Below are positions 1 to 64,000 of a stretch of 64,000 bases of DNA, piece after piece. The stretch spans positions 32,001 to 96,000 of the forward strand of contig CAWDOY010000016.1 of NCBI GenBank assembly GCA_963803975.1, written 5' to 3'. Below the pieces are notes generated by a model, which made no database searches, was not told the DNA's origin, and saw only the letters and a list, made by a program, of their open reading frames with translations. This DNA is from an uncultured delta proteobacterium. Its GTDB lineage: Bacteria > Desulfobacterota > WTBG01 > CAIYCZ01. The stretch's first letter is position 1, and every line of letters starts with the position of its first letter. A program made the translations under genes and the position numbers.

Positions 1-2537
1 TCCGTATTGCCTACGATCATAATGAGGCCAGTCTCCATGCAGTCATCCGGGTGCGCATGAACGGCGAACTGATTGAGACCACCGTCGGACGAGTGCTGCT
101 GCGGGAAATTATTCCGGAAGAGATTCCGTTCAGCGTTATTAACACGGTCATGAATAAGAAGGAGCTGGCAAACCTGATTGACTACTCCTACCGGGTGTGC
201 GGCGACAAAAAGACCGTGATCCTTGCTGACCGCCTCAAGGACCTGGGCTATAAATATGCAACCCAGTCAGGGCTCTCAATTTCCATCAGGGATATGGTAA
301 TCCCCACCAAAAAAGAGCGCATGATTGAAGATACCGATCGCGAGATCCGGGACATTGGCAAGCAGTATAAAGAGGGTCTGATTACTGATGGTGAACGCTA
401 CAACAAGGTTATTGATATCTGGGCGCGGGTCACTGAAGAGGTGGCAGCGGCCATGCTCCAGGAACTGCGGGTGGAAGAGGTCAAGAACAAGGATGGCAGC
501 AAGAAAAAGGTTGAGAGCTTTAACCCCATCTATATGATGGCCGACTCCGGCTCCCGCGGCAGTGCCCAGCAGATCCGCCAGCTGGCCGGCATGCGCGGTC
601 TCATGGCCAAGCCGTCCGGGGAAATCATCGAAACACCGATAACGGCTAATTTTCGCGAGGGCCTCACGGTGCTGCAGTATTTTATTTCAACGCACGGCGC
701 GCGCAAAGGCCTTGCCGATACCGCTCTCAAGACGGCCAACTCAGGCTACCTGACACGCCGCCTGGTGGACGTGGCTCAGGACTGCACCATCATGGAGTAT
801 GACTGCAAGACCATTGACGGCATCTATATGACCTCCCTGGTGGAGGGCGGCGAAATCATCGAGCGTATCGGTGACCGCGTTTTGGGGCGGGTCAGCCTGG
901 AAGATATTATCGATCCGCAGACCGGGGAGATTATCGTTCACCGCGACCAGGAGATAAATGAGACCGCTGTGGACAAAATTAATGATACCGGTATTGATCG
1001 GGTAAAAATCCGCTCCGTGCTTACCTGCCAGTCCCGGCGCGGCGTCTGTGTCAAGTGCTACGGCCGTGACCTGGCGCGGGGAAAGATGGTAAACATCGGC
1101 GAAGCCATCGGGGTTATTGCCGCCCAGTCCATCGGCGAGCCGGGAACACAGCTCACCATGCGTACCTTTCACATCGGCGGTACGGCCAGCGGCCGTGTGG
1201 CCCAGACCACCCTGCAGGCGCTGCATGACGGAACCGTCAGTTTTATCCAGCTCAAACATGTAAAGAACCGCGATGGCGACCTGGTGGTTATGAACCGCAA
1301 CGCCCAGATTGCCATTCTGGATGAGAATGGGCGGGAGCGTGAAAAATATTCCATCATTTACGGTGCTAAGCTCAAGGTAGAGGATGGACAGCGGGTTAAG
1401 TCGAGCGATCTTATTGCTGAATGGGATCCGTTTTCCACGCCGATTTTAACCGAGGCGGCCGGCAGGGTTAAATTCGGCGACCTGATTGATGGCATGACGG
1501 TGCGTGAGCAGGTTGATGAGGTGACGGGCATGTCTACCAAGGTGGTGGTGGAGACCAAGAATCCGGACAGCAGGCCGCGCATTTCCATCAAAGATGAATC
1601 AGGTAAAACTACCAAGCTGCCAGCAGAGTCAGGGCGCTATGCCCGCTATTTCATGCCGGTAGGCGCCAACATCGTGGTCAGCGAAGGCAGCATGATGTAC
1701 CCCGGAGATGCAATGGCTAAGATTCCCCGGGAGACCACCAAGACCAAAGATATTACCGGAGGACTACCCCGCGTTGCCGAACTGTTCGAAGCCCGCAAGC
1801 CCAAAGAGGTGACGGTTATCAGTGAAATCGATGGCCTCGTGGCCTTCGGCAAAGACGTCAAAGGCAAGCGCAAGGTGATTATAACCCCGGATGCAGCGGA
1901 AACGGGCAATAAAACACTGAGCCCCAAGGAGTATTTGATCCCGCGCGGCAAGCACATCAGCGTGCATGAGGGAGACCGGGTCAGGGCCGGAGAGCCGATC
2001 ATGGACGGGCTGGCAAATCCCCATGATATTTTAAGCATTCTCGGAGAAAAAGAGCTGGCCAAATTTCTGGTTGACGAGGTGCAGGAGGTATACCGGCTGC
2101 AGGGCGTAAAAATCAATGATAAGCATATAGAGGCCATAGTGCGGCAGATGCTGCAGCGCGTGCGGATCCAGGAGGTGGGCGATTCAGATTTTCTCCTCGG
2201 GGAGCAGGTGGAGAAATACAAGTTTGAGGAAGAGAATGAAAAAATCCGCCAGCGGGGCGGGCAGGTAGCGGTTGCAGAACCGCTGCTGCTGGGCATTACC
2301 AAGGCATCCCTGAGCACCGAGAGTTTTATTTCTGCGGCATCATTCCAGGAGACGACCCGCGTGCTCACGCAGGCTGCCATCGAGGGGAAAATCGACTACC
2401 TGCGCGGTCTGAAAGAGAATGCGGCCCTGGGCCGTTTGATCCCCGCCGGCACGGGATACCCGCGCTATAGACGGATCGGGATTCAGGTCGAGAGTGAAGA
2501 GGCAATCCCGGAGCCCGGCACTGCGTCTGCAGAATGA
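1..2537 (+). CDS. rpoC: RNA polymerase beta' subunit, 5'-truncated by window
   Basis: Motifs [57 protein letters not shown]; frame open from position 3. Confidence 0.99.
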
Positions 2538-2663
2538 AGCACCCGGGAAAAAATTACATAGAAATATCAAGAAAATTAAAATTATTAATTGACAAATAAG
2601 CATTCATTTGTTACATAATACGTTTTTTATCTAAACGTATAATAAGCCGCTAAGGAATCGTCT

Positions 2664-3035
2664 ATGCCAACTATAAACCAACTCTGTGTACACGGCCGTC
2701 AGCAGGTCAAGAAGAAGACCAAGGCGCCGGCGCTGAAGGAGTCACCGCAGAAGCGCGGCGTCTGCGTCCGCGTCTATACGACGACCCCTAAAAAACCGAA
2801 TTCAGCATTGCGCAAAGTGGCCCGTGTGCGCCTGACCAATGGCATTGAGATCACCACCTACATACCAGGCGTGGGACATAATTTACAGGAACACTCAGTG
2901 GTGCTGGTGAGAGGAGGCCGTGTTAAAGATTTGCCCGGCGTCCGCTATCATATCATCAGAGGAGCGCTTGATTCAACCGGTGTTCAGGACCGGAAAAAAA
3001 GTCGCTCCAAATACGGTACCAAAAGGCCCAAGTAG
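2664..3035 (+). CDS. rpsL: 30S ribosomal protein S12
   Basis: MPTINQL...[10 protein letters not shown]...[10 protein letters not shown]. Confidence 0.99.
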
Positions 3036-3072
3036 CGGTCTTGTGGGTTGATTTTAATCTGGTGGAGAATGT

Positions 3073-3543
3073 ATGCCCAGACGAAGGGAAATTGCCAAGA
3101 GAGATACACTGCCCGATCCTAAGTTCCATGACAAGACGGTAAGCAGGTTCGTTAACAGGCTCATGGTGCAGGGCAAAAAGAGCACCGCACAGCAGATATT
3201 CTATGGCAGCATGGGGCTGATCGAGAAACGAGCTGAAAAGCCGCCGCTGGAAGTTTTTAAGCAGGCGCTGGAGAATGTAAAACCCGCGGTGGAAACAAAA
3301 TCACGGCGCGTGGGCGGCTCAAACTACCAGATCCCCATCGAGGTCCGGCCGGAACGCCGGGCCAGCCTCGCTATGAGCTGGCTGATCAGTTTTGCCCGCG
3401 AGCGGAGCGAAAAATCGATGCGGGAAAAGCTGGCTGCTGAGCTTATGGACGCAGCCAACAACCGCGGAAATGCAGTAAAGAAAAAGGAAGATACTCATCG
3501 GATGGCAGCAGCAAACAAAGCGTTTGCCCACTATAAGTGGTAG
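3073..3543 (+). CDS. rpsG: 30S ribosomal protein S7
   Basis: MPRR...[12 protein letters not shown]...ANKAFAHY; str operon order. Confidence 0.99.
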
Positions 3544-3580
3544 CTCAAACCAGGGCTTCTTACCCCGATAGCTTCACGTT

Positions 3581-3600
3581 GGGAGGGTAACCTCCTTTTT
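3581..3600 (+). terminator. Possible weak intrinsic terminator between rpsG and fusA
   Basis: GGGAGG-GTAA-CCTCCT hairpin running into a T tract. Confidence 0.45.
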
Positions 3601-3693
3601 CTAGTACCGCATCAACCCTTCACTATACAGTGCACAGATTACAGACAGGTTCTCTACAGCAGCAGAGATGATGGTTGAGAGCAGAGGAAGTGT

Positions 3694-5790
3694 GTGAGTC
3701 GGATAACGCCTTTAGAAAAGACCAGAAATATAGGAATCATGGCCCATATTGACGCCGGTAAAACAACCACCACCGAGCGGATACTGTACTATACCGGCGT
3801 GTCATATAAGCTGGGTGAGGTGCATGACGGCACAGCGGTCATGGACTGGATGGAGCAGGAGCAGGAGCGGGGCATTACCATAACCTCTGCGGCAACAACC
3901 TGTTTTTGGAATGATCACCGCATCAATGTTATTGATACGCCCGGCCATGTGGATTTTACCATCGAGGTAGAGCGGTCCCTGCGGGTTCTTGACGGAGCCA
4001 TAGCAGTGTTCTGCGCGGTTGCCGGGGTTGAGCCTCAATCTGAAACCGTGTGGCGTCAGGCCGACCGCTACGGCGTGCCGCGCATCGCGTTTATTAATAA
4101 AATGGACCGGACCGGGGCTGATTTTTTCAGAGTGGTGGAAATGATTGAAAACCGGCTTGCCGTCAAACCGCTGGTGCTGCAGCTCCCTCTGGGAAAAGAG
4201 GAGCAGTTCCGGGGAGTCATAGACTTGATCGAGATGGAAGCAGTGGTGTTTGACGAGGACGACTTGGGAAGTTCCTTTCACACGGAAGCGATTCCAGCGG
4301 AATTTATGGAGGCAGCACGGGAGTACCGGGATAAGATAGTGGAGTTTGCCGCTGACGTCGAGGAGCGGCTCATGGAAAAATACCTTGAGGGGGCGCCCGT
4401 CTCCAAGGACGAGCTGTATGCAGCGTTGCGAAAAGCAACGGTTACCTTTCAGGCAGTGCCGGTGTTGTGCGGTTCAGCGTTTAAAAACAAGGGGGTTCAG
4501 CCGCTGCTTGACGCGGTGATAAATTTTCTGCCGTCACCCCTTGATGTGCTGCCGGTAAAGGGCCTGCTGCCGTCAGGTGAGGAAGGCTATCGCAATGCTG
4601 ATGACCGGGAGCCGTTTTCCGCCCTGTGCTTTAAGATCATGACCGATCCCTTTGTCGGCCATCTCACCTTCTGCAGGGTCTATTCAGGATCGCTGAAAAA
4701 GGGCGGCTACGTATTTAATACAACCAAAGAGAAGCGGGAGCGGGTTTCCCATATTCTTAAAATGCATGCCAACAAGCGGGAAGAGGTTGACGAGACGCTT
4801 ACCGGCGATATCGTGGCGCTCACCATAAAGAACACCCAGACCGGGGACACGCTGTGCGATCAGGACCACCCGATAGTGCTGGAGAAAATGGAATTTCCCG
4901 CGACCGTTATATCAATTGCCGTTGAAACAAAAAGCCAGGCTGACCAGGGAAAGCTCATTGAAGCATTGCAGAAGATTGCCCTTGAAGACCCGTCATTTCG
5001 GGTGCACACGGATTCCGAAACCGGGCAGACGATCATTTCCGGCATGGGGGAGCTGCACCTGGAGATCATTGTGGACCGTATGCTGCGGGAATTTAAGGTG
5101 GCAGCACAGGTAGGGAAAACCCAGGTAGCCTATAGATCTACGGTAACCAAAGCCACCAGCGGAGAGGGCAAATTTGTCCGGCAGTCAGGGGGCCGAGGTC
5201 AATACGGCCATGTGCTGCTTGAGCTTGAGCCGCTGGGGCGGGGTGCCGGCGTGGAGTTTGTGGATAAGACCGTCGGGGGCAGCATTCCCCGGGAATATTT
5301 GTCGGCGATCGAAAAGGGAATCTATGAAGCAGCAGAAACCGGCATCTGGGGGGGCATTCCGCTCATCGACCTGCAGGTGAAGGTGGTGGACGGCTCCTAT
5401 CATGAAGTTGATTCCTCAGAGCGGGCTTTTAAAATTGCTGCTTCAATGGGCTTTAAAGATGCGGTGCAGCGAGCCAAGCCGGTGGTGCTGGAGCCGATCA
5501 TGAAAACAGAAATCGTCGTGCCCGAAGAGTACATGGGCGATGTCCTGGGCGATGTATCCTCCCGCCGCGGAAAAATTATCGGCATGGAAAACCGCAAGAG
5601 CATCGTGGCGATAGAAGCCCATGTGCCGCTGGCCGAGATGTTCGGTTATGCCACGGATATTCGCTCGATGACCCAGGGAAGGGCCACCTATACCATGCAG
5701 TTTCTGCACTATGAGCCTCTCGCTGCTGGCCTGGCTCAGGAAATAATGGCAAAAGATGCCAAATATCAGCTGCAGGGTGTTGGCGAGTAA
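3694..5790 (+). CDS. fusA: Elongation factor G
   Basis: [27 protein letters not shown]; 698 aa. Confidence 0.99.
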
Positions 5791-5823
5791 CAGTTCTGTT
5801 CCATATAATTAAAGGAGGCAGCG

Positions 5824-7023
<1,200 letters not shown>

Positions 7024-7030
7024 ATGAGGC

Positions 7031-7366
7031 ATGGTAATGAAAAAGGTTGAGGAAGTAACAGAAACACAAAAGATTCGCATTCGCCTCAAAGCCTACGACC
7101 ACCGGCTGCTGGACCAGTCAGCGGCAGAGATCGTGGATACGGCAAAGCGGACCGGAGCGAAAGTGGTTGGCCCGATCCCGCTGCCAACCAGTATCAATAA
7201 GTTCTGTGTGCTGCGCTCTCCTCATGTGGATAAAAAATCGCGCGAGCAGTTTGAAATCAGAACCCATAAGCGACTCATGGATATACTTGAGCCCACCCAG
7301 CAGACCATTGATGCCCTGATGAAACTGGATCTTTCAGCAGGTGTGGATGTGGAAATAAAGCTGTAA
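7031..7366 (+). CDS. rpsJ: 30S ribosomal protein S10
   Basis: [14 protein letters not shown]...[13 protein letters not shown]. Confidence 0.98.
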
Positions 7367-7426
7367 CGCCTGCTGCTTGCAGGCATTGACGGCTCAAGCT
7401 ACTAGACCATTGATGGAGAAGGACAC

Positions 7427-8056
7427 GTGGTACTCGGATTAATAGGAAAAAAGTTAGGCATAACACAAATATTTTCCCCGGACGGGCAGATGGTTCCGAT
7501 AACGCTCATCCAGGCCGGGCCCTGCTGTGTGGTGCAGAAGAAAACCCCTGAGAAAGACGGGTACAGCGCCCTGCAGATCGGCTTTGGCGATAAAAAGCTG
7601 AAAAAAACTGCAAAGCCCATCCTGGGCCATTGCAAGGCAGCGGGCGGCAGAGCCTTTGCGGTGCTGCAGGAACTGCGCATTGATGACACCGATGCCTATC
7701 AGGTCGGCCAGGATATAACCCTGTCAATATTTAAGGTCGGGGACAAGGTGAAAGTCTCCGGCATCAGCAAGGGCAAGGGGTTTGCCGGCGTCATGAAACG
7801 GTGGAACTTTAAGGGCGGCCAGGCTACCCATGGGTCAATGTTTCACCGGGCGCCGGGCTCCATCGGAGCAAGCGCCGATCCGTCACGGGTGCTGAAAGGG
7901 ATGCGGGGGCCCGGGCACATGGGGTCACAGAAGGTCACCATGAAAAATCTTGAAATTATAGAGATACGGGAAAAGGAGAATCTGCTCCTGCTCAAAGGCT
8001 CAGTGCCAGGAGCACGCAACAGCATCGTAACGCTCTATCAGCAGAAGACAGTCTGA
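7427..8056 (+). CDS. rplC: 50S ribosomal protein L3
   Basis: [20 protein letters not shown]. Confidence 0.98.
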
Positions 8057-8117
8057 CCGGGCGGGGCCTGGTGAGACCAGCGTCGTGCGGTCAACGATAA
8101 CGTAAAGCGGGTGAGAA

Positions 8118-8738
8118 ATGACAGCAGTAGATGTATTTGATACCAGCCGGAATAAAATATCACAGATCGATGTGAGCGATACGGTGTTTAAGGCACCGCT
8201 CAGGAAGCAGCTCTTCTACGATGTGGTGCTTTCGCAGCTGGCCAAGAGAAGAAGCGGCACGGCAGCCACCAAAAACAGAACCGCGGTGAGCGGTGGCGGT
8301 AAAAAGCCCTGGAAGCAGAAGGGGACCGGCCGCGCGCGCGCCGGCTCTTCGCGTTCACCGCTGTGGCGCGGCGGCGGCATTGTGTTTGGTCCTACGCCCC
8401 GCTCCTATGAAATCGCGGTGCCTAAAAAAGTTCGCAAGCTGGCGCTGTGCTCAGCGCTGAGCATGAAACTTAAAGAAAATAAAATGCTCATCATCGACAA
8501 GCTGGAGTTCCCGGTAATTAAAACCAAAGCAGTGGTTTCGATCCTGAAGCAGTTAGGGCTCAGCAATGTGCTCATCATTGAGCAGGAAAACCTGAACCTG
8601 GAGATGAGCGCCCGGAATGTGCCGCATGTTAAAGTGCTGCGACCGGAAGGTCTTAACGTCTATGATGTGCTGAAGTATGAACACATCGTTATTACGCAAC
8701 CCTGCGTGGAGAAACTTCAGGGGAGGCTTGCTGTATGA
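8118..8738 (+). CDS. rplD: 50S ribosomal protein L4
   Basis: [15 protein letters not shown]. Confidence 0.98.
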
Positions 8739-9025
8739 AAGAGCTGCATCAGATTATCCGCCGCCCGCTGGTAACGGAAAAAAGCACGGTCCAGAAAGAA
8801 AGTGCTCATCAGGTAAGCTTTGAGGTTGACCGGAGGGCAAATAAAGTTGAAATTCGCACTGCCGTTGAGAAACTTTTTAAAGTAAAGGTCTTAAGCGTCA
8901 ATACCATTAACCTGGAAGGAAAGCATAAGCGCCTCGGGCGCACCATCGGCAAGAAGTCTGACTGGAAGAAAGCGATCGTTACCCTGAAGGAAGGTGAATC
9001 GATCGACTTCTTTGAGGGAGTGTAA
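8735..9025 (+). CDS. rplW: 50S ribosomal protein L23
   Basis: PLVTEKS...WKKAIVTL; operon order. Confidence 0.98.
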
Positions 9026-9087
9026 CCAAAAGCAGCGCAGCCCTTGCAATCTGCCTGCTGCATATTCTGGCAAACGGAGCATAGACT

Positions 9088-9915
9088 ATGGCGGTCAAGT
9101 CTTTTAAACCAACATCACCGGGAAGGCGTTTTCAGACGGTATCCAGCTTCGAAGAGATTACCACTGATAAACCGGAAAAAAGCCTTCTGCTGCCCCTGAA
9201 AAGGTCCGGTGGGAGAAATTGTTACGGCAGAGTAACCGCCCGCTACATTGGCGGCGGCCACAAAAAGATGTACCGCATTATTGACTTGAAGCGGGATAAA
9301 CGGGATATACCGGCAACGGTTGCCACCATTGAATATGACCCGAACCGGTCGAGCCGGATAGCGCTCCTCAACTATAAAGACGGGGAAAAAAGATATATTC
9401 TGGCGCCCAAGGATCTTGCGGTGGGCGATGTGGTTATGGCCGGGGAAGAGGCCGAGTTTCGGACGGGGAACGCGCTTCCCATACGGCGGATTCCCATTGG
9501 CACGCTCATTCACAATGTGGAACTGAAGCAGGGAAAAGGCGGACAGATTGTGCGCAGCGCCGGCTCTTTTGCTCAAATCATGGCAAAAGAAGGCAGCTAT
9601 GCGCAACTCAGACTGCCGTCAGGTGAAGTACGGCTGGTGCATCAGGAGTGCTATGCAACCATCGGTCAGGTGGGAAACCTCGATCATGAAAAGATTTCCA
9701 TCGGCAAAGCAGGCCGCAACCGCTGGCTGGGCAAGAAGCCGCGGGTGCGCGGCGTTGCCATGAACCCGGTTGATCATCCCATGGGAGGCGGTGAAGGCCG
9801 CTCTTCAGGCGGACGTCATCCCTGTACGCCGTGGGGTGTTCCAACCAAAGGATATAAGACCCGCAAGAACAAACGCACTGACCAGTATGTTATAAAGAAA
9901 AGGGGCAAAAAATAA
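9088..9915 (+). CDS. rplB: 50S ribosomal protein L2
   Basis: [25 protein letters not shown]. Confidence 0.99.
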
Positions 9916-10205
9916 TGCCACGCTCACTTAAAAAAGGGCCTTTCATCGACGAAAGTGTGTCGCGCAAGGTACAGAAGGCCATCGAGACAAACGACAAAAA
10001 GGTGATCAAGACCTGGTCGCGCCGTTCAACCATAATCCCCGATATGGTGGGAATGACCTTTGCCGTGCACAACGGGAAAAAGTTTATCCCGGTGTTTGTG
10101 ACGGAAAACATGGTCGGGCACAAGCTGGGAGAATTTTCCCCGACCAGGATCTTCCATGGCCACTCCGGAGACCGCAAGGCGCAGAAGAAGGAAAAACAGG
10201 CATAA
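9915..10205 (+). CDS. rpsS: 30S ribosomal protein S19
   Basis: [19 protein letters not shown]. Confidence 0.99.
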
Positions 10206-10236
10206 CAAGGGTACATACAGAGGGAAGCAGACCCAT

Positions 10237-10569
10237 ATGGAAGTGAATGCTATTGCAAAATATATCCGCGTTTCACCGCAAAAAGCGCGGCTGGTTGCCA
10301 ACCTGATAAAGGGCAAAAAGGTGAGCGACGCTTTGAGTGTGCTGGATTTTACGTCCAAGGCCTCATGCCCGTATATTTCCAAGCTCATCCATTCTGCAGT
10401 GGCCAGTGCGGAAAAGAGGGAAGGGATCGACATTGACACGCTGGTCGTGAAGAACATCTATGTGAATGCGGGGCCCATGCTCAAGCGCTTCAGACCTGCG
10501 TCCATGGGCAGAGGCGTGCGCATCCGCAGACGCAGCAGCCATATAACCGTCATTCTTGATGAAGCATAA
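10237..10569 (+). CDS. rplV: 50S ribosomal protein L22
   Basis: RVSPQKARLV...SHITV; start moved to ATG 10237. Confidence 0.97.
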   Translation: MEVNAIAKYIRVSPQKARLVANLIKGKKVSDALSVLDFTSKASCPYISKLIHSAVASAEKREGIDIDTLVVKNIYVNAGPMLKRFRPASMGRGVRIRRRSSHITVILDEA

Positions 10570-10588
10570 ATAAACAGGAGGTACAGCC

Positions 10589-11242
10589 GTGGGTCAAAAA
10601 ACTCATCCCACAGGATTTCGACTGGGAATAATAAAAACCTGGAGTTCCCGGTGGTATGCAGAAAAAGATTTCAGCCGGTATCTGCATGAAGATCTGCGCA
10701 TACGAAAGTACATCAAGGCAAAACTCTATCATGCGGGTATTGCACGCATTGACATAGAACGGGCGGCTAACAAGAGCAGGATTAATATTTTCACCGCCCG
10801 GCCCGGCATCATCATCGGCAAAAAAGGCTCGGAAATAGAGAAGCTGAAGGGCGAGCTGCAGCGGATGACGGATAAGGAAGTGTATATCAATATTTCCGAA
10901 GTCCAGCGGCCCGAAACCGACTCGCAGCTGATTGCAGAAAACGTCTGCATGCAGCTGGAGCGACGCGTTGCGTTCCGGCGGGCCATGAAGAAGGCGGTTA
11001 CCTCGACACTAAAGTGCGGAGCGCTGGGGATCAAAATTACCTGTGCCGGCCGCCTGGGCGGCGCTGAGATGGCGCGGACCGAATGGTACCGCGAAGGCCG
11101 GGTGCCCCTGCATACGCTGCGGGCGGATATTGATTACGGTTTTGCCGAAGCCAAAACCACCTATGGTATTATCGGCGTCAAGGTCTGGGTTTTTCACGGA
11201 GAAACGTTAACCAGAGGAAAGGGTGCACATGTTAGCGCCTAA
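10589..11242 (+). CDS. rpsC: 30S ribosomal protein S3
   Basis: [26 protein letters not shown]. Confidence 0.99.
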
Positions 11243-11642
11243 AAAGATCAAGTACCGGAAACGGCAGAAGGGGAGAACCAGGGGGGCGGCCTACCGCGGC
11301 AGCGACTTGAGCTTCGGTGATTATGGACTGAAAGCACTGGCCTGCGGGTGGCTGACATCGCGTCAGATAGAGGCGGGCAGAGTGGCGCTCATGCGCCATA
11401 TTAAACGCGGAGGAAAGCTGTGGATCAGGATCTTCCCGGATAAGCCGGTCACTAAAAAGCCGGCTGAAACCAGAATGGGAAAAGGTAAAGGCGCCCCGGA
11501 GGACTGGGTTGCGGTCATAAAGCCGGGCCGGATTCTGTATGAAATGGAAGGGGTCCCGGAAACGATAGCGCGCGAAGCTTTTCGCCTGGCATCACATAAG
11601 CTGCCGCTTGAAACGAAATTCATTACCCGGGAGGCGCTGTGA
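11229..11642 (+). CDS. rplP: 50S ribosomal protein L16
   Basis: MLAPKK...[10 protein letters not shown] 11229. Confidence 0.98.
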
Positions 11643-11836
11643 AAGCAAAAGAATTGCGTGAGCTGAATGTTGATGAGCTCAGACAGAAAGAAAAAGATTT
11701 TGCCGGCGAACTGTTTAACTTGAAGTTTCAGCTGGCAACCAATCAGCTCTCCAATACCATGAAAGTAGTCCAGGTAAAACGGGACATTGCCCGCGTTAAA
11801 ACAATGATCCGTGAAAAAGAACTTCACCGTCAGTAA
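11639..11836 (+). CDS. rpmC: 50S ribosomal protein L29
   Basis: ELFNLKFQ...KRDIARVKT. Confidence 0.97.
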
Positions 11837-11857
11837 GGGGTTAAAAGGAAACGGTAT

Positions 11858-12109
11858 ATGAGAGGACTCAGTAAGACACGCACCGGAGTGATCGTGAGCA
11901 ATAAAATGGACAAAACGGTTGTGGTTGCCACTGTCCGTATCACCAAGCACTCCCTGTATAAAAAGTATATTAAAAAGCGGGTTCGCTTTAAAGCCCACGA
12001 TCAGGGCAATACCTGCCAGATCGGCGATACCGTATTAATCAAGGAATGCCGTCCGCTCAGTAAAGATAAACGGTGGAAGGTTGTCGAAATTGTCAAACGA
12101 GCAGTGTAG
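11858..12109 (+). CDS. rpsQ: 30S ribosomal protein S17
   Basis: [11 protein letters not shown]...RPLSKDKRW. Confidence 0.98.
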
Positions 12110-12154
12110 GGTGTCAGCAATACCGGAGACCCGTATTCCTATGGAGATGCAGAG

Positions 12155-12523
12155 ATGATCCAGATGCAGACAACGCTGGTTGCAGCTGATAACTCTGGAG
12201 CAAAAAAGCTGCAGTGTATAAAGGTGCTGGGAGGCTCCCGGCGGCGCTATGCCACCCTGGGGGACGTGATTGTGGTGTCCATTAAAGAATCCATTCCCAA
12301 TGCGAAAGTTAAAAAGGGAGAGGTGATGAAAGCGGTTATTGTGCGTACCGCCAAGGAGGTGCGCAGGCCGGATGGCTCCTACATCAGATTTGATGATAAC
12401 TCCGCAGTACTGATTAATAACGCGAATGAGCCGATTGGCACCAGAATTTTTGGCCCGGTAGCGCGAGAGCTGCGGGCTAAAAACTTCATGAAAATAATAT
12501 CGCTGGCTCCGGAAGTGCTGTAG
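12155..12523 (+). CDS. rplN: 50S ribosomal protein L14
   Basis: ADNSGAK...[12 protein letters not shown]...LAPEVL. Confidence 0.99.
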
Positions 12524-12556
12524 GAGCCGGCACCGTCAGTGTGCAGGAGAATGAGC

Positions 12557-12886
12557 ATGGAGCGCTCCAAGTTTCATGTTAAAAAAGGTGATACGGTTAA
12601 GGTATCAGCCGGAAAAGAGAAAGGCAAGACGGGAAAAATCCTCAAGGTCAATCATAAAAAGGACACCGTCATTGTCGAAAAAATAAATTTCATCAAGCGG
12701 CATGCGCGTCCGGGAGGAAAGACCCGGCAGGGCGGCATTATCGAGCGGGAAGGCCCGCTCAATGTGACCAATGTCAATATTGTGTGCCCCCGCTGCAATG
12801 ATGCAGTGCGTATCAAGAAAATCGTTCTTGAAGACAAAAAGACCGCGCGGGCATGCACTGCCTGCGGTGAGATCTTAGATCGATAA
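12557..12886 (+). CDS. rplX: 50S ribosomal protein L24
   Basis: KOW motif [16 protein letters not shown]; start 12551 or 12557; C-terminal CPRC/CTAC. Confidence 0.96.
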
Positions 12887-12897
12887 GAGAGGTGTGG

Positions 12898-13437
12898 ATG
12901 GCTCGGCTTAAGACGCTCTATAAGGACAAAGTTGTTCCGGCCCTGATGAAGGAGTTCAGCTACAAGAATGTAATGCAGGTTCCCAAGCTGGACAAGATAG
13001 TTATCAACATGGGGCTGGGAGAGGCGATTCAGAATGCAAAGGTTTTAGATTCAGCGCAGGCTGAGATGACTGCCATTGCCGGGCAGAAGCCGGTTGTTAC
13101 CCGGGCAAAAAAATCGATTGCGAATTTTAAGCTCCGGGAGGGGATGCCCATCGGCTGCAAGGTAACGCTGCGCGGCGACCGGATGTATGAGTTCTTTGAC
13201 CGCCTGGTGAACATTGCGCTGGCCCGGATCAGGGATTTTCGCGGCGTATCCGGCAAATCATTTGACGGCAGAGGAACCTATGCGCTGGGTATCCGCGAGC
13301 AGATTATTTTCCCCGAGATCGACTATGACAAGATTGATAAAATCAGGGGCATGAGTATTGTGGTTTCGACAACGGCAAAAACTGATGAAGAGGGTAAAGC
13401 CCTCCTGAAGATGATGGGAATGCCATTCAGGGATTAG
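12898..13437 (+). CDS. rplE: 50S ribosomal protein L5
   Basis: [24 protein letters not shown]. Confidence 0.98.
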
Positions 13438-13461
13438 TCTATTTCAGCAAGGAGAAGCCTC

Positions 13462-13647
13462 GTGGCCAAGAAATCATTAATTGCCAAGGCAAAACGGCCT
13501 AATAAATTTAAAGTACGAAACTACCTGCGCTGTCCGCTGTGCGGTCGCCCCCGGGCATATATACGGAAATTTGACATGTGCAGGATCTGCTTCCGGAACT
13601 TAGCCCTCAAGGGAGAAATACCCGGGGTCATAAAATCAAGCTGGTAA
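13462..13647 (+). CDS. rpsN: 30S ribosomal protein S14 (zinc type)
   Basis: 61 aa, CPLC...CRIC. Confidence 0.98.
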
Positions 13648-13677
13648 CAGGAATCATACGATAAGGGGATAGCAACC

Positions 13678-14073
13678 ATGATGACCGATCCAATTGCCGA
13701 CATGCTGACGCGGATCAGAAACGGCTATAAAGCACGCTTTGAAAAGGTGGATATGCCATCTTCCCGGATGAAGGTGAGCATTCTCCAGGCGCTCAAGAAT
13801 GAAGGCTATATTAAAAATTATAAGGTGCTGACTGAGGGACATAAATCGCTGCTGCAGGTCTATTTGAAATATGATGCACGCAAACAGCCGGCGGTGTCAG
13901 ATCTGCGCCGCCTGTCAAAACCGGGCCGGCGCGTCTATGTCGCTAAAGATGAAATTCCCCCGATAAAAAGCGGGCTGGGGCTGGCTATCCTGTCAACCTC
14001 AAAAGGAATTGTAACTGACAAGCAAGCACGCAAAGAAGGTATCGGGGGCGAGCTTATCTGCTCCTGCTGTTAG
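13678..14073 (+). CDS. rpsH: 30S ribosomal protein S8
   Basis: [26 protein letters not shown]. Confidence 0.98.
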
Positions 14074-14084
14074 AGGAAATAACC

Positions 14085-14621
14085 ATGAGTCGAGTTGGGA
14101 AAATGCCCATTGTTGTGCCCCAGGGGGTTCGTATAAACCTGCAGGGGGCAGTTCTTCAGGTGGAAGGCCCCAAGGGCACAATGCAGCATGCCATACCTGA
14201 AGGCCTGAAGATAGACGTTGCAGACAACAGCATCACCGTAACACGATTGTCTGAACAGAATAAAATCCGCGCCCTGCACGGCCTTACCCGCAGCCTTGTT
14301 GCCAATATGGTGTCAGGGGTCACCCAGGGATTTAAAAAAGAGCTGGAGATTGTCGGCGTCGGCTATCGTGCCGACATGAGCAATAATATGCTCAATTTAA
14401 CGCTGGGATATTCTCATCCGATCAATTTCCCCCTGCCCGAAGGCATTAAGGGCAAGGTTGAAAAGCAGGTCATTACCATCGAGGGAATTGACAAGGGGCT
14501 GGTGGGCCAGATCGCAGCCAAAATTAAAAGCCTGAGAAAGCCTGATGTCTACAAGGGAAAGGGCATCCGCTATCTTGGTGAAGTGATAAAAACCAAGGTT
14601 GGCAAAAGCGGGGCAAAATAA
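14085..14621 (+). CDS. rplF: 50S ribosomal protein L6
   Basis: MSRVGK, LGYSHP, YKGKGIRY. Confidence 0.98.
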   Translation: MSRVGKMPIVVPQGVRINLQGAVLQVEGPKGTMQHAIPEGLKIDVADNSITVTRLSEQNKIRALHGLTRSLVANMVSGVTQGFKKELEIVGVGYRADMSNNMLNLTLGYSHPINFPLPEGIKGKVEKQVITIEGIDKGLVGQIAAKIKSLRKPDVYKGKGIRYLGEVIKTKVGKSGAK

Positions 14622-14658
14622 ATACCATAAACGCTCTCTATAGGGTAGGTGAAGATTC

Positions 14659-15027
14659 GTGAGTGCACGGGAAGAAAAAAACAGAAAACACCTGAGAAGA
14701 AAAAAAAGGATTCGCAAGAACATTGCCGGTACTGCTGAACGGCCCCGGCTTACTGTTTACCGGAGTCTTCATCATATCTACGCACAGTTGATTGATGATG
14801 CGCAGGGAAGCACGGTCCTGGGGGTGTCAACCCGGAGTAAAGAGCTGCAGGGAAAACTAAAGACAGCAGATACCATTGCAGCGGCACAGCAGGTCGGAGC
14901 CCTGGTGGCTGAAAAAGCGCTGGCGCTGAAGGTGGAGCGCGTGGTGTTTGATCGCAACGGCTATTTGTATCATGGCCGTATCAAGGCACTGGCTGATGCT
15001 GCACGAGCAAAAGGTTTAAAATTTTAA
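14659..15027 (+). CDS. rplR: 50S ribosomal protein L18
   Basis: [21 protein letters not shown]. Confidence 0.98.
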
Positions 15028-15039
15028 GGAGGTCATGGT

Positions 15040-15495
15040 TTGGCATTTGATAGCGCAGACGAACTCACATTTATTGATAAAATCGTTCATATAAGCCGTG
15101 TAGCAAAAGTAGTAAAGGGCGGCCGGCGCTTCAGCTTTAGCGCGCTGGTGGTGGTGGGCGACGGGAAAGGCCATGTGGGATCAGGCCTGGGAAAGGCAAA
15201 GGAAGTGCCGGAGGCTATCAGAAAGGCAATTGAGCATGCGCGCAGAGAACTCATCACCGTACCCATTATGAACGGCACCATTCCCCATGAAACCATCGGC
15301 CACTTTGGCGCCGGCAAGGTATTTATGAAGCCCGCAGCTGAAGGTACCGGTGTTATTGCCGGTGGAGCGGTCCGGGCCATTATGGAAGTGGTGGGGGTGA
15401 AAAACATTCTCACCAAATGCATCAGGTCGCGCAACCCCCATAACGTGATTAAAGCAACGCTGGAAGGACTGAGCAGGCTCACGGCACCAGCCTGA
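15040..15495 (+). CDS. rpsE: 30S ribosomal protein S5 (C-terminus possibly cut short)
   Basis: [19 protein letters not shown]. Confidence 0.97.
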
Positions 15496-15551
15496 GCAAG
15501 CGCGCGCGGGCATTTTTAATCAACGCAACCTACGTATGAAGAGAACGGACA

Positions 15552-15737
15552 ATGGCAGCTAAACTGAAAGTAACCCTGGTACGAAGTAAAATCGGCAGGC
15601 CGGAAAAGCAGAGACGCGTTCTGCAGAGCCTGGGACTGCATAAACTGAACAAGACTAAAATATTTTATAATACTCCCCAGATTCGGGGGATGATTGTCAA
15701 GGTGCACCATCTCCTGAAAGTGGAGGAGGCGGTCTAA
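15552..15737 (+). CDS. rpmD: 50S ribosomal protein L30
   Basis: [11 protein letters not shown]...RGMI; operon order. Confidence 0.96.
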
Positions 15738-15753
15738 CGCATAGAGGAAAACG

Positions 15754-16200
15754 GTGATGGATTTAAGTACGCTTACCCCCCCCCGGGGGTCGCGCAAGAA
15801 CAGAAAGCGGGTCGGCCGCGGCGAGGGCTCAGGTCACGGAGGGACGGCCTGTAAAGGGCATAAAGGGCAGAAAGCACGCTCCGGAGGAACGACCGCGGTT
15901 GGCTTTGAAGGCGGCCAGATGCCTCTCAAAAGACGGCTGCCCAAACGGGGCTTCGCCAATATATTCAAAAAACAGTACGCACTGGTGGATGTGCAGCAGC
16001 TCTGCGTTTTTGAAGCACAGAGCACGGTAGACCCTGCAGCGCTGCTGAAAGCCGGCCTGGTCACCAAGATCTACGATGGCATAAAGGTTCTGGGGGATGG
16101 GGAGATAGACCGCCCCCTGGTGGTGAAGGTCCATAGATACAGTCAGTCTGCCTCTAATAAAATAACGGCCGCAGGCGGGCGGGTCGAGGAGCTTAAGTGA
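15754..16200 (+). CDS. rplO: 50S ribosomal protein L15
   Basis: [14 protein letters not shown]. Confidence 0.98.
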
Positions 16201-17522
16201 TCGGCGGATTCCAAAACATACCCAAGATTCCTGAGCTGCGCAAGCGCATTATTATAAGCTTTCTGCTGCTCGCTGTGTACCGGGTCGGGGTGCATATTCC
16301 GACTCCCGGGATTGACGGCAATGCCCTGGCAGCGTTTTTTGCCCGGGCCAAGGGCACGCTGTTCGGGTTCATGGACATGTTTTCCGGCGGCGCCCTTGAG
16401 CACATGTCGGTGTTTGCCCTGGGAATCATGCCCTATATCAGCTCTTCCATTATTCTGCAGCTGCTCACCATGGTCATCCCCTACCTGGAAAAGCTGCAAA
16501 AGGAGGGGGAGGCGGGCAGAAAAAAAATTACCCAGTACACCCGCTACGGCACGGTAATCCTGAGTATCATTCAGGGGTTTGGCATCAGCGTGGGCCTGGA
16601 GAAAATGGCCGGGCCCGCAGGCGAGCCGGTGGTGCTTGCGGCAGGATGGGGGTTCCGCCTGATGACCATTATCACCCTCACCTCCGGCACCGCGTTTATT
16701 ATGTGGCTCGGTGAACAGATAACTGAGCGGGGCATTGGTAACGGTATTTCGCTCATCATCTTTGCCGGTATTGTTGCCCGGATGCCCTCGGCCATCATCA
16801 ATACGGTCAGGCTGATGCAGACCGGTGAAATGGGCCCGCTGCTCATTCTGCTGGTTCTTGCCGTAATGGTTCTGGTGGTGGGCGGCATTATTTACATGGA
16901 GCGGTCGCAGCGAAAGATACCGGTCCAGTATGCCAAGCGCGTTATCGGCAGAAAGATTTACGGGGGCCAGAGTACCCACCTGCCGCTGAAGATCAACACC
17001 GCGGGCGTTATACCGCCTATTTTTGCGTCATCGATTCTCATGTTTCCGCTCACCATTGCCCAATTCCTGCCCAAGGAAGTGCTGGAGAAATATCCCTGGG
17101 CCAACGCCATTATTGACAGCCTCAATAGCGGGCAGCTGGTTTATAATATTCTGTATGTGACCTTTATCATCTTCTTCTGCTATTTCTATACGGCGGTAGT
17201 CTTTAATCCCATGGATGTGGCAGACAATATGAAAAAATACGGCGGGTATATCCCGGGCATACGGCCGGGCAAAAAGACCGCCGAATATATTGACTGGGTG
17301 CTGACCAGGATCACCTTTGTCGGAGCACTGTATGTATCTGCCGTCTGCGTGCTGCCGACTATTTTAATCGGCCGTTTTAATATTCCGTTCTATTTTGGCG
17401 GGACGGCGCTTCTTATTGTGGTGGGGGTTGCGCTTGATACGGTAGCCCAGATGGAATCCCACCTGCTCACCAGGCATTATGATGGATTCCTGAAGCGGGG
17501 GCAGTTCAAAGGCAGGCGATAG
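16197..17522 (+). CDS. secY: Preprotein translocase SecY
   Basis: [28 protein letters not shown]. Confidence 0.99.
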
Positions 17523-17567
17523 CTTACGAGCGCACAGCGGTAACAGCAGGGAAGAGAAGTCGAACGC

Positions 17568-18215
17568 ATGAATATTATACTGTTAGGACCTCCCGGCAGC
17601 GGAAAAGGTACCCAGGCCAAGATGCTGATGGAGATATATACCATTCCCCAGATTTCTACCGGCGATATACTGCGGGCTGCCGTTGCCAATCAGACAGCGC
17701 TCGGCAAGCAGGCCAAGGAGTGTATGAATAAGGGGGCGCTGGTTCCCGATGAGCTGGTGGTCAAGATCGTGGAAGAACGGCTCAAGGAGCGCGACTGCGG
17801 CCGTGGTTTCATCCTTGATGGATTTCCCCGGACCGTAGCTCAGGCAGAGGCGCTGGACCGGCTCAATATAAAAATAGAAGCAGCGGTTAATGTCGAGGTG
17901 GGCAATGATGAGCTCATGAAGCGCTTAACCGGGCGGCGCACCTGCAGGACCTGCGGAGCCATGTACCATATCTATTTCAATGCCCCGCGCCGTGACGGGG
18001 TATGCGATACATGCAACGGCGAGCTCTATCAGCGCGATGACGACAAGGAAGAAACCATACAGACCCGGCTGGTGGTCTATGAGCAGCAGACCAACCCGCT
18101 CATCAGCTGGTATCAGAAGAAGAATATCGTATACAGTGTTGACGGGATCGGCACGGTGCAGGAAATTTTTGGCCGGATAACCGGGGCATTAAAAAAAGCA
18201 GGGCTCTCTGCGTAA
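17568..18215 (+). CDS. adk: Adenylate kinase with Zn-type LID
   Basis: [20 protein letters not shown]...CDTC. Confidence 0.98.
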
Positions 18216-18238
18216 CGGTACATCTGGCGTGTAGGCGT

Positions 18239-18457
18239 ATGTCAAAAGAAGATTGCATAGAATTTGAGGGAACGGTTTTGGAGACATTGCCCAACGCAGT
18301 GTTCCGGGTGGCACTTGATAATGGGCATAAAATCCTTGCCCACATATCCGGCAAGATGCGCATGCACTATATAAAGATTCTGCCCGGCGACCGGGTGATG
18401 GTACAGGTTTCACCCTATGATCTGAACAAGGGCCGGATTATCTATCGCTCCAAGTAA
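18239..18457 (+). CDS. infA: Translation initiation factor IF-1
   Basis: [16 protein letters not shown]. Confidence 0.99.
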
Positions 18458-18482
18458 ATATAACCAGGTTGAGTGAGTTGTC

Positions 18483-18596
18483 ATGAAGGTCAGAGCTTCG
18501 GTAAAAAAGATTTGTGCTAAATGCACGATTATCAAGCGCAAGGGGGTAGTGCGCGTGATTTGCGAAAATCCGAAACATAAACAGCGCCAGGGATAG
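18483..18596 (+). CDS. rpmJ: 50S ribosomal protein L36 (below ORF-track cutoff)
   Basis: Hand translation [37 protein letters not shown]. Confidence 0.98.
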
Positions 18597-18647
18597 GGCG
18601 CTCACGCACTAACGTTGTAACCTAACCGGAAACACAAGGAGAATGGT

Positions 18648-19028
18648 GTGCCAAGAATAGCTGGTGTGGATTTACCAAAATCCAAAAGAATCGTCATCGC
18701 CTTAACCTATATTTATGGCATCAGCAGGACCAGCGCGGAGCAGATTCTGCAGCAGACGGGAGTTGATGTCTCGCGGAAGGCCAGCGCGCTCACCGACCAG
18801 GAGGTTGCCAAAATTGCGGAGCTCATTAATCAGTCGTATAAGGTTGAAGGCGACCTGCGCAAAGAAAACTCCATGAACATCAAGCGGCTGATGGATATCG
18901 GCTCCTACCGCGGGCTGCGCCACCGGAAAGGGCTTCCGGTGAGAGGCCAGCGCACCCATACCAACGCCCGCACCCGCAAGGGACCGCGGCGTGCAACGGT
19001 CGGCAAGAAAAAAGAAGTTAAAAAATAA
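18648..19028 (+). CDS. rpsM: 30S ribosomal protein S13
   Basis: [16 protein letters not shown]. Confidence 0.99.
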
Positions 19029-19066
19029 GGTTTCCATAACACCAGTCTGAACACTAGAGGGAATGC

Positions 19067-19456
19067 ATGGCAGAGCAGAAAAAAACCCGCAAGAAAAAAG
19101 AGAAAAAGAATATTCCCAATGGTATTGCGCACATTCAATCGACCTTCAACAATACCGTTATTACGATAACGGATATGGTGGGCAACACCATCGCCTGGTC
19201 AAGTGCCGGCGTGATGGGCTTTAAAGGTTCGCGGAAAAATACCCCGTATGCGGCAACTCAGGCTGCAGAGGATGTGGCCAAGAAGGCACGAGAGCACGGC
19301 GTAAAAAACCTCGAAGTCTATATCAAGGGTCCCGGTGCGGGACGCGAGGCAGCTCTGAGATCTCTCCAGGCCATGGGGTTCAGCATTAAACTCATACGGG
19401 ATGTAACCCCCATCCCCCATAATGGGTGCCGGCAGCCAAAGCGCAGACGCGTCTAG
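19067..19456 (+). CDS. rpsK: 30S ribosomal protein S11
   Basis: [17 protein letters not shown]. Confidence 0.99.
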
Positions 19457-19527
19457 GCTCAGGTCCCAGGCATCCAGGAGAATTTCAACCAGAGAACGGA
19501 TGGTAATGTAAGAAAGGAGATAGTACG

Positions 19528-20154
19528 TTGGCACGTTATAACGGTGCAGTTTGTCGGCTTTGCCGAAGAGAAAACACAAAACTATTTCTAAAGGGGGAGC
19601 GCTGTTATACTGATAAATGTGCAGTTGACCGGCGTCAATATGCTCCCGGCCAGCACGGACAGCGGCGCTCCAAGCTTACTGACTATGGCGATCAGTTGCG
19701 CGAAAAGCAGAGACTGAAACGCATCTACGGCGTTCTGGAAAAGCAGTTTAAAAACTATTTTCAGAAAGCAGCGCAACAGAAGGGCATTACCGGTGAAAAC
19801 CTGCTGCTTTTTCTGGAGCGGCGGCTTGATAATGTGGTGTATCGCCTGGGATTTGCTGCCTCCCGCAATGAGGCGCGCCAGCTGGTGCGCCACGGCCATT
19901 TCTCGATCAATGGCAGAAGGGCCACGATTTCGTCAATACTGGTCAAGCCGGGTGATATCATCAAGCTCTGCGAAAAAAGCCAGAGCATGGGAAAAATTAA
20001 AGAGTCATTGGAAGTCGCGAGCCGCCGGGGTATTTCCCGCTGGCTTGAATTGGATGCGGCTGCCTTTACCGGCAAACTGGTATCGCTTCCTGCACGGGAA
20101 GAGCTTACCATGCCAATCAGGGAACAGCTCATTGTAGAGCTCTACAGCCGTTAA
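19528..20154 (+). CDS. rpsD: 30S ribosomal protein S4
   Basis: [27 protein letters not shown]. Confidence 0.99.
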
Positions 20155-20196
20155 CAGCCCCGTTCAGGGCAGAATTACAAGGTAAGGTGAGGGACT

Positions 20197-21222
20197 ATGC
20201 AACGACCGTGGCATACTATTATTAAGCCGAAATGCCTTGAAGTTGAGGAAGAAACACTAACGCCATCGTATGGCCGATTTACTGCAGAGCCGTTTGAGCG
20301 AGGCTTCGGCATAACGCTGGGCAACTCATTGCGACGCATCATGATCGCCTCTCTGCAGGGAGCCGCCATAACTGCCGTGCGGATTGATGGGATACTGCAC
20401 GAATTTTCGACGGTTCCGGGTGTTCGCGAGGATGTGACCGAGATCGTGCTCAATTTAAAGGAAGCGCGTCTGAAACTGCATTCAGACGGACCGGAGACTG
20501 TTTACATTAAAGCCAAGGGAGAAGGCGCGGTTACCGCCCGTGATATCATCGTGAACAGCAATGTGGAGGTGCTCAATCCCGACCTGCACATTGCAACCCT
20601 GTCCGCTGATGCTACGCTGCACATGGAATTGACCGTTAACCGGGGACGGGGATACTGCCCGGCGGAAAAGAACCGCCATCCCAATCAGCCGATCGGCACC
20701 ATCCCCATTGATTCGATTTTCAGCCCGATACGCAAGGTTAACTATAATGTTACCCACGCGCGGGTTGGTCAGATAACCGATTATGATAAACTGAGCCTGG
20801 AAATATGGACTGACGGCAGTATCTCACCGGAGGATGCCGTTGCCTATGCGGCAAAAATTATCCAGACCCAGCTCAAGCTGTTCATCAATTTTGAAGATGT
20901 GCCAGACGAGCCAGACGACAAGGGATCTGGGCCAATAGTTACAACGTGGCCGCCAGGTCTGTACTGCAGCATCGATGAGCTTGAACTTTCGGTGCGCTCT
21001 TCCAACTGCTTGAGGAATGCCAATATCAGGTACATCTGGGAGCTGGTGCAGCGGTCCGAGCCGGAAATGCTTAAAACGAAAAATTTCGGCCGGAAGTCGC
21101 TCAACGAGATCAAGGAAATTTTAGCTGACAAGAATTTAACCCTGGGCATGAAACTCGACGGATTTGAACCGCCTGAAGAACCTGTGGCAGCAAAGAAGGA
21201 TGACGACAACGACGAGGAATAA
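20197..21222 (+). CDS. rpoA: RNA polymerase alpha subunit
   Basis: EPFERGFGITLGNSLRR, LSVRSSNCL, NFGRKSL. Confidence 0.99.
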   Translation: MQRPWHTIIKPKCLEVEEETLTPSYGRFTAEPFERGFGITLGNSLRRIMIASLQGAAITAVRIDGILHEFSTVPGVREDVTEIVLNLKEARLKLHSDGPETVYIKAKGEGAVTARDIIVNSNVEVLNPDLHIATLSADATLHMELTVNRGRGYCPAEKNRHPNQPIGTIPIDSIFSPIRKVNYNVTHARVGQITDYDKLSLEIWTDGSISPEDAVAYAAKIIQTQLKLFINFEDVPDEPDDKGSGPIVTTWPPGLYCSIDELELSVRSSNCLRNANIRYIWELVQRSEPEMLKTKNFGRKSLNEIKEILADKNLTLGMKLDGFEPPEEPVAAKKDDDNDEE

Positions 21223-21230
21223 TGTTCTGA

Positions 21231-21386
21231 CAGGATGTTGAAAAAATAAAAAGTTTTTTTTCAGGCTGGTCAAAAACATCCGGATGCAAGGCGCGCGAAA
21301 TCAAGAGGAATGAGTCGTACTTTATAGTACGTCGCAATGACGAAGGATGAGCGCAACGAAGCAGAGGGGTGTTTTTCAACGGCCTG
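21231..21386 (+). mobile_element. MITE-like repeat, copy 1 (between rpoA and rplQ)
   Basis: Closely similar to 44970-45120 and 52894-53045; terminal inverted repeats CAGGATGTTGAAAAA / TTTTTCAACGGCCTG. Confidence 0.85.
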
Positions 21387-21415
21387 CTAAGAACATAGAC
21401 GCAGGAATGTGAATC

Positions 21416-21916
21416 ATGAGACACCTAAAGGCTGGAAGAAAACTGGGAAGAGAAACAAGCCACCGTCTGGCAATGTTCCGCAATATGGTAACGTCTCTGC
21501 TGGAACATGAGCGGATCGAGACGACCGAACAGAAGGCCAAGGAGCTGAAGCGCCTGGCGGATAAAATGGTGACCCTCGGCAAGCGCGGCGACCTGCACGC
21601 GCGGCGCCAGGCCATGAAAGTAATCCGCACCGAGACGGTCGGCAAAAAGCTGTTTGATGAAATCGCCCCCCGCTTTAAAGACCGCTCCGGCGGGTATACG
21701 CGTATTATAAAGATCGGGCGGCGGGTGGGAGACAATGCCCTGGTCGTTCTTATTGAGCTGGTGGAGCAGGGCAAAAAGGAGCTGGAGAAGAAGGAGAAAG
21801 AAAAGAAGCCCGCCAAGGGGAAAAAGCCGGCTAAAGAAAAAGCCGCCGCGGAAAAGCCGTGGAAAGAGAAGTTTAAAAAAGAGAAAGAGAAGAAAGCTGA
21901 GAAAGAGAAAAAATAA
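21416..21916 (+). CDS. rplQ: 50S ribosomal protein L17 with Lys/Glu-rich tail
   Basis: MRHLK...ITT-like ETT...GGYTRIIK. Confidence 0.98.
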
Positions 21917-21947
21917 TTTTTTAACAGCAGAAGGTTGAGCATATACT

Positions 21948-21987
21948 ACGCCTGAAGGGGCGAGACGCCCTTTCAGGCGTTTTTTTT
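21948..21987 (+). terminator. Rho-independent terminator of the alpha operon
   Basis: ACGCCTGAAGGGGCG-AGA-CGCCCTTTCAGGCGT followed by T run. Confidence 0.9.
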
Positions 21988-22129
21988 AAGTATTGATGCA
22001 GCTGGTGCACGCTATTGATCACGGTTTTGTTTCGGCAAATTCTTGCGCGGACCGGGGCTTTGTTCTTGAAAATAAGCGGGATATATTTTATAAGGAAATA
22101 TAGCAGCATGCTAAGGACGGGCACATCGT

Positions 22130-22531
22130 ATGGGAACACGGCAGATCGAGCGACTCTATAAAAAAATGATCACGTTTGAAGACGCCTCAGGCGGCCAGGG
22201 AAATATTGATCCGCGGATCAGGTCTGAAATATTTCAAACCATCATGAATGAGATGGAAGGCCTCCTGAAAAAGCTGAAGCGCAGCAAACACGGCTCCCGG
22301 CAAGCAGAAGAGCTCGGGCTGCAGATCCGCCGGCTTCTGCTCAAAGAGGTGCAGGTCATTATTGATGAGTATGTTCTTTCGCAGCAGAACGGCACGGTCG
22401 AGCGCTGGAAAGAGATGTATGGCGACATCCATTATTACATTAAGAATTTCTACTCCTACCGCACGGAGAGCCGGTTCAGGGGAAACGGCTCCATTGGAAC
22501 TGCCTGCGGGTTTTACGAAACAGACGAGTAA
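22130..22531 (+). CDS. Hypothetical protein
   Basis: 133-aa ORF filling the gap, AAGGA upstream; no motif recognised. Confidence 0.6.
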   Translation: MGTRQIERLYKKMITFEDASGGQGNIDPRIRSEIFQTIMNEMEGLLKKLKRSKHGSRQAEELGLQIRRLLLKEVQVIIDEYVLSQQNGTVERWKEMYGDIHYYIKNFYSYRTESRFRGNGSIGTACGFYETDE

Positions 22532-22581
22532 CCGGAGGCCGGCAGAGATCCGGGTCCAGATGAATTGAAAGGGAGGACGCT

Positions 22582-23341
22582 ATGTCATTTGATGAAGAGA
22601 TCACCACCCTGGCGCATGATATCGTGCGCTCGAAAAAAATTGTTGCCCTGAGCGGTGCCGGCATGTCTGTTGAGAGCGATATTGCCTCGTTTCGCGGAAA
22701 AGGCGGGCTGTGGGAGAAATATGACCCTGAAGAGTATGCCCACATTTCAACCCTGAAACACCATCCGGAAAAAGCCTGGATACTGCTTGGTGCCATGCAG
22801 AAGGAGATAGCCAGGGCAAAGCCGAACCAGGGGCACTATGCACTGGCAGAGCTTGAGCAGCTGGGGTTCCTGAAAACCATCATCACGCAGAATGTTGACG
22901 GCCTGCACCACCTGGCAGGAAACAGGGATGTCATCGAGTTCCACGGCAACCTGCAGACGGTCACCTGCATGGATTGCGGCCATCACCTGTCAAGCTCAGA
23001 GATTTCACTTGACGATATTCCGCCGCGCTGCAGCAAATGTAAAGGGCGTGTTTAAACCGGACTGCATATTCTTCGGCGAGGCCATCCCGGTCGAGGCGCT
23101 TACCCGCGCGCATCAGGAATCGCGCACCTGTGACCTGATGCTGGTGCTCGGGACCTCAGCGGTGGTGTATCCCGCGGCAAGCATGCCCGAGATCGCCAAG
23201 AGCGCCGGTGCCCGGGTGGTGGAGATCAACCCCTCAGAAACACCGCTCACCCGGTTTGTCTCTGATTATATTATTCTCGGCAAGACCGGGGACGTATTAC
23301 CCAAGGTTGTAGAGAAAATCAAGACGCTGAAAAACGCTTAG
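22582..23341 (+). CDS. cobB: NAD-dependent protein deacylase (sirtuin), frameshift near 23050
   Basis: GAGMS..S.I..FRG, TQNVDGLH, HGN, CMDC/CSKC, then KPDCIFFGE, GTSAVVYPAA, EINP in the next frame. Confidence 0.9.
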
Positions 23342-24630
23342 AATTCTATCTGGGTCTGCAGATAGAAATAATCCACATCTTTATTCTTACCCGTCGCCTG
23401 TCTGAATATATCCGCGGTGAAAAAGCGGTTGGCGCTTGCCAGAATATTCACCTTTTCAGACAGCTCATAGGATAAAAATAAATCAGTTTCACAGCCAATG
23501 GTTTTGGAATAGCCGTCGGGTGTTTTGTCAGCCGTAAAGTGATGCCAGTCAAGACAGAGTGAAAGCTTCGGGCTGAGCTTTACTGATGATGCCACCGTGA
23601 CCACCTTCATGCCGCTTGCGCGGATGTCTCCGATATCAATCCCGCTCACATCAGGAACCAGGCTTATATCACCGACCACCAGGGTGTCATTGTAGATATT
23701 GCCGTGAAATTCACGCATGTCACCGTCCTGCGGATTTCCGTCACCGGTGCCAAAGGCATAGCCTACCCGCAGCGACGGCTCAAACGGCAGATTAAAGTCA
23801 TAGGTCAGGTCGGCGTGGCCGCCGTAGGCGCGGATCTGGCCATCGTCTCCCCGGTTATTGTAGCGAACCTTGCCGAACTGGTACATCGGCTCAAACTCAA
23901 AGCCGAGCCGTTCCATTAGTTTTACGTCAAGCCTGGTCCCGGCAGTAAACCACAGCGGGCTTTCATGGAACAGATGATCATACAAATTCTGGAATCCATG
24001 CCGGTTATAAAAGAAGTAAAAGTCCCAGGCAGTATTTTTAATGCCGCTGTAGGTTGAATAAAATCCGTACAGGCCCGGATTTCCCGCCTTGTTATTGGTA
24101 AAGCTCACCAGGCGTGCCGCGATCAGATCAACGGAGAGGTTGCAGAGCGGCTGAACGTTAATCTTTGCCCCGTCCCAGGTCAGGCCGCGATAGAAGTCGT
24201 CATTGCCGAGAAAGAATGCCGAGCCGTAGACAAAATCCTGGCGCCCGATTTTCAGGTTTATAGGAAGCTGTCCGAGTTTCGGGAATTCAATATAACCCTG
24301 GTACACGGAAAGCCGGTCCTCATTGTCATAGCCGCCCCAGCGGCCGTAAAACTGCGGCTCAAAGTAGAGCCGCACCCAGTCGGCGGGATTTGCCTCGAGG
24401 TGAATGCGGGTTCTGTTCAGGAGTTGTGTTTCGCTTTTGCCCGGATTATAGCTGAAATCATCCAGGGACTGGTTCTGGGTTGCATCATAGCGCAAGCGCA
24501 CCTGACCGCCGATGTTTATCAGACCATATTTTTCTTCTTCTTTTTCTGCTTGTGCCAGTACCTTATCCGACATTAAAACACAGAGCAATAAAACTACCAG
24601 CAACCCGATCATTGCTTTCTTCATTGGCAA
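23338..24630 (-). CDS. Outer-membrane beta-barrel, alginate-export-like family
   Basis: Signal peptide, NRTRI, KIGRQDFVYG..F.LG, WDG, C-terminal Phe. Confidence 0.75.
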   Translation of the reverse strand: MPMKKAMIGLLVVLLLCVLMSDKVLAQAEKEEEKYGLINIGGQVRLRYDATQNQSLDDFSYNPGKSETQLLNRTRIHLEANPADWVRLYFEPQFYGRWGGYDNEDRLSVYQGYIEFPKLGQLPINLKIGRQDFVYGSAFFLGNDDFYRGLTWDGAKINVQPLCNLSVDLIAARLVSFTNNKAGNPGLYGFYSTYSGIKNTAWDFYFFYNRHGFQNLYDHLFHESPLWFTAGTRLDVKLMERLGFEFEPMYQFGKVRYNNRGDDGQIRAYGGHADLTYDFNLPFEPSLRVGYAFGTGDGNPQDGDMREFHGNIYNDTLVVGDISLVPDVSGIDIGDIRASGMKVVTVASSVKLSPKLSLCLDWHHFTADKTPDGYSKTIGCETDLFLSYELSEKVNILASANRFFTADIFRQATGKNKDVDYFYLQTQIEF

Positions 24631-24681
24631 GTCTCCACTAACATTGTATTGATGAAAGACTCATAAAATTCAAATTGAAAA

Positions 24682-24710
24682 AATATATATTGATGGAATA
24701 ATGCTGTCAA
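24682..24710 (-). promoter_or_regulatory. Sigma70-type promoter of the porin gene
   Basis: TTGACA-17 nt-TATATT on the minus strand. Confidence 0.6.
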
Positions 24711-24966
24711 GTGCCAAGATATTTTATGGCCTTTTTCTGATCGTTAATGAGAAACAAAAGAAAATTTGAGCTTTATTGCGAGATATTTTATGACAAGAAG
24801 CTGGATTGGCGAGAATAACTAATTGTGGTTGAAGTGGTGATTAACCCAAGATGACATGCGTTATGATGCTCTGTTCATTTTAAACTATGTAGCCAAACAG
24901 CCTATGCATAAATCCCTGCTGCCAAACAGAGATTTAAGTATGCACAAAAGTATGCCTCAATTGTTA

Positions 24967-25578
24967 TCAGGATTTTCTATTCCAAACAACCATGAACTTC
25001 CCATCCAGAAATACATTATAACCTGCAATGGTACATAAAAAAGTGGTGGCATGTTGTTTATGATGCTTGTAAAAAGGTTTAAATTCTAAAACATGGCATC
25101 TGTCTGCCTTTAATACAATTTCCATCTTAGTCGCAAGTTTTTCTGCAGGCAGTTTAAGAATTATTGAGTGTGAGCCTCCTGCAAGCCTTATTTTTTTATC
25201 AAGGATATATTTTATTCCCAACCCCGCTTCAAAATTTTTATTACCCTGTTCATCATAAGGAGGAATATCTTCCTTTTTCCCATCAACTTTCCAGGTGAGA
25301 ACCTGACCATCGATGTTTAATATGAAGGGATATTCTGATTTCCCATGCATTGACTTCTTTGGTTCAAACCAGTAAAACCCCTCCTCATGGGTCTTGATGG
25401 ACGCTTTAATTATTACATCAGTAAACCCGATTGGTATCTGTTTTTCTTCTTTGACTTCGCTGAAAACCACTGCTCTATCTTTTTGCGATTCCGTTTTTAT
25501 CTTTTTCGGTTGGATTGCACATCCTATGAACGGCAAGGCAAAAGAGATCAGCATTACAACTATCAATAATCTTTTCAT
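24967..25578 (-). CDS. Hypothetical lipoprotein
   Basis: Signal peptide with lipobox-like FIGC; His-rich patch near the C-terminus. Confidence 0.65.
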   Translation of the reverse strand: MKRLLIVVMLISFALPFIGCAIQPKKIKTESQKDRAVVFSEVKEEKQIPIGFTDVIIKASIKTHEEGFYWFEPKKSMHGKSEYPFILNIDGQVLTWKVDGKKEDIPPYDEQGNKNFEAGLGIKYILDKKIRLAGGSHSIILKLPAEKLATKMEIVLKADRCHVLEFKPFYKHHKQHATTFLCTIAGYNVFLDGKFMVVWNRKS

Positions 25579-25616
25579 TGCAATCCCCTTCTATATCGGG
25601 TGATTTAATAGTTTGT

Positions 25617-25958
25617 TCAGACAGCAGTTTCACCACGCTCGCCGGTACTGATACGTACGGCTGTTTGAACTTCAGACACATAGATCTTTCCGTCACCGCG
25701 CAGCCCCGTATGTGCGTTATGTTGAATAATGGAGATGATGCTGTCTGTTAATTCATCTTGACAGAAAATCTCAATTTTCATATGGGGTACATACTCAACA
25801 AGGTCTTCCACTATGCGATTGCGAGCCCCCTTTGCCCTGCTGCGGCCAAAGCCCTGTACACTGGAGACAGTCAGTCCAGTGAGGCCTTCCAGAGTATTGA
25901 GAGCCATGGCCACCTTCGAAAGCATGTGAGGCTTTATATAAGCTATGATCTGTTTCAT
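25617..25958 (-). CDS. P-II-family protein linked to metal efflux
   Basis: MKQIIAYIKP, GFGR, TGLRGDGKIYVS, RISTGERGETAV. Confidence 0.9.
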   Translation of the reverse strand: MKQIIAYIKPHMLSKVAMALNTLEGLTGLTVSSVQGFGRSRAKGARNRIVEDLVEYVPHMKIEIFCQDELTDSIISIIQHNAHTGLRGDGKIYVSEVQTAVRISTGERGETAV

Positions 25959-25994
25959 GTTGTTTCCTCCTTTATTGTTCGAAAGCAGTTAGAG

Positions 25995-28900
25995 TTATAA
26001 TGTATCCTTGAGAACCTCTTCTTTTTCGATGCGAGCGTCTGCTCTGGTTTCAAACCAATCATAAAGAGTTGGTAACACGATCAAGGTGAGCAGGGTCGAG
26101 GTTATGAGACCACCCATCACAACCACCGCAAGAGGTTTCTGGATGTCTGCTCCTGACCCGGTGGCGTAGAGCATCGGGAAGTGACCGATGAAGCTAACCA
26201 GAGCGGTCATCAGAAGAGGACGAAACCGGAGGTTACAGCCGGTCGTGACTGTTTCATCCACGCTTTTACCCTCGGCACGAAGCTGACGGAAGAAAGCAAC
26301 CAGCACCACGCCATTCTGGACTGCAATGCCAAGGAGAACGATGAACGCTACTGCTGATGAAACAGATAGATTCATACGGAAGACCCACACGGCGATAATA
26401 CCCCCTACTAAGGCAAACGGCAGGTTGAGCACCACCAGCAAGGAGTCTCGCAATGACCCGAGGGCAAGATAGAGGAACAAAAGAATCAGGAGCAGGGCAA
26501 TGGGAACCACGATCGAGAGGCGCTGCATCGCCCGCTGCTGGTTTTCAAACTGTCCTCCGAACTCAAGAAAGTACCCCGGGGGTAACTCAGATTCAATGCG
26601 TGCCAGGGCCTGTTTCGCCTCAGCGACGAAACCGCCCAGGTCTCTTCCGCGGATGTTAGCTTCGGCTGCCACGCGACGCATGCTTTTTTCCCGGCTGATC
26701 TGGGCCGGTCCCTCCACGGTGGAGATTTTGGCAACCCGGCTCAGTGGTACCCTCTCCCCGGCAGCCCCGCGCAATATAAGCCGTTCCAGGGATGAAATAT
26801 CAGATCGTTCCGCGTCAGGGAAGCGAACCACGGTCGCGATACGCTGCTGACCGTCAACTACCCTGGTAGCCTCCTTTCCAGCTATTGCGGTTTCAATCAA
26901 TTCGTTAACATCAGAAACATTAATGCCATAGCGGGCCAGTTCCTGTCGGTTGAGAGTAATTTCGACCTGTTCCATGCCGGAAACCTGTTCCACCCTAACA
27001 TCCTGTGCGCCTCGAAGTCCTGTGAGTACTCCTGCTATACGGTCTGCATAGTCCTTGAGCTTTTTAATGTCTGATCCATAGACCTTTACCGCCAGATCAC
27101 TTTTCACCCCGGAGATAAGCTCGTTCACACGCAGGGCAATAGGCTGAGAAAATGATAGGCGAAGCCCTGGAACGACAGATAGCTCCTTTTGCAAAGCTTC
27201 CACAAGTTCCGCTTTGTTTCGACCAGTTTTCCACTCTTTCCGAGGCTTCAACATGATAAATATATCAGTTTGCTCCGGTCCCATCGGATCCTCGGAGATT
27301 TCCGCACGTCCTGTCTTGCTCACCACGGTGGTAACCTCAGGGAAACCAGCAAGTATTCTCTTTTCCATGAAAGTTCCAACGTCCTTGGATCCATCAAGTG
27401 AAGCATTCGGCAGCCGCACGGCATTAATTGCTATGGCTCCCTCATCGAGGTCCGGCATAAACTCTGTTCCGATCCTTGTTGCTATCAACCCGGCTGCGAT
27501 AAGGGTAATAAGAGATATTGATAAGGTAACGCTCTTTCGTCTTCTGGCAGCCGCAAGAAAATTCAGATAACCTTCATGAAAGCGACGCACAAGCCGGAAC
27601 TGTTTTTCATGTGACTGTTTCAGGATTATCTCAGACAGAACCGGCACGATGGTTAAAGCCACAATCAGAGAGATGAACATGCAAATTATCATTGTCAACG
27701 CAAGCGGCATGAACATCTTTCCCTCGATTCCCTGCAGCGTAAATAGGGGCACCAGCACGACCATAATAATCATGATTGAGAATGTTACGGGACCTGCCAC
27801 TTCCAACACCGATTGTATGGTTACCTGCCGGCGAAGAGCCGGGTCACGGTGCTCTGCGAAGTGGCGGCGGATGTTCTCCGTAATGACGATCGAGGCGTCC
27901 ACAACCATGCCCACTGAAAAGGCAAGACCCCCAAGGCTCATTAAATTTGATGTGAGTCCTATCCCTCCCATTATTGGAAATGTTAAAAGGTAGGTAAGCG
28001 GCAGGGAAACAACCACTATAAGAGCTGTGCGGAGCTCGGCCAGGAAGAGGAAGAGTACCAGAATCACGAAAATTCCTCCTTCCAGCAGTGCATCAACCAC
28101 GGTCTTAATACATGCCTCTATCAAAAATGTGCGGTCATAGAATACGTTGATGCGGGCGCCTTGGGGGAGGCTCTTCTGGATCTTTGGTATAGCTTCCTTC
28201 ACGCGTGAGACAACATCTCTGGAATTCTCATCGCGCAGCATGATGACCATGCCGGCCACAGCTTCCCCTTTGCCATCGCGGGTGACTGCACCCTGACGGG
28301 GCTGAGGACCTATGACAACATCAGCAACGTCTCTAACATATACGGGTGATCCATTCTGAGCCTTGAGGACGATACTGTCAATATCCTCTGTGCTCGTAAG
28401 CAGGCCCAATCCTCTGATGTATGTCTGCTCCCACCCACGGACGATGAAGCCACCAGCCGCATTGGCATTGTTTTTCTCAATCGCCTCTACTACATCCCGG
28501 AGCGTCAGGTCATACTTCAGCAGAGCGTCTGGCCTGACCAGAACCTGATATTGTTTGACGAATCCGCCGAAGCTGTTAACCTCGTTTACTCCAGGGATTG
28601 GTTTTAGTTGGGGAGTTACTATAAAGTTCTGAATGGTTCTCAGTTCCAGGGGAGAGAGAGTCTCGCTCTCCAGGGTGTATTGAAATATCTCTCCAAGTCC
28701 GGTGCTGGTAGGCCCCAGCTCTGGTTCTGCAAAAGAGGGCAAACTCTCCTTTGCTGTCTGGAGCCGCTCAAACACCTGCTGCCGTGCAAAATAGATGTTC
28801 GTATTATCTTCAAAAACCACAATGACCTGCGACAGGCCGGCTTTTGAAAGGGAACGGACCTGATTGACCTTGGGTACGCCGCCCATCTGCTGCTCAATCG

Positions 28901-29099
28901 GATAGGTTACCTGTTGCTCCACGTCCACAGATGAAAGACCGGGTGCCTCGGTCAAAATCATGACCTGAACATTGGTCACGTCCGGGAAAGCATCGATGGG
29001 AAGCTTCGTCCACGCGATTGCACCTGCGACAATAAGAATACCGGTAAGGGCCAGTACCAGCACCCGCCGATGAAGAAGAAACTCGATAAATTTATGCAT
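25995..29099 (-). CDS. czcA: CzcA/CusA-family heavy-metal RND pump
   Basis: IDAFPDVTNVQV, GLGEIFQY, VDASIVITEN, RFRPLLMTA; 1034 aa. Confidence 0.93.
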   Translation of the reverse strand: MHKFIEFLLHRRVLVLALTGILIVAGAIAWTKLPIDAFPDVTNVQVMILTEAPGLSSVDVEQQVTYPIEQQMGGVPKVNQVRSLSKAGLSQVIVVFEDNTNIYFARQQVFERLQTAKESLPSFAEPELGPTSTGLGEIFQYTLESETLSPLELRTIQNFIVTPQLKPIPGVNEVNSFGGFVKQYQVLVRPDALLKYDLTLRDVVEAIEKNNANAAGGFIVRGWEQTYIRGLGLLTSTEDIDSIVLKAQNGSPVYVRDVADVVIGPQPRQGAVTRDGKGEAVAGMVIMLRDENSRDVVSRVKEAIPKIQKSLPQGARINVFYDRTFLIEACIKTVVDALLEGGIFVILVLFLFLAELRTALIVVVSLPLTYLLTFPIMGGIGLTSNLMSLGGLAFSVGMVVDASIVITENIRRHFAEHRDPALRRQVTIQSVLEVAGPVTFSIMIIMVVLVPLFTLQGIEGKMFMPLALTMIICMFISLIVALTIVPVLSEIILKQSHEKQFRLVRRFHEGYLNFLAAARRRKSVTLSISLITLIAAGLIATRIGTEFMPDLDEGAIAINAVRLPNASLDGSKDVGTFMEKRILAGFPEVTTVVSKTGRAEISEDPMGPEQTDIFIMLKPRKEWKTGRNKAELVEALQKELSVVPGLRLSFSQPIALRVNELISGVKSDLAVKVYGSDIKKLKDYADRIAGVLTGLRGAQDVRVEQVSGMEQVEITLNRQELARYGINVSDVNELIETAIAGKEATRVVDGQQRIATVVRFPDAERSDISSLERLILRGAAGERVPLSRVAKISTVEGPAQISREKSMRRVAAEANIRGRDLGGFVAEAKQALARIESELPPGYFLEFGGQFENQQRAMQRLSIVVPIALLLILLFLYLALGSLRDSLLVVLNLPFALVGGIIAVWVFRMNLSVSSAVAFIVLLGIAVQNGVVLVAFFRQLRAEGKSVDETVTTGCNLRFRPLLMTALVSFIGHFPMLYATGSGADIQKPLAVVVMGGLITSTLLTLIVLPTLYDWFETRADARIEKEEVLKDTL

Positions 29100-29107
29100 A
29101 GGACCTC

Positions 29108-30466
29108 CTAATCTGCGCAGCCTGCGCCCATCTTTTTGCGCAGAACGTCTGATTTGAGAAGAAACGAGCCGTCAGCAATGATCTTCTGTCCGGAGGTAAG
29201 CCCGTTGCGGATTATTACCTGATCCCCGAAGGTCTCTCCAAGCGTAACCGGACGGCGAATCCAATAGTCACCCTCTTTATGCACAAACACGAAAGTTCGT
29301 CCTTCGTCGGCAAGAACTGCAACTTTTGGCACGGTGACAACATTTTCTCCACCAGGCAGCAGCAGTTTAACATTCACAAACATTCCGGGTCTCAGTAAAC
29401 CTTCAGCGTTGGAGACCGTAATCCGTGCTCTGACAGTGCGAGTCTGCTCGTGCATCATCCCCGAGATAACGTCCAATGTACCTTGATACTTTTTGCCTCC
29501 TGTACCTTGTGCGCTGACCTCAGCAGGGATTTTGCTGCCACTTGGGTTAAGGGTAAGGGCATCAGACTCTTTTAGATTTGCCCACACCCAGACTTCAGAA
29601 AGATCGGATAAAACAAACAGCTCTTTCCCGGATTCCACATACTCGCCGCTATTTACATGCCCTTCGAGCACGGTGCCATTTTGCGAGGCTCTGACAGCGA
29701 TAATTCCGGTCATAGTATTCGTTGCAGAGTTTCCCAGAAGTTCAATCTCTTTACTGGAAAGCCCTGACCGTGTAAGCCGTGTGCGTGTATTAGCCAGCTC
29801 AATCTCAGCTTCAGCTTGCCGTGTCTTGGCTTCCTGCATCTCAACTTCCGCAGAAATTTTCTTGGCAAAAAGGTTTGCCTCTCGTTCTGCGGTCTTTCGC
29901 GCAAGCTGTAAAACGGCCATCTTTTTCAGGTAGTCTGCTTTGGCTTCTGCAACTTCAGGGCTGTCTATCTCGAAGAGAATATCGCCTGCCGAAACCTTTT
30001 GGCCAATGTTGACCATCGTCCTGCGCACAATGCCCGGGAGTGGGCTGGAAACATGGACAGTTTTTGTATCATTAACCTGAACTTCACCGGTGAGGGGGAG
30101 AACCTTTGAAAAGGGCTGGGTTCCAACAAGGGTAGTATTAATAAGACCGGGTTTCTCGTTTTCAGCAATTACTGTTGGGCTGAGCTTGACTGCTCCGAGT
30201 TCATACCGGCATTCATCGCAGGTATAGTGGAGAATATCGTGCTCACATTTTGCGGTCCACATCTCGTCAACCGATCGGTCAAGATCGGATTTTTCCTCGC
30301 CATGTTCAGTTGCTTCAGCCCTGCTGCCGGTTTGTTCTTCAGTGTCCGCCGCCGCAGCTTTTGTAGAAGTTACCTCAGATGTTCCCTGGTTCCTGAAGCC
30401 AATTATCGCAACAACTACTACAAACAAGATGGCTGTAATTATTATCAAATTTTTTCTTTTTTTCAT
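29108..30466 (-). CDS. czcB: RND periplasmic adaptor (CzcB-like)
   Basis: N-terminal anchor, DLSEVWV, TRTVRAR, LRPGMFV. Confidence 0.9.
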   Translation of the reverse strand: MKKRKNLIIITAILFVVVVAIIGFRNQGTSEVTSTKAAAADTEEQTGSRAEATEHGEEKSDLDRSVDEMWTAKCEHDILHYTCDECRYELGAVKLSPTVIAENEKPGLINTTLVGTQPFSKVLPLTGEVQVNDTKTVHVSSPLPGIVRRTMVNIGQKVSAGDILFEIDSPEVAEAKADYLKKMAVLQLARKTAEREANLFAKKISAEVEMQEAKTRQAEAEIELANTRTRLTRSGLSSKEIELLGNSATNTMTGIIAVRASQNGTVLEGHVNSGEYVESGKELFVLSDLSEVWVWANLKESDALTLNPSGSKIPAEVSAQGTGGKKYQGTLDVISGMMHEQTRTVRARITVSNAEGLLRPGMFVNVKLLLPGGENVVTVPKVAVLADEGRTFVFVHKEGDYWIRRPVTLGETFGDQVIIRNGLTSGQKIIADGSFLLKSDVLRKKMGAGCAD

Positions 30467-30478
30467 TGTAACCTCCCG

Positions 30479-31849
30479 TTATGATTTTATATAGTCACCG
30501 ATAAGCCGTTCTATATTGGCTTTTGCTTTATGGTAATCTGCCAGAGCAGTAACGTATTGTCGTTTTATTTCAAAAAACGTCCGCTGCGCATCTATTACCT
30601 GCAAATAACTGAATTTACCCTCTCGATAACCTTCCTGTGCAGCATTAAATGCGCTCTGTGCTCCTGGTAACGCATTCTCTTTCAGTGCTGCTGCTGATAA
30701 GTAGGCAGAGGAGAGTTCTTGATATGCCTGAGCAAGATCGGTGAGGACTTTTATCTGTGCTGCTTTACGTTGTTCCTCTGCTTTGCTTAAATTGTGTCGT
30801 GCTTCCAATCTTTCACCCTGATTGCGGTTAAAAAGGGGAATTGGCATAGAGATCCCCATAACAAATGCCGTGTTATTTGTTTCATTAAAGTATCGCGGTC
30901 CCGCGCCTATGGTAACGTCAGGGATGGCATTGGCATCCTTGAGCTTGATGTCAGCACGGCCTTTTGCAATTTCAGTATCCCAGCGTGCAATATCAGGGTT
31001 CCGGGAAACCAACTTATTTATCTGCTCCTGTTGAGGGATTGGCTCTACCGTATCAAACTCTCCAATAACCTTTTCAAACGCAGGTGAAGAACTTCCCCAG
31101 GTAGCAGCAAGCCTTTTCCGGGCTGTTTCCATTTCCCGTTTAGCCTGTTCCAGTTCGATGCGTATGGTAGTTAAAGCAACCTTAGCCTGGATTTCCTCTA
31201 AAGGAGCGACCTTTCCCGCTTTGACCCTTTCGACAACAGTCGTGTAGACCTGTTCAGATAGTTGAACTAAATCCCTGGTGATTGAAAGACGTTCCTGTGC
31301 TGCAAGGACGTCCCAAAAAGCCTTTGTTATGTCAGTAAACACATCCAGCCGTTTAGCCTCAAAATCCCATCCAGAGAGATCCTTTTCAAGTTCAGAAAGT
31401 TTCTTACGCTTAGAGCGCTTCCCGCCCAGTTCAAACAACTGATTGATTTGTATCGTGTTTTCAGACCCATTAAATCCTTTAAGCTCTCTGGTACCGCCAA
31501 AGTTTTCGACTTCTGCTGAAATCTCTGGGTTAGGTAAAAGTCCTGCCTGAAGTGTTCGGGCTTCTGCGGAACGCACTTCCCAGGAAAACATTATGAGCTC
31601 AGGGTTTTGCATCAAACCGAAGGAGAGGGCCTGATTTAATGTTAGAGCGCCGGTTGGTTCTTCGATCTCAGGAGATTGCCCTATAGAGCCGGATAGCTGT
31701 TGTGGCGGGTGAAAGGTTTTGAACTCATTTCCCAAATGACGCTGCTCTTGCCAGTCTGCTTCTTTGGAATAAGCTTCAGAGCAAAAAAAACTAATAACTA
31801 ATAGTAGTCCAAAGGATAAATACCTTAAGTACATAAAAATCCTCCACAT
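30479..31849 (-). CDS. czcC: TolC-family outer-membrane factor (CzcC-like)
   Basis: AGLLPNP, FELGGKR, IPLFNRNQG, YREGKFSYL. Confidence 0.9.
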   Translation of the reverse strand: MWRIFMYLRYLSFGLLLVISFFCSEAYSKEADWQEQRHLGNEFKTFHPPQQLSGSIGQSPEIEEPTGALTLNQALSFGLMQNPELIMFSWEVRSAEARTLQAGLLPNPEISAEVENFGGTRELKGFNGSENTIQINQLFELGGKRSKRKKLSELEKDLSGWDFEAKRLDVFTDITKAFWDVLAAQERLSITRDLVQLSEQVYTTVVERVKAGKVAPLEEIQAKVALTTIRIELEQAKREMETARKRLAATWGSSSPAFEKVIGEFDTVEPIPQQEQINKLVSRNPDIARWDTEIAKGRADIKLKDANAIPDVTIGAGPRYFNETNNTAFVMGISMPIPLFNRNQGERLEARHNLSKAEEQRKAAQIKVLTDLAQAYQELSSAYLSAAALKENALPGAQSAFNAAQEGYREGKFSYLQVIDAQRTFFEIKRQYVTALADYHKAKANIERLIGDYIKS

Positions 31850-31962
31850 GACACCTTGCAGGTCTTTGATTTTTTACAAAAGAGATCGTATGCAGACAGC
31901 ACAATAATATGCTGACCAGCACGTTTAAAAGGGATAGTTACTTGACGGTGCCAGGGGAAGCT

Positions 31963-32418
31963 TTAAATGATTAGAATAACGGAGGTAATTGAAAGAAGGT
32001 TTTGATTTTGTGGAAATGGAGTAAAGGTAGAAAGAGATGCTTTACATAAACTATTCGCATCGGGCAGGTGTGATAAAAGTAAATTAGTTGCGGTCGGTAT
32101 TCTGATCTCTCGGGTTGAATTTCTCCCAGTATATCTTTCAGCGCTAACAGACAAAGGAATGTCAACACAGGTGTCCATATCAGAATTAATTGATGAAAGG
32201 TTGCTATCTGTAGAAGGACAACAGCCTTCATTAGCAATGGGCGATGATGATTTAAAGCACTGATTATTTAAAAGATACTCTATCTCAAGGTGATCATCCG
32301 CTGCATAGCATAAGACAAGACTCCCCCTATTCCACAGTGGTAGTGGTGACTGAAGGAGATATAAGAATAATATAGCAATAGCTGAGTATTTTTTTGTTTG
32401 CAATTTGTGCGACATCAC
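31963..32418 (-). CDS. Hypothetical Cys/His-containing exported protein upstream of czcC
   Basis: Hydrophobic N-terminus, VLC...DH.EIE, CC, CVDIP; sits where czcI-like genes usually sit. Confidence 0.55.
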   Translation of the reverse strand: MMSHKLQTKKYSAIAILFLYLLQSPLPLWNRGSLVLCYAADDHLEIEYLLNNQCFKSSSPIANEGCCPSTDSNLSSINSDMDTCVDIPLSVSAERYTGRNSTREIRIPTATNLLLSHLPDANSLCKASLSTFTPFPQNQNLLSITSVILII

Positions 32419-32562
32419 TATTTACAAAGAATTAATGATACGAGAAATAATAAATTATGTTTTCAAAACATTATCTATGCTGATTATATATAATATAACA
32501 ATATGGTAGCTGTCAAGTAACAGCTTAAAAACGCATAGAGCAATATCAGTATTCTTGATGTT

Positions 32563-33360
32563 TCATTGTGTTATAGGAAGATTTACTTTTTCAATATAGC
32601 CCTTAAACGAGCCCATGCCGCCGCCCTCGCTCACCTGGCGAAGTATGCCCTGCGGATCAGTGACCACAATCCCGGAAAGAAGCGTAACGTTCTGCGGCTG
32701 AAACACTTCAGGTGCAAGGGGCGTTGTGGCGCCGACGATTGCAACAGCGCGGCAGTTACGGCATGCCTCAAGAAGTCCCGGCAGGGTGTTGTTGAGGATG
32801 GAAGTTGCGGTGATGATGGCGACGGTGCAGGAGGGAAGAAGTGCTGCAGCCTGGTCTTCAGCATACACGCCGGGAGTACCTTTCAACAGTGCTTCAAATA
32901 CCAGCAGCTCTTTTACTTTTGGTTTAAGCACCGGCATGAGCGGAGGGAAATAGCCGACCATTCCCACCCGGTCGTCCGTGCCGCAGGCCAGCACGTCAAG
33001 AATATCTCCCGCGAGCAGTTCTTCACGGTTACGGTTTATCAGCGCATTTGCCGTTGCCAGACCGACTGCCCGCTCCAGAAGATCCGGGGATGCGAGATAC
33101 GCGAGGGTTGCAGACGCTGTTTTTCCTGCGACGGGCCGCTTGCCCTGGAAAACATCGCAGCCCGGGGGAAGGTATTCCTTAAAAGTATAGGCAACGCCGG
33201 CAGAACCGTCATCAAGAAGCACGGCCGTGTAGCACAGGCCGATACGCACATCTGCTACGGTGCGGTCATGAGCCGGGCCTGCGGCATATTCCCTGAGTTG
33301 TTGCAGAATCATAGGTTGATTATTGTTTGCAGTATGCTGTTCAGGCCACGCCCTGGGCAT
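32563..33360 (-). CDS. DUF364 / Rossmann-like putative metal-chelation protein
   Basis: RIGLCYTAV, RAVGLATANA, VGMVGYF.P, ITATSILNNTL, GATTP; start may be the internal MILQQ. Confidence 0.8.
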   Translation of the reverse strand: MPRAWPEQHTANNNQPMILQQLREYAAGPAHDRTVADVRIGLCYTAVLLDDGSAGVAYTFKEYLPPGCDVFQGKRPVAGKTASATLAYLASPDLLERAVGLATANALINRNREELLAGDILDVLACGTDDRVGMVGYFPPLMPVLKPKVKELLVFEALLKGTPGVYAEDQAAALLPSCTVAIITATSILNNTLPGLLEACRNCRAVAIVGATTPLAPEVFQPQNVTLLSGIVVTDPQGILRQVSEGGGMGSFKGYIEKVNLPITQ

Positions 33361-33386
33361 CCGGGAGCGCCCTCTGAATCAGTCAT

Positions 33387-33851
33387 TTAGTTGGCGCTGC
33401 CCTTTGACTCATAATTTTTTATTGCTGCCTGCAGCGCGGCAATGCCTGAGAGAGAGCAGCTTTTGCTCATTTCAGGGACCCCTTCAAGCGCGATAATAAT
33501 GTCATCATCAGTGAGCTGCTTTGCTTCTTCAAGGGTCTTTCCCCGGGCAAGCTCGGTACACATGCTGCTTGCCGCAATCGCTCCGGCACAGCCATTGGAT
33601 TTAAATTTAATGTCCTGTATCTTTCCCGCTTCAACTTTAATCCAGAGTTCCATCTGGTCCCCGCACTCGGGATCGCCAATGAGGGCCGCCCCATCGGCTT
33701 CCGGAATCTCGCCGATATTCCGGGGGTTGGTCGAATGCTCCTGCACCAGCTCATTATAAAAAAGTATGGGCCCTTCCGGTATTAGAAACTCTTCTTCCGG
33801 CTCCGGCTCTTTTCTGTAGAGGTCCATCCAGTCATCAGATTTTTTGTTCAT
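33387..33851 (-). CDS. NifU/IscU-type Fe-S scaffold
   Basis: H..NPRN.G, ECGD, GCAGAIAASS, third Cys in KSCS. Confidence 0.9.
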   Translation of the reverse strand: MNKKSDDWMDLYRKEPEPEEEFLIPEGPILFYNELVQEHSTNPRNIGEIPEADGAALIGDPECGDQMELWIKVEAGKIQDIKFKSNGCAGAIAASSMCTELARGKTLEEAKQLTDDDIIIALEGVPEMSKSCSLSGIAALQAAIKNYESKGSAN

Positions 33852-33914
33852 ACCTTACCTGTCACCTCATGCCGTTAAAAACGTATCAGTCGCTGCCTTC
33901 GCCGAAGGCAGGGA

Positions 33915-34151
33915 TTATATGCTTCACCCGCCTCCCGGTTTTGTGCTGCAGGACGGACTGTAGCAGGTCTCCTGCGTGCCGCAGTCGGAGCCGCTGGTCT
34001 CAGCGTTTCCAATTGATGGCGCGGACAGCAGCTTTTGCAGGTCAGCGCTGCTGCACTTTTTGCATTGCAGCGGATCGCTGTGGCCGCCGATAGTGGTTAA
34101 AATCTCGGACACCGCGCCACAGGTCCGGCATTTATATTCATAGATTGGCAT
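33915..34151 (-). CDS. FmdB-family zinc-ribbon protein, possibly with C-terminal selenocysteine (otherwise ends at 33924)
   Basis: MPIYEYKCRTCG...CKKC; RBS AGGAGG; TGA-AGC-ATA-TAA followed by a hairpin. Confidence 0.85.
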
Positions 34152-34237
34152 TGTGCTTATCACCTCCTGTCAGTTGTTGATAATAACATTTTTCCCGCTA
34201 TTGCTCAAGGTTTAGCTGCTGGTTACGGGCATGCCCC

Positions 34238-34857
34238 TTATTCCGCTCTCTTCCACACATCCTTGGTTGTGCCCTCGGTGGGGTGGATATGGAGAAAAAT
34301 TATCTCATCCGGCTCAACGCGGATGAAGTTGAAGCGCCGGACGATCTCCATGACCTCTGCCTGCAGTTCCTCTGCAGAGGCTGACCCTTCCCGGGGCCGC
34401 TCCTGCATCATCTTCTCAATCGCCTGAAAGATGCCGAACTGCTGTGCCCGCGCCACGACTTCTTCTTTATTATTATTTACATTAAACAGAGTGGCGGTTC
34501 CCTGTATTTGCAGGCTGCGATTGAGCTTGCTGTGGTCCATGGGGTGATAAATGCCGACCGCCACTAGGGGGTTTGAGCGGATGTTGCGGATTTTCAGGCC
34601 CGGTTCACCCGCAATCCAGATGGTCAGCCCGTCGCTGAAAAAATCAACCGGTGTTGCCCGCGGGATATTGTCATGAATGGTTGCCAGCACGCAGGCAAGG
34701 CCATGGTTAAGAGGGCAGCCAGGCTTGGTTGAAGTTCCGGGCTTGGAGCTTGCCTCATGGAGAAATTCCCGTATCTCCCTGTTCCAGCTGTTCCCTGCTT
34801 TTGGTGCTGTTTCTGAATACCGGCGATAGCTTCCGCATTCTTTTCCGCTGCGCTCAT
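34238..34857 (-). CDS. Pyridoxamine 5'-phosphate oxidase-like FMN-binding protein, N-terminal frameshifts
   Basis: CVLAT...PRATPV, KIRNIRSNP.V, SLQIQG; RBS-preceded ATG 34857 is out of frame with the body. Confidence 0.7.
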
Positions 34858-34883
34858 AGGGACTCCTTCTGTGTACTGTATGG

Positions 34884-35522
34884 TTAGCGTTCTGTTGCAT
34901 ATTTCATTTTCCAGGCATTCATGCCGCCGATCACGCTGTAGACATGGGCAAACCCGAGGGACTTGAGGTGTGAGCCGGCAATGTTTGAGCGGTAGCCTGC
35001 TGCGCAGACAACGCTGATATGGGTTTCTCTGTCCATGTCAAGTCCCTGTTTTATCAGCAGGGAAAGAGGGATGTGCACAGCCCCCGCAATGTGACCCTGC
35101 CGCCATTCATCATCCGTCCGCACATCAAGCACCCGGTGATCCGAATATTTTTCAAGCACCCGTTTCAGGCCGTGGATTGAGAGCTGCGGCAGAAACCCGG
35201 TTTCCTCGCCCTGAAAAACCCATTCCATAATCCCGATGCTGTATCCCGCGATGCGGGTATAGCCGGCCCCGGTGAACTGCGCTGCGGCCTGGTCAATATC
35301 CTGTTTGCTGTTTGCCAGAAGCGCTATCTCCTGCTCCGGCTCAACGGCAATTCTCAGCCAGTTGACCGACTGCGGGGTCAGGCCGATGTTGATGCTTCCC
35401 GGGATGTGGGCAGCGCCAAAGGAAGGCGCATCGCGCAGATCAATAATAGTTTTGCCGGCAGCAACAAATGCTTTCAACTCTGCGTGGCCGAACTGCGCTA
35501 TTTGAGGAAGATTTTTTTCCAT
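34884..35522 (-). CDS. Tandem rhodanese-domain protein
   Basis: IDLR...HIPGS; LDVR...GHIAGA, CAAGYRS, GGMNAW. Confidence 0.9.
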   Translation of the reverse strand: MEKNLPQIAQFGHAELKAFVAAGKTIIDLRDAPSFGAAHIPGSINIGLTPQSVNWLRIAVEPEQEIALLANSKQDIDQAAAQFTGAGYTRIAGYSIGIMEWVFQGEETGFLPQLSIHGLKRVLEKYSDHRVLDVRTDDEWRQGHIAGAVHIPLSLLIKQGLDMDRETHISVVCAAGYRSNIAGSHLKSLGFAHVYSVIGGMNAWKMKYATER

Positions 35523-35616
35523 AGCGAGCCCCCTTTTGTTTTGTGTATTACATTATGTACGAATATTTAAACAAATCAATCGAATCTTTGTGGTCAGCGA
35601 GGTGTTCATCTTAAGT

Positions 35617-35653
35617 AAAAATGGCGGAAAGAGTCACTTGCTCTTCCGCCATT
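35617..35653 (-). terminator. Terminator after ferredoxin
   Basis: AATGGCGGAA(A)GAG / CTCTTCCGCCATT inverted repeat with an A run on the + strand. Confidence 0.7.
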
Positions 35654-35681
35654 CTGCTTTTTAACAGGTTGCTGGTGCTTT

Positions 35682-35855
35682 TTAATCTTCCATTGAGATG
35701 GCATTTTCCGGGCACTCATCCACGCAGGTGCCGCAGTCAACGCAGGTGTCGGCATCAATTTTGGCTTTCTCATTTACCGTTATTGCGTCCACGGGGCACA
35801 CCTCGGCGCAATTCCCGCACCCGGTGCATTTTTCAAGTTCAACCTTTGCTGCCAT
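35682..35855 (-). CDS. 2[4Fe-4S] ferredoxin
   Basis: CTGCGNCAEVCP and CVDCGTCVDECP; ATG 35855. Confidence 0.95.
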   Translation of the reverse strand: MAAKVELEKCTGCGNCAEVCPVDAITVNEKAKIDADTCVDCGTCVDECPENAISMED

Positions 35856-35971
35856 AGATAGTATCCTTTCCTTCAATACGTTAGCATCTCATGCTTCTCC
35901 GCGCGCAGAGAGCATTTCCAGGGTTTTGCCAGACCCCGGGCCTGGCGTTTTTGTTCTAAATTATATATGCA

Positions 35972-36205
35972 CTATTTGCCGGAAACGTGCAACTGCTGTT
36001 GCAGGGGAGCATTGTTTTTAACCGTCATTGACGTGCCGTGTTTTTTTAGCACTGGCGCGGCACTGTTTTTTACTGCATTCTGCATCCGGCACATGGTAAT
36101 TCCTCCAGCGGGGACCCCGCTGCCAAACTCGCAGCCTCAACAGCCGATTTCAAAAAAAACCAGCAGCGTTAGCAGAGCGCCGGTCAATAGAACTTTTACG
36201 TTCAT
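35972..36205 (-). CDS. Small exported/membrane protein with in-frame TGA (candidate selenoprotein)
   Basis: AAGGA RBS, MNVKVLLTGALLTLLVFFEIGC-TGA-GCEF, hairpin just downstream; reading frame sensitive to indel error. Confidence 0.4.
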
Positions 36206-36320
36206 ATCGTGTTTCCTTTATGTTTAATAAAGACCTGAATTATGACCAGGGATGTTTCGAAAATCTGCAGGAGCGTATTTATACACGCCTGTCGCGACTG
36301 AAGCCGCTCCAACCTCGTTT

Positions 36321-36623
36321 TTATTCTATCATTTCCCACAGGGTGATGGTGACCGGGCCGTCAAGAAGCTTTCCCGCCGCTGTCCATAAAGGTTTTTATA
36401 TAAGGCTTTTTCAGATGTTCATCAAGGTCTTTTTTATCCGCCCAGTGCTCGTAAAACATGAAGCTGGTTTTATCTTCCGCGGACTGATGCAGGATATAGG
36501 AAATGCAGCCGGGCTCTTTCCGGGTCGGTCCAATAAGGGCGGCAAGCTCCTGCTTCACCTGCGTTCTCCTTTCCCTGTTTTGCCTGCATCCGGGCAATGA
36601 CGCTTATGTTTTTGTTCAGCCAT
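36321..36623 (-). CDS. Antibiotic-biosynthesis-monooxygenase (putative quinol monooxygenase) protein, frameshifted
   Basis: PTRKEPGCISYILHQ, FMFYEHW...LDEH; N- and C-termini in other frames. Confidence 0.8.
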
Positions 36624-36658
36624 GGTAGACCTCCTTTAAAAAAGCTGTCAGCAGTCAG

Positions 36659-37531
36659 CTATATGTTGTTTTGTTCTGATGGCTCTGGCAGATACAGTTT
36701 TATCAACTCATCCCGCAAAAATTCAAACGCGCTGTCCACATCATCAAAAAAGTGGAACAGGTTCAGGTCTTCTTCGCTGATGGTCCCCCATTTGACCATG
36801 GCGTTAAAGTTGATAATCTCATTCCAGTACTCGGTGCCGTACAGAATGATGGGCATATACTTTTTTGTTTTTTCCGTCTGTACAATGGTCAGCAGCTCAA
36901 ACAGCTCATCCATGGTGCCAAAGCCGCCGGGAAATATAACGAGCGCTTTCCCCAGATAAAAGAACCAGTACTTGCGGACAAAAAAATAATGAAATTCAAA
37001 AGACAGCTCTTTTGTCTGAAAGGTATTCGGCGTCTGTTCGAAAGGAAGGCTTATGTTGAGGCCGATTGACGGGCCGCCGGCATTTTGCGCGCCGCGATTG
37101 GCTGCCTCCATGATTCCGGGGCCGCCGCCCGAACAGATATAGAATCGCTTTGCAGGGTCTTCAATGCTGAGAGACCATTGGGTGAGCTTTTCGGCCAGCA
37201 GCACCGCCTCCTCATAATAGCGTGACATGGTCAGGCCGCGACGGGCCTGCTCGATTTTCCCCTTGAGCATTTCCTGCGGCGCAGCGCCCGCAGCGCATTC
37301 ATTTTCAATCTGCCGCAGGTTCTTTTCCGCCGCTTCCCGCGTCATGATTCTGGTTGAGCCGAAAAAGACGATGGTATTCCGTACGCGAAGGTGCCGGAAG
37401 CGGGCGGCCGGCTCAAGAAATTCACACAGGACCCTGACGGTCCGCGCGTCAGGGCTGTTGAGGAATTCAAGATTTTTATAGGCTTTTATTGGCCAGGTGA
37501 GATTGTTATCATTATCAGAACTGTTATTCAT
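36659..37531 (-). CDS. LOG-family (Rossmann) protein
   Basis: FGSTR, SGGGPGIMEAANRGA, FHYFFVRK, PGGFGTMDE. Confidence 0.92.
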   Translation of the reverse strand: MNNSSDNDNNLTWPIKAYKNLEFLNSPDARTVRVLCEFLEPAARFRHLRVRNTIVFFGSTRIMTREAAEKNLRQIENECAAGAAPQEMLKGKIEQARRGLTMSRYYEEAVLLAEKLTQWSLSIEDPAKRFYICSGGGPGIMEAANRGAQNAGGPSIGLNISLPFEQTPNTFQTKELSFEFHYFFVRKYWFFYLGKALVIFPGGFGTMDELFELLTIVQTEKTKKYMPIILYGTEYWNEIINFNAMVKWGTISEEDLNLFHFFDDVDSAFEFLRDELIKLYLPEPSEQNNI

Positions 37532-37569
37532 TGTTCAGCTCCCGGTGCTGCAGCATTTGATTAAAATTG

Positions 37570-37851
37570 AACCACAGAGGGCACAGAGAATTCTGTATTT
37601 TCATCATATTGAAATAACACTCATGCCTGCTCTGTGTCCTCATAATTTTAAACACTTTATTTTATCTCATAATAACTGATTAAGCACTCAACTCTTAATC
37701 TAAATGCCCCGCTCATAATGTGTATAATCGTTTTTTGTATTCAGCAAATAATTCTATATTGTTCAGCAAGGTTACTACGTAATCGTACATATAAACTATA
37801 GCGTTTTAAATTATTGGAGAACACAGAGGTTTTCCTGAGTTCTCAGTGGTT
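37570..37851. repeat. AT-rich segment bounded by nested inverted repeats
   Basis: AACCACAGAG...CTCAGTGGTT outer pair; inner imperfect pair ~37630-37653 / ~37803-37828. Confidence 0.6.
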
Positions 37852-37897
37852 TTATGCCTTTACCATGCAGGGTGTTGTTGTTTGATGTGCATTGATA

Positions 37898-38735
37898 TCA
37901 CAGTAACTTGAAGGCATCAAGCAGCGGCAGCAGATGCATTCGCCCGTGCCTGCCGGCTTCAGGGGTTATCAGTATAGGGATAGAGCTCCAGGCTTATGTC
38001 GCCCTGGTACTTAAGCCGCGCCATGGCGGCAAGCACTTCCGTAAAATTGATAGCGCCGAGGCCCGGTATGAGATGATTGTGCAAGCGGTCTGCAGCGATG
38101 TCTTCAATGTGCACGTGCCCTACCCAGGGGAACAGCTTTTCAAAGGCAGCAGCCGGGTTTTCGCCGGCACAGAAGAAGTGGCCGATGTCAAAATTGATCC
38201 CCACGTATTCTGACGGGATAGCGTTTATAAATGAGAGCATCTGGCCTGAGTTCTCAATGAGCAGCAGCGGCTCCGGCTCAATCAGCAGACGAACCCCAAG
38301 CGCTTCAGCTTCAGGCAGCACCTGCTCAAGGCCCTTTCTGAAGAGACGCAAGGCATCCTGTTCCGGCAACACTCCGGCGCGTCCGCCCGGAGGGATAGAA
38401 ATGTTTTTGCAGCCAAGCTCTGCTGCCAGGTGCAGGCAGCTCCTGGTATGCTCAATCCGGATGCTGCGCTGATTCCGGTCATCATCAATCCACGACGGCA
38501 GGATTACATCGCCGACAGCATAGAGGGTGAATGAGTTGAGGTTGGTCACCTTAAGATTCAGGCCGGAAAGCCGCTTCCGTAGCTGCGCGATGTCCGGCTT
38601 ATGCCACTCGGGCGGGTAGAGGTGCGGCCGGTCACACATGATCTCAACTCCGGTAAAGCCGATATCAGCAATCATCTGCAGCGCGGTGAAGAGATCAAAG
38701 CGGGTGTAGGCATTGGTAGAGTAGCCGAAGGTCAT
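37898..38735 (-). CDS. Sugar phosphate isomerase/epimerase (xylose-isomerase-like TIM barrel), C-terminal frameshift
   Basis: IEPEP, NFDIGH, HVHIED, H.HLIPG.G, SLELY. Confidence 0.85.
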
Positions 38736-38752
38736 GGTAAACGTTATACTCC

Positions 38753-39472
38753 CTATGCAGGTGCCGGCCCGGAAGAAGACCTCTGCAGCTCAGCAGGAAC
38801 TGCCCCGCTTGAAGAGTCTTCCTTGAAAATATCTTCATAGGCAATGGTTACCGCGTATATGGTCCAGGGAATGGTAACAAACAGCCCGATGAACAGCGGA
38901 ATACAGGCGACTGCATTTATAACCAGCAGCACGACGCAGAACGCAGCCATGCCGAACCAGTGCTTATTGACTTTCTTTCTGCTTATCTCCATGGCAGGCC
39001 AGAAATCTATATTTTTGTCCACGATGATATAGGGCGCAAACAGGTAGGCAACCGTCACATAAATGCCCGGCAGGACCAAGAGCAGGAAGCCAATGAGAAT
39101 AAATGTCGTTGAAACGATGGTGAAGAGCAGCAGCGGCACCAGATGCCTGAAGCCCCAGAAGAAGCGCACAAACTCTGTTTTCTGATTTCTGCAGAGCATG
39201 AGGGCGATGATGATAAAACCGGCCAGAAGCGGGATGCTGATGACGGTGCTGCCAATGCCGAACGGAATAAGGAAGGTTGCCGCTGCATAGGCAATCACGG
39301 CAATAACGGCAAATACAATGGACGGTCCGGCATCCTTTTTAAACAGCTCCCATCCTTTTTTCAGCCACTCGGTGATGGCGACCGGATAGTCACGGGCAAT
39401 CAGAGCCTGAAAATCCTCCACGCTTTTTTTTGACGGCGCAATAAAAAAATCGCTACTGGTAGTATCAGCCAT
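38753..39472 (-). CDS. Integral membrane protein
   Basis: Several TM segments, LLVLPGIY, AMEISRK. Confidence 0.75.
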   Translation of the reverse strand: MADTTSSDFFIAPSKKSVEDFQALIARDYPVAITEWLKKGWELFKKDAGPSIVFAVIAVIAYAAATFLIPFGIGSTVISIPLLAGFIIIALMLCRNQKTEFVRFFWGFRHLVPLLLFTIVSTTFILIGFLLLVLPGIYVTVAYLFAPYIIVDKNIDFWPAMEISRKKVNKHWFGMAAFCVVLLVINAVACIPLFIGLFVTIPWTIYAVTIAYEDIFKEDSSSGAVPAELQRSSSGPAPA

Positions 39473-39589
39473 ACGCCACCTCTCCGGTAATTTTTTGTTG
39501 ATAAATCAATTTCATTGTTATAACTTTTTCAACTATACATCCAACGCTCCGGATAATGCAATAATTTCATAGGGAACCCGGGAATAGAC

Positions 39590-40987
39590 ATGAACGGAAA
39601 AGCTCCTGCGACAGAAGAACAGATTATTGACCGGCATATCGCAAGCTCCACAGAAGGCTTTGCCGCCCTGAAAACGATTACCGACTTCTGCTGTATCGGA
39701 TGCGGCCTGTGCGCGAGCGTATGCCCGGAAAACTCAATCAAGATCGATGATATACTGAAAAAACCGGTTCTGTCCGGGAAATGCACCCGCTGCGGGCTCT
39801 GCTACCTTGCCTGCCCGCGCAGTTTTCTTCCCCTGTCCCGGATTAATGAACACTATTTTGGCCCGGAGCAGGGCGAGGAAGAAGAGCGGCTCGGGAAATT
39901 TGTTGATTTTTTTGTCTCCCGCTCTCTTAACGAACAGATATACCGCGAAGGAACCCCCGGCGGCACAACCACGGCCCTTATCCATTTTCTCCTGGATGAG
40001 CGGCTATGTGGACGCAGCGCTTCTCACCAGAGGACGGCACCGTGATGTCCGCTACTGCATGCATCCGCAGCCGTATATCGCAACCTCGGCGGCAGAGGTG
40101 CTCGAGAGCTCCCATTCAAAATTTGAACTCAGCCCGGTGCTGGCAAAGCTTAAGGATCTGGGCAGCTATCAAAAAAGCGCTGTTGTCGGCACGCCCTGTC
40201 AGATCCTCGCTTTGCGCAAGCTCCAGGTTGTAAGCAAAGACCCGCTGCTGCGCGCGCGCATGCCGGAGCTTGCCCGGATTGCAGGGAAACTCACCGTACC
40301 AATCACCTGCGCCATCTCCATAAACTGCTTTTTAAACCATACCAGCATGGACGGGCCTACGCCTGGCTTGGCATTGATGAGCGGCAGCTCATTCGCTTTA
40401 ACGAAAACGTGTCCAAGGATCTGTACGAAAAAGCTTTTGCTGCGGGAAAAGACTGGCGCTGGTTTTTCCGCAACAACTATGTCACCGCAGACGGCTTTGA
40501 ACAGGACTATGATGTCAACGAACTTGGCGTGCGGGTGCTTCCCAGCGGCTGCCTCCTCTGCAATAACCTGATTGTGAGCAAGCAGGCTGATGCAAGCATC
40601 GGGTTTTTCGGTGCTGAGACAGGAGTTAAGGAGGTGGGCTGGAACACCATGGTAATCATGCACCCGGAGCTTAAGAAGGTTGTCGATGCAATGGTTGCGC
40701 AAGGAAAGCTTGAACGCAAACCCGTGTTGCGGGGTTACGGCAGAACACTGAGGAAAGTGCTGGAAAAGCTCATGCCGGCCCTTGATGTGATGGGCGTTGA
40801 AGGCTATCTGCAGACCGGGACATGGCGCTATCCCCGGCCGCTGCGGCTGGCAAAGGGGCCGCGCAAGACCTACATCCTCGGCCTTGAAATGCTGTACCTG
40901 GGGCAGACCATCAGGAGGAAATTTTTCACCGAGGGCCCGCTTAAAGCGCTGAAAAAGGCTGGGGCGTATATACCGACGGTGTACTAA
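39590..40987 (+). CDS. F420 hydrogenase beta-subunit (FrhB/FdhB)-like protein with N-terminal ferredoxin domain, two frameshifts
   Basis: CIGCGLCASVCP, CTRCGLCYLACP, GGTTTAL, VGTPCQI, GCLLC, ASIG; frame changes near 40000 and 40345. Confidence 0.8.
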
Positions 40988-40988
40988 A

Positions 40989-41076
40989 AGGGTTCGAGGA
41001 TTCAAGGATTCGAGGGGTCAAGTGAAATATGTGTACATAATCATCAATCACTGGAACCCTAGACCCCTTGAACCCT
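40989..41076. repeat. Octamer tandem repeats forming an inverted hairpin between convergent genes
   Basis: GGGTTCGA GGATTCAA GGATTCGA GGGGTCAA GTGA, then inverted TCAC TGGAACCC TAGACCCC TTGAACCC. Confidence 0.7.
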
Positions 41077-41080
41077 GCTT

Positions 41081-42355
41081 TTATGTTTTTTTTCTAAATG
41101 CCGGGATATGCCTGGCACACAGCAGTGCGCCTGCAACGCAGGCGAGCCCGCCGAGCAGCAGGGTGTTTGGAGCTCCTATCCGGTGCGCCAGCCCCCCAGC
41201 CAGCAGGCTGCCAAAAGGCGCCATGCCCATGAAGGCCATGGTGTAAAAGCTCATCACCCGTCCCCGCTTATCATCATCCACAGTAGTCTGCAGGCTGGTA
41301 TTGGACAGGGCCATCTGTACCATCAGTCCGAATCCGGTCATTAACATCAGCGCGAAAGAATATATAAACACCCGGGAAAAAGAAAACGCGATAAGGCCGG
41401 TGCCGAAGATAGCCGCTGCCACGGGAATAAGCCTGCCGGTTCCGGAAAAATCCCTGCGCGAGGCGAGAAAAAGGGCGCCGGTCAGCGCGCCGATCCCTGA
41501 TGCAGCCATAAGAAAGCCAAGGGTTGACGGCCCGCCGTGCAGTATCTCCTTGGCAAAAATGGGCATGAGCACAACATAGGGCATTCCCACCAGGCTGACG
41601 AGTGCGACCAGCAGCAACAGCGAGCGGATAGGGACATGGTTGTAGACATAGGTGAACCCTTCCCTGAGTTCCTGGAGAACAGGGGTCTTCTGCACGGTAT
41701 GCTCCTTGGGGGTAATGGTCATGGCCCTGAGCGCGGCGATGATGGCCAGGTAGGACAGTCCGTTAATGAGAAAACATATTCCCTCCCCGGTTGCGGCAAT
41801 TATAATTCCCGCAAGAGACGGACCAATCAGCCGCGAGCCGTTAAAAATTGCCGAGTTAAGTGCAATGGCATTGCCCAGATCCTCTTTCTGCTCGATCATG
41901 TCAACAACGAATGACTGCCGTGCCGGCGCGTCAAATGCGTTCACCAGACCGGAAAAGAACGCCAGCGCCAGCAGATGCCACACTTCCACCGCGCCGCTCA
42001 GCACCAGCCCTGCCAGGGTCAGCGACTGCAGCATGAGCAGCGCCTGCGTGCAGATCAGCATGGAGCGGCGGTTCCACCGGTCCGCGTACACTCCGGCAAT
42101 AGGGGACAGGATAAAGGAGGGGATTTGATTAACAAAACCAATAACGCCCAGCATCATTGCCGAATTGGTCAGGCGGTAGACCAGCCAGCTCATGGCAACC
42201 GACTGCATCCACATGCCGATCAGAGAAACACCCTGGCCGACAAAAAAGAGCCGGTAATTTTTATACTTTAAGGCCCGCAGAATCAGCTTTAAGCCGAAAG
42301 GTTCATACGCGCCTGCCGGTTCCCTGCCATCACCTGTAATTAAGCCGTTTGCCAC
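41081..42355 (-). CDS. MFS transporter
   Basis: NYRLFF.GQ..S..G.WMQ, GVYADRWNRR, AFDAPARQS, RGRVMS. Confidence 0.92.
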   Translation of the reverse strand: MANGLITGDGREPAGAYEPFGLKLILRALKYKNYRLFFVGQGVSLIGMWMQSVAMSWLVYRLTNSAMMLGVIGFVNQIPSFILSPIAGVYADRWNRRSMLICTQALLMLQSLTLAGLVLSGAVEVWHLLALAFFSGLVNAFDAPARQSFVVDMIEQKEDLGNAIALNSAIFNGSRLIGPSLAGIIIAATGEGICFLINGLSYLAIIAALRAMTITPKEHTVQKTPVLQELREGFTYVYNHVPIRSLLLLVALVSLVGMPYVVLMPIFAKEILHGGPSTLGFLMAASGIGALTGALFLASRRDFSGTGRLIPVAAAIFGTGLIAFSFSRVFIYSFALMLMTGFGLMVQMALSNTSLQTTVDDDKRGRVMSFYTMAFMGMAPFGSLLAGGLAHRIGAPNTLLLGGLACVAGALLCARHIPAFRKKT

Positions 42356-42559
42356 TGTTACTGCTGCCTTTCCGGGTCAGTTTGAGAACGCTGTTCTACC
42401 GTTGTAAGACCGTAATCTGCACGCAGGGCAGATAATTATACAATATCAATACTACCATATTTTTCAGCAAACCTGTAGCGATAGAATAGTGCAGCATTAC
42501 CGTGCCGGAGCGTGTCGTGACTGTTTTAGGAAAAATAAGAAAAAAAGCCTATTTTGGGC

Positions 42560-42588
42560 TTGAGTTACGGATAAAAAAGGTTTATATT
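42560..42588 (+). promoter_or_regulatory. Sigma70-type promoter upstream of the Mg transporter leader
   Basis: TTGAGT-17 nt-TATATT. Confidence 0.55.
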
Positions 42589-42665
42589 TTCAACACGGTT
42601 AACTTTCTATACCGATATCTATTAGATTATCTCGAGGAGAAAAAGAATAAACCATGGAGTTAAGC

Positions 42666-42719
42666 ATGGAAGACGACCCTGCGGATACAACCTTGATCGG
42701 GAGGCACAGACTTTTATAG
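42666..42719 (+). CDS. Putative leader peptide MEDDPADTTLIGRHRLL
   Basis: GGAG RBS, 17 codons, contains the antiterminator strand. Confidence 0.6.
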   Translation: MEDDPADTTLIGRHRLL

Positions 42720-42744
42720 CATGACTATATAGGTATAGCACACC

Positions 42745-42775
42745 GCCTCCTGTATCAATACAAGGAGGCTTTTTT
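42745..42775 (+). terminator. Attenuator terminator / RBS-sequestering hairpin
   Basis: GCCTCCTGTA-TCAA-TACA(A)GGAGGC plus T6 directly before ATG 42776. Confidence 0.8.
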
Positions 42776-44140
42776 ATGAAAAATCCACTGCTCGTACCAG
42801 AGTTTCGCGAAATGCTCGCAGCAAACAATTTCGAAGAGCTGCAGAGCTTCTGCGAATCAACCCCGCCAGCAGTTGTAGCAGACTTCCTCGGAGCCATGAC
42901 TCCGCAGGAGGTGTGGGAAATACTACTCACTATATCCCCGGAAACACGCTCTCTTATTTTCAGCAGTTTTGATGAGGATGTCAGGATTGATCTGCTTGAG
43001 GTCCTGCACCATGATGAGCTCGTTGATGTTATTGCCAACCTGCCGGATGAGCAGCGGCTCAGCTTTATTCAGGAACTCCCCCTGGACATAGTAAAAAAAC
43101 TGAACTCATCTCTGCTTACGCTCCAGCCTGCAGAAGCAGCGCCGGCGCTAAAGCTTGTTGACGGCGCAACTGCACCGGCAGAGATGCGCATTCCGGCGAC
43201 CATCGAAGGTGTTGCTATCTACAACACCATCAATAGCAAGCTGCACCAGATCGACGCCATCGGGCGGCACAGCTGGATCAATGTTGTCAACCCGAAACAG
43301 GAGGAGCTGTCCTTTCTCTCCCGGCAGTTCAGTATCCCCATGGACTTTCTGATGGCATCACTTGATATTGATGAGCGGGCGCGCATCGAGGTTGAGGATG
43401 ACGCAACCCTCATCATCTTGAAAATCCCGGTCTTTGATGAAAGCAATCCTGATGTTTTATATGTTACGCTGCCCATAGGCATCATCCTGCTCAAAGACCG
43501 CATTATTACGGTATGCGCCAAGGAAACTGATATTCTCGCTGATTTTATTGATAACAAGATAAAGCATTTCTCAACCGCCAATGTTCACCGGTTTATCCTG
43601 CAGATATTTCTGCGCACCGTGCTCATGTACCTGCAGTATTTAAAGCAGATACATAACGCAAGCAACATTATCCAGAAAAAGGTCGAGCAGGCATCTAAAA
43701 ACCAGCAGCTTATCAAACTACTGAATATCGAGAAGAGCCTCGTCTACTTTACCACGTCGCTGAAATCAAACCAGCTCATGCTGGAACGGCTGCAGAAGAT
43801 GAAAATCCTGAAGATGGACGAGGAAAATGAAGACCTGTTTGAAGATATAATAACGGAGAGCAAGCAGGCAATCGAAATGGCAAACGTTTACAGTGACATC
43901 TTAAGCGGCATGATGGATGCCTTTGCCTCGATTATCTCAAATAATTTAAACATCGTGATGAAAATCCTTACCCTCATCACCATCATCCTGTCGATACCCG
44001 TGGTATTTTCCAGCCTCTACGGGATGAATGTGAAGCTGCCCTTCCAGGAATCGCCATTTGCTTTCTTAATCGTAATAGGCAGCTCTCTGGTGCTGGCGCT
44101 TATCGGCATTCTTATCTTTATCAGGAACAAATGGCTTTGA
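42776..44140 (+). CDS. corA: CorA-family Mg transporter fused to an MgtE-like N-terminal domain
   Basis: C-terminal YGMNV and two TM helices, LDIDERARIE; N-terminal helical MgtE_N-like region. Confidence 0.85.
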   Translation: MKNPLLVPEFREMLAANNFEELQSFCESTPPAVVADFLGAMTPQEVWEILLTISPETRSLIFSSFDEDVRIDLLEVLHHDELVDVIANLPDEQRLSFIQELPLDIVKKLNSSLLTLQPAEAAPALKLVDGATAPAEMRIPATIEGVAIYNTINSKLHQIDAIGRHSWINVVNPKQEELSFLSRQFSIPMDFLMASLDIDERARIEVEDDATLIILKIPVFDESNPDVLYVTLPIGIILLKDRIITVCAKETDILADFIDNKIKHFSTANVHRFILQIFLRTVLMYLQYLKQIHNASNIIQKKVEQASKNQQLIKLLNIEKSLVYFTTSLKSNQLMLERLQKMKILKMDEENEDLFEDIITESKQAIEMANVYSDILSGMMDAFASIISNNLNIVMKILTLITIILSIPVVFSSLYGMNVKLPFQESPFAFLIVIGSSLVLALIGILIFIRNKWL

Positions 44141-44238
44141 AACAGGGGGATTGCCGGGGCAGGTAATTTCAGGGATGTTACCGGGAGGGCAGCAGGGTTC
44201 AGGGGCGCTCAACCCGGCTGCCCTGAGGTGATGGCAGT

Positions 44239-44937
44239 TTATTCAGATGAGAGGAAATTTTTGTAGCGCCGTTTAGCCCACACGGTCGCGCCGAGCGCAA
44301 CAGCTGCAGCGCCTGCCAGCAGCAGGACACTCCACGCATCGGGTTTTATCAGCGTTTTTTCCACGCTGTATTCAAGTGCCGTCATGATAACCACACCGGG
44401 CAGCAGCCCCACCAGCGTCCCTGCCATATAGTCCCGGAAACGCATGCGAAAAGCACCTGCCACCAGGTTGACCACCGTGTACGGGGCAGCCGGCAGAAAG
44501 CGAAACAAGGCAACCATGAGAAACCCGTGCTGCATAAGCCTGCTCTCTATGGCGCGGGCCCTGCTGCCGGCAATGCGGGACACGGTTTCGCTGCCCATGC
44601 CCCGGCCGATTACATAGCACAGGCCAGCACTCGCCAGGCAGCCCAGCAGCGCGTATGCCGGCCCGAGAAACGGGCCGTAGATGAGGGCGGTGACGGGAAT
44701 AAGGACCACAATGGGGAACATGACCAGCCCGCCGAGCACATACACGGCAATAACCTGGAGCGGCCCGAAGGCCCCGGCGCTTAAGTCCTTCATAAACGGC
44801 AGCACGCTCGCCGGGTCGGCGAAGCTTTTAAGCGGCGTCCAGTGCCATGCCGCGGCAAGGCCGCAGAGGGCGAGCAGCACGCCGAAGAGCTGCAGCAGCT
44901 TTACGGTTTCAGGTTTTTGCGAAAAGAGATCAGACAT
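44239..44937 (-). CDS. TVP38/TMEM64 (VTT/DedA-like) membrane protein
   Basis: RFLPAAPYTVVN..AG, Y.AGTLVGLLPG. Confidence 0.85.
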   Translation of the reverse strand: MSDLFSQKPETVKLLQLFGVLLALCGLAAAWHWTPLKSFADPASVLPFMKDLSAGAFGPLQVIAVYVLGGLVMFPIVVLIPVTALIYGPFLGPAYALLGCLASAGLCYVIGRGMGSETVSRIAGSRARAIESRLMQHGFLMVALFRFLPAAPYTVVNLVAGAFRMRFRDYMAGTLVGLLPGVVIMTALEYSVEKTLIKPDAWSVLLLAGAAAVALGATVWAKRRYKNFLSSE

Positions 44938-44969
44938 TTTCCCTGTATGCCTTTTTAAAGTACTACTAA

Positions 44970-45120
44970 CAGGTTGTTGAAAAAATAATCTTTTCCAGGC
45001 TGGTTAAAAACATCCAGATGCAAGGCGCGCGAAATCCTGAGGAATGAGTCGTACATTACCGTACGTCGCAATGACGAAGGATGAGCGCAACGAAGCAGAT
45101 GGGTGTTTTTCAGCAGCCTG
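44970..45120 (+). mobile_element. MITE-like repeat, copy 2
   Basis: Terminal inverted repeats, flanked by CTAA on both sides. Confidence 0.85.
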
Positions 45121-45177
45121 CTAAAAAGTATGATATGATACATGCTCCAATGTCAATCCATATCTTTTGTTTCCTCC

Positions 45178-45206
45178 TTGACACCTTCAAAGCTCCCATA
45201 TATTAA
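45178..45206 (+). promoter_or_regulatory. Possible sigma70 promoter
   Basis: TTGACA-17 nt-TATTAA. Confidence 0.45.
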
Positions 45207-45232
45207 TTGATATAACGTAATTGCCGGAAACG

Positions 45233-45330
45233 CTCCTCCCCATTGATGGGGGAGGTCGGGGTGGGGGTGATTGAAATAAATTTCCGCCTCACACCCTCCC
45301 CGTTTTCCCCTCCCATCGAGGGCGGGAAAG
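45233..45330. repeat. G/C-run palindromic element (REP-like doublet)
   Basis: CCTCCCCATTGATGGGGGAGG hairpin plus GGGGTGGGGGTGA, then an inverted degenerate copy. Confidence 0.6.
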
Positions 45331-45420
45331 GTTTGGGGAACCCCCGCAGATTGTTGCGAGGAACTGAAGCACAGCGATAGCCATACAGCTGTATGATGAA
45401 CTCCACACGCTAAATACTCA

Positions 45421-46207
45421 ATGTCTGAGAATAAGTAAAATTAAAAATTCACATAACCAGACTTCCGATAAAGAAACAGCTTCTTTTGGCTTTCAGCAGG
45501 TGTTGGTGAAGGAAAAGGCACACCTGGTGCAGCGCCATTTTGACTCCATCGCCGCTAAATATGACTTCATGAACACCCTGCTGAGCTTTGGCCTTCACTA
45601 CCTGTGGAAGAGGGCAGCCGTGAAGATGATGAAGCTGCAGCCGGGGAGCCGGGTCATAGATGTGTGCGGCGGCACCGCTGACCTTGCCATCCTTGCGGCA
45701 CGCTGCGTGGGCCCGGAGGGCAGGGTCATAGTCTATGATTTCAACCGGGCCATGATGGAGGCGGGAAAAGAGAAGGTGCATACTGCGCTGCTTGATGCCC
45801 GGATAAAATATATTCAAGGGGATGCCGAGCAGATTTCGTTTCCGGACGGGCAGTTCGACGCGGCCATGGTGGGGTTCGGCATCAGGAACCTCACCCACAT
45901 GGAAAAAGGCTTTGCGGAGATGTACCGGGTGCTGAAGCCCGGCGGCACACTCATGTGCCTGGAGTTTTCCCGGCCGGCAAATCCTCTGTTCAGATTCCTG
46001 TATGATACCTATTCATTTTATATCATGCCGATCATTGGAAAGATTTTTACCGGCTCCCGCACGGCCTATACCTACCTGCCCGAATCAATCCGTCTGTTCC
46101 CGCAGCCGGATGAGCTGAGCGCGATATTACGGAACATCGGTTTCTCTACGGTCACCTGGCGCAGGCTCACCAATGGCATTGCTGTCGTGCATGTGGGGGT
46201 GAAATAG
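45421..46207 (+). CDS. ubiE: Demethylmenaquinone/ubiquinone C-methyltransferase
   Basis: YDFMN.LLSFGLH..WK, DVCGGTAD, GFGIRN, RVLKPGG, YLPESI; conserved SFGF lies upstream of 45500 and ATG 45421 is one base out of frame. Confidence 0.9.
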
Positions 46208-46218
46208 AACCTCCTGAG

Positions 46219-46247
46219 AAGCGGTGTCGGCAATGGCCCCGCTTTTT
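46219..46247 (+). terminator. Terminator, left copy of a 29-bp direct repeat
   Basis: AAGCGGTGTCGGCAATGGCCCCGCTTTTT. Confidence 0.75.
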
Positions 46248-46280
46248 AAGTTGCATATATGCGCAACAATAATCTTTTAC

Positions 46281-46309
46281 TTGAAAAAAACAAGGTTTGT
46301 AAATAGAAT
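46281..46309 (+). promoter_or_regulatory. Promoter of TA pair
   Basis: TTGAAA-17 nt-TAGAAT. Confidence 0.6.
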
Positions 46310-46340
46310 ATAACTAACAGCTTATAGAAGGGAATGTCTG

Positions 46341-46568
46341 GTGCAGATAATATTTTCACGTCATGCCAAAAGGAGAGCAAGACTTTATAAAATACCAGAA
46401 TCAAGAATACGGGACATTGTGAGGAATGCTGAATTGTCCCAAGGTAGAAATGAAATCACAAAAAAGATAGCAGGTTTTAAGTATCCTCTTAAAATAGCTG
46501 TGCAGGTTGAAAGAAGTATAATAACAGTGATAACAAATTATCCTTTTAAGAAGGGGCAAAAAAAATGA
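46341..46568 (+). CDS. DUF4258-like (BrnT/RelE-like) putative toxin
   Basis: FSRHAKRR...I...VITNYP; overlaps the DUF2283 gene. Confidence 0.7.
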   Translation: MQIIFSRHAKRRARLYKIPESRIRDIVRNAELSQGRNEITKKIAGFKYPLKIAVQVERSIITVITNYPFKKGQKK

Positions 46569-46792
46569 AGGTATATTATGATAAGGAAGTAGATGCGTTA
46601 TATATAAAACTGGGGGTAAAACTGCCGGATGGTGTTGTGGAAATTTCAGAGGGGGTTAATTTAGACACAACAGCAGAAGGCAAACTTGTCGGCATAGAAA
46701 TCCTTAATGCTTCTAAAAAAATGAATATTAAAACTATATTATCTTACACCCTTGAATTTGATAAGAAAACACTTTCGCAAAAGGTTGCTTGA
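46565..46792 (+). CDS. DUF2283 putative antitoxin
   Basis: MKVYYDKEVDALYI...GKLVGIEILNAS. Confidence 0.85.
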   Translation: MKVYYDKEVDALYIKLGVKLPDGVVEISEGVNLDTTAEGKLVGIEILNASKKMNIKTILSYTLEFDKKTLSQKVA

Positions 46793-46830
46793 CAATGCAT
46801 GCCATTTGAAAAATCCTATTAATAAAGTTC

Positions 46831-46971
46831 AAGAATGATCACTTGCTGGAATTAGCCATTGCCTCACGAACAAAGATTATTGTGACGCACAATATAAAAG
46901 ATTTCAAAGGGGCGGAAGGCTTTGGGATACGATCAATAACCCCGAGGGAACTCCTGGAGGAGATAGTATGA
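46831..46971 (+). pseudogene. C-terminal remnant of a PIN-domain toxin
   Basis: DHLLELAIASRTKIIVTHNIKDF...GIRSITPRELL; in-frame stop at 46807 and N-terminal part absent. Confidence 0.75.
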
Positions 46972-47204
46972 GCGCTTTAAGTTTGCGATTGCCGCAATCA
47001 ATACACCACCATATCAGGGAAATTGCCAGAAAGGAGGGTGTATCAATTAACCAGTTTATTTCCTCGGCAGTATCAGAAAAAATATCTGCTTTGATGACGG
47101 AAGACTATTTGAAGAAAAGAGCTAAAAGAGCAAAGAAAGAAGATTTTAGAAAAGTATTAGCTAAGGTTCCAGGCCGCAAGCCGCTTTCCGGCGATGAGCT
47201 GTAG
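46968..47204 (+). CDS. Ribbon-helix-helix putative antitoxin
   Basis: LSLRLP.S.H..I...A.KEGVSINQFI..AV.EK; ATGA overlap with PIN remnant. Confidence 0.8.
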   Translation: MSALSLRLPQSIHHHIREIARKEGVSINQFISSAVSEKISALMTEDYLKKRAKRAKKEDFRKVLAKVPGRKPLSGDEL

Positions 47205-47258
47205 TGTTCAGCTCACAGTGCATTCCAGGAACATAAGGACAAAAGCGCATATTTTATA

Positions 47259-47289
47259 AAGCGGTGCCGGCAATGGCCCCGCTTTTTTT
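47259..47289 (+). terminator. Terminator, right copy of the direct repeat
   Basis: AAGCGGTGCCGGCAATGGCCCCGCTTTTTTT. Confidence 0.75.
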
Positions 47290-47414
47290 GCTATTGAATA
47301 TGCGACGTAGGTAACGGTAACAAGATGAAAAATATAATTGCAGGAACTAAAAACTGATGAAACTGAACTGGGCAGAGCGGTGGGCGGTCCGCTTGCAGCC
47401 GCCCGTTCTTGCCT

Positions 47415-47879
47415 CTATTGTTTTTGCTGTTTTATAAAATCCTCCAGTATGATCGCGGCTGCCAGTGAGTCAATCTGCCGGGGATCGACTTTGAAATTAT
47501 AGCGCGCAGAACTTTTCATGCGCTCTTCCGCTTCAAACGATGAGAGTGACTCATCCTGCCGGTACAGGGGTACGGGTTTCAGGGCTGCCTCAAGCTTTTC
47601 CCCAAAGGCCAGTATGCGCCTGGTCATGGTTGTTTCCTTGCCGTCCAGCAGCCGGGGCACGCCCAGCACCACCGCGGTAACTGATTCCTCCCGCACCATG
47701 CGCAGCAGATCCTGCAGCAGCGCCGTATCGCTTTTGTAATTAAGCCGGGCATAGGGCAGGGGATAGGGGTCCTGTGCGGGAGAAAACATTGCCAGCCCTA
47801 CAGCTTTTGTTCCGTAATCGACTGACAGTAGCTTCTGGCCGATTGATTGCGCGGGTTCTTTCGGGTCTGTGGAAGACAT
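47415..47879 (-). CDS. ruvX: YqgF/RuvX nuclease
   Basis: DYGTK.VGLA, VLGVP, DESLSS.EA, D..AA.IILE. Confidence 0.9.
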   Translation of the reverse strand: MSSTDPKEPAQSIGQKLLSVDYGTKAVGLAMFSPAQDPYPLPYARLNYKSDTALLQDLLRMVREESVTAVVLGVPRLLDGKETTMTRRILAFGEKLEAALKPVPLYRQDESLSSFEAEERMKSSARYNFKVDPRQIDSLAAAIILEDFIKQQKQ

Positions 47880-48002
47880 GGAGCATATATAATACGCCGA
47901 GAGGACGGGGGCAAGAATTTTTAATGCCTCGATTGAAGTGCTATCCCCCGCAGAATACCCTGTACCGGGTTGATTGTGGCAGGGAGTTTACCTGTCACTC
48001 CG

Positions 48003-49853
48003 TCATATTAAACACTTTCCCTTCATTGTATGTGGCTGACCAAGGCCGGCAGCCTTCAGAACCGTGGGAGCAATATCGAGGCTTTGCGGGTTAGTTTTTT
48101 TTATCCTGTAATTGGAAAACAATATACCGGATACTAACGAAGGGTCGACAATGTGGTCACCGCTCCATTTTTTCAGGTTGGGCTCTAAAAGACTCCGGGG
48201 AGCTCCCCCGATTGCTGTCTGCCAGCTCATACGGTAACCCGTATTAAAACCAACGACCAGATCAGGTGCTGCTGCACGATATTCACCGTTGTATAGGGCA
48301 TCCGCAGCATACATCTGTTTGATAACGCTGTCCAAAGAGGAGGGATCTTTAAGAGCTTGCAGGCCCTGAGCAATCTTTCTTGCCAGCGTTGCCGCCTCGC
48401 TGCCGGGCTGTACAATGCCGCGACCCTCTCTTCCCTTGAGGTTTAGATAGATGCTTGAGAACCCCAGAGAATATGCTGCGGTTTTACTCCAGTCAACATG
48501 TCTGAACAAAGCTCCGCCCTCTTTATCTTCAGGGTCAGGTTTCTCACGAAGCACCATGTAGCTGTTTTCGATAAGCCAGCGATTCAGATTGACCCCCTGG
48601 CGAAAGGTAGTAAAACCATGGTCTGACAGGATAAGCAGCAGTGTTTTATCATCAACATGACCGCGCATGATTTCGCCGATGATGCGGTCCGCCCGCTTGT
48701 AATAATCGCGAATAATGCCACCGTACTTTTGCGCGCCTTTTTTTTCGTACAGCGGATGTCCCGTATCTTCAAACCGCCAGAAGATGTGCTGTATCCGGTC
48801 CGTGGTATCTATGACAAAGGCGCATACACCTTCCCGGAATTTGCTGAGCGTGTAGTGCAGCATTTTCTCGCGCTCATCCATGATCTGCGCACACATATCA
48901 ATAAAGGCATCATCGCTGATCACTCCTTCCGTGAGGGGCTTGGTATCCTCGGGAATGCCCTGGGTATAATAAGGCCCGCCGACAGCATCAGCAAGCTCCC
49001 GGGAAAATCCTTCAGGAGCTGATATGCTGAAACGCGGGTTAACGGGATTAATCTGGAGCGGGGAGAGATAGATGGTTATATGGGGGTCAATGCTGACAAG
49101 ATAAAACCTGGCGGCCGCGGAGATTCTGCGTGAACCTTTGACGGGAAACTCCAGCTCTATCCAGCCTGACCATTCTCCCGGCCGCAGGGAGAAGGTCTGG
49201 TGTGCAACCATAATGCTGATAGCGGTTTTATCGCTGGTGATAATTTTTATAGGAATGGCTGCTTCCCTTCCCTGTTCATTATACGGGCCGCTGATCTCTG
49301 CCTCAGCTGTCGCGCCGTTAAAAAGCAGGCGGACGACCTTATCTGCTCCCTCAACTGTTTTATCCGGGAGCCTGGTTGAGAAGCAGGTGTATCGTCCCAG
49401 CTCTCCTCTTATATCAGGCACGCCAAGGCCGGACAGTACGGTGCTGCTGCCTGCAGCCGGAGGAAAGGTCATGGGCCAGCGCAGGGCATATGACGGGATG
49501 CCTGCTGCTGCCGTGTATTCCCAGAAAAACTTTGCCTGGCAGGGCGGTTCAAAAACCGTTTCCCTGCTGCCTGAACAATTTTTGCGGCCGGGTTGCAGAA
49601 TTGACAGCTCCGGCAGATAATTTTTCTGATTGCGCTGAATGAAATCAAAGATGCCGTGGGTGCCTGAGTCGGTTCCCGTTCCGATATCACACCAGGCCAC
49701 CGGGCTCTGGGGCGGGTTTGAGGTAGAGAGCCGGGCATATGACCCCTGCTGTCTGAGCGCAGCGAGGTTGGGAAGGTCTCCCTCCTGCATATAGTGCTCA
49801 GCAAGCCGGGGATCCATTCCATCAATCCCGAGAACGATTATTCTTTTATACAT
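48003..49853 (-). CDS. Alkaline-phosphatase-superfamily phosphodiesterase
   Basis: LGIDGMD, PPQSPVAW, HGIFDF, DRIQH, SDHGF, SGDH, DIAPT. Confidence 0.85.
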   Translation of the reverse strand: MYKRIIVLGIDGMDPRLAEHYMQEGDLPNLAALRQQGSYARLSTSNPPQSPVAWCDIGTGTDSGTHGIFDFIQRNQKNYLPELSILQPGRKNCSGSRETVFEPPCQAKFFWEYTAAAGIPSYALRWPMTFPPAAGSSTVLSGLGVPDIRGELGRYTCFSTRLPDKTVEGADKVVRLLFNGATAEAEISGPYNEQGREAAIPIKIITSDKTAISIMVAHQTFSLRPGEWSGWIELEFPVKGSRRISAAARFYLVSIDPHITIYLSPLQINPVNPRFSISAPEGFSRELADAVGGPYYTQGIPEDTKPLTEGVISDDAFIDMCAQIMDEREKMLHYTLSKFREGVCAFVIDTTDRIQHIFWRFEDTGHPLYEKKGAQKYGGIIRDYYKRADRIIGEIMRGHVDDKTLLLILSDHGFTTFRQGVNLNRWLIENSYMVLREKPDPEDKEGGALFRHVDWSKTAAYSLGFSSIYLNLKGREGRGIVQPGSEAATLARKIAQGLQALKDPSSLDSVIKQMYAADALYNGEYRAAAPDLVVGFNTGYRMSWQTAIGGAPRSLLEPNLKKWSGDHIVDPSLVSGILFSNYRIKKTNPQSLDIAPTVLKAAGLGQPHTMKGKCLI

Positions 49854-49901
49854 TATGAAATAACGGGTTCAATTGACTGCAGTTTTGCTGCCAATGAGTT
49901 A

Positions 49902-50856
49902 TTATTTATCGGCAGCAGTGCCTGCCGGTTTAGACCTGGTTTTGTCTGTCTGAGGGAACATGAGTGAAGCGATGATGGAAACAATCAGTGTCAGGGCAAC
50001 TACCCCCAGGGCGACTGTCACCGGAATTTCGTAGACATTGCTGAGAAGCATTTTGACCCCGACAAAAGCAAGGATCACTGAAAGGCCGAGGTTGAGGTAG
50101 TGGAACAGCTCCATGACCCCTGCCAGGGCAAAATAGAGCGCGCGCAGCCCCAGGATGGCGAATACGTTTGATGTGTAGACAATGAATGGGTCGGTAGTGA
50201 TTGCAAGTATGGCAGGGATGGAATCCAGGGCAAAGACCACATCGGTTGTTTCAATGACCAGCAGCACCACAAACAGCGGGGTTGCCAGAGCTTTTTTGTT
50301 TTTTCTGATAAAAAATTTACCCTCTACGTAGTTTTCCGTGATTGGCATCAATTTTCGGAACAGTAACGAGCACCGGGTTCTTCTCCGGATGGATCTCCTT
50401 TTCCTTTTCGAAAGCCATCTTGACCGCGATGATGATCAGAAAGACGCCAAACACATATATTATCCAGTGAAACATGTTGATAAGGGCGACACCGGTAGCA
50501 ATAAAAATGGCGCGCATGATCAATGCGCCGAGGATACCCCAGAAAAGGACTTTATACTGATACTGGGAAGCGACGCGAAAATAGGAAAACACCATCAGGA
50601 AGACAAAAAGATTATCCACGCTGAGGGAGCGCTCAATCAGGTACCCGGTCAGAAACTGCAGAGCGGTATCCGTTCCGCGCCAGAAATAAATTACCACATT
50701 AAAGAGCAGCGCCACTACAATCCAGATAGCACTCCACCACAGAGCTTCCTTAATCTTAATGGTGCGCGCCCCCCGGTGAAATACGCCGAGGTCCACGGCG
50801 AGCAGTATCAGCACTAAGATATTGAAACCAACCCACAAAAGTATCTGGTGTGACAT
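49902..50856 (-). CDS. TerC/Alx-family membrane protein, frameshift near 50365
   Basis: GYLIE.SLSVDNLFVF, LFWGILGA; IE.TD.VFALDSIPA, TSNVFAILGLRALYF. Confidence 0.9.
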
Positions 50857-51055
50857 GGAAGTTCTCCGGGTCCTTTAAAAAATAAGCCAGGGTCTTTATA
50901 GATAGTTATTTATACTAAATCAGGGGGCAATTAGGAAGGAAAAAGCGGCTGGCGAAAACAGCGGCAGGTTGTGTTTGAACAATAGGTTGGAGGTTATTGC
51001 GTGTTGCTTCAAAACATTTTTAGCAGCGCACGTCAGAGAGTTCCTCGGCAGCAGC

Positions 51056-52852
51056 CTATAATGGTGCCACAAGAGATGCTATGTGTTTTACAAACTTCTG
51101 ATTGTTGACTTTCGCCCAGACCCCGGGAAACAGTTCCAGCAGGAGCTGCAATTCAGTCTGTCGCGCGGCAAGGTATGCGACAACACCGGGGGCAATAACC
51201 GGCTTGTATTCGTTTACCCTTTTAGCTGCGCCGCCATGCCCCCACGTCCCACGGTTAAGGTAATCCCGCAACAAGTTGCCCGTGACGACAGCGTCCTGCA
51301 GGTCGCCCAGGTGATCCTGCAGCGTCTTGATTTCTTCAATCAACTGTTCGGTATCCCGACCTAACACCTCGCGAAAGAACTCAAGCGCATAGCGCAGGCC
51401 CTTAAAGGCGATGCGCAGCCGGTGCAGCTGTTCCAGGGGCGGATCAGGTCCCTGCAGCAATTCTTCGAAAGCGCGCACTGCTGCGAGTTGCTGATACAGC
51501 ACCACCGGTAATACATGGCGAATGCGCTGCGGCAGCGGTTCGCCCCGGCGCGAAAATGGAGGCAGCGCAGCAGCGCCGGGTTTTTTAAGAAAAGCAGCAA
51601 AGCGTTTTTTGAAGCGAACATAGCGGTCACTGTCCAGAAAGGCGAGCAGCTGTTCGCGGTCTTTTTGATGCTTCCCCTCCAGCACAGCAAGCAGTGGCTG
51701 CAGCCCGTTCTGCTGCTGTGGCGGCAGAGTATCGATGTAACGGTCTGTTTTTTGTCTGAACACATCCAGATCGCGGACCGCGCCAAGAGTGCGGCCGACG
51801 CGCCGGAGCTCTTTGGCAAAGCGCTGTATCTCATGTTTATCCAGGTGCTTCCCGAACACCCGTATAGCCGCTCGCATGCGCCTGGTCGCGACCCGCATGT
51901 CATGCAGTTCTTCAGGGTCCTGCCCCAGGCGCGTTCCCGGCTCATGGAAGACCATTCTTTTAAAGTGGAAATAGAGTGTCTTGCGGGCGCCTTCAGCCAT
52001 GGTATCATTAATTTTCAGCCCCGGCTTTTTGGGAGGCTTGCGCGGGTGCGGCTGGACAGCTGCCGCTGCCGGTTGCCTGCGCGTTTCCGCGGGCAATGCT
52101 GCAGCTGGTACCGGCGGATTTTCCTCTGCCGATACCGGGGCGCTATTTTGATCTTTGAGGGCGGACAATGTTACGTCATCAGCATTCACCGGGGGGGACT
52201 GGGTGGCCGGTGTGTTTATCGCCGGGGCTATTGTTTCACCACTCTGAATGAGGGTACATGCACGCTCAAATTTTGATCGTGATTCTGGGGTCAGAGCCCA
52301 CTCTTGCTCAAGGCAGTCCTGAATCATTGCCAGGTCAGGTTCCGTACCTTCCGGCAACAGCTCGACTTCAAGCTCAAAGTACACCTGCTCTCTTTCGTTT
52401 ACCTGTAACCGGACTTCATCGAGGCTTAACTCGGCCACAGTCCGTTCACTTGGACTGCTCATACATCGGACCACACGTACTTGCCGCAAATCAAACAGCA
52501 TGACCATCGGCTCATGATTGGTGAATTGAAGAAGGAGGTCACGTGCCTGACCATCAGGCCACTGCGCCGGCGGTTCATCACGCGCAAGAGAAACCTCAAA
52601 TTCTTCACGCTTATGGACCGCTCCATCGGCACCCGCCAGCTGTTTTAGTGTTATTAAAATGGTGCCGTTAGACTCTCTTTTGCGGCAGGAATAACCGGCC
52701 TTCTTGATAGCGAGGTCCGCGGTGTCCCAATAACTGTCGTGGACCATTTTGGTCTGGGGGGAGGAAAGCATAAAGCCGGCGAGCTGGTCGATCACCTGTA
52801 AACGCCGAAAGGCTTCTTCATCTGGAATTGCAAATTTAGCTTCGATTTCCAT
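51056..52852 (-). CDS. CYTH-CHAD fusion protein
   Basis: N-terminal EIEAK (ExExK), ELEVEL, SKFER; CHAD motifs HDMRVATRRMR, LHRLRI..K.LRY, LQDHLGDLQD; Pro/Ala linker. Confidence 0.9.
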   Translation of the reverse strand: MEIEAKFAIPDEEAFRRLQVIDQLAGFMLSSPQTKMVHDSYWDTADLAIKKAGYSCRKRESNGTILITLKQLAGADGAVHKREEFEVSLARDEPPAQWPDGQARDLLLQFTNHEPMVMLFDLRQVRVVRCMSSPSERTVAELSLDEVRLQVNEREQVYFELEVELLPEGTEPDLAMIQDCLEQEWALTPESRSKFERACTLIQSGETIAPAINTPATQSPPVNADDVTLSALKDQNSAPVSAEENPPVPAAALPAETRRQPAAAAVQPHPRKPPKKPGLKINDTMAEGARKTLYFHFKRMVFHEPGTRLGQDPEELHDMRVATRRMRAAIRVFGKHLDKHEIQRFAKELRRVGRTLGAVRDLDVFRQKTDRYIDTLPPQQQNGLQPLLAVLEGKHQKDREQLLAFLDSDRYVRFKKRFAAFLKKPGAAALPPFSRRGEPLPQRIRHVLPVVLYQQLAAVRAFEELLQGPDPPLEQLHRLRIAFKGLRYALEFFREVLGRDTEQLIEEIKTLQDHLGDLQDAVVTGNLLRDYLNRGTWGHGGAAKRVNEYKPVIAPGVVAYLAARQTELQLLLELFPGVWAKVNNQKFVKHIASLVAPL

Positions 52853-52893
52853 GGTTATGCGACAAACACGTTAGGCGGAATGAGCAACACTAA

Positions 52894-53045
52894 CAGGCTG
52901 TTGAAAAACACCCATCTGCTTCGTTGCGCTCATCCTTCGTCATTGCGACGTACGGTACAGTACTCTTCATTCTTCATGATTTCCCACGCCTTGCATCTGG
53001 ATGTTTTTGACCAGCCTGGGAGAAAACTACTTTTTCAACAACCTG
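52894..53045 (-). mobile_element. MITE-like repeat, copy 3 (inverted)
   Basis: Reverse complement of copies 1 and 2; overlaps the stop of the HD gene. Confidence 0.85.
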
Positions 53046-53640
53046 TTAGAATAGCCGGCAGGGAAAAAGCCTTTTTAAAATAAGCCGTCTTTTTAGCAAG
53101 CACCTGTTCCGGGATGCTCTTAAGAAAACCACCGGTAACACATATCTTCACGCCGGCTTCACTGATGATAACCTTTTCGATATGTATCTGCTGATTGTGA
53201 AGCCGGTCCAGGCCGTCGACAATCCGGATGATGGCAGCAAGTTTAGAAACAACGTCACGGGTCTGCGCAGAAAGGACCTGAAACTCCGGCTGGTCATCCG
53301 GCTCTGCTTTCCGATGAAACCGTGCTACCAATGCAACAATACGTTGATCTTCTTTACTGAGGGGCAGTTGCGCTTTCTCAATCATGCTGAAGGCCCGCTT
53401 ATGATGTTTTGTCTGTCCCTCACTCCAGCCGATATCATGCAGAATACAGCCATATTCCAACAACACCCGATACTGTTGGGCCATGGTATGCAAGCCCGCA
53501 TTTTTCAGCTCATCAAAAAGCTTTACGGCTACATGGGCCACATGCAGCGCATGGGCCGGATCAGGATCAAAGCGCCGGCAATACGCCAGTATCTCGTCGC
53601 GGATTGTTTTTGTGCTGATGATGGCTGCGTGTCCGCTCAT
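53035..53640 (-). CDS. Stand-alone HD-domain protein (Ppx C-terminal-like)
   Basis: HALHV, LHDIG, HHK, ARFHRK, IVDGLDR; parallels the Ppx C-terminus in this window. Confidence 0.85.
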   Translation of the reverse strand: MSGHAAIISTKTIRDEILAYCRRFDPDPAHALHVAHVAVKLFDELKNAGLHTMAQQYRVLLEYGCILHDIGWSEGQTKHHKRAFSMIEKAQLPLSKEDQRIVALVARFHRKAEPDDQPEFQVLSAQTRDVVSKLAAIIRIVDGLDRLHNQQIHIEKVIISEAGVKICVTGGFLKSIPEQVLAKKTAYFKKAFSLPAILTGC

Positions 53641-53644
53641 GCTT

Positions 53645-54061
53645 TTATTTCACCGTCTGGCTCTGCGCAGCAATCTTTTTTGCCCGCGCCGGAGCCGGCG
53701 CAGCCTGGCGCTTGCTGTGCTTCCCTGTGCCCCGCGTTTTCTTCTCCTGGGTATCCAGCATGTTTGCCTTCAGGTCCGCAATGAGCTGGTCGATTGCCTT
53801 GAGATCTTTCAGCCGCCCCTTTTGTGGCTTCAGTTTAAGGCTGCGGACCTGCCGCAGCCATTCCGGAACCTTATCGCGGATTTTTTTTCGGGGGAGGGTC
53901 ACAAGGCAGGCGAGAAAGGTCTCGATATTTCCCTCCCTGCGCAGGATGAAATTCTCGGCCACGTCACGTGCCAGAATGCGCAGGAGTTTTAATTCGCGCG
54001 ACAAATCATCGTGAAGATCTTCCCCGCCGCCGGTCTTCTGCATGTCACTTTGTTTCACCAT
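53645..54061 (-). CDS. Hypothetical basic protein
   Basis: Tightly packed in the operon; KGRLKDLK, Lys/Ala tail. Confidence 0.7.
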   Translation of the reverse strand: MVKQSDMQKTGGGEDLHDDLSRELKLLRILARDVAENFILRREGNIETFLACLVTLPRKKIRDKVPEWLRQVRSLKLKPQKGRLKDLKAIDQLIADLKANMLDTQEKKTRGTGKHSKRQAAPAPARAKKIAAQSQTVK

Positions 54062-54742
54062 TTAAACCTCCAATGACTCCTCTACTTTCGCGCAAATATC
54101 CCGCGCCACCGCCCGGATTGAACGATTGCCGTTGACCAGGTGAAAACCATATTCAACCTGCATCAGGCTGAACTCTCTCTGGATAAGCCTCTGATAATTG
54201 ACAAAGCTGTTCAAAATATCGCGGGATATCCCCATATCTCTCCCTGATTCCCAGTATTCAAGGGTGGCGTTCTTGCGCAGGTTCCGCTCCACGAGCTGCC
54301 CAGGGCTGACCTTCAGGTAAATAACCAGATGGGGCACGAGGGCAATGCTGTAGAGGGAGCGAACCCACTCCCGGGCCGCGCCGCGAACGATTTCCCGCGC
54401 CATGAGCGTGTAGATGTAGCGGTCGGCAAGCACGATGAATCCGGCTCGCAACGCCGGTATGATGATATTTTCCAGCTGATCGGCAAAGTCGGTGGCATAA
54501 AACAGGCTTCGCGTGACCTCGCTCAGGACATTCCCCTGCTTGGCCTCGTTGAGCTCTTTGGAAACCAGGGTTGAGCGGACCAGCCCCACGTTGCTAACGG
54601 CATGTCCGCTATTCTCCAGGTAATCCCTGAGCAGATCAATCTGGGTGGAGCGGCCGGAGCCATCAGCTCCTTCAATAACTATCAGCCTGCCGGAAAGCTC
54701 TGTGCAATCAACGTCGGGAATGCCTTCCCCGTAAAATTTCAT
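54062..54742 (-). CDS. Thymidylate-kinase-like protein 2 (variant P-loop)
   Basis: EGADGSGRST, DRYIYT; RBS AGGAGG. Confidence 0.85.
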   Translation of the reverse strand: MKFYGEGIPDVDCTELSGRLIVIEGADGSGRSTQIDLLRDYLENSGHAVSNVGLVRSTLVSKELNEAKQGNVLSEVTRSLFYATDFADQLENIIIPALRAGFIVLADRYIYTLMAREIVRGAAREWVRSLYSIALVPHLVIYLKVSPGQLVERNLRKNATLEYWESGRDMGISRDILNSFVNYQRLIQREFSLMQVEYGFHLVNGNRSIRAVARDICAKVEESLEV

Positions 54743-54769
54743 ATGCCTCCTTGAATGCGGGCCGCATGC

Positions 54770-55468
54770 TCATATCTGTGTTTTCCAGCGGTACCGCGGC
54801 AGATCGAACCTGTCGGTGACCATCTCACGGACCCGCGCCTGCTGCTCTTCGATAGGTAACGTGCCGTCCATGGTGACAAACTCAAACTCCTCTGCCACGG
54901 CAAGGTACTCCTGGTATATCTTTCCCTGAAACAGGCGAAAACTTTCGTAGGGGTCCGCAGACAGGCCCAGGTCCATCCCCGCTTCGAAATATTTAAGCTG
55001 GGGCCTGCCGGAAAGAATCCGGTTAAGGGAAACCTCAAGCGGGGTGTTGAAAAAAAAGGTAAGGTCGGGACGGCGGGCAAAGCCATAGAGGTTGCGCAGC
55101 CATTGCCGGGAGCAGCCCCGGACCGCATCCCGCGCAAAGGCGGTATAGATGTAGCGGTCGCAGAGGACCAGATAACCAGCTTTCAGAAGGGGAAGCAGCT
55201 GGCGCTCGTAGCGGTCGGCAAAATCAGTGCAGTGAATGAGACTGAACGTTGTGGGTGTAAGGAGCTGCCTTTTTTTGCCCTTGCTGGTTGCCTTCTTGAC
55301 AATGACCGAGGAGTTCCACTCGCTGAAGAAAACTTTGAGCCCCCGCATCTCAAGCCAGCGTTTCAGCAGGTACACCTGGGTCGACTTGCCGGAACCGTCA
55401 AGCCCTTCAACCGCAATCAATTTACCAAGGGGCTCTTCGCTGACGCTCTTTTTTTTCCTATCAAGCAT
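54770..55468 (-). CDS. Thymidylate-kinase-like protein 1
   Basis: EGLDGSGKST, DRYIYT, PDLTF. Confidence 0.88.
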   Translation of the reverse strand: MLDRKKKSVSEEPLGKLIAVEGLDGSGKSTQVYLLKRWLEMRGLKVFFSEWNSSVIVKKATSKGKKRQLLTPTTFSLIHCTDFADRYERQLLPLLKAGYLVLCDRYIYTAFARDAVRGCSRQWLRNLYGFARRPDLTFFFNTPLEVSLNRILSGRPQLKYFEAGMDLGLSADPYESFRLFQGKIYQEYLAVAEEFEFVTMDGTLPIEEQQARVREMVTDRFDLPRYRWKTQI

Positions 55469-55988
55469 AGATCCTCTTGAGCGATTTGCGGGCCTTTTTC
55501 AGACTGCTGCTCATTGCATCGGCTCCCGTATCTGCAGTAAGCCCGGAAAGGCGCTGCCCGGCCTTTGCCAGCCCCTTGCCGGCCCGCTTTACGCGCTTCT
55601 CCATCTTGGCCTCAGCTTTCTCTAAGGCGGTAACCGTCTTAAGAAGTTCTGCTGCAACCTTCTTTCCGCTTTTGCCCTGCAGGTCTTCGCCGACCCGCTT
55701 CTTGCAAGCCCTGCCGAGTCCATCCACCTGCTCCCTGATCGCTGCTGCCGCGGACTTGAGCCCTGCAATCTGCCGGGCGCGCTCAGCGCTTTTTTCCGCT
55801 GTCATCGCGGCCGCCTGCCTGATAATGGACGGGATGGTCTGCGGGTTTATTCCCTGGATGCTTTTCAAGCCCGCTTCTTCTGCCGCGGCAATCCGGTCAA
55901 AGCTATCATAACCAGCCTTGATAAAACGCTTTGCCAGTATTTCCCCGACACCCTTAATCTGCTGCAGTTCTTTCATGATCTTCTTCAT
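55461..55988 (-). CDS. Helix-hairpin-helix protein with Lys/Ala-rich tail
   Basis: LQQIKGVG...LKSIQGI; basic helical C-terminus. Confidence 0.75.
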   Translation of the reverse strand: MKKIMKELQQIKGVGEILAKRFIKAGYDSFDRIAAAEEAGLKSIQGINPQTIPSIIRQAAAMTAEKSAERARQIAGLKSAAAAIREQVDGLGRACKKRVGEDLQGKSGKKVAAELLKTVTALEKAEAKMEKRVKRAGKGLAKAGQRLSGLTADTGADAMSSSLKKARKSLKRIYA

Positions 55989-56241
55989 GGTTGCCCCTTC
56001 AAATGATTTTAATAAACAGCATAAGCACTATATATCTCTCGCCTCACCCCAGATACGGTGAGCTAAACCCGTCAGCAAAACCTGACACCGATTATATACG
56101 GCGAGTTTCTGGCAATCTTTCCAGAAGGCGCGCTCCTGGGAATCGCTTCGCTTATCTATCCTGTATCTACCAATTAATGCACGGGGCAAATTTGCTGCCG
56201 GCCTTCACCGCATGCGCCCTGCTGTATCCGCCGTTATACCG

Positions 56242-57867
56242 CTAATTAATCTCAACCTGGTAGCCGTAAACTTCATTAAAAAGATCCCTTTTTGGCATCA
56301 GCGCCCATCGATAGAAGGAGCGCTCTTTAGCAGGCGGAAGGTTGAGTATTATGCGATTGCCCCGTGTTTTTATTGAGAGGGGCATTTTTTGTGCGGCATG
56401 GTCCCTGTCGAGTGCATCCGCCACCCGTACTATTGCAGCAAGCTTAAGGATGATTTTTTTCTCTTTAGAGTCCATATTCTGGAAATTTTCATGCTGTCCC
56501 TTGGGAAAGGATTTCCGGTGGTAGCGGGCGATGTTGGCTGCAATCAGCTTATCCCGCGCTGAGAGGCCGACAATATCTGATTCAGAAATAAGGTAATAGG
56601 AATGTTTGTGGTGGCGGGAAATGCTGACAAAATAGCCGATATCGTGGAGCAACGAAGCGATTTCCAGCAGCAAACGCTCTTTCTCGCCCAGGCGGTGAAT
56701 ATCCTGCATTGCGTCGAAGAGCTCCAGCGCGTAAGCAGTAACCGTGGTTGCATGGTTTCGGTCAAATTCGTATTTTTCCCCGACCGCCATGACGGCGCTG
56801 ATTAACTGCTGGTATTTTTTAAGCTTATGTACCGGCTCTTCTTTTCTGAAAAGCTCAATGGCGAGTCCGTCTCTCACCCCAACGCCCGGGGTATAAATCC
56901 ACTCTGCCTGAGCCATCCGGGCAAAGCTTAAATAAACCTGGGCTGCAGGCAGTATCACATCCGCCCGGTCCGGTCGCAGGCGGAATTTTTCCACCCTCTC
57001 GTTAAAGCTGTACAGCGCCAGCTCGCGTATGACCCTGGCCAGGGTCTCGCAGGAGATGCGCTGGAAGCCGGTGCTGTTATCAACAATACCCCAGTCGGTC
57101 TGCTCAAGCAGCCACACCACGCTGTCAATATTACCTCCGGTCGCAATAAAGCGGTCGATTTTTTTCGTGCCCAGGCTGTGGCGGAGGCGATTGTGGGTGA
57201 GGTTGATATATTCCTGAATGATGCCGTTGAATTTTTCCTGGCTGTCATGGCAGTGGTTTTGAAGCTGAATCAAGCGGACTGCGCCGAGCTTGTGGGTAAG
57301 CGAAAACTGAACCTTGCCGTCCTCAATCAGGCTCACCTCAACGCTGCCGCCCCCCACCTCAATGTGTTCGACATTCAGTCCGGCCAGCTCCATGCGGTCA
57401 AGGATAGCAGTGATTATCAGGCGCGCTTCCTCGCTGCTGTCTATAATCTGAACATCAATGCCGGTTTCCTGGACCGCGCGCTCAATGAAAGCAGCTCCGT
57501 TTGATGCCTCCCGGACGGCACTGGTAGCAACTGCAGCGACTTTAGAAACTGCGGCGCGGTCGATGAGCTGACGGAATTCCTTCATGGCTTTGAGTGCGTC
57601 TTCGAAGCTCTGGCTGAGGATTTTACCGTTATGGAAAACATCATGGCCCAGGCGGATCGGCTTGCGCAATGTTTCAATCGTCTGTATCGCGCCCTGTGCA
57701 TCCTGCTCGAAAATATGCATGCGCAGAGCATTTGAACCAATATCTATTGCAGCGACTCTGCTGTGCAGGTTGTTTTCCACGGCGCACCTGTTTTCTGAAT
57801 ACGCGGCGTGCGGGGATCGTGCGTTCTCACCGGCGTCCGCGCGCAGGATGGTATTCGTAAGCATCAA
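56242..57867 (-). CDS. ppx: Ppx/GppA exopolyphosphatase with HD domain
   Basis: IDIGSN, ATSAVREA.N, EEA, VGGGSVE, LLHDIG, ARYHRK. Confidence 0.92.
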   Translation of the reverse strand: MMLTNTILRADAGENARSPHAAYSENRCAVENNLHSRVAAIDIGSNALRMHIFEQDAQGAIQTIETLRKPIRLGHDVFHNGKILSQSFEDALKAMKEFRQLIDRAAVSKVAAVATSAVREASNGAAFIERAVQETGIDVQIIDSSEEARLIITAILDRMELAGLNVEHIEVGGGSVEVSLIEDGKVQFSLTHKLGAVRLIQLQNHCHDSQEKFNGIIQEYINLTHNRLRHSLGTKKIDRFIATGGNIDSVVWLLEQTDWGIVDNSTGFQRISCETLARVIRELALYSFNERVEKFRLRPDRADVILPAAQVYLSFARMAQAEWIYTPGVGVRDGLAIELFRKEEPVHKLKKYQQLISAVMAVGEKYEFDRNHATTVTAYALELFDAMQDIHRLGEKERLLLEIASLLHDIGYFVSISRHHKHSYYLISESDIVGLSARDKLIAANIARYHRKSFPKGQHENFQNMDSKEKKIILKLAAIVRVADALDRDHAAQKMPLSIKTRGNRIILNLPPAKERSFYRWALMPKRDLFNEVYGYQVEIN

Positions 57868-58529
57868 TTCAGTCCCTCAAGGTTGTGATGCTTTATTATT
57901 TTCCCCTCAACCATAAATATCACTTCCTCGCAAAGGTTGGTGGATAAATCAGCGATCCGTTCAAGGTTTCTGGCAATACGCATCAGGTCAAGACATCGCG
58001 GAATATTAGCGGGGTCAGCCCGCATCAGCTCGATGAGTTCCTGAAATGTTTTATCGCGCAGGCTGTCTATTATGTCGTCCCGCTCGCACACTAAATTAGC
58101 CAGGGCCTGATCTTCATTAATAAATGCCGTGATACTATCTGTCACCATCTGTGCCGCCACTGAAGCCATTTCCGGTATATCAATCAAGGGCTTAACAGCC
58201 GGAGTCTCCAGCAGGCGAAGGCTGCTTTGAGAGATGTTTACCGTATGATCTGCCATCCGCTCCAGGTCTTCGTTCATCTTGAAAACCATGAGAATGGTCC
58301 TCAAGTCCTTGGCCATGGGCTGGTACTGGGCAATGAGCGACGTGCACAGTTCATCAAGCCGTATGTCCAGGTCATTGGCTTTTGGCTCGTCTATTTGTAT
58401 GACCGAGTCAAGCAGCTCCCGGTCCCGTTTTACCAGTCCATTGATACTGCTGCTAATCATGTGCTCTACCAGCGTGGCAAGCTCTACGAGGACCTTTCTT
58501 AATTCACTAAGCCTTTCATCCAGTACCAT
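57864..58529 (-). CDS. phoU: Phosphate signalling protein PhoU
   Basis: QPMAKDLR, DLERMADH, LERIAD..TN.CE. Confidence 0.95.
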   Translation of the reverse strand: MVLDERLSELRKVLVELATLVEHMISSSINGLVKRDRELLDSVIQIDEPKANDLDIRLDELCTSLIAQYQPMAKDLRTILMVFKMNEDLERMADHTVNISQSSLRLLETPAVKPLIDIPEMASVAAQMVTDSITAFINEDQALANLVCERDDIIDSLRDKTFQELIELMRADPANIPRCLDLMRIARNLERIADLSTNLCEEVIFMVEGKIIKHHNLEGLN

Positions 58530-58679
58530 GATGGTTTCCTCTATAACGATGTATTTATTCTATATTTAGATAGCACAAAAATAGTCACAAAGCATGCAAG
58601 GTATTGCGCAGTGTGCTCTGTGGTTTGCATCTTAGCCCTACGATTCATAAATTCGATGTCGAATTTACTCACTCAGGAC

Positions 58680-59439
58680 TTAGCCAAACTTCCCGCTCAG
58701 ATATTCCTCGGTGCGCTTGTCTTCAGGTACGGTGAACAGCTTTTGCGTGGGTCCGAATTCAATCAGATCGCCCAGATAGATGAATGCCGTAAAATCCGAG
58801 GTGCGGGCTGCCTGAGCGATATTGTGAGTAACCAGGATGATCGTCACCGTCTCTTTGAGCTCAATCATTAATTCTTCTATATGTGCTGTTGATTTCGGGT
58901 CAAGGGCCGAAGTCGGCTCATCGAGCAGCATGATTTCCGGCTTCATGGCAAGGGCCCGGGCAATGCAGAGCCGCTGCTGCTGGCCGCCGGAGAGAAAGGT
59001 CCCCTTTCTTGTACAGGCTGTCCTTCACTTCGTTCCACAGGGCGGCTTTGCGCAGCGATTCCTCAACAATGCGGTCAAGCTCGGCCGCAGCTATTTTAAT
59101 TCCGTTCAGCTTGTAGCCGGCAACGACATTATCATAAATATTCATGGTAGGGAAGGGATTGGGCCGCTGAAAGACCATGCCGATTTTGCGCCGGGCAAGA
59201 ATCGGATTCAACGCATAAATATCTTCATTTTGCAGCAGCATCCTGCCGGATACGGTGGCATTGGGTATGAGTTCATGCATGCGGTTAATGCACCGGACCA
59301 GGGTTGTTTTGCCGCATCCCGAAGGGCCCATCATGGCGGTCAGTTTATTCCGGGTAATTTCCAGCGAGATGTTTTTCAGGATTTGATTGTCCCCGAAATA
59401 GGCACAGAAATTTTCAGTTTTTAAAACTGGACTTTCCAT
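58680..59439 (-). CDS. pstB: Phosphate ABC transporter ATPase, frameshift near 59000
   Basis: [40 protein letters not shown]. Confidence 0.93.
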
Positions 59440-60269
59440 TTTTTTATCATCACCTTTGCAAACGCGTTAAGCAGCAGCACAAAGACCCCCAGCACCAGGG
59501 AGGCACCCCATGCGATGGCGTGCCATTCAGGATACGGGCTTGCCGCGTAATTGAAGACCAGCAGGGGCAGAGAATTTACCGGCTTAAGCAGATTGAGATT
59601 CATAAAAGGATTGCCGAACGCGGTAAATAATAATGGCGCGGTCTCACCCGCAACCCGCGCAATGCTCAGGATAACGCCGGACACCACGCCGCTCAGCCCT
59701 GCCGGCAGCACAACTTTAAGAATTGTTTTGTAATAGGGCACCCCCAGTGACAGGGATGCTTCTTTCAGGGAGTCAGGAATAAGCTTCAACGTTTCTTCGG
59801 CTGACCGGACAATGACCGGCAGCATCATTATGGCCAGAGCAATACCGCCGGAAACCGCGGAAAAGGTCCTGAGCGGCATCACGATCCATACATAGGCGAT
59901 AATGCCGATGACAATGGACGGGATGCCCTGCAGTATCTCAACGCAGAGCCTCACCAGGTAGGAAAGCCTGCCCTCCTTATGTTCAGAAAGATAAATTCCC
60001 GCGCATATCCCCAGGGGGATAGCTAGCACGCAGGAAACGCCCAGCAGCATACCGGTTCCCACAATGGCGTTGGAGATGCCGCCCCCGGTCTCCCCGACGG
60101 GCTTGGGGAGGTTAGTGAGAAACTGCCAGTTAATGACGGCGATGCCGTTTTTAAAAATATAAAACAGTATAAACAGAAGCGGCAGCGCCGAGCTGAACGA
60201 AAAAAGGATCACGGCTGCTTTAAACAGACGGTCTTTATAGAGCCTGAAACGAAACCGGTCCTGCTGCAT
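59421..60269 (-). CDS. pstA: Phosphate ABC permease PstA
   Basis: GGISNAIVGT, GIPSIVIG, ARVAGETAPLLFT. Confidence 0.95.
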   Translation of the reverse strand: MQQDRFRFRLYKDRLFKAAVILFSFSSALPLLFILFYIFKNGIAVINWQFLTNLPKPVGETGGGISNAIVGTGMLLGVSCVLAIPLGICAGIYLSEHKEGRLSYLVRLCVEILQGIPSIVIGIIAYVWIVMPLRTFSAVSGGIALAIMMLPVIVRSAEETLKLIPDSLKEASLSLGVPYYKTILKVVLPAGLSGVVSGVILSIARVAGETAPLLFTAFGNPFMNLNLLKPVNSLPLLVFNYAASPYPEWHAIAWGASLVLGVFVLLLNAFAKVMIKKWKVQF

Positions 60270-60270
60270 A

Positions 60271-61242
60271 TTAAACCTGCACGCTCATCTTTTTTATGAT
60301 CTGTTTACCGATAATATTTATGACCAGGGTGACCATGAAAAGCAACAGCCCGATCTCGACTAAAGAAGATAAGTATAGAGTGCTCGTTGCCTCGGTAAAT
60401 TCATTGGCAATAACGCTTGCCATGGTATTGGCCGGCGCAAAGATGCTGCCGGGGGATGAAATTTGAGTTGCCGATGACCATGGTAACCGCCATGGTCTCG
60501 CCGATTGCCCTGCCCAGGGCGAGGATGTTACCGGCGGTTATTCCTGAAACCACGTAGGGGAGAATAACTCTGCGTATGACCTCAAACCGCGTGGCACCAA
60601 GCGAATAGGCTGCTTCCTTAAGCTCGGTGGGAACAAGCCGTATCACCTCTCTGCCCAGCGATGCGGAATAGGGGATAATCATGATGGCGAGGATGAGGGA
60701 CGACGTCAACATACCAACCCCATAGGGTGTAACGCCAAGCTTTATTTCAATATACCGTACTATAGGCACCATGATGAAGAGCCCCCAGAACCCGTAAATG
60801 ACCGACGGTATCCCTGCCAGCAGCTCGACCGCGCTGCGCAGCATTGAGGAAAGAAAGTCCTCCGCAGCATATTCCCCCAGATAGATAGAGAGTGACAGGG
60901 AAAAGGGCAGGGATATTAGCCAGGGCCATGAAAGAAGTAATAAGCGGTTCCGACCAGGAACGGCAACGCGCCGAACTCTTCGGTCACGGGGTTCCATGTT
61001 TTCGATAATAAAAATTTTAAGCCGAATGCTTTAATAGCGGGGAACGATTCTATGACAAGCGTAAGCAAAATGCCGGCGAGGAGCAGGACCATGCATAGTG
61101 CTGAACCATAGAGTATTGCGCGGAAAATAGATTCAGGCGTGTTAAACGGATCAAACTGCCACTGTTTCGTTTTTTCCTTGTGTTTTGCAGCATCGAGAAA
61201 ATCAGCCACTGATATTGCCCCTGTATTGCTTTCAGTCTCCAT
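60271..61242 (-). CDS. pstC: Phosphate ABC permease PstC, frameshifted
   Basis: WNP...FGALP, ELLAGIPSVIYG.WG, RAIGETMAVTMVIGN, then IANEF.EA in another frame. Confidence 0.9.
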
Positions 61243-61263
61243 GCACACCTTCTTCTATACCAT

Positions 61264-61302
61264 AAAAAAGCAGGGAGGGTAGAAACACTATCTACCCTCC
61301 CT
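61264..61302 (-). terminator. Hairpin/terminator between pstS and pstC
   Basis: AGGGAGGGTAGA / TCTACCCTCCCT 12-bp stem, T6 follows on the minus strand. Confidence 0.8.
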
Positions 61303-61314
61303 CTTCGATTACCG

Positions 61315-62371
61315 TTACTGTTTCAGCAGGGGCGCACCATTGTAAACAACCGATCGTAAAATCTTTTCCCCCTTGGTTATCGCGCTATTCGGGATAGGGG
61401 CGTACTTCATCGGTTCAGCAATCTGCTGTCCTTCATGGAGCATCCACCACAACAGCTTTACCAGTTCTTCCGCCCGTTCTTTGCTTCGATCAGAAGAATA
61501 ATTCTGCTCTTTATAGAGTATCAGCCAGGTAAAGCCGCTTATGGGATAGCCGTCTGCCGCATCGGTATCAGTGAGCGAAACCCGGGTATCATCCGGCATA
61601 TCAATATTGGCGGCGGCGCTGGTCGACTTGATGTTCGGCTCAATGAAATTTCCCGCCTTATTCTTAATGATGCCCGCCGGCATATTGTTCTGCATGGTAT
61701 AGATTAATTCCACGTAGCCGATCGCACCGGGAGTCTGATTGATGAGGCCGGCCACGCCGGGATTGCCTTTTGCGCCGAGCCCTACTGGCCAGTTGAGGGA
61801 TTTATCAGTGCCCACTTTAAATGCCCAGTCCTTGCTCACCTTGCTCAGGTAGTCGCTGAAGATGAACGTGGTGCCGCTGCCGTCTGAGCGGTGCACAACG
61901 ACGATACTCATGCCGGGAAGCTTGACCGTCAGGGTTTATTGCCGCAATCCGGGGATCATCCCAGCGGGTAATTTTCCCGAGAAAAATATCCGCTATCACG
62001 TCCGGGGTGAATCGTAACTGCGGCTTTTCCGGCAGATTATAGGTAACCACCACAGCGCCGAGGCAGGTCGGGATATGCAGGATAGGGACTTCGGCCTTTT
62101 TCATTTCCCGTTCATTCAAGAAGGCATCGGTGCCGCCAAAATCAACGGTCTTGCTGATAAGCTGCTGGATCCCGCCGCCGGAGCCAATGGCCTGGTAGTT
62201 TATTTTTACTTTATGTGCCTGGTAATAGGTATCAAACATCTTTGAATACAGCGGATAGGGAAACGTTGCTCCCGCTCCCAGCAGCTCCTTGGACTCTGCG
62301 CGGACAGGGCAGGGGGAATAGACCAGCATCATCAGCAGTGCTAACACTGCGCAGCATAATAGTTTTTTCAT
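61315..62371 (-). CDS. pstS: Phosphate-binding protein PstS, frameshift near 61920
   Basis: GAGATFPYP, GSGGG; HRSDGSGTT, GAIGYVE, YPIS.FTW. Confidence 0.93.
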
Positions 62372-62408
62372 TTCGTGTCTCCTTTGTCTGTTGGTTGACA
62401 TTCGCTCT

Positions 62409-63672
62409 TTAAAACTTGAAGTTTAAATCTGTCTGCAGCAGGTGTTCCGGACGCGCCGGGCCGTGGATCTGCTCTGAGTAGAAATAGTTGAGCGTAAAGT
62501 TCACATTCTTTTTCAGGCCGTAAACAAAGCTCCCGTGCGGTCCCCTGGCGTCGGTTGCGCCCTCATAAAAGTCAGAATCAGGCAGAATATCAAGCACTGA
62601 GTCGCGCTCCAGGCGGCGGTAGTCAACGCTGAACTGCCACTGTTTGGGGTCCTTTACCTTTTCATCCCCGAAGTTAAACCCCACCAGAAATGCCTGGTTG
62701 TTATCTGACGGGTCAGGGTTGTTCACATACTCGCCGAACAGGCTTGCGTAACGCACCAGACCGAATGGCTCCTTGAAGCCCAGCTGGAATGTTGATGTAA
62801 AGGCGTCAAAATCATATTTGTACACGTCTTTCCCGGTCGTTTTGTTTTTCACCCGGGTATTTGATCCTGAAGAATATTTCAGCTCGGCACCCTCTACATT
62901 ATCAATTCCGTAATAGCCGAAAGCCCATTTCAGGCTGGTCCCGTAGTTGATTTTCCAGTCAAATCCCGGCTGAATAATCCACATGAACGGGTCTGAGGTA
63001 TCCTGGGCATTTTCCTCAAGCACCATCACCCCGACGTTTGTGAACAGACCGAAATTCCTGTTCAAATTATAGGTAAATTCTCCGGCGCCGCCTTCAGGCG
63101 TGATGTCGGAATCCCAGATCAGCTGCGACACGGTGAACAGCGGATTGCGGAACTTGCCGCCGATCAGCTTGATCCCGATATCCTTATTATTAAAGCACCG
63201 TTTGGGCGTATATTCAATATTGGCATAGTCAACATTGATGTCCTTCTTTTCATTGCTGCCGCCGAAAGTCTGGTTGGTTGACCGGGGGTCACCGGTGCCG
63301 GTGGCCAGGCCGAACATGAATTTCAGGTCATCAGCCACCTGGGTTTCTATGCCGAGCCGGACCCTGAAGCGTCCCCGGTGACGCTCATCCTGCTCGTCCC
63401 GGTCGGTCCACTGGTAGCGCAGGCGGAAGTCGCCCGTCAATTTTGTCTTCTGCACCCACTCGGGCAAAACCGGCGAAAACTTGCCTTCCTTGGTCTGCTT
63501 GGTAACTTCTTCCTTGGTCTCGCGCAGTATTTTATCTCCTTCAGCCGGCGACAGTATTCCCTTTTCAACCAGCTTTTCCACGAGAACATCAACCTCACCC
63601 GCGCGCGCCGCGGCTGCTGTGCCGAGCACCAGCGCTGTAACTATGTATAAAATGATTAGATATTTTTTTCAT
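62409..63672 (-). CDS. Putative outer-membrane porin (phosphate-cluster associated)
   Basis: LVEKGIL, GDFRLRY, R.RVRLG, STNQT, C-terminal Phe; RBS-preceded ATG 63672 is shifted by an A7 run. Confidence 0.8.
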
Positions 63673-63743
63673 ATCACAATACTCCTTGTTTAAGGGTTTC
63701 GCATACAGAGAACTACGAGCAGCCTCCTTGGATTCATTATTGT

Positions 63744-64000
63744 TTAGGCAGGTTTAGGCGGTGTATATTTTGTCAGCTCTACCAGCATGGTGAATGGCGC
63801 AGGGAATACAAAATCACCCGGATTCTCTACCCCCGTCACCAGCACCCCTACCGTGACAAACCCAAAGCTTGAGTTGATATCAACTTTCCGCACAATCTTC
63901 AGCGGCGAGGCTTTGCTGTCAACGATTGCCTTAGGGGCCTGCGGGGTTGTGGTATTAAGCGCATAGGAGGCGCCGATCATCAGAAAGTCCAATTTAAACA
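63744..64000 (-). CDS. C-terminal part of a hypothetical protein running off the window
   Basis: Open frame to the window edge, same strand as the cluster. Confidence 0.4.
   Translation of the reverse strand, partial: FKLDFLMIGASYALNTTTPQAPKAIVDSKASPLKIVRKVDINSSFGFVTVGVLVTGVENPGDFVFPAPFTMLVELTKYTPPKPA

Follow-up and report, generated by a model that had tools for sequence, protein, structure and literature searches.

A short acidic leader ORF and competing RNA helices upstream of an MgtE_N-CorA fusion gene in Desulfobacterota: a candidate ribosome-coupled Mg2+ attenuator

Detailed work on ribosome-based sensing of Mg2+ has so far dealt with E. coli and Salmonella (mgtL, corL, and mgtQ). In a 64,000-nucleotide stretch of contig CAWDOY010000016.1 from an uncultured delta proteobacterium (hereafter, the window), a short ORF and a hairpin precede a gene for a CorA-type transporter, raising the question of whether a comparable device operates in this unrelated anaerobic lineage. 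A preliminary description, made from the letters of the window, had proposed an MgtL-like leader-peptide attenuator with an intrinsic terminator. Taking the window together with related loci, we consider a ribosome-coupled Mg2+ attenuator of the CorA importer to be the best explanation, and one that is probable rather than certain; it would be a compact version, of about 110 nt with two short helices.

Anatomy of the leader and identity of the downstream gene

All of the elements reported in the preliminary description (promoter, ribosome-binding site, 17-codon ORF, hairpin, and T6) were recovered at their original positions on the forward strand. A predicted sigma-70-type promoter (42560–42588; 9/12 match, 17-nt spacer) has its -35 box at 42560–42565 and its -10 box at 42583–42588. 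The leader Shine-Dalgarno (SD) region (42654–42670, with GGAG at 42656–42659) is partly enclosed in a weak hairpin of 5 bp that also takes in the leader AUG, and the 17-codon ORF follows at 42666–42719, its conserved part being codons 1–5 (M-E-D-D-P) only. An in-frame ATG at 42654 would yield a 21-aa form, but it is not conserved, being followed by an in-frame stop in three related loci (L011, L013, and L038), so 42666 is the likely start. Three further strands complete the leader: an anti-anti-SD or antiterminator strand (42693–42705, core 42700–42705), an anti-SD strand with which it pairs (42745–42758), and the corA SD (42763–42769). The anti-SD strand supplies the left arm and loop of an off-state hairpin (42745–42769; -12.9 kcal/mol in ViennaRNA) whose right arm is indeed the SD of the transporter gene itself, and a T6 tract (42770–42775) follows directly. 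ViennaRNA also reproduced the alternative 13-bp pairing of the anti-anti-SD and anti-SD strands, with one bulge and one G-U pair (duplex -20.8 kcal/mol).

The gene at 42776–44140 (ATG at 42776) encodes a 454-aa MgtE_N-CorA fusion with a GMN signature. The product matched the CorA family PF01544 (E 1e-53) and, at its N-terminus, MgtE_N (PF03448, E 2e-12), and its best PDB sequence matches were CorA chains (E 1.5e-32). Its score against TIGR00383 corA (124.5 bits) fell under the cut-off of 200.75 bits, and it weakly matched ZntB. The transporter is thus CorA-type with an MgtE_N domain, as one of the names first given to it implied, and is not MgtE or MgtA. The leader sits 5' of this gene, divergent from an MFS gene, and not between mgtC and mgtB. 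The genome (98% complete) showed no MgtE, no M-box, and no MgtA above cut-off. It holds two near-identical further corA copies, both frameshifted (G000:C38:20300-21600 and G000:C57:51400-52800) through assembly indels or as pseudogenes, and their upstream regions gave no match in a genome-wide motif scan. Because of these absences and the frameshifts in the other copies, the corA of the window may be the main regulated importer of the genome. Elsewhere in the window, a ferredoxin/FrhB-FdhB-like gene (39590–40987) is split across three reading frames, which suggests assembly indel errors or a decaying gene.

Support from the window by itself was modest. The fold of the 186-nt leader had a z-score of -2.07 and was equalled in 7 of 200 shuffles, the anti-SD arm found as good an upstream partner in 14 of 300 shuffles (p about 0.05), and the promoter, one of six window matches against 3.6±2.0 in shuffles, was alone not above chance. 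A simple terminator scan of the window did not list the leader hairpin, because the bulge extends its loop beyond the permitted length. An Rfam scan, as the preliminary description had suggested, gave no match in the window, Mg2+-sensor RNAs included, and none in 20 further loci (12 fusion-clade leaders and 8 others); the M-box (RF00380) was likewise found neither in the window nor in the fusion-clade leaders scanned. It was comparison with relatives that raised the leader above chance.

Conservation across the MgtE_N-CorA fusion clade

Alignment of the upstream regions of orthologues revealed that the leader ORF, anti-anti-SD, anti-SD, and corA SD recur together in 13 of the 21 loci of the fusion clade and were not found in the other 8, so the leader uORF and its pairing, which the preliminary description had expected to be conserved, are retained in these loci. 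The fusion gene was found in 13 of 41 related genomes, and the leader in 9 of those 13; the 4 fusion-carrying genomes of the class in which it was not seen all belong to one family. An independent metagenome scan yielded seven usable fusion loci, four with the leader, and the Spirochaetes fusion copy (L037) is without it. In a CorA tree of 19 rows, which leaves out L013 (split gene), L012, and L178, leader-bearing genes fell on both sides of the midpoint root, a distribution that fits an ancestral element with later losses. The closest named record was a Thermodesulfobacteriota genome (78% identity). MgtE was found in none of the 9 leader-bearing genomes and in 3 of the 4 leaderless fusion carriers, these genomes being kin and not independent. 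The mgtE genes of the class (29 loci) showed no such leader, and a general mgtE leader in the class was dropped as a candidate. The fusion corA is split or contains stops in L012 (G037) and L013 (G014); the latter retains the leader, in which residue 5 is Ser and not Pro.

The leader peptides of the clade begin with the motif M-[DE]-x-[DH]-P. Residue 2 is Asp or Glu in 13/13 leaders, residue 4 is Asp in 10/13 and His in 3/13, and Pro5 is kept in 12/13 through three synonymous codons, which bears out the proposed conserved ORF with an MgtL-like start. The conserved residues 2, 4, and 5 show synonymous third-position variation, later residues vary freely, and some leaders are only weakly acidic because six have Leu3 and three His4. 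Lengths range from 9 to 21 aa, with 10 of the 13 leaders stopping at 9–11 codons, and GGAG precedes the ORF in 11 (all except L006 and L149). Candidate promoters (8–9/12 matches) lie 54–77 nt upstream of the leader AUG in 10/13, and several minimum-energy folds have a small hairpin over the leader SD and AUG. Two details of the preliminary description do not carry over to the family. The label "Pro-poor" describes the window leader, which holds one Pro, and is contradicted as a family feature by the retention of Pro5; an Arg-rich C-terminus is not general either, given the early stops, and Arg13 of the window leader is encoded by the anti-anti-SD strand itself. In contigs of close strains, codons 7 and 8 were changed in two studies and codons 12 and 15 in one contig, with codons 1–6 unaltered. 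These contigs derive from RNA runs with a depth of 3–4 over the leader, where DNA carry-over is possible, and show no RNA ends or levels; contig X3 spans 42648–42877, and X1 and X2 do not cover the leader.

The pairing strands are conserved in position as well as in sequence. The anti-SD core is present in 13/13 leaders, and the anti-anti-SD core starts 33–37 nt past the leader AUG in 13/13 whatever the ORF length, which places it within the ORF of 3 leaders and immediately past the stop of the other 10. Pairs were counted in a shorter alignment of the leaders, because the full-leader MAFFT alignment misplaced the SD helix. The anti-anti-SD:anti-SD helix was 91.9% paired, three of its nine pairs were changed on both sides, and its covariation score of 0.221 (0.148±0.027 in shuffles) was reached in 3 of 500 shuffles. 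One column of this on-helix reads G-C in six leaders, G-U in one, and A-U in six while its SD partner is constantly G, which argues that selection keeps the on-helix specifically; the covarying sequences are kin, and the change from G-C to A-U may stem from a single event. In a strain contig, the codon-12 change converts an on-helix G-U to A-U (depth 3–4). The anti-SD:SD hairpin was 85.1% paired, with covariation matched by 76 of 500 shuffles, as expected because the SD cannot vary. In the upstream-partner test, 10 of the 13 leaders were equalled in at most 15 of 300 shuffles (the exceptions being L008, L145, and L038). Apart from the two short helices, no conserved fold emerged from the leader alignments. 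The strands for the mutually exclusive structures proposed for the window, with the anti-SD joined either to the anti-anti-SD or to the SD, are present in all 13 leaders.

The leader motif beyond the fusion clade

To evaluate the wider distribution of the leader start, we defined a strict motif (SD plus M[DE]x[DEG]P within 260 nt), which was fixed after the first 101 loci (10 matches). The usable loci numbered 170 (at least 200 bits, N-terminus present, 260 nt upstream), or 159 after duplicate removal. The motif occurred in 4 of 58 held-out metagenome loci (shuffles 0.015, reverse strand 0), one of the four, L185, being a near-repeat of L052/L053, and in 3 of 28 Bacillota loci (shuffles 0.01), a test that leaves out L289 and L290 as repeats of L082 and L092. 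Its background in the genome was 8 of 9249 short SD-led ORFs. A looser Bacillota motif matched 12 of 28 loci (shuffles 0.42) and is descriptive only, having been tuned after the strict test. A loose pattern of SD plus M[DE]xDP matched 262 of 401 genomes of the phylum, mostly at unrelated sites, and was set aside as uninformative.

In Bacillota, 6 of 28 sampled loci of this CorA clade have an M-box riboswitch 5' of the gene, and in 4 of them the leader lies between M-box and corA. The M-box stands directly 5' of an acidic leader ORF before corA at L082:1118-1282, L083:224-389, L291:1170-1334, L297:1147-1310, L300:1144-1307, L315:1137-1303, and L314:2551-2715, the leader ORF of L314 (M-D-G-S-K) falling outside the motif. 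In 20 loci picked for having leaders, 7 have an M-box; 6/28 is the unbiased figure. Because M-box riboswitches precede the same combination of leader and CorA clade, these tandems independently support Mg2+ as the signal that the leader would sense. Four Bacillota leaders (L297, L300, L303, and L083) have the same three-strand layout with other sequences, and several non-fusion leaders, e.g., L291, L294, L296, L315, L095, and L189, gave no switch in the footprint model described below.

The M-[DE]-x-[DG]-P start might be a widespread, possibly ancient, ribosome-based Mg2+ gauge and not an enterobacterial speciality, an idea that we advance tentatively, judging it a little short of an even chance. 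The outputs of such a gauge (SD hairpin, intrinsic terminator, or Rho) and the transporters it serves would vary among Desulfobacterota, Bacillota, and, probably, further phyla; stacked behind the M-box in Bacillota, it would add a second layer, so that free Mg2+ and ribosome stability are both sensed. In a literature search (full-text, with few subscription papers), neither this leader nor an M-box and leader-ORF tandem before corA was found described.

Output, proposed mechanism, and relation to known systems

The hairpin is followed by T in seven of eight nucleotides in the window, versus one to four of eight in the other 12 leaders. Because a U-tract is present in only 1 of the 13 leaders, the conserved output would be occlusion of the corA SD, i.e., translational control; the intrinsic terminator, which the preliminary description had made a defining part of the system, looks like a local, lineage-specific addition. 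A GC-rich hairpin with a U-tract overlapped by the antiterminator was seen in the window and in none of the other 12 leaders. A working terminator in this genome, and likely in this lineage only, is nonetheless plausible as a prediction, since the U-tract is unusual there (5 of 838 SD-led ORFs have at least six T in the 8 nt before the ATG) and the T6 is unchanged in X3, the strain contig that spans it. Rho is encoded in this genome, and an added Rho-dependent termination at this leader is possible. The locus would illustrate how one hairpin, on gaining a U-tract, turns translational control into transcriptional control.

From the observed anatomy, conservation, fixed spacing, covariation, and gene context, we infer leader translation, Mg2+-dependent arrest, termination at U6, and co-transcriptional (kinetic) control as follows. 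In ample Mg2+, the ribosome would pass the acidic/Pro codons 2–5, reach codon 8 or beyond, and cover the anti-anti-SD; the anti-SD would then pair with the corA SD and block initiation in all members, and in this genome the off-state hairpin with U6 would also act as an intrinsic terminator. In low Mg2+, the ribosome would pause or abort at codons 2–5 and leave the anti-anti-SD free to capture the anti-SD as it is transcribed, so that corA would be both transcribed and translated. The N-terminal acidic/Pro run is the likely sensor by analogy with E. coli MgtL, which has MEPDP as its first residues; the EPDP among them makes translation abort within six residues, an effect that is stronger when Mg2+ is low (bioRxiv 10.1101/2021.02.02.429294). 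The same report describes MgtL as acting through this abortion and not through a simple stall.

Folding with a 30-nt ribosome footprint was used to examine this logic. With the ribosome at codon 5, the on-helix formed in the nascent transcript with P of at least 0.78 in 13/13 leaders, and with the ribosome at codon 10 the anti-anti-SD was masked in all 13, a consequence of the assumed footprint size, on which masking at codon 8 or later also rests. At equilibrium, the codon-5 ribosome gave an on-helix of at least 0.5 in 9 of 13 leaders; in the full-length window leader, the off-hairpin won in every state, with an on-helix P of 0.00 for the codon-5 ribosome. Because the off-hairpin prevails at equilibrium in the complete window leader, its control would have to be co-transcriptional, which is usual for terminator attenuators. 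A second model set-up, which left out L092 and L209, gave an SD openness at codon 5 of just 0.08–0.62. The proposed rule that full translation turns the gene off and early arrest turns it on is backed by the conserved spacing, the footprint model, and the covariation.

Several other explanations share parts of this evidence. The same switch could answer to a signal other than Mg2+, such as general translation stress, EF-P or ABC-F availability, Pro-tRNA, or another divalent metal (Co, Ni, Zn, or Mn). The fusion protein lies below the TIGR00383 cut-off and resembles ZntB weakly, D/E/P-rich N-termini are reported to trigger abortion in many E. coli ORFs (bioRxiv 10.1101/2021.02.02.429294), and E. 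coli corA is reported to respond to Mn2+ as well (PMC11552253); against this, the M-box riboswitches before the same CorA clade, the GMN motif, and the MgtL-like position of the acidic/Pro motif point to Mg2+, and we regard a different signal as unlikely. Slightly less likely still is a four-strand logic of the MgtQ or trp type, in which the ORF strand would hold the anti-anti-SD in the absence of a ribosome, so that no translation and full translation would both be off and the gene would be on only if the ribosome dwells on codons 2–6. Reported mgtQ behaviour follows this logic (PMC8092293), and consistent with it, the ribosome-free SD was sequestered (P at least 0.6) in 8 of the 13 leaders, the anti-anti-SD paired upstream at P 0.44–0.84, and the D-D-P codons of L297 and L300 in Bacillota are complementary to the anti-anti-SD. 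Yet the upstream partners in the 13 fusion-clade leaders are weak and variable, a search of them for a conserved 1:2 stem found none and no single conserved partner, and the ribosome-free RNA was already on in 5 of the 13.

An RNA-only element, namely a metal-binding riboswitch or a protein-binding site to which the ORF is incidental, would accommodate the two leaders that lack a clear SD, and the small AUG-region hairpin could explain some of the base conservation; the third-position variation at codons 2, 4, and 5 beneath conserved residues, the lack of a conserved fold beyond two short helices, and the absence of an Rfam match make such an element improbable. Least probable, indeed very much so, is chance or a non-regulatory arrangement of an SD-like repeat and a constitutive hairpin. 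The weak statistics of the window alone would permit it, but it is opposed by the conservation over 13 loci, the constant spacing, the covariation, and the enrichment of the motif in held-out loci. All matches to the full leader pattern lay before corA (in 8 of 42 genomes; reversed control 0), the pattern having been built from these loci. Comparison of the sequences thus appears to have largely refuted chance already.

The attenuator proposed here was finally compared with known systems. Like MgtL (PF17059), the window leader is a short ORF before a Mg2+ importer, and E. coli MgtL is identical to it at M1, E2, D4, and P5 (M-E-P-D-P versus M-E-D-D-P); efficient leader translation is reported to repress mgtA (PMC11552253), and repression is predicted here. 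The two differ in that identities number 4 of 17, all in the first five residues, that MgtL has several Pro codons and an Arg-rich C-terminal half whereas the window leader has one Pro, and that MgtL controls the P-type ATPase gene mgtA in a Rho-dependent manner whereas SD sequestration (plus U6) would act here on a CorA fusion. No family, PF17059 included, was matched at E<=10 by the 21-aa form or by two other leaders, and a genome scan with PF17059 gave eight sub-cut-off matches, none at this locus. MgtQ of Salmonella mgtB likewise pairs an acidic short ORF with an alternative helix that removes an anti-RBS from the RBS of a Mg2+ transporter gene, and the bL31-sensitive destabilisation proposed for it (PMC8092293) has a counterpart in that bL31 is encoded in this genome. 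According to the same source, however, mgtQ is intergenic, lying between mgtC and mgtB, and translating it favours mgtB by way of a 1:2 stem, whereas the present leader lies in a 5' UTR, its full translation is predicted to repress, its Pro5 is conserved, and a conserved 1:2 stem was not found in the fusion clade. The leader would thus work like MgtL and MgtQ, but profile searches and gene context assign it to neither.

Enterobacterial CorL is also a uORF whose translation is inversely related to corA expression, but it is reported to be Rho-dependent with a three-way junction and to have few acidic or Pro residues (PMC11552253). The corA motif of Stav et al. (2019) is described as confined to Gammaproteobacteria (PMC6429828), the mgtE motif of PMC11109978 as confined to Thioalkalivibrio, and the main text and one supplement of PMC8632094 contain no Mg transporter motif. 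The M-box would share with the leader the task of tying this CorA clade to Mg2+; in Bacillota it is a separate element upstream of the leader, and it was not found in this genome. Natural variants of the leader pin down its essential parts, namely residues 2, 4, and 5 and the 33–37 nt spacing, and offer a direct way to ask if ribosome destabilisation triggered by acidic/Pro runs serves generally to sense Mg2+, also in Gram-positives, where the leader stands in tandem with the M-box.

Other features were noted around the sampled corA genes. A roughly 60-nt tandem duplication separates leader and corA in Ca. Formimonas (L082:1410-1540), and a fluoride riboswitch lies just 3' of corA at L053:2464-2535. 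Methanoregulaceae-type archaeal corA loci (L040, L044, L046, L048, and L177, and more weakly L045) share a conserved non-coding element with a hairpin about 60–110 nt upstream, which had no Rfam match in the four loci scanned and is possibly a separate regulatory RNA; L177 is a metagenome contig. Bacteroidota-type corA genes (L095, L104, L108, L195, and L213) are preceded, about 90 nt upstream, by a conserved 15-codon ORF that begins M-D-D-Y-H, with a strong hairpin by the start. Other short corA leaders with strong SDs end in two to three prolines (L189, L191, L196, L197, L198, L203, and L205; L060, L085, L099, and L103); they come from one metagenome group and Chloroflexota and may represent an EF-P-type variant.
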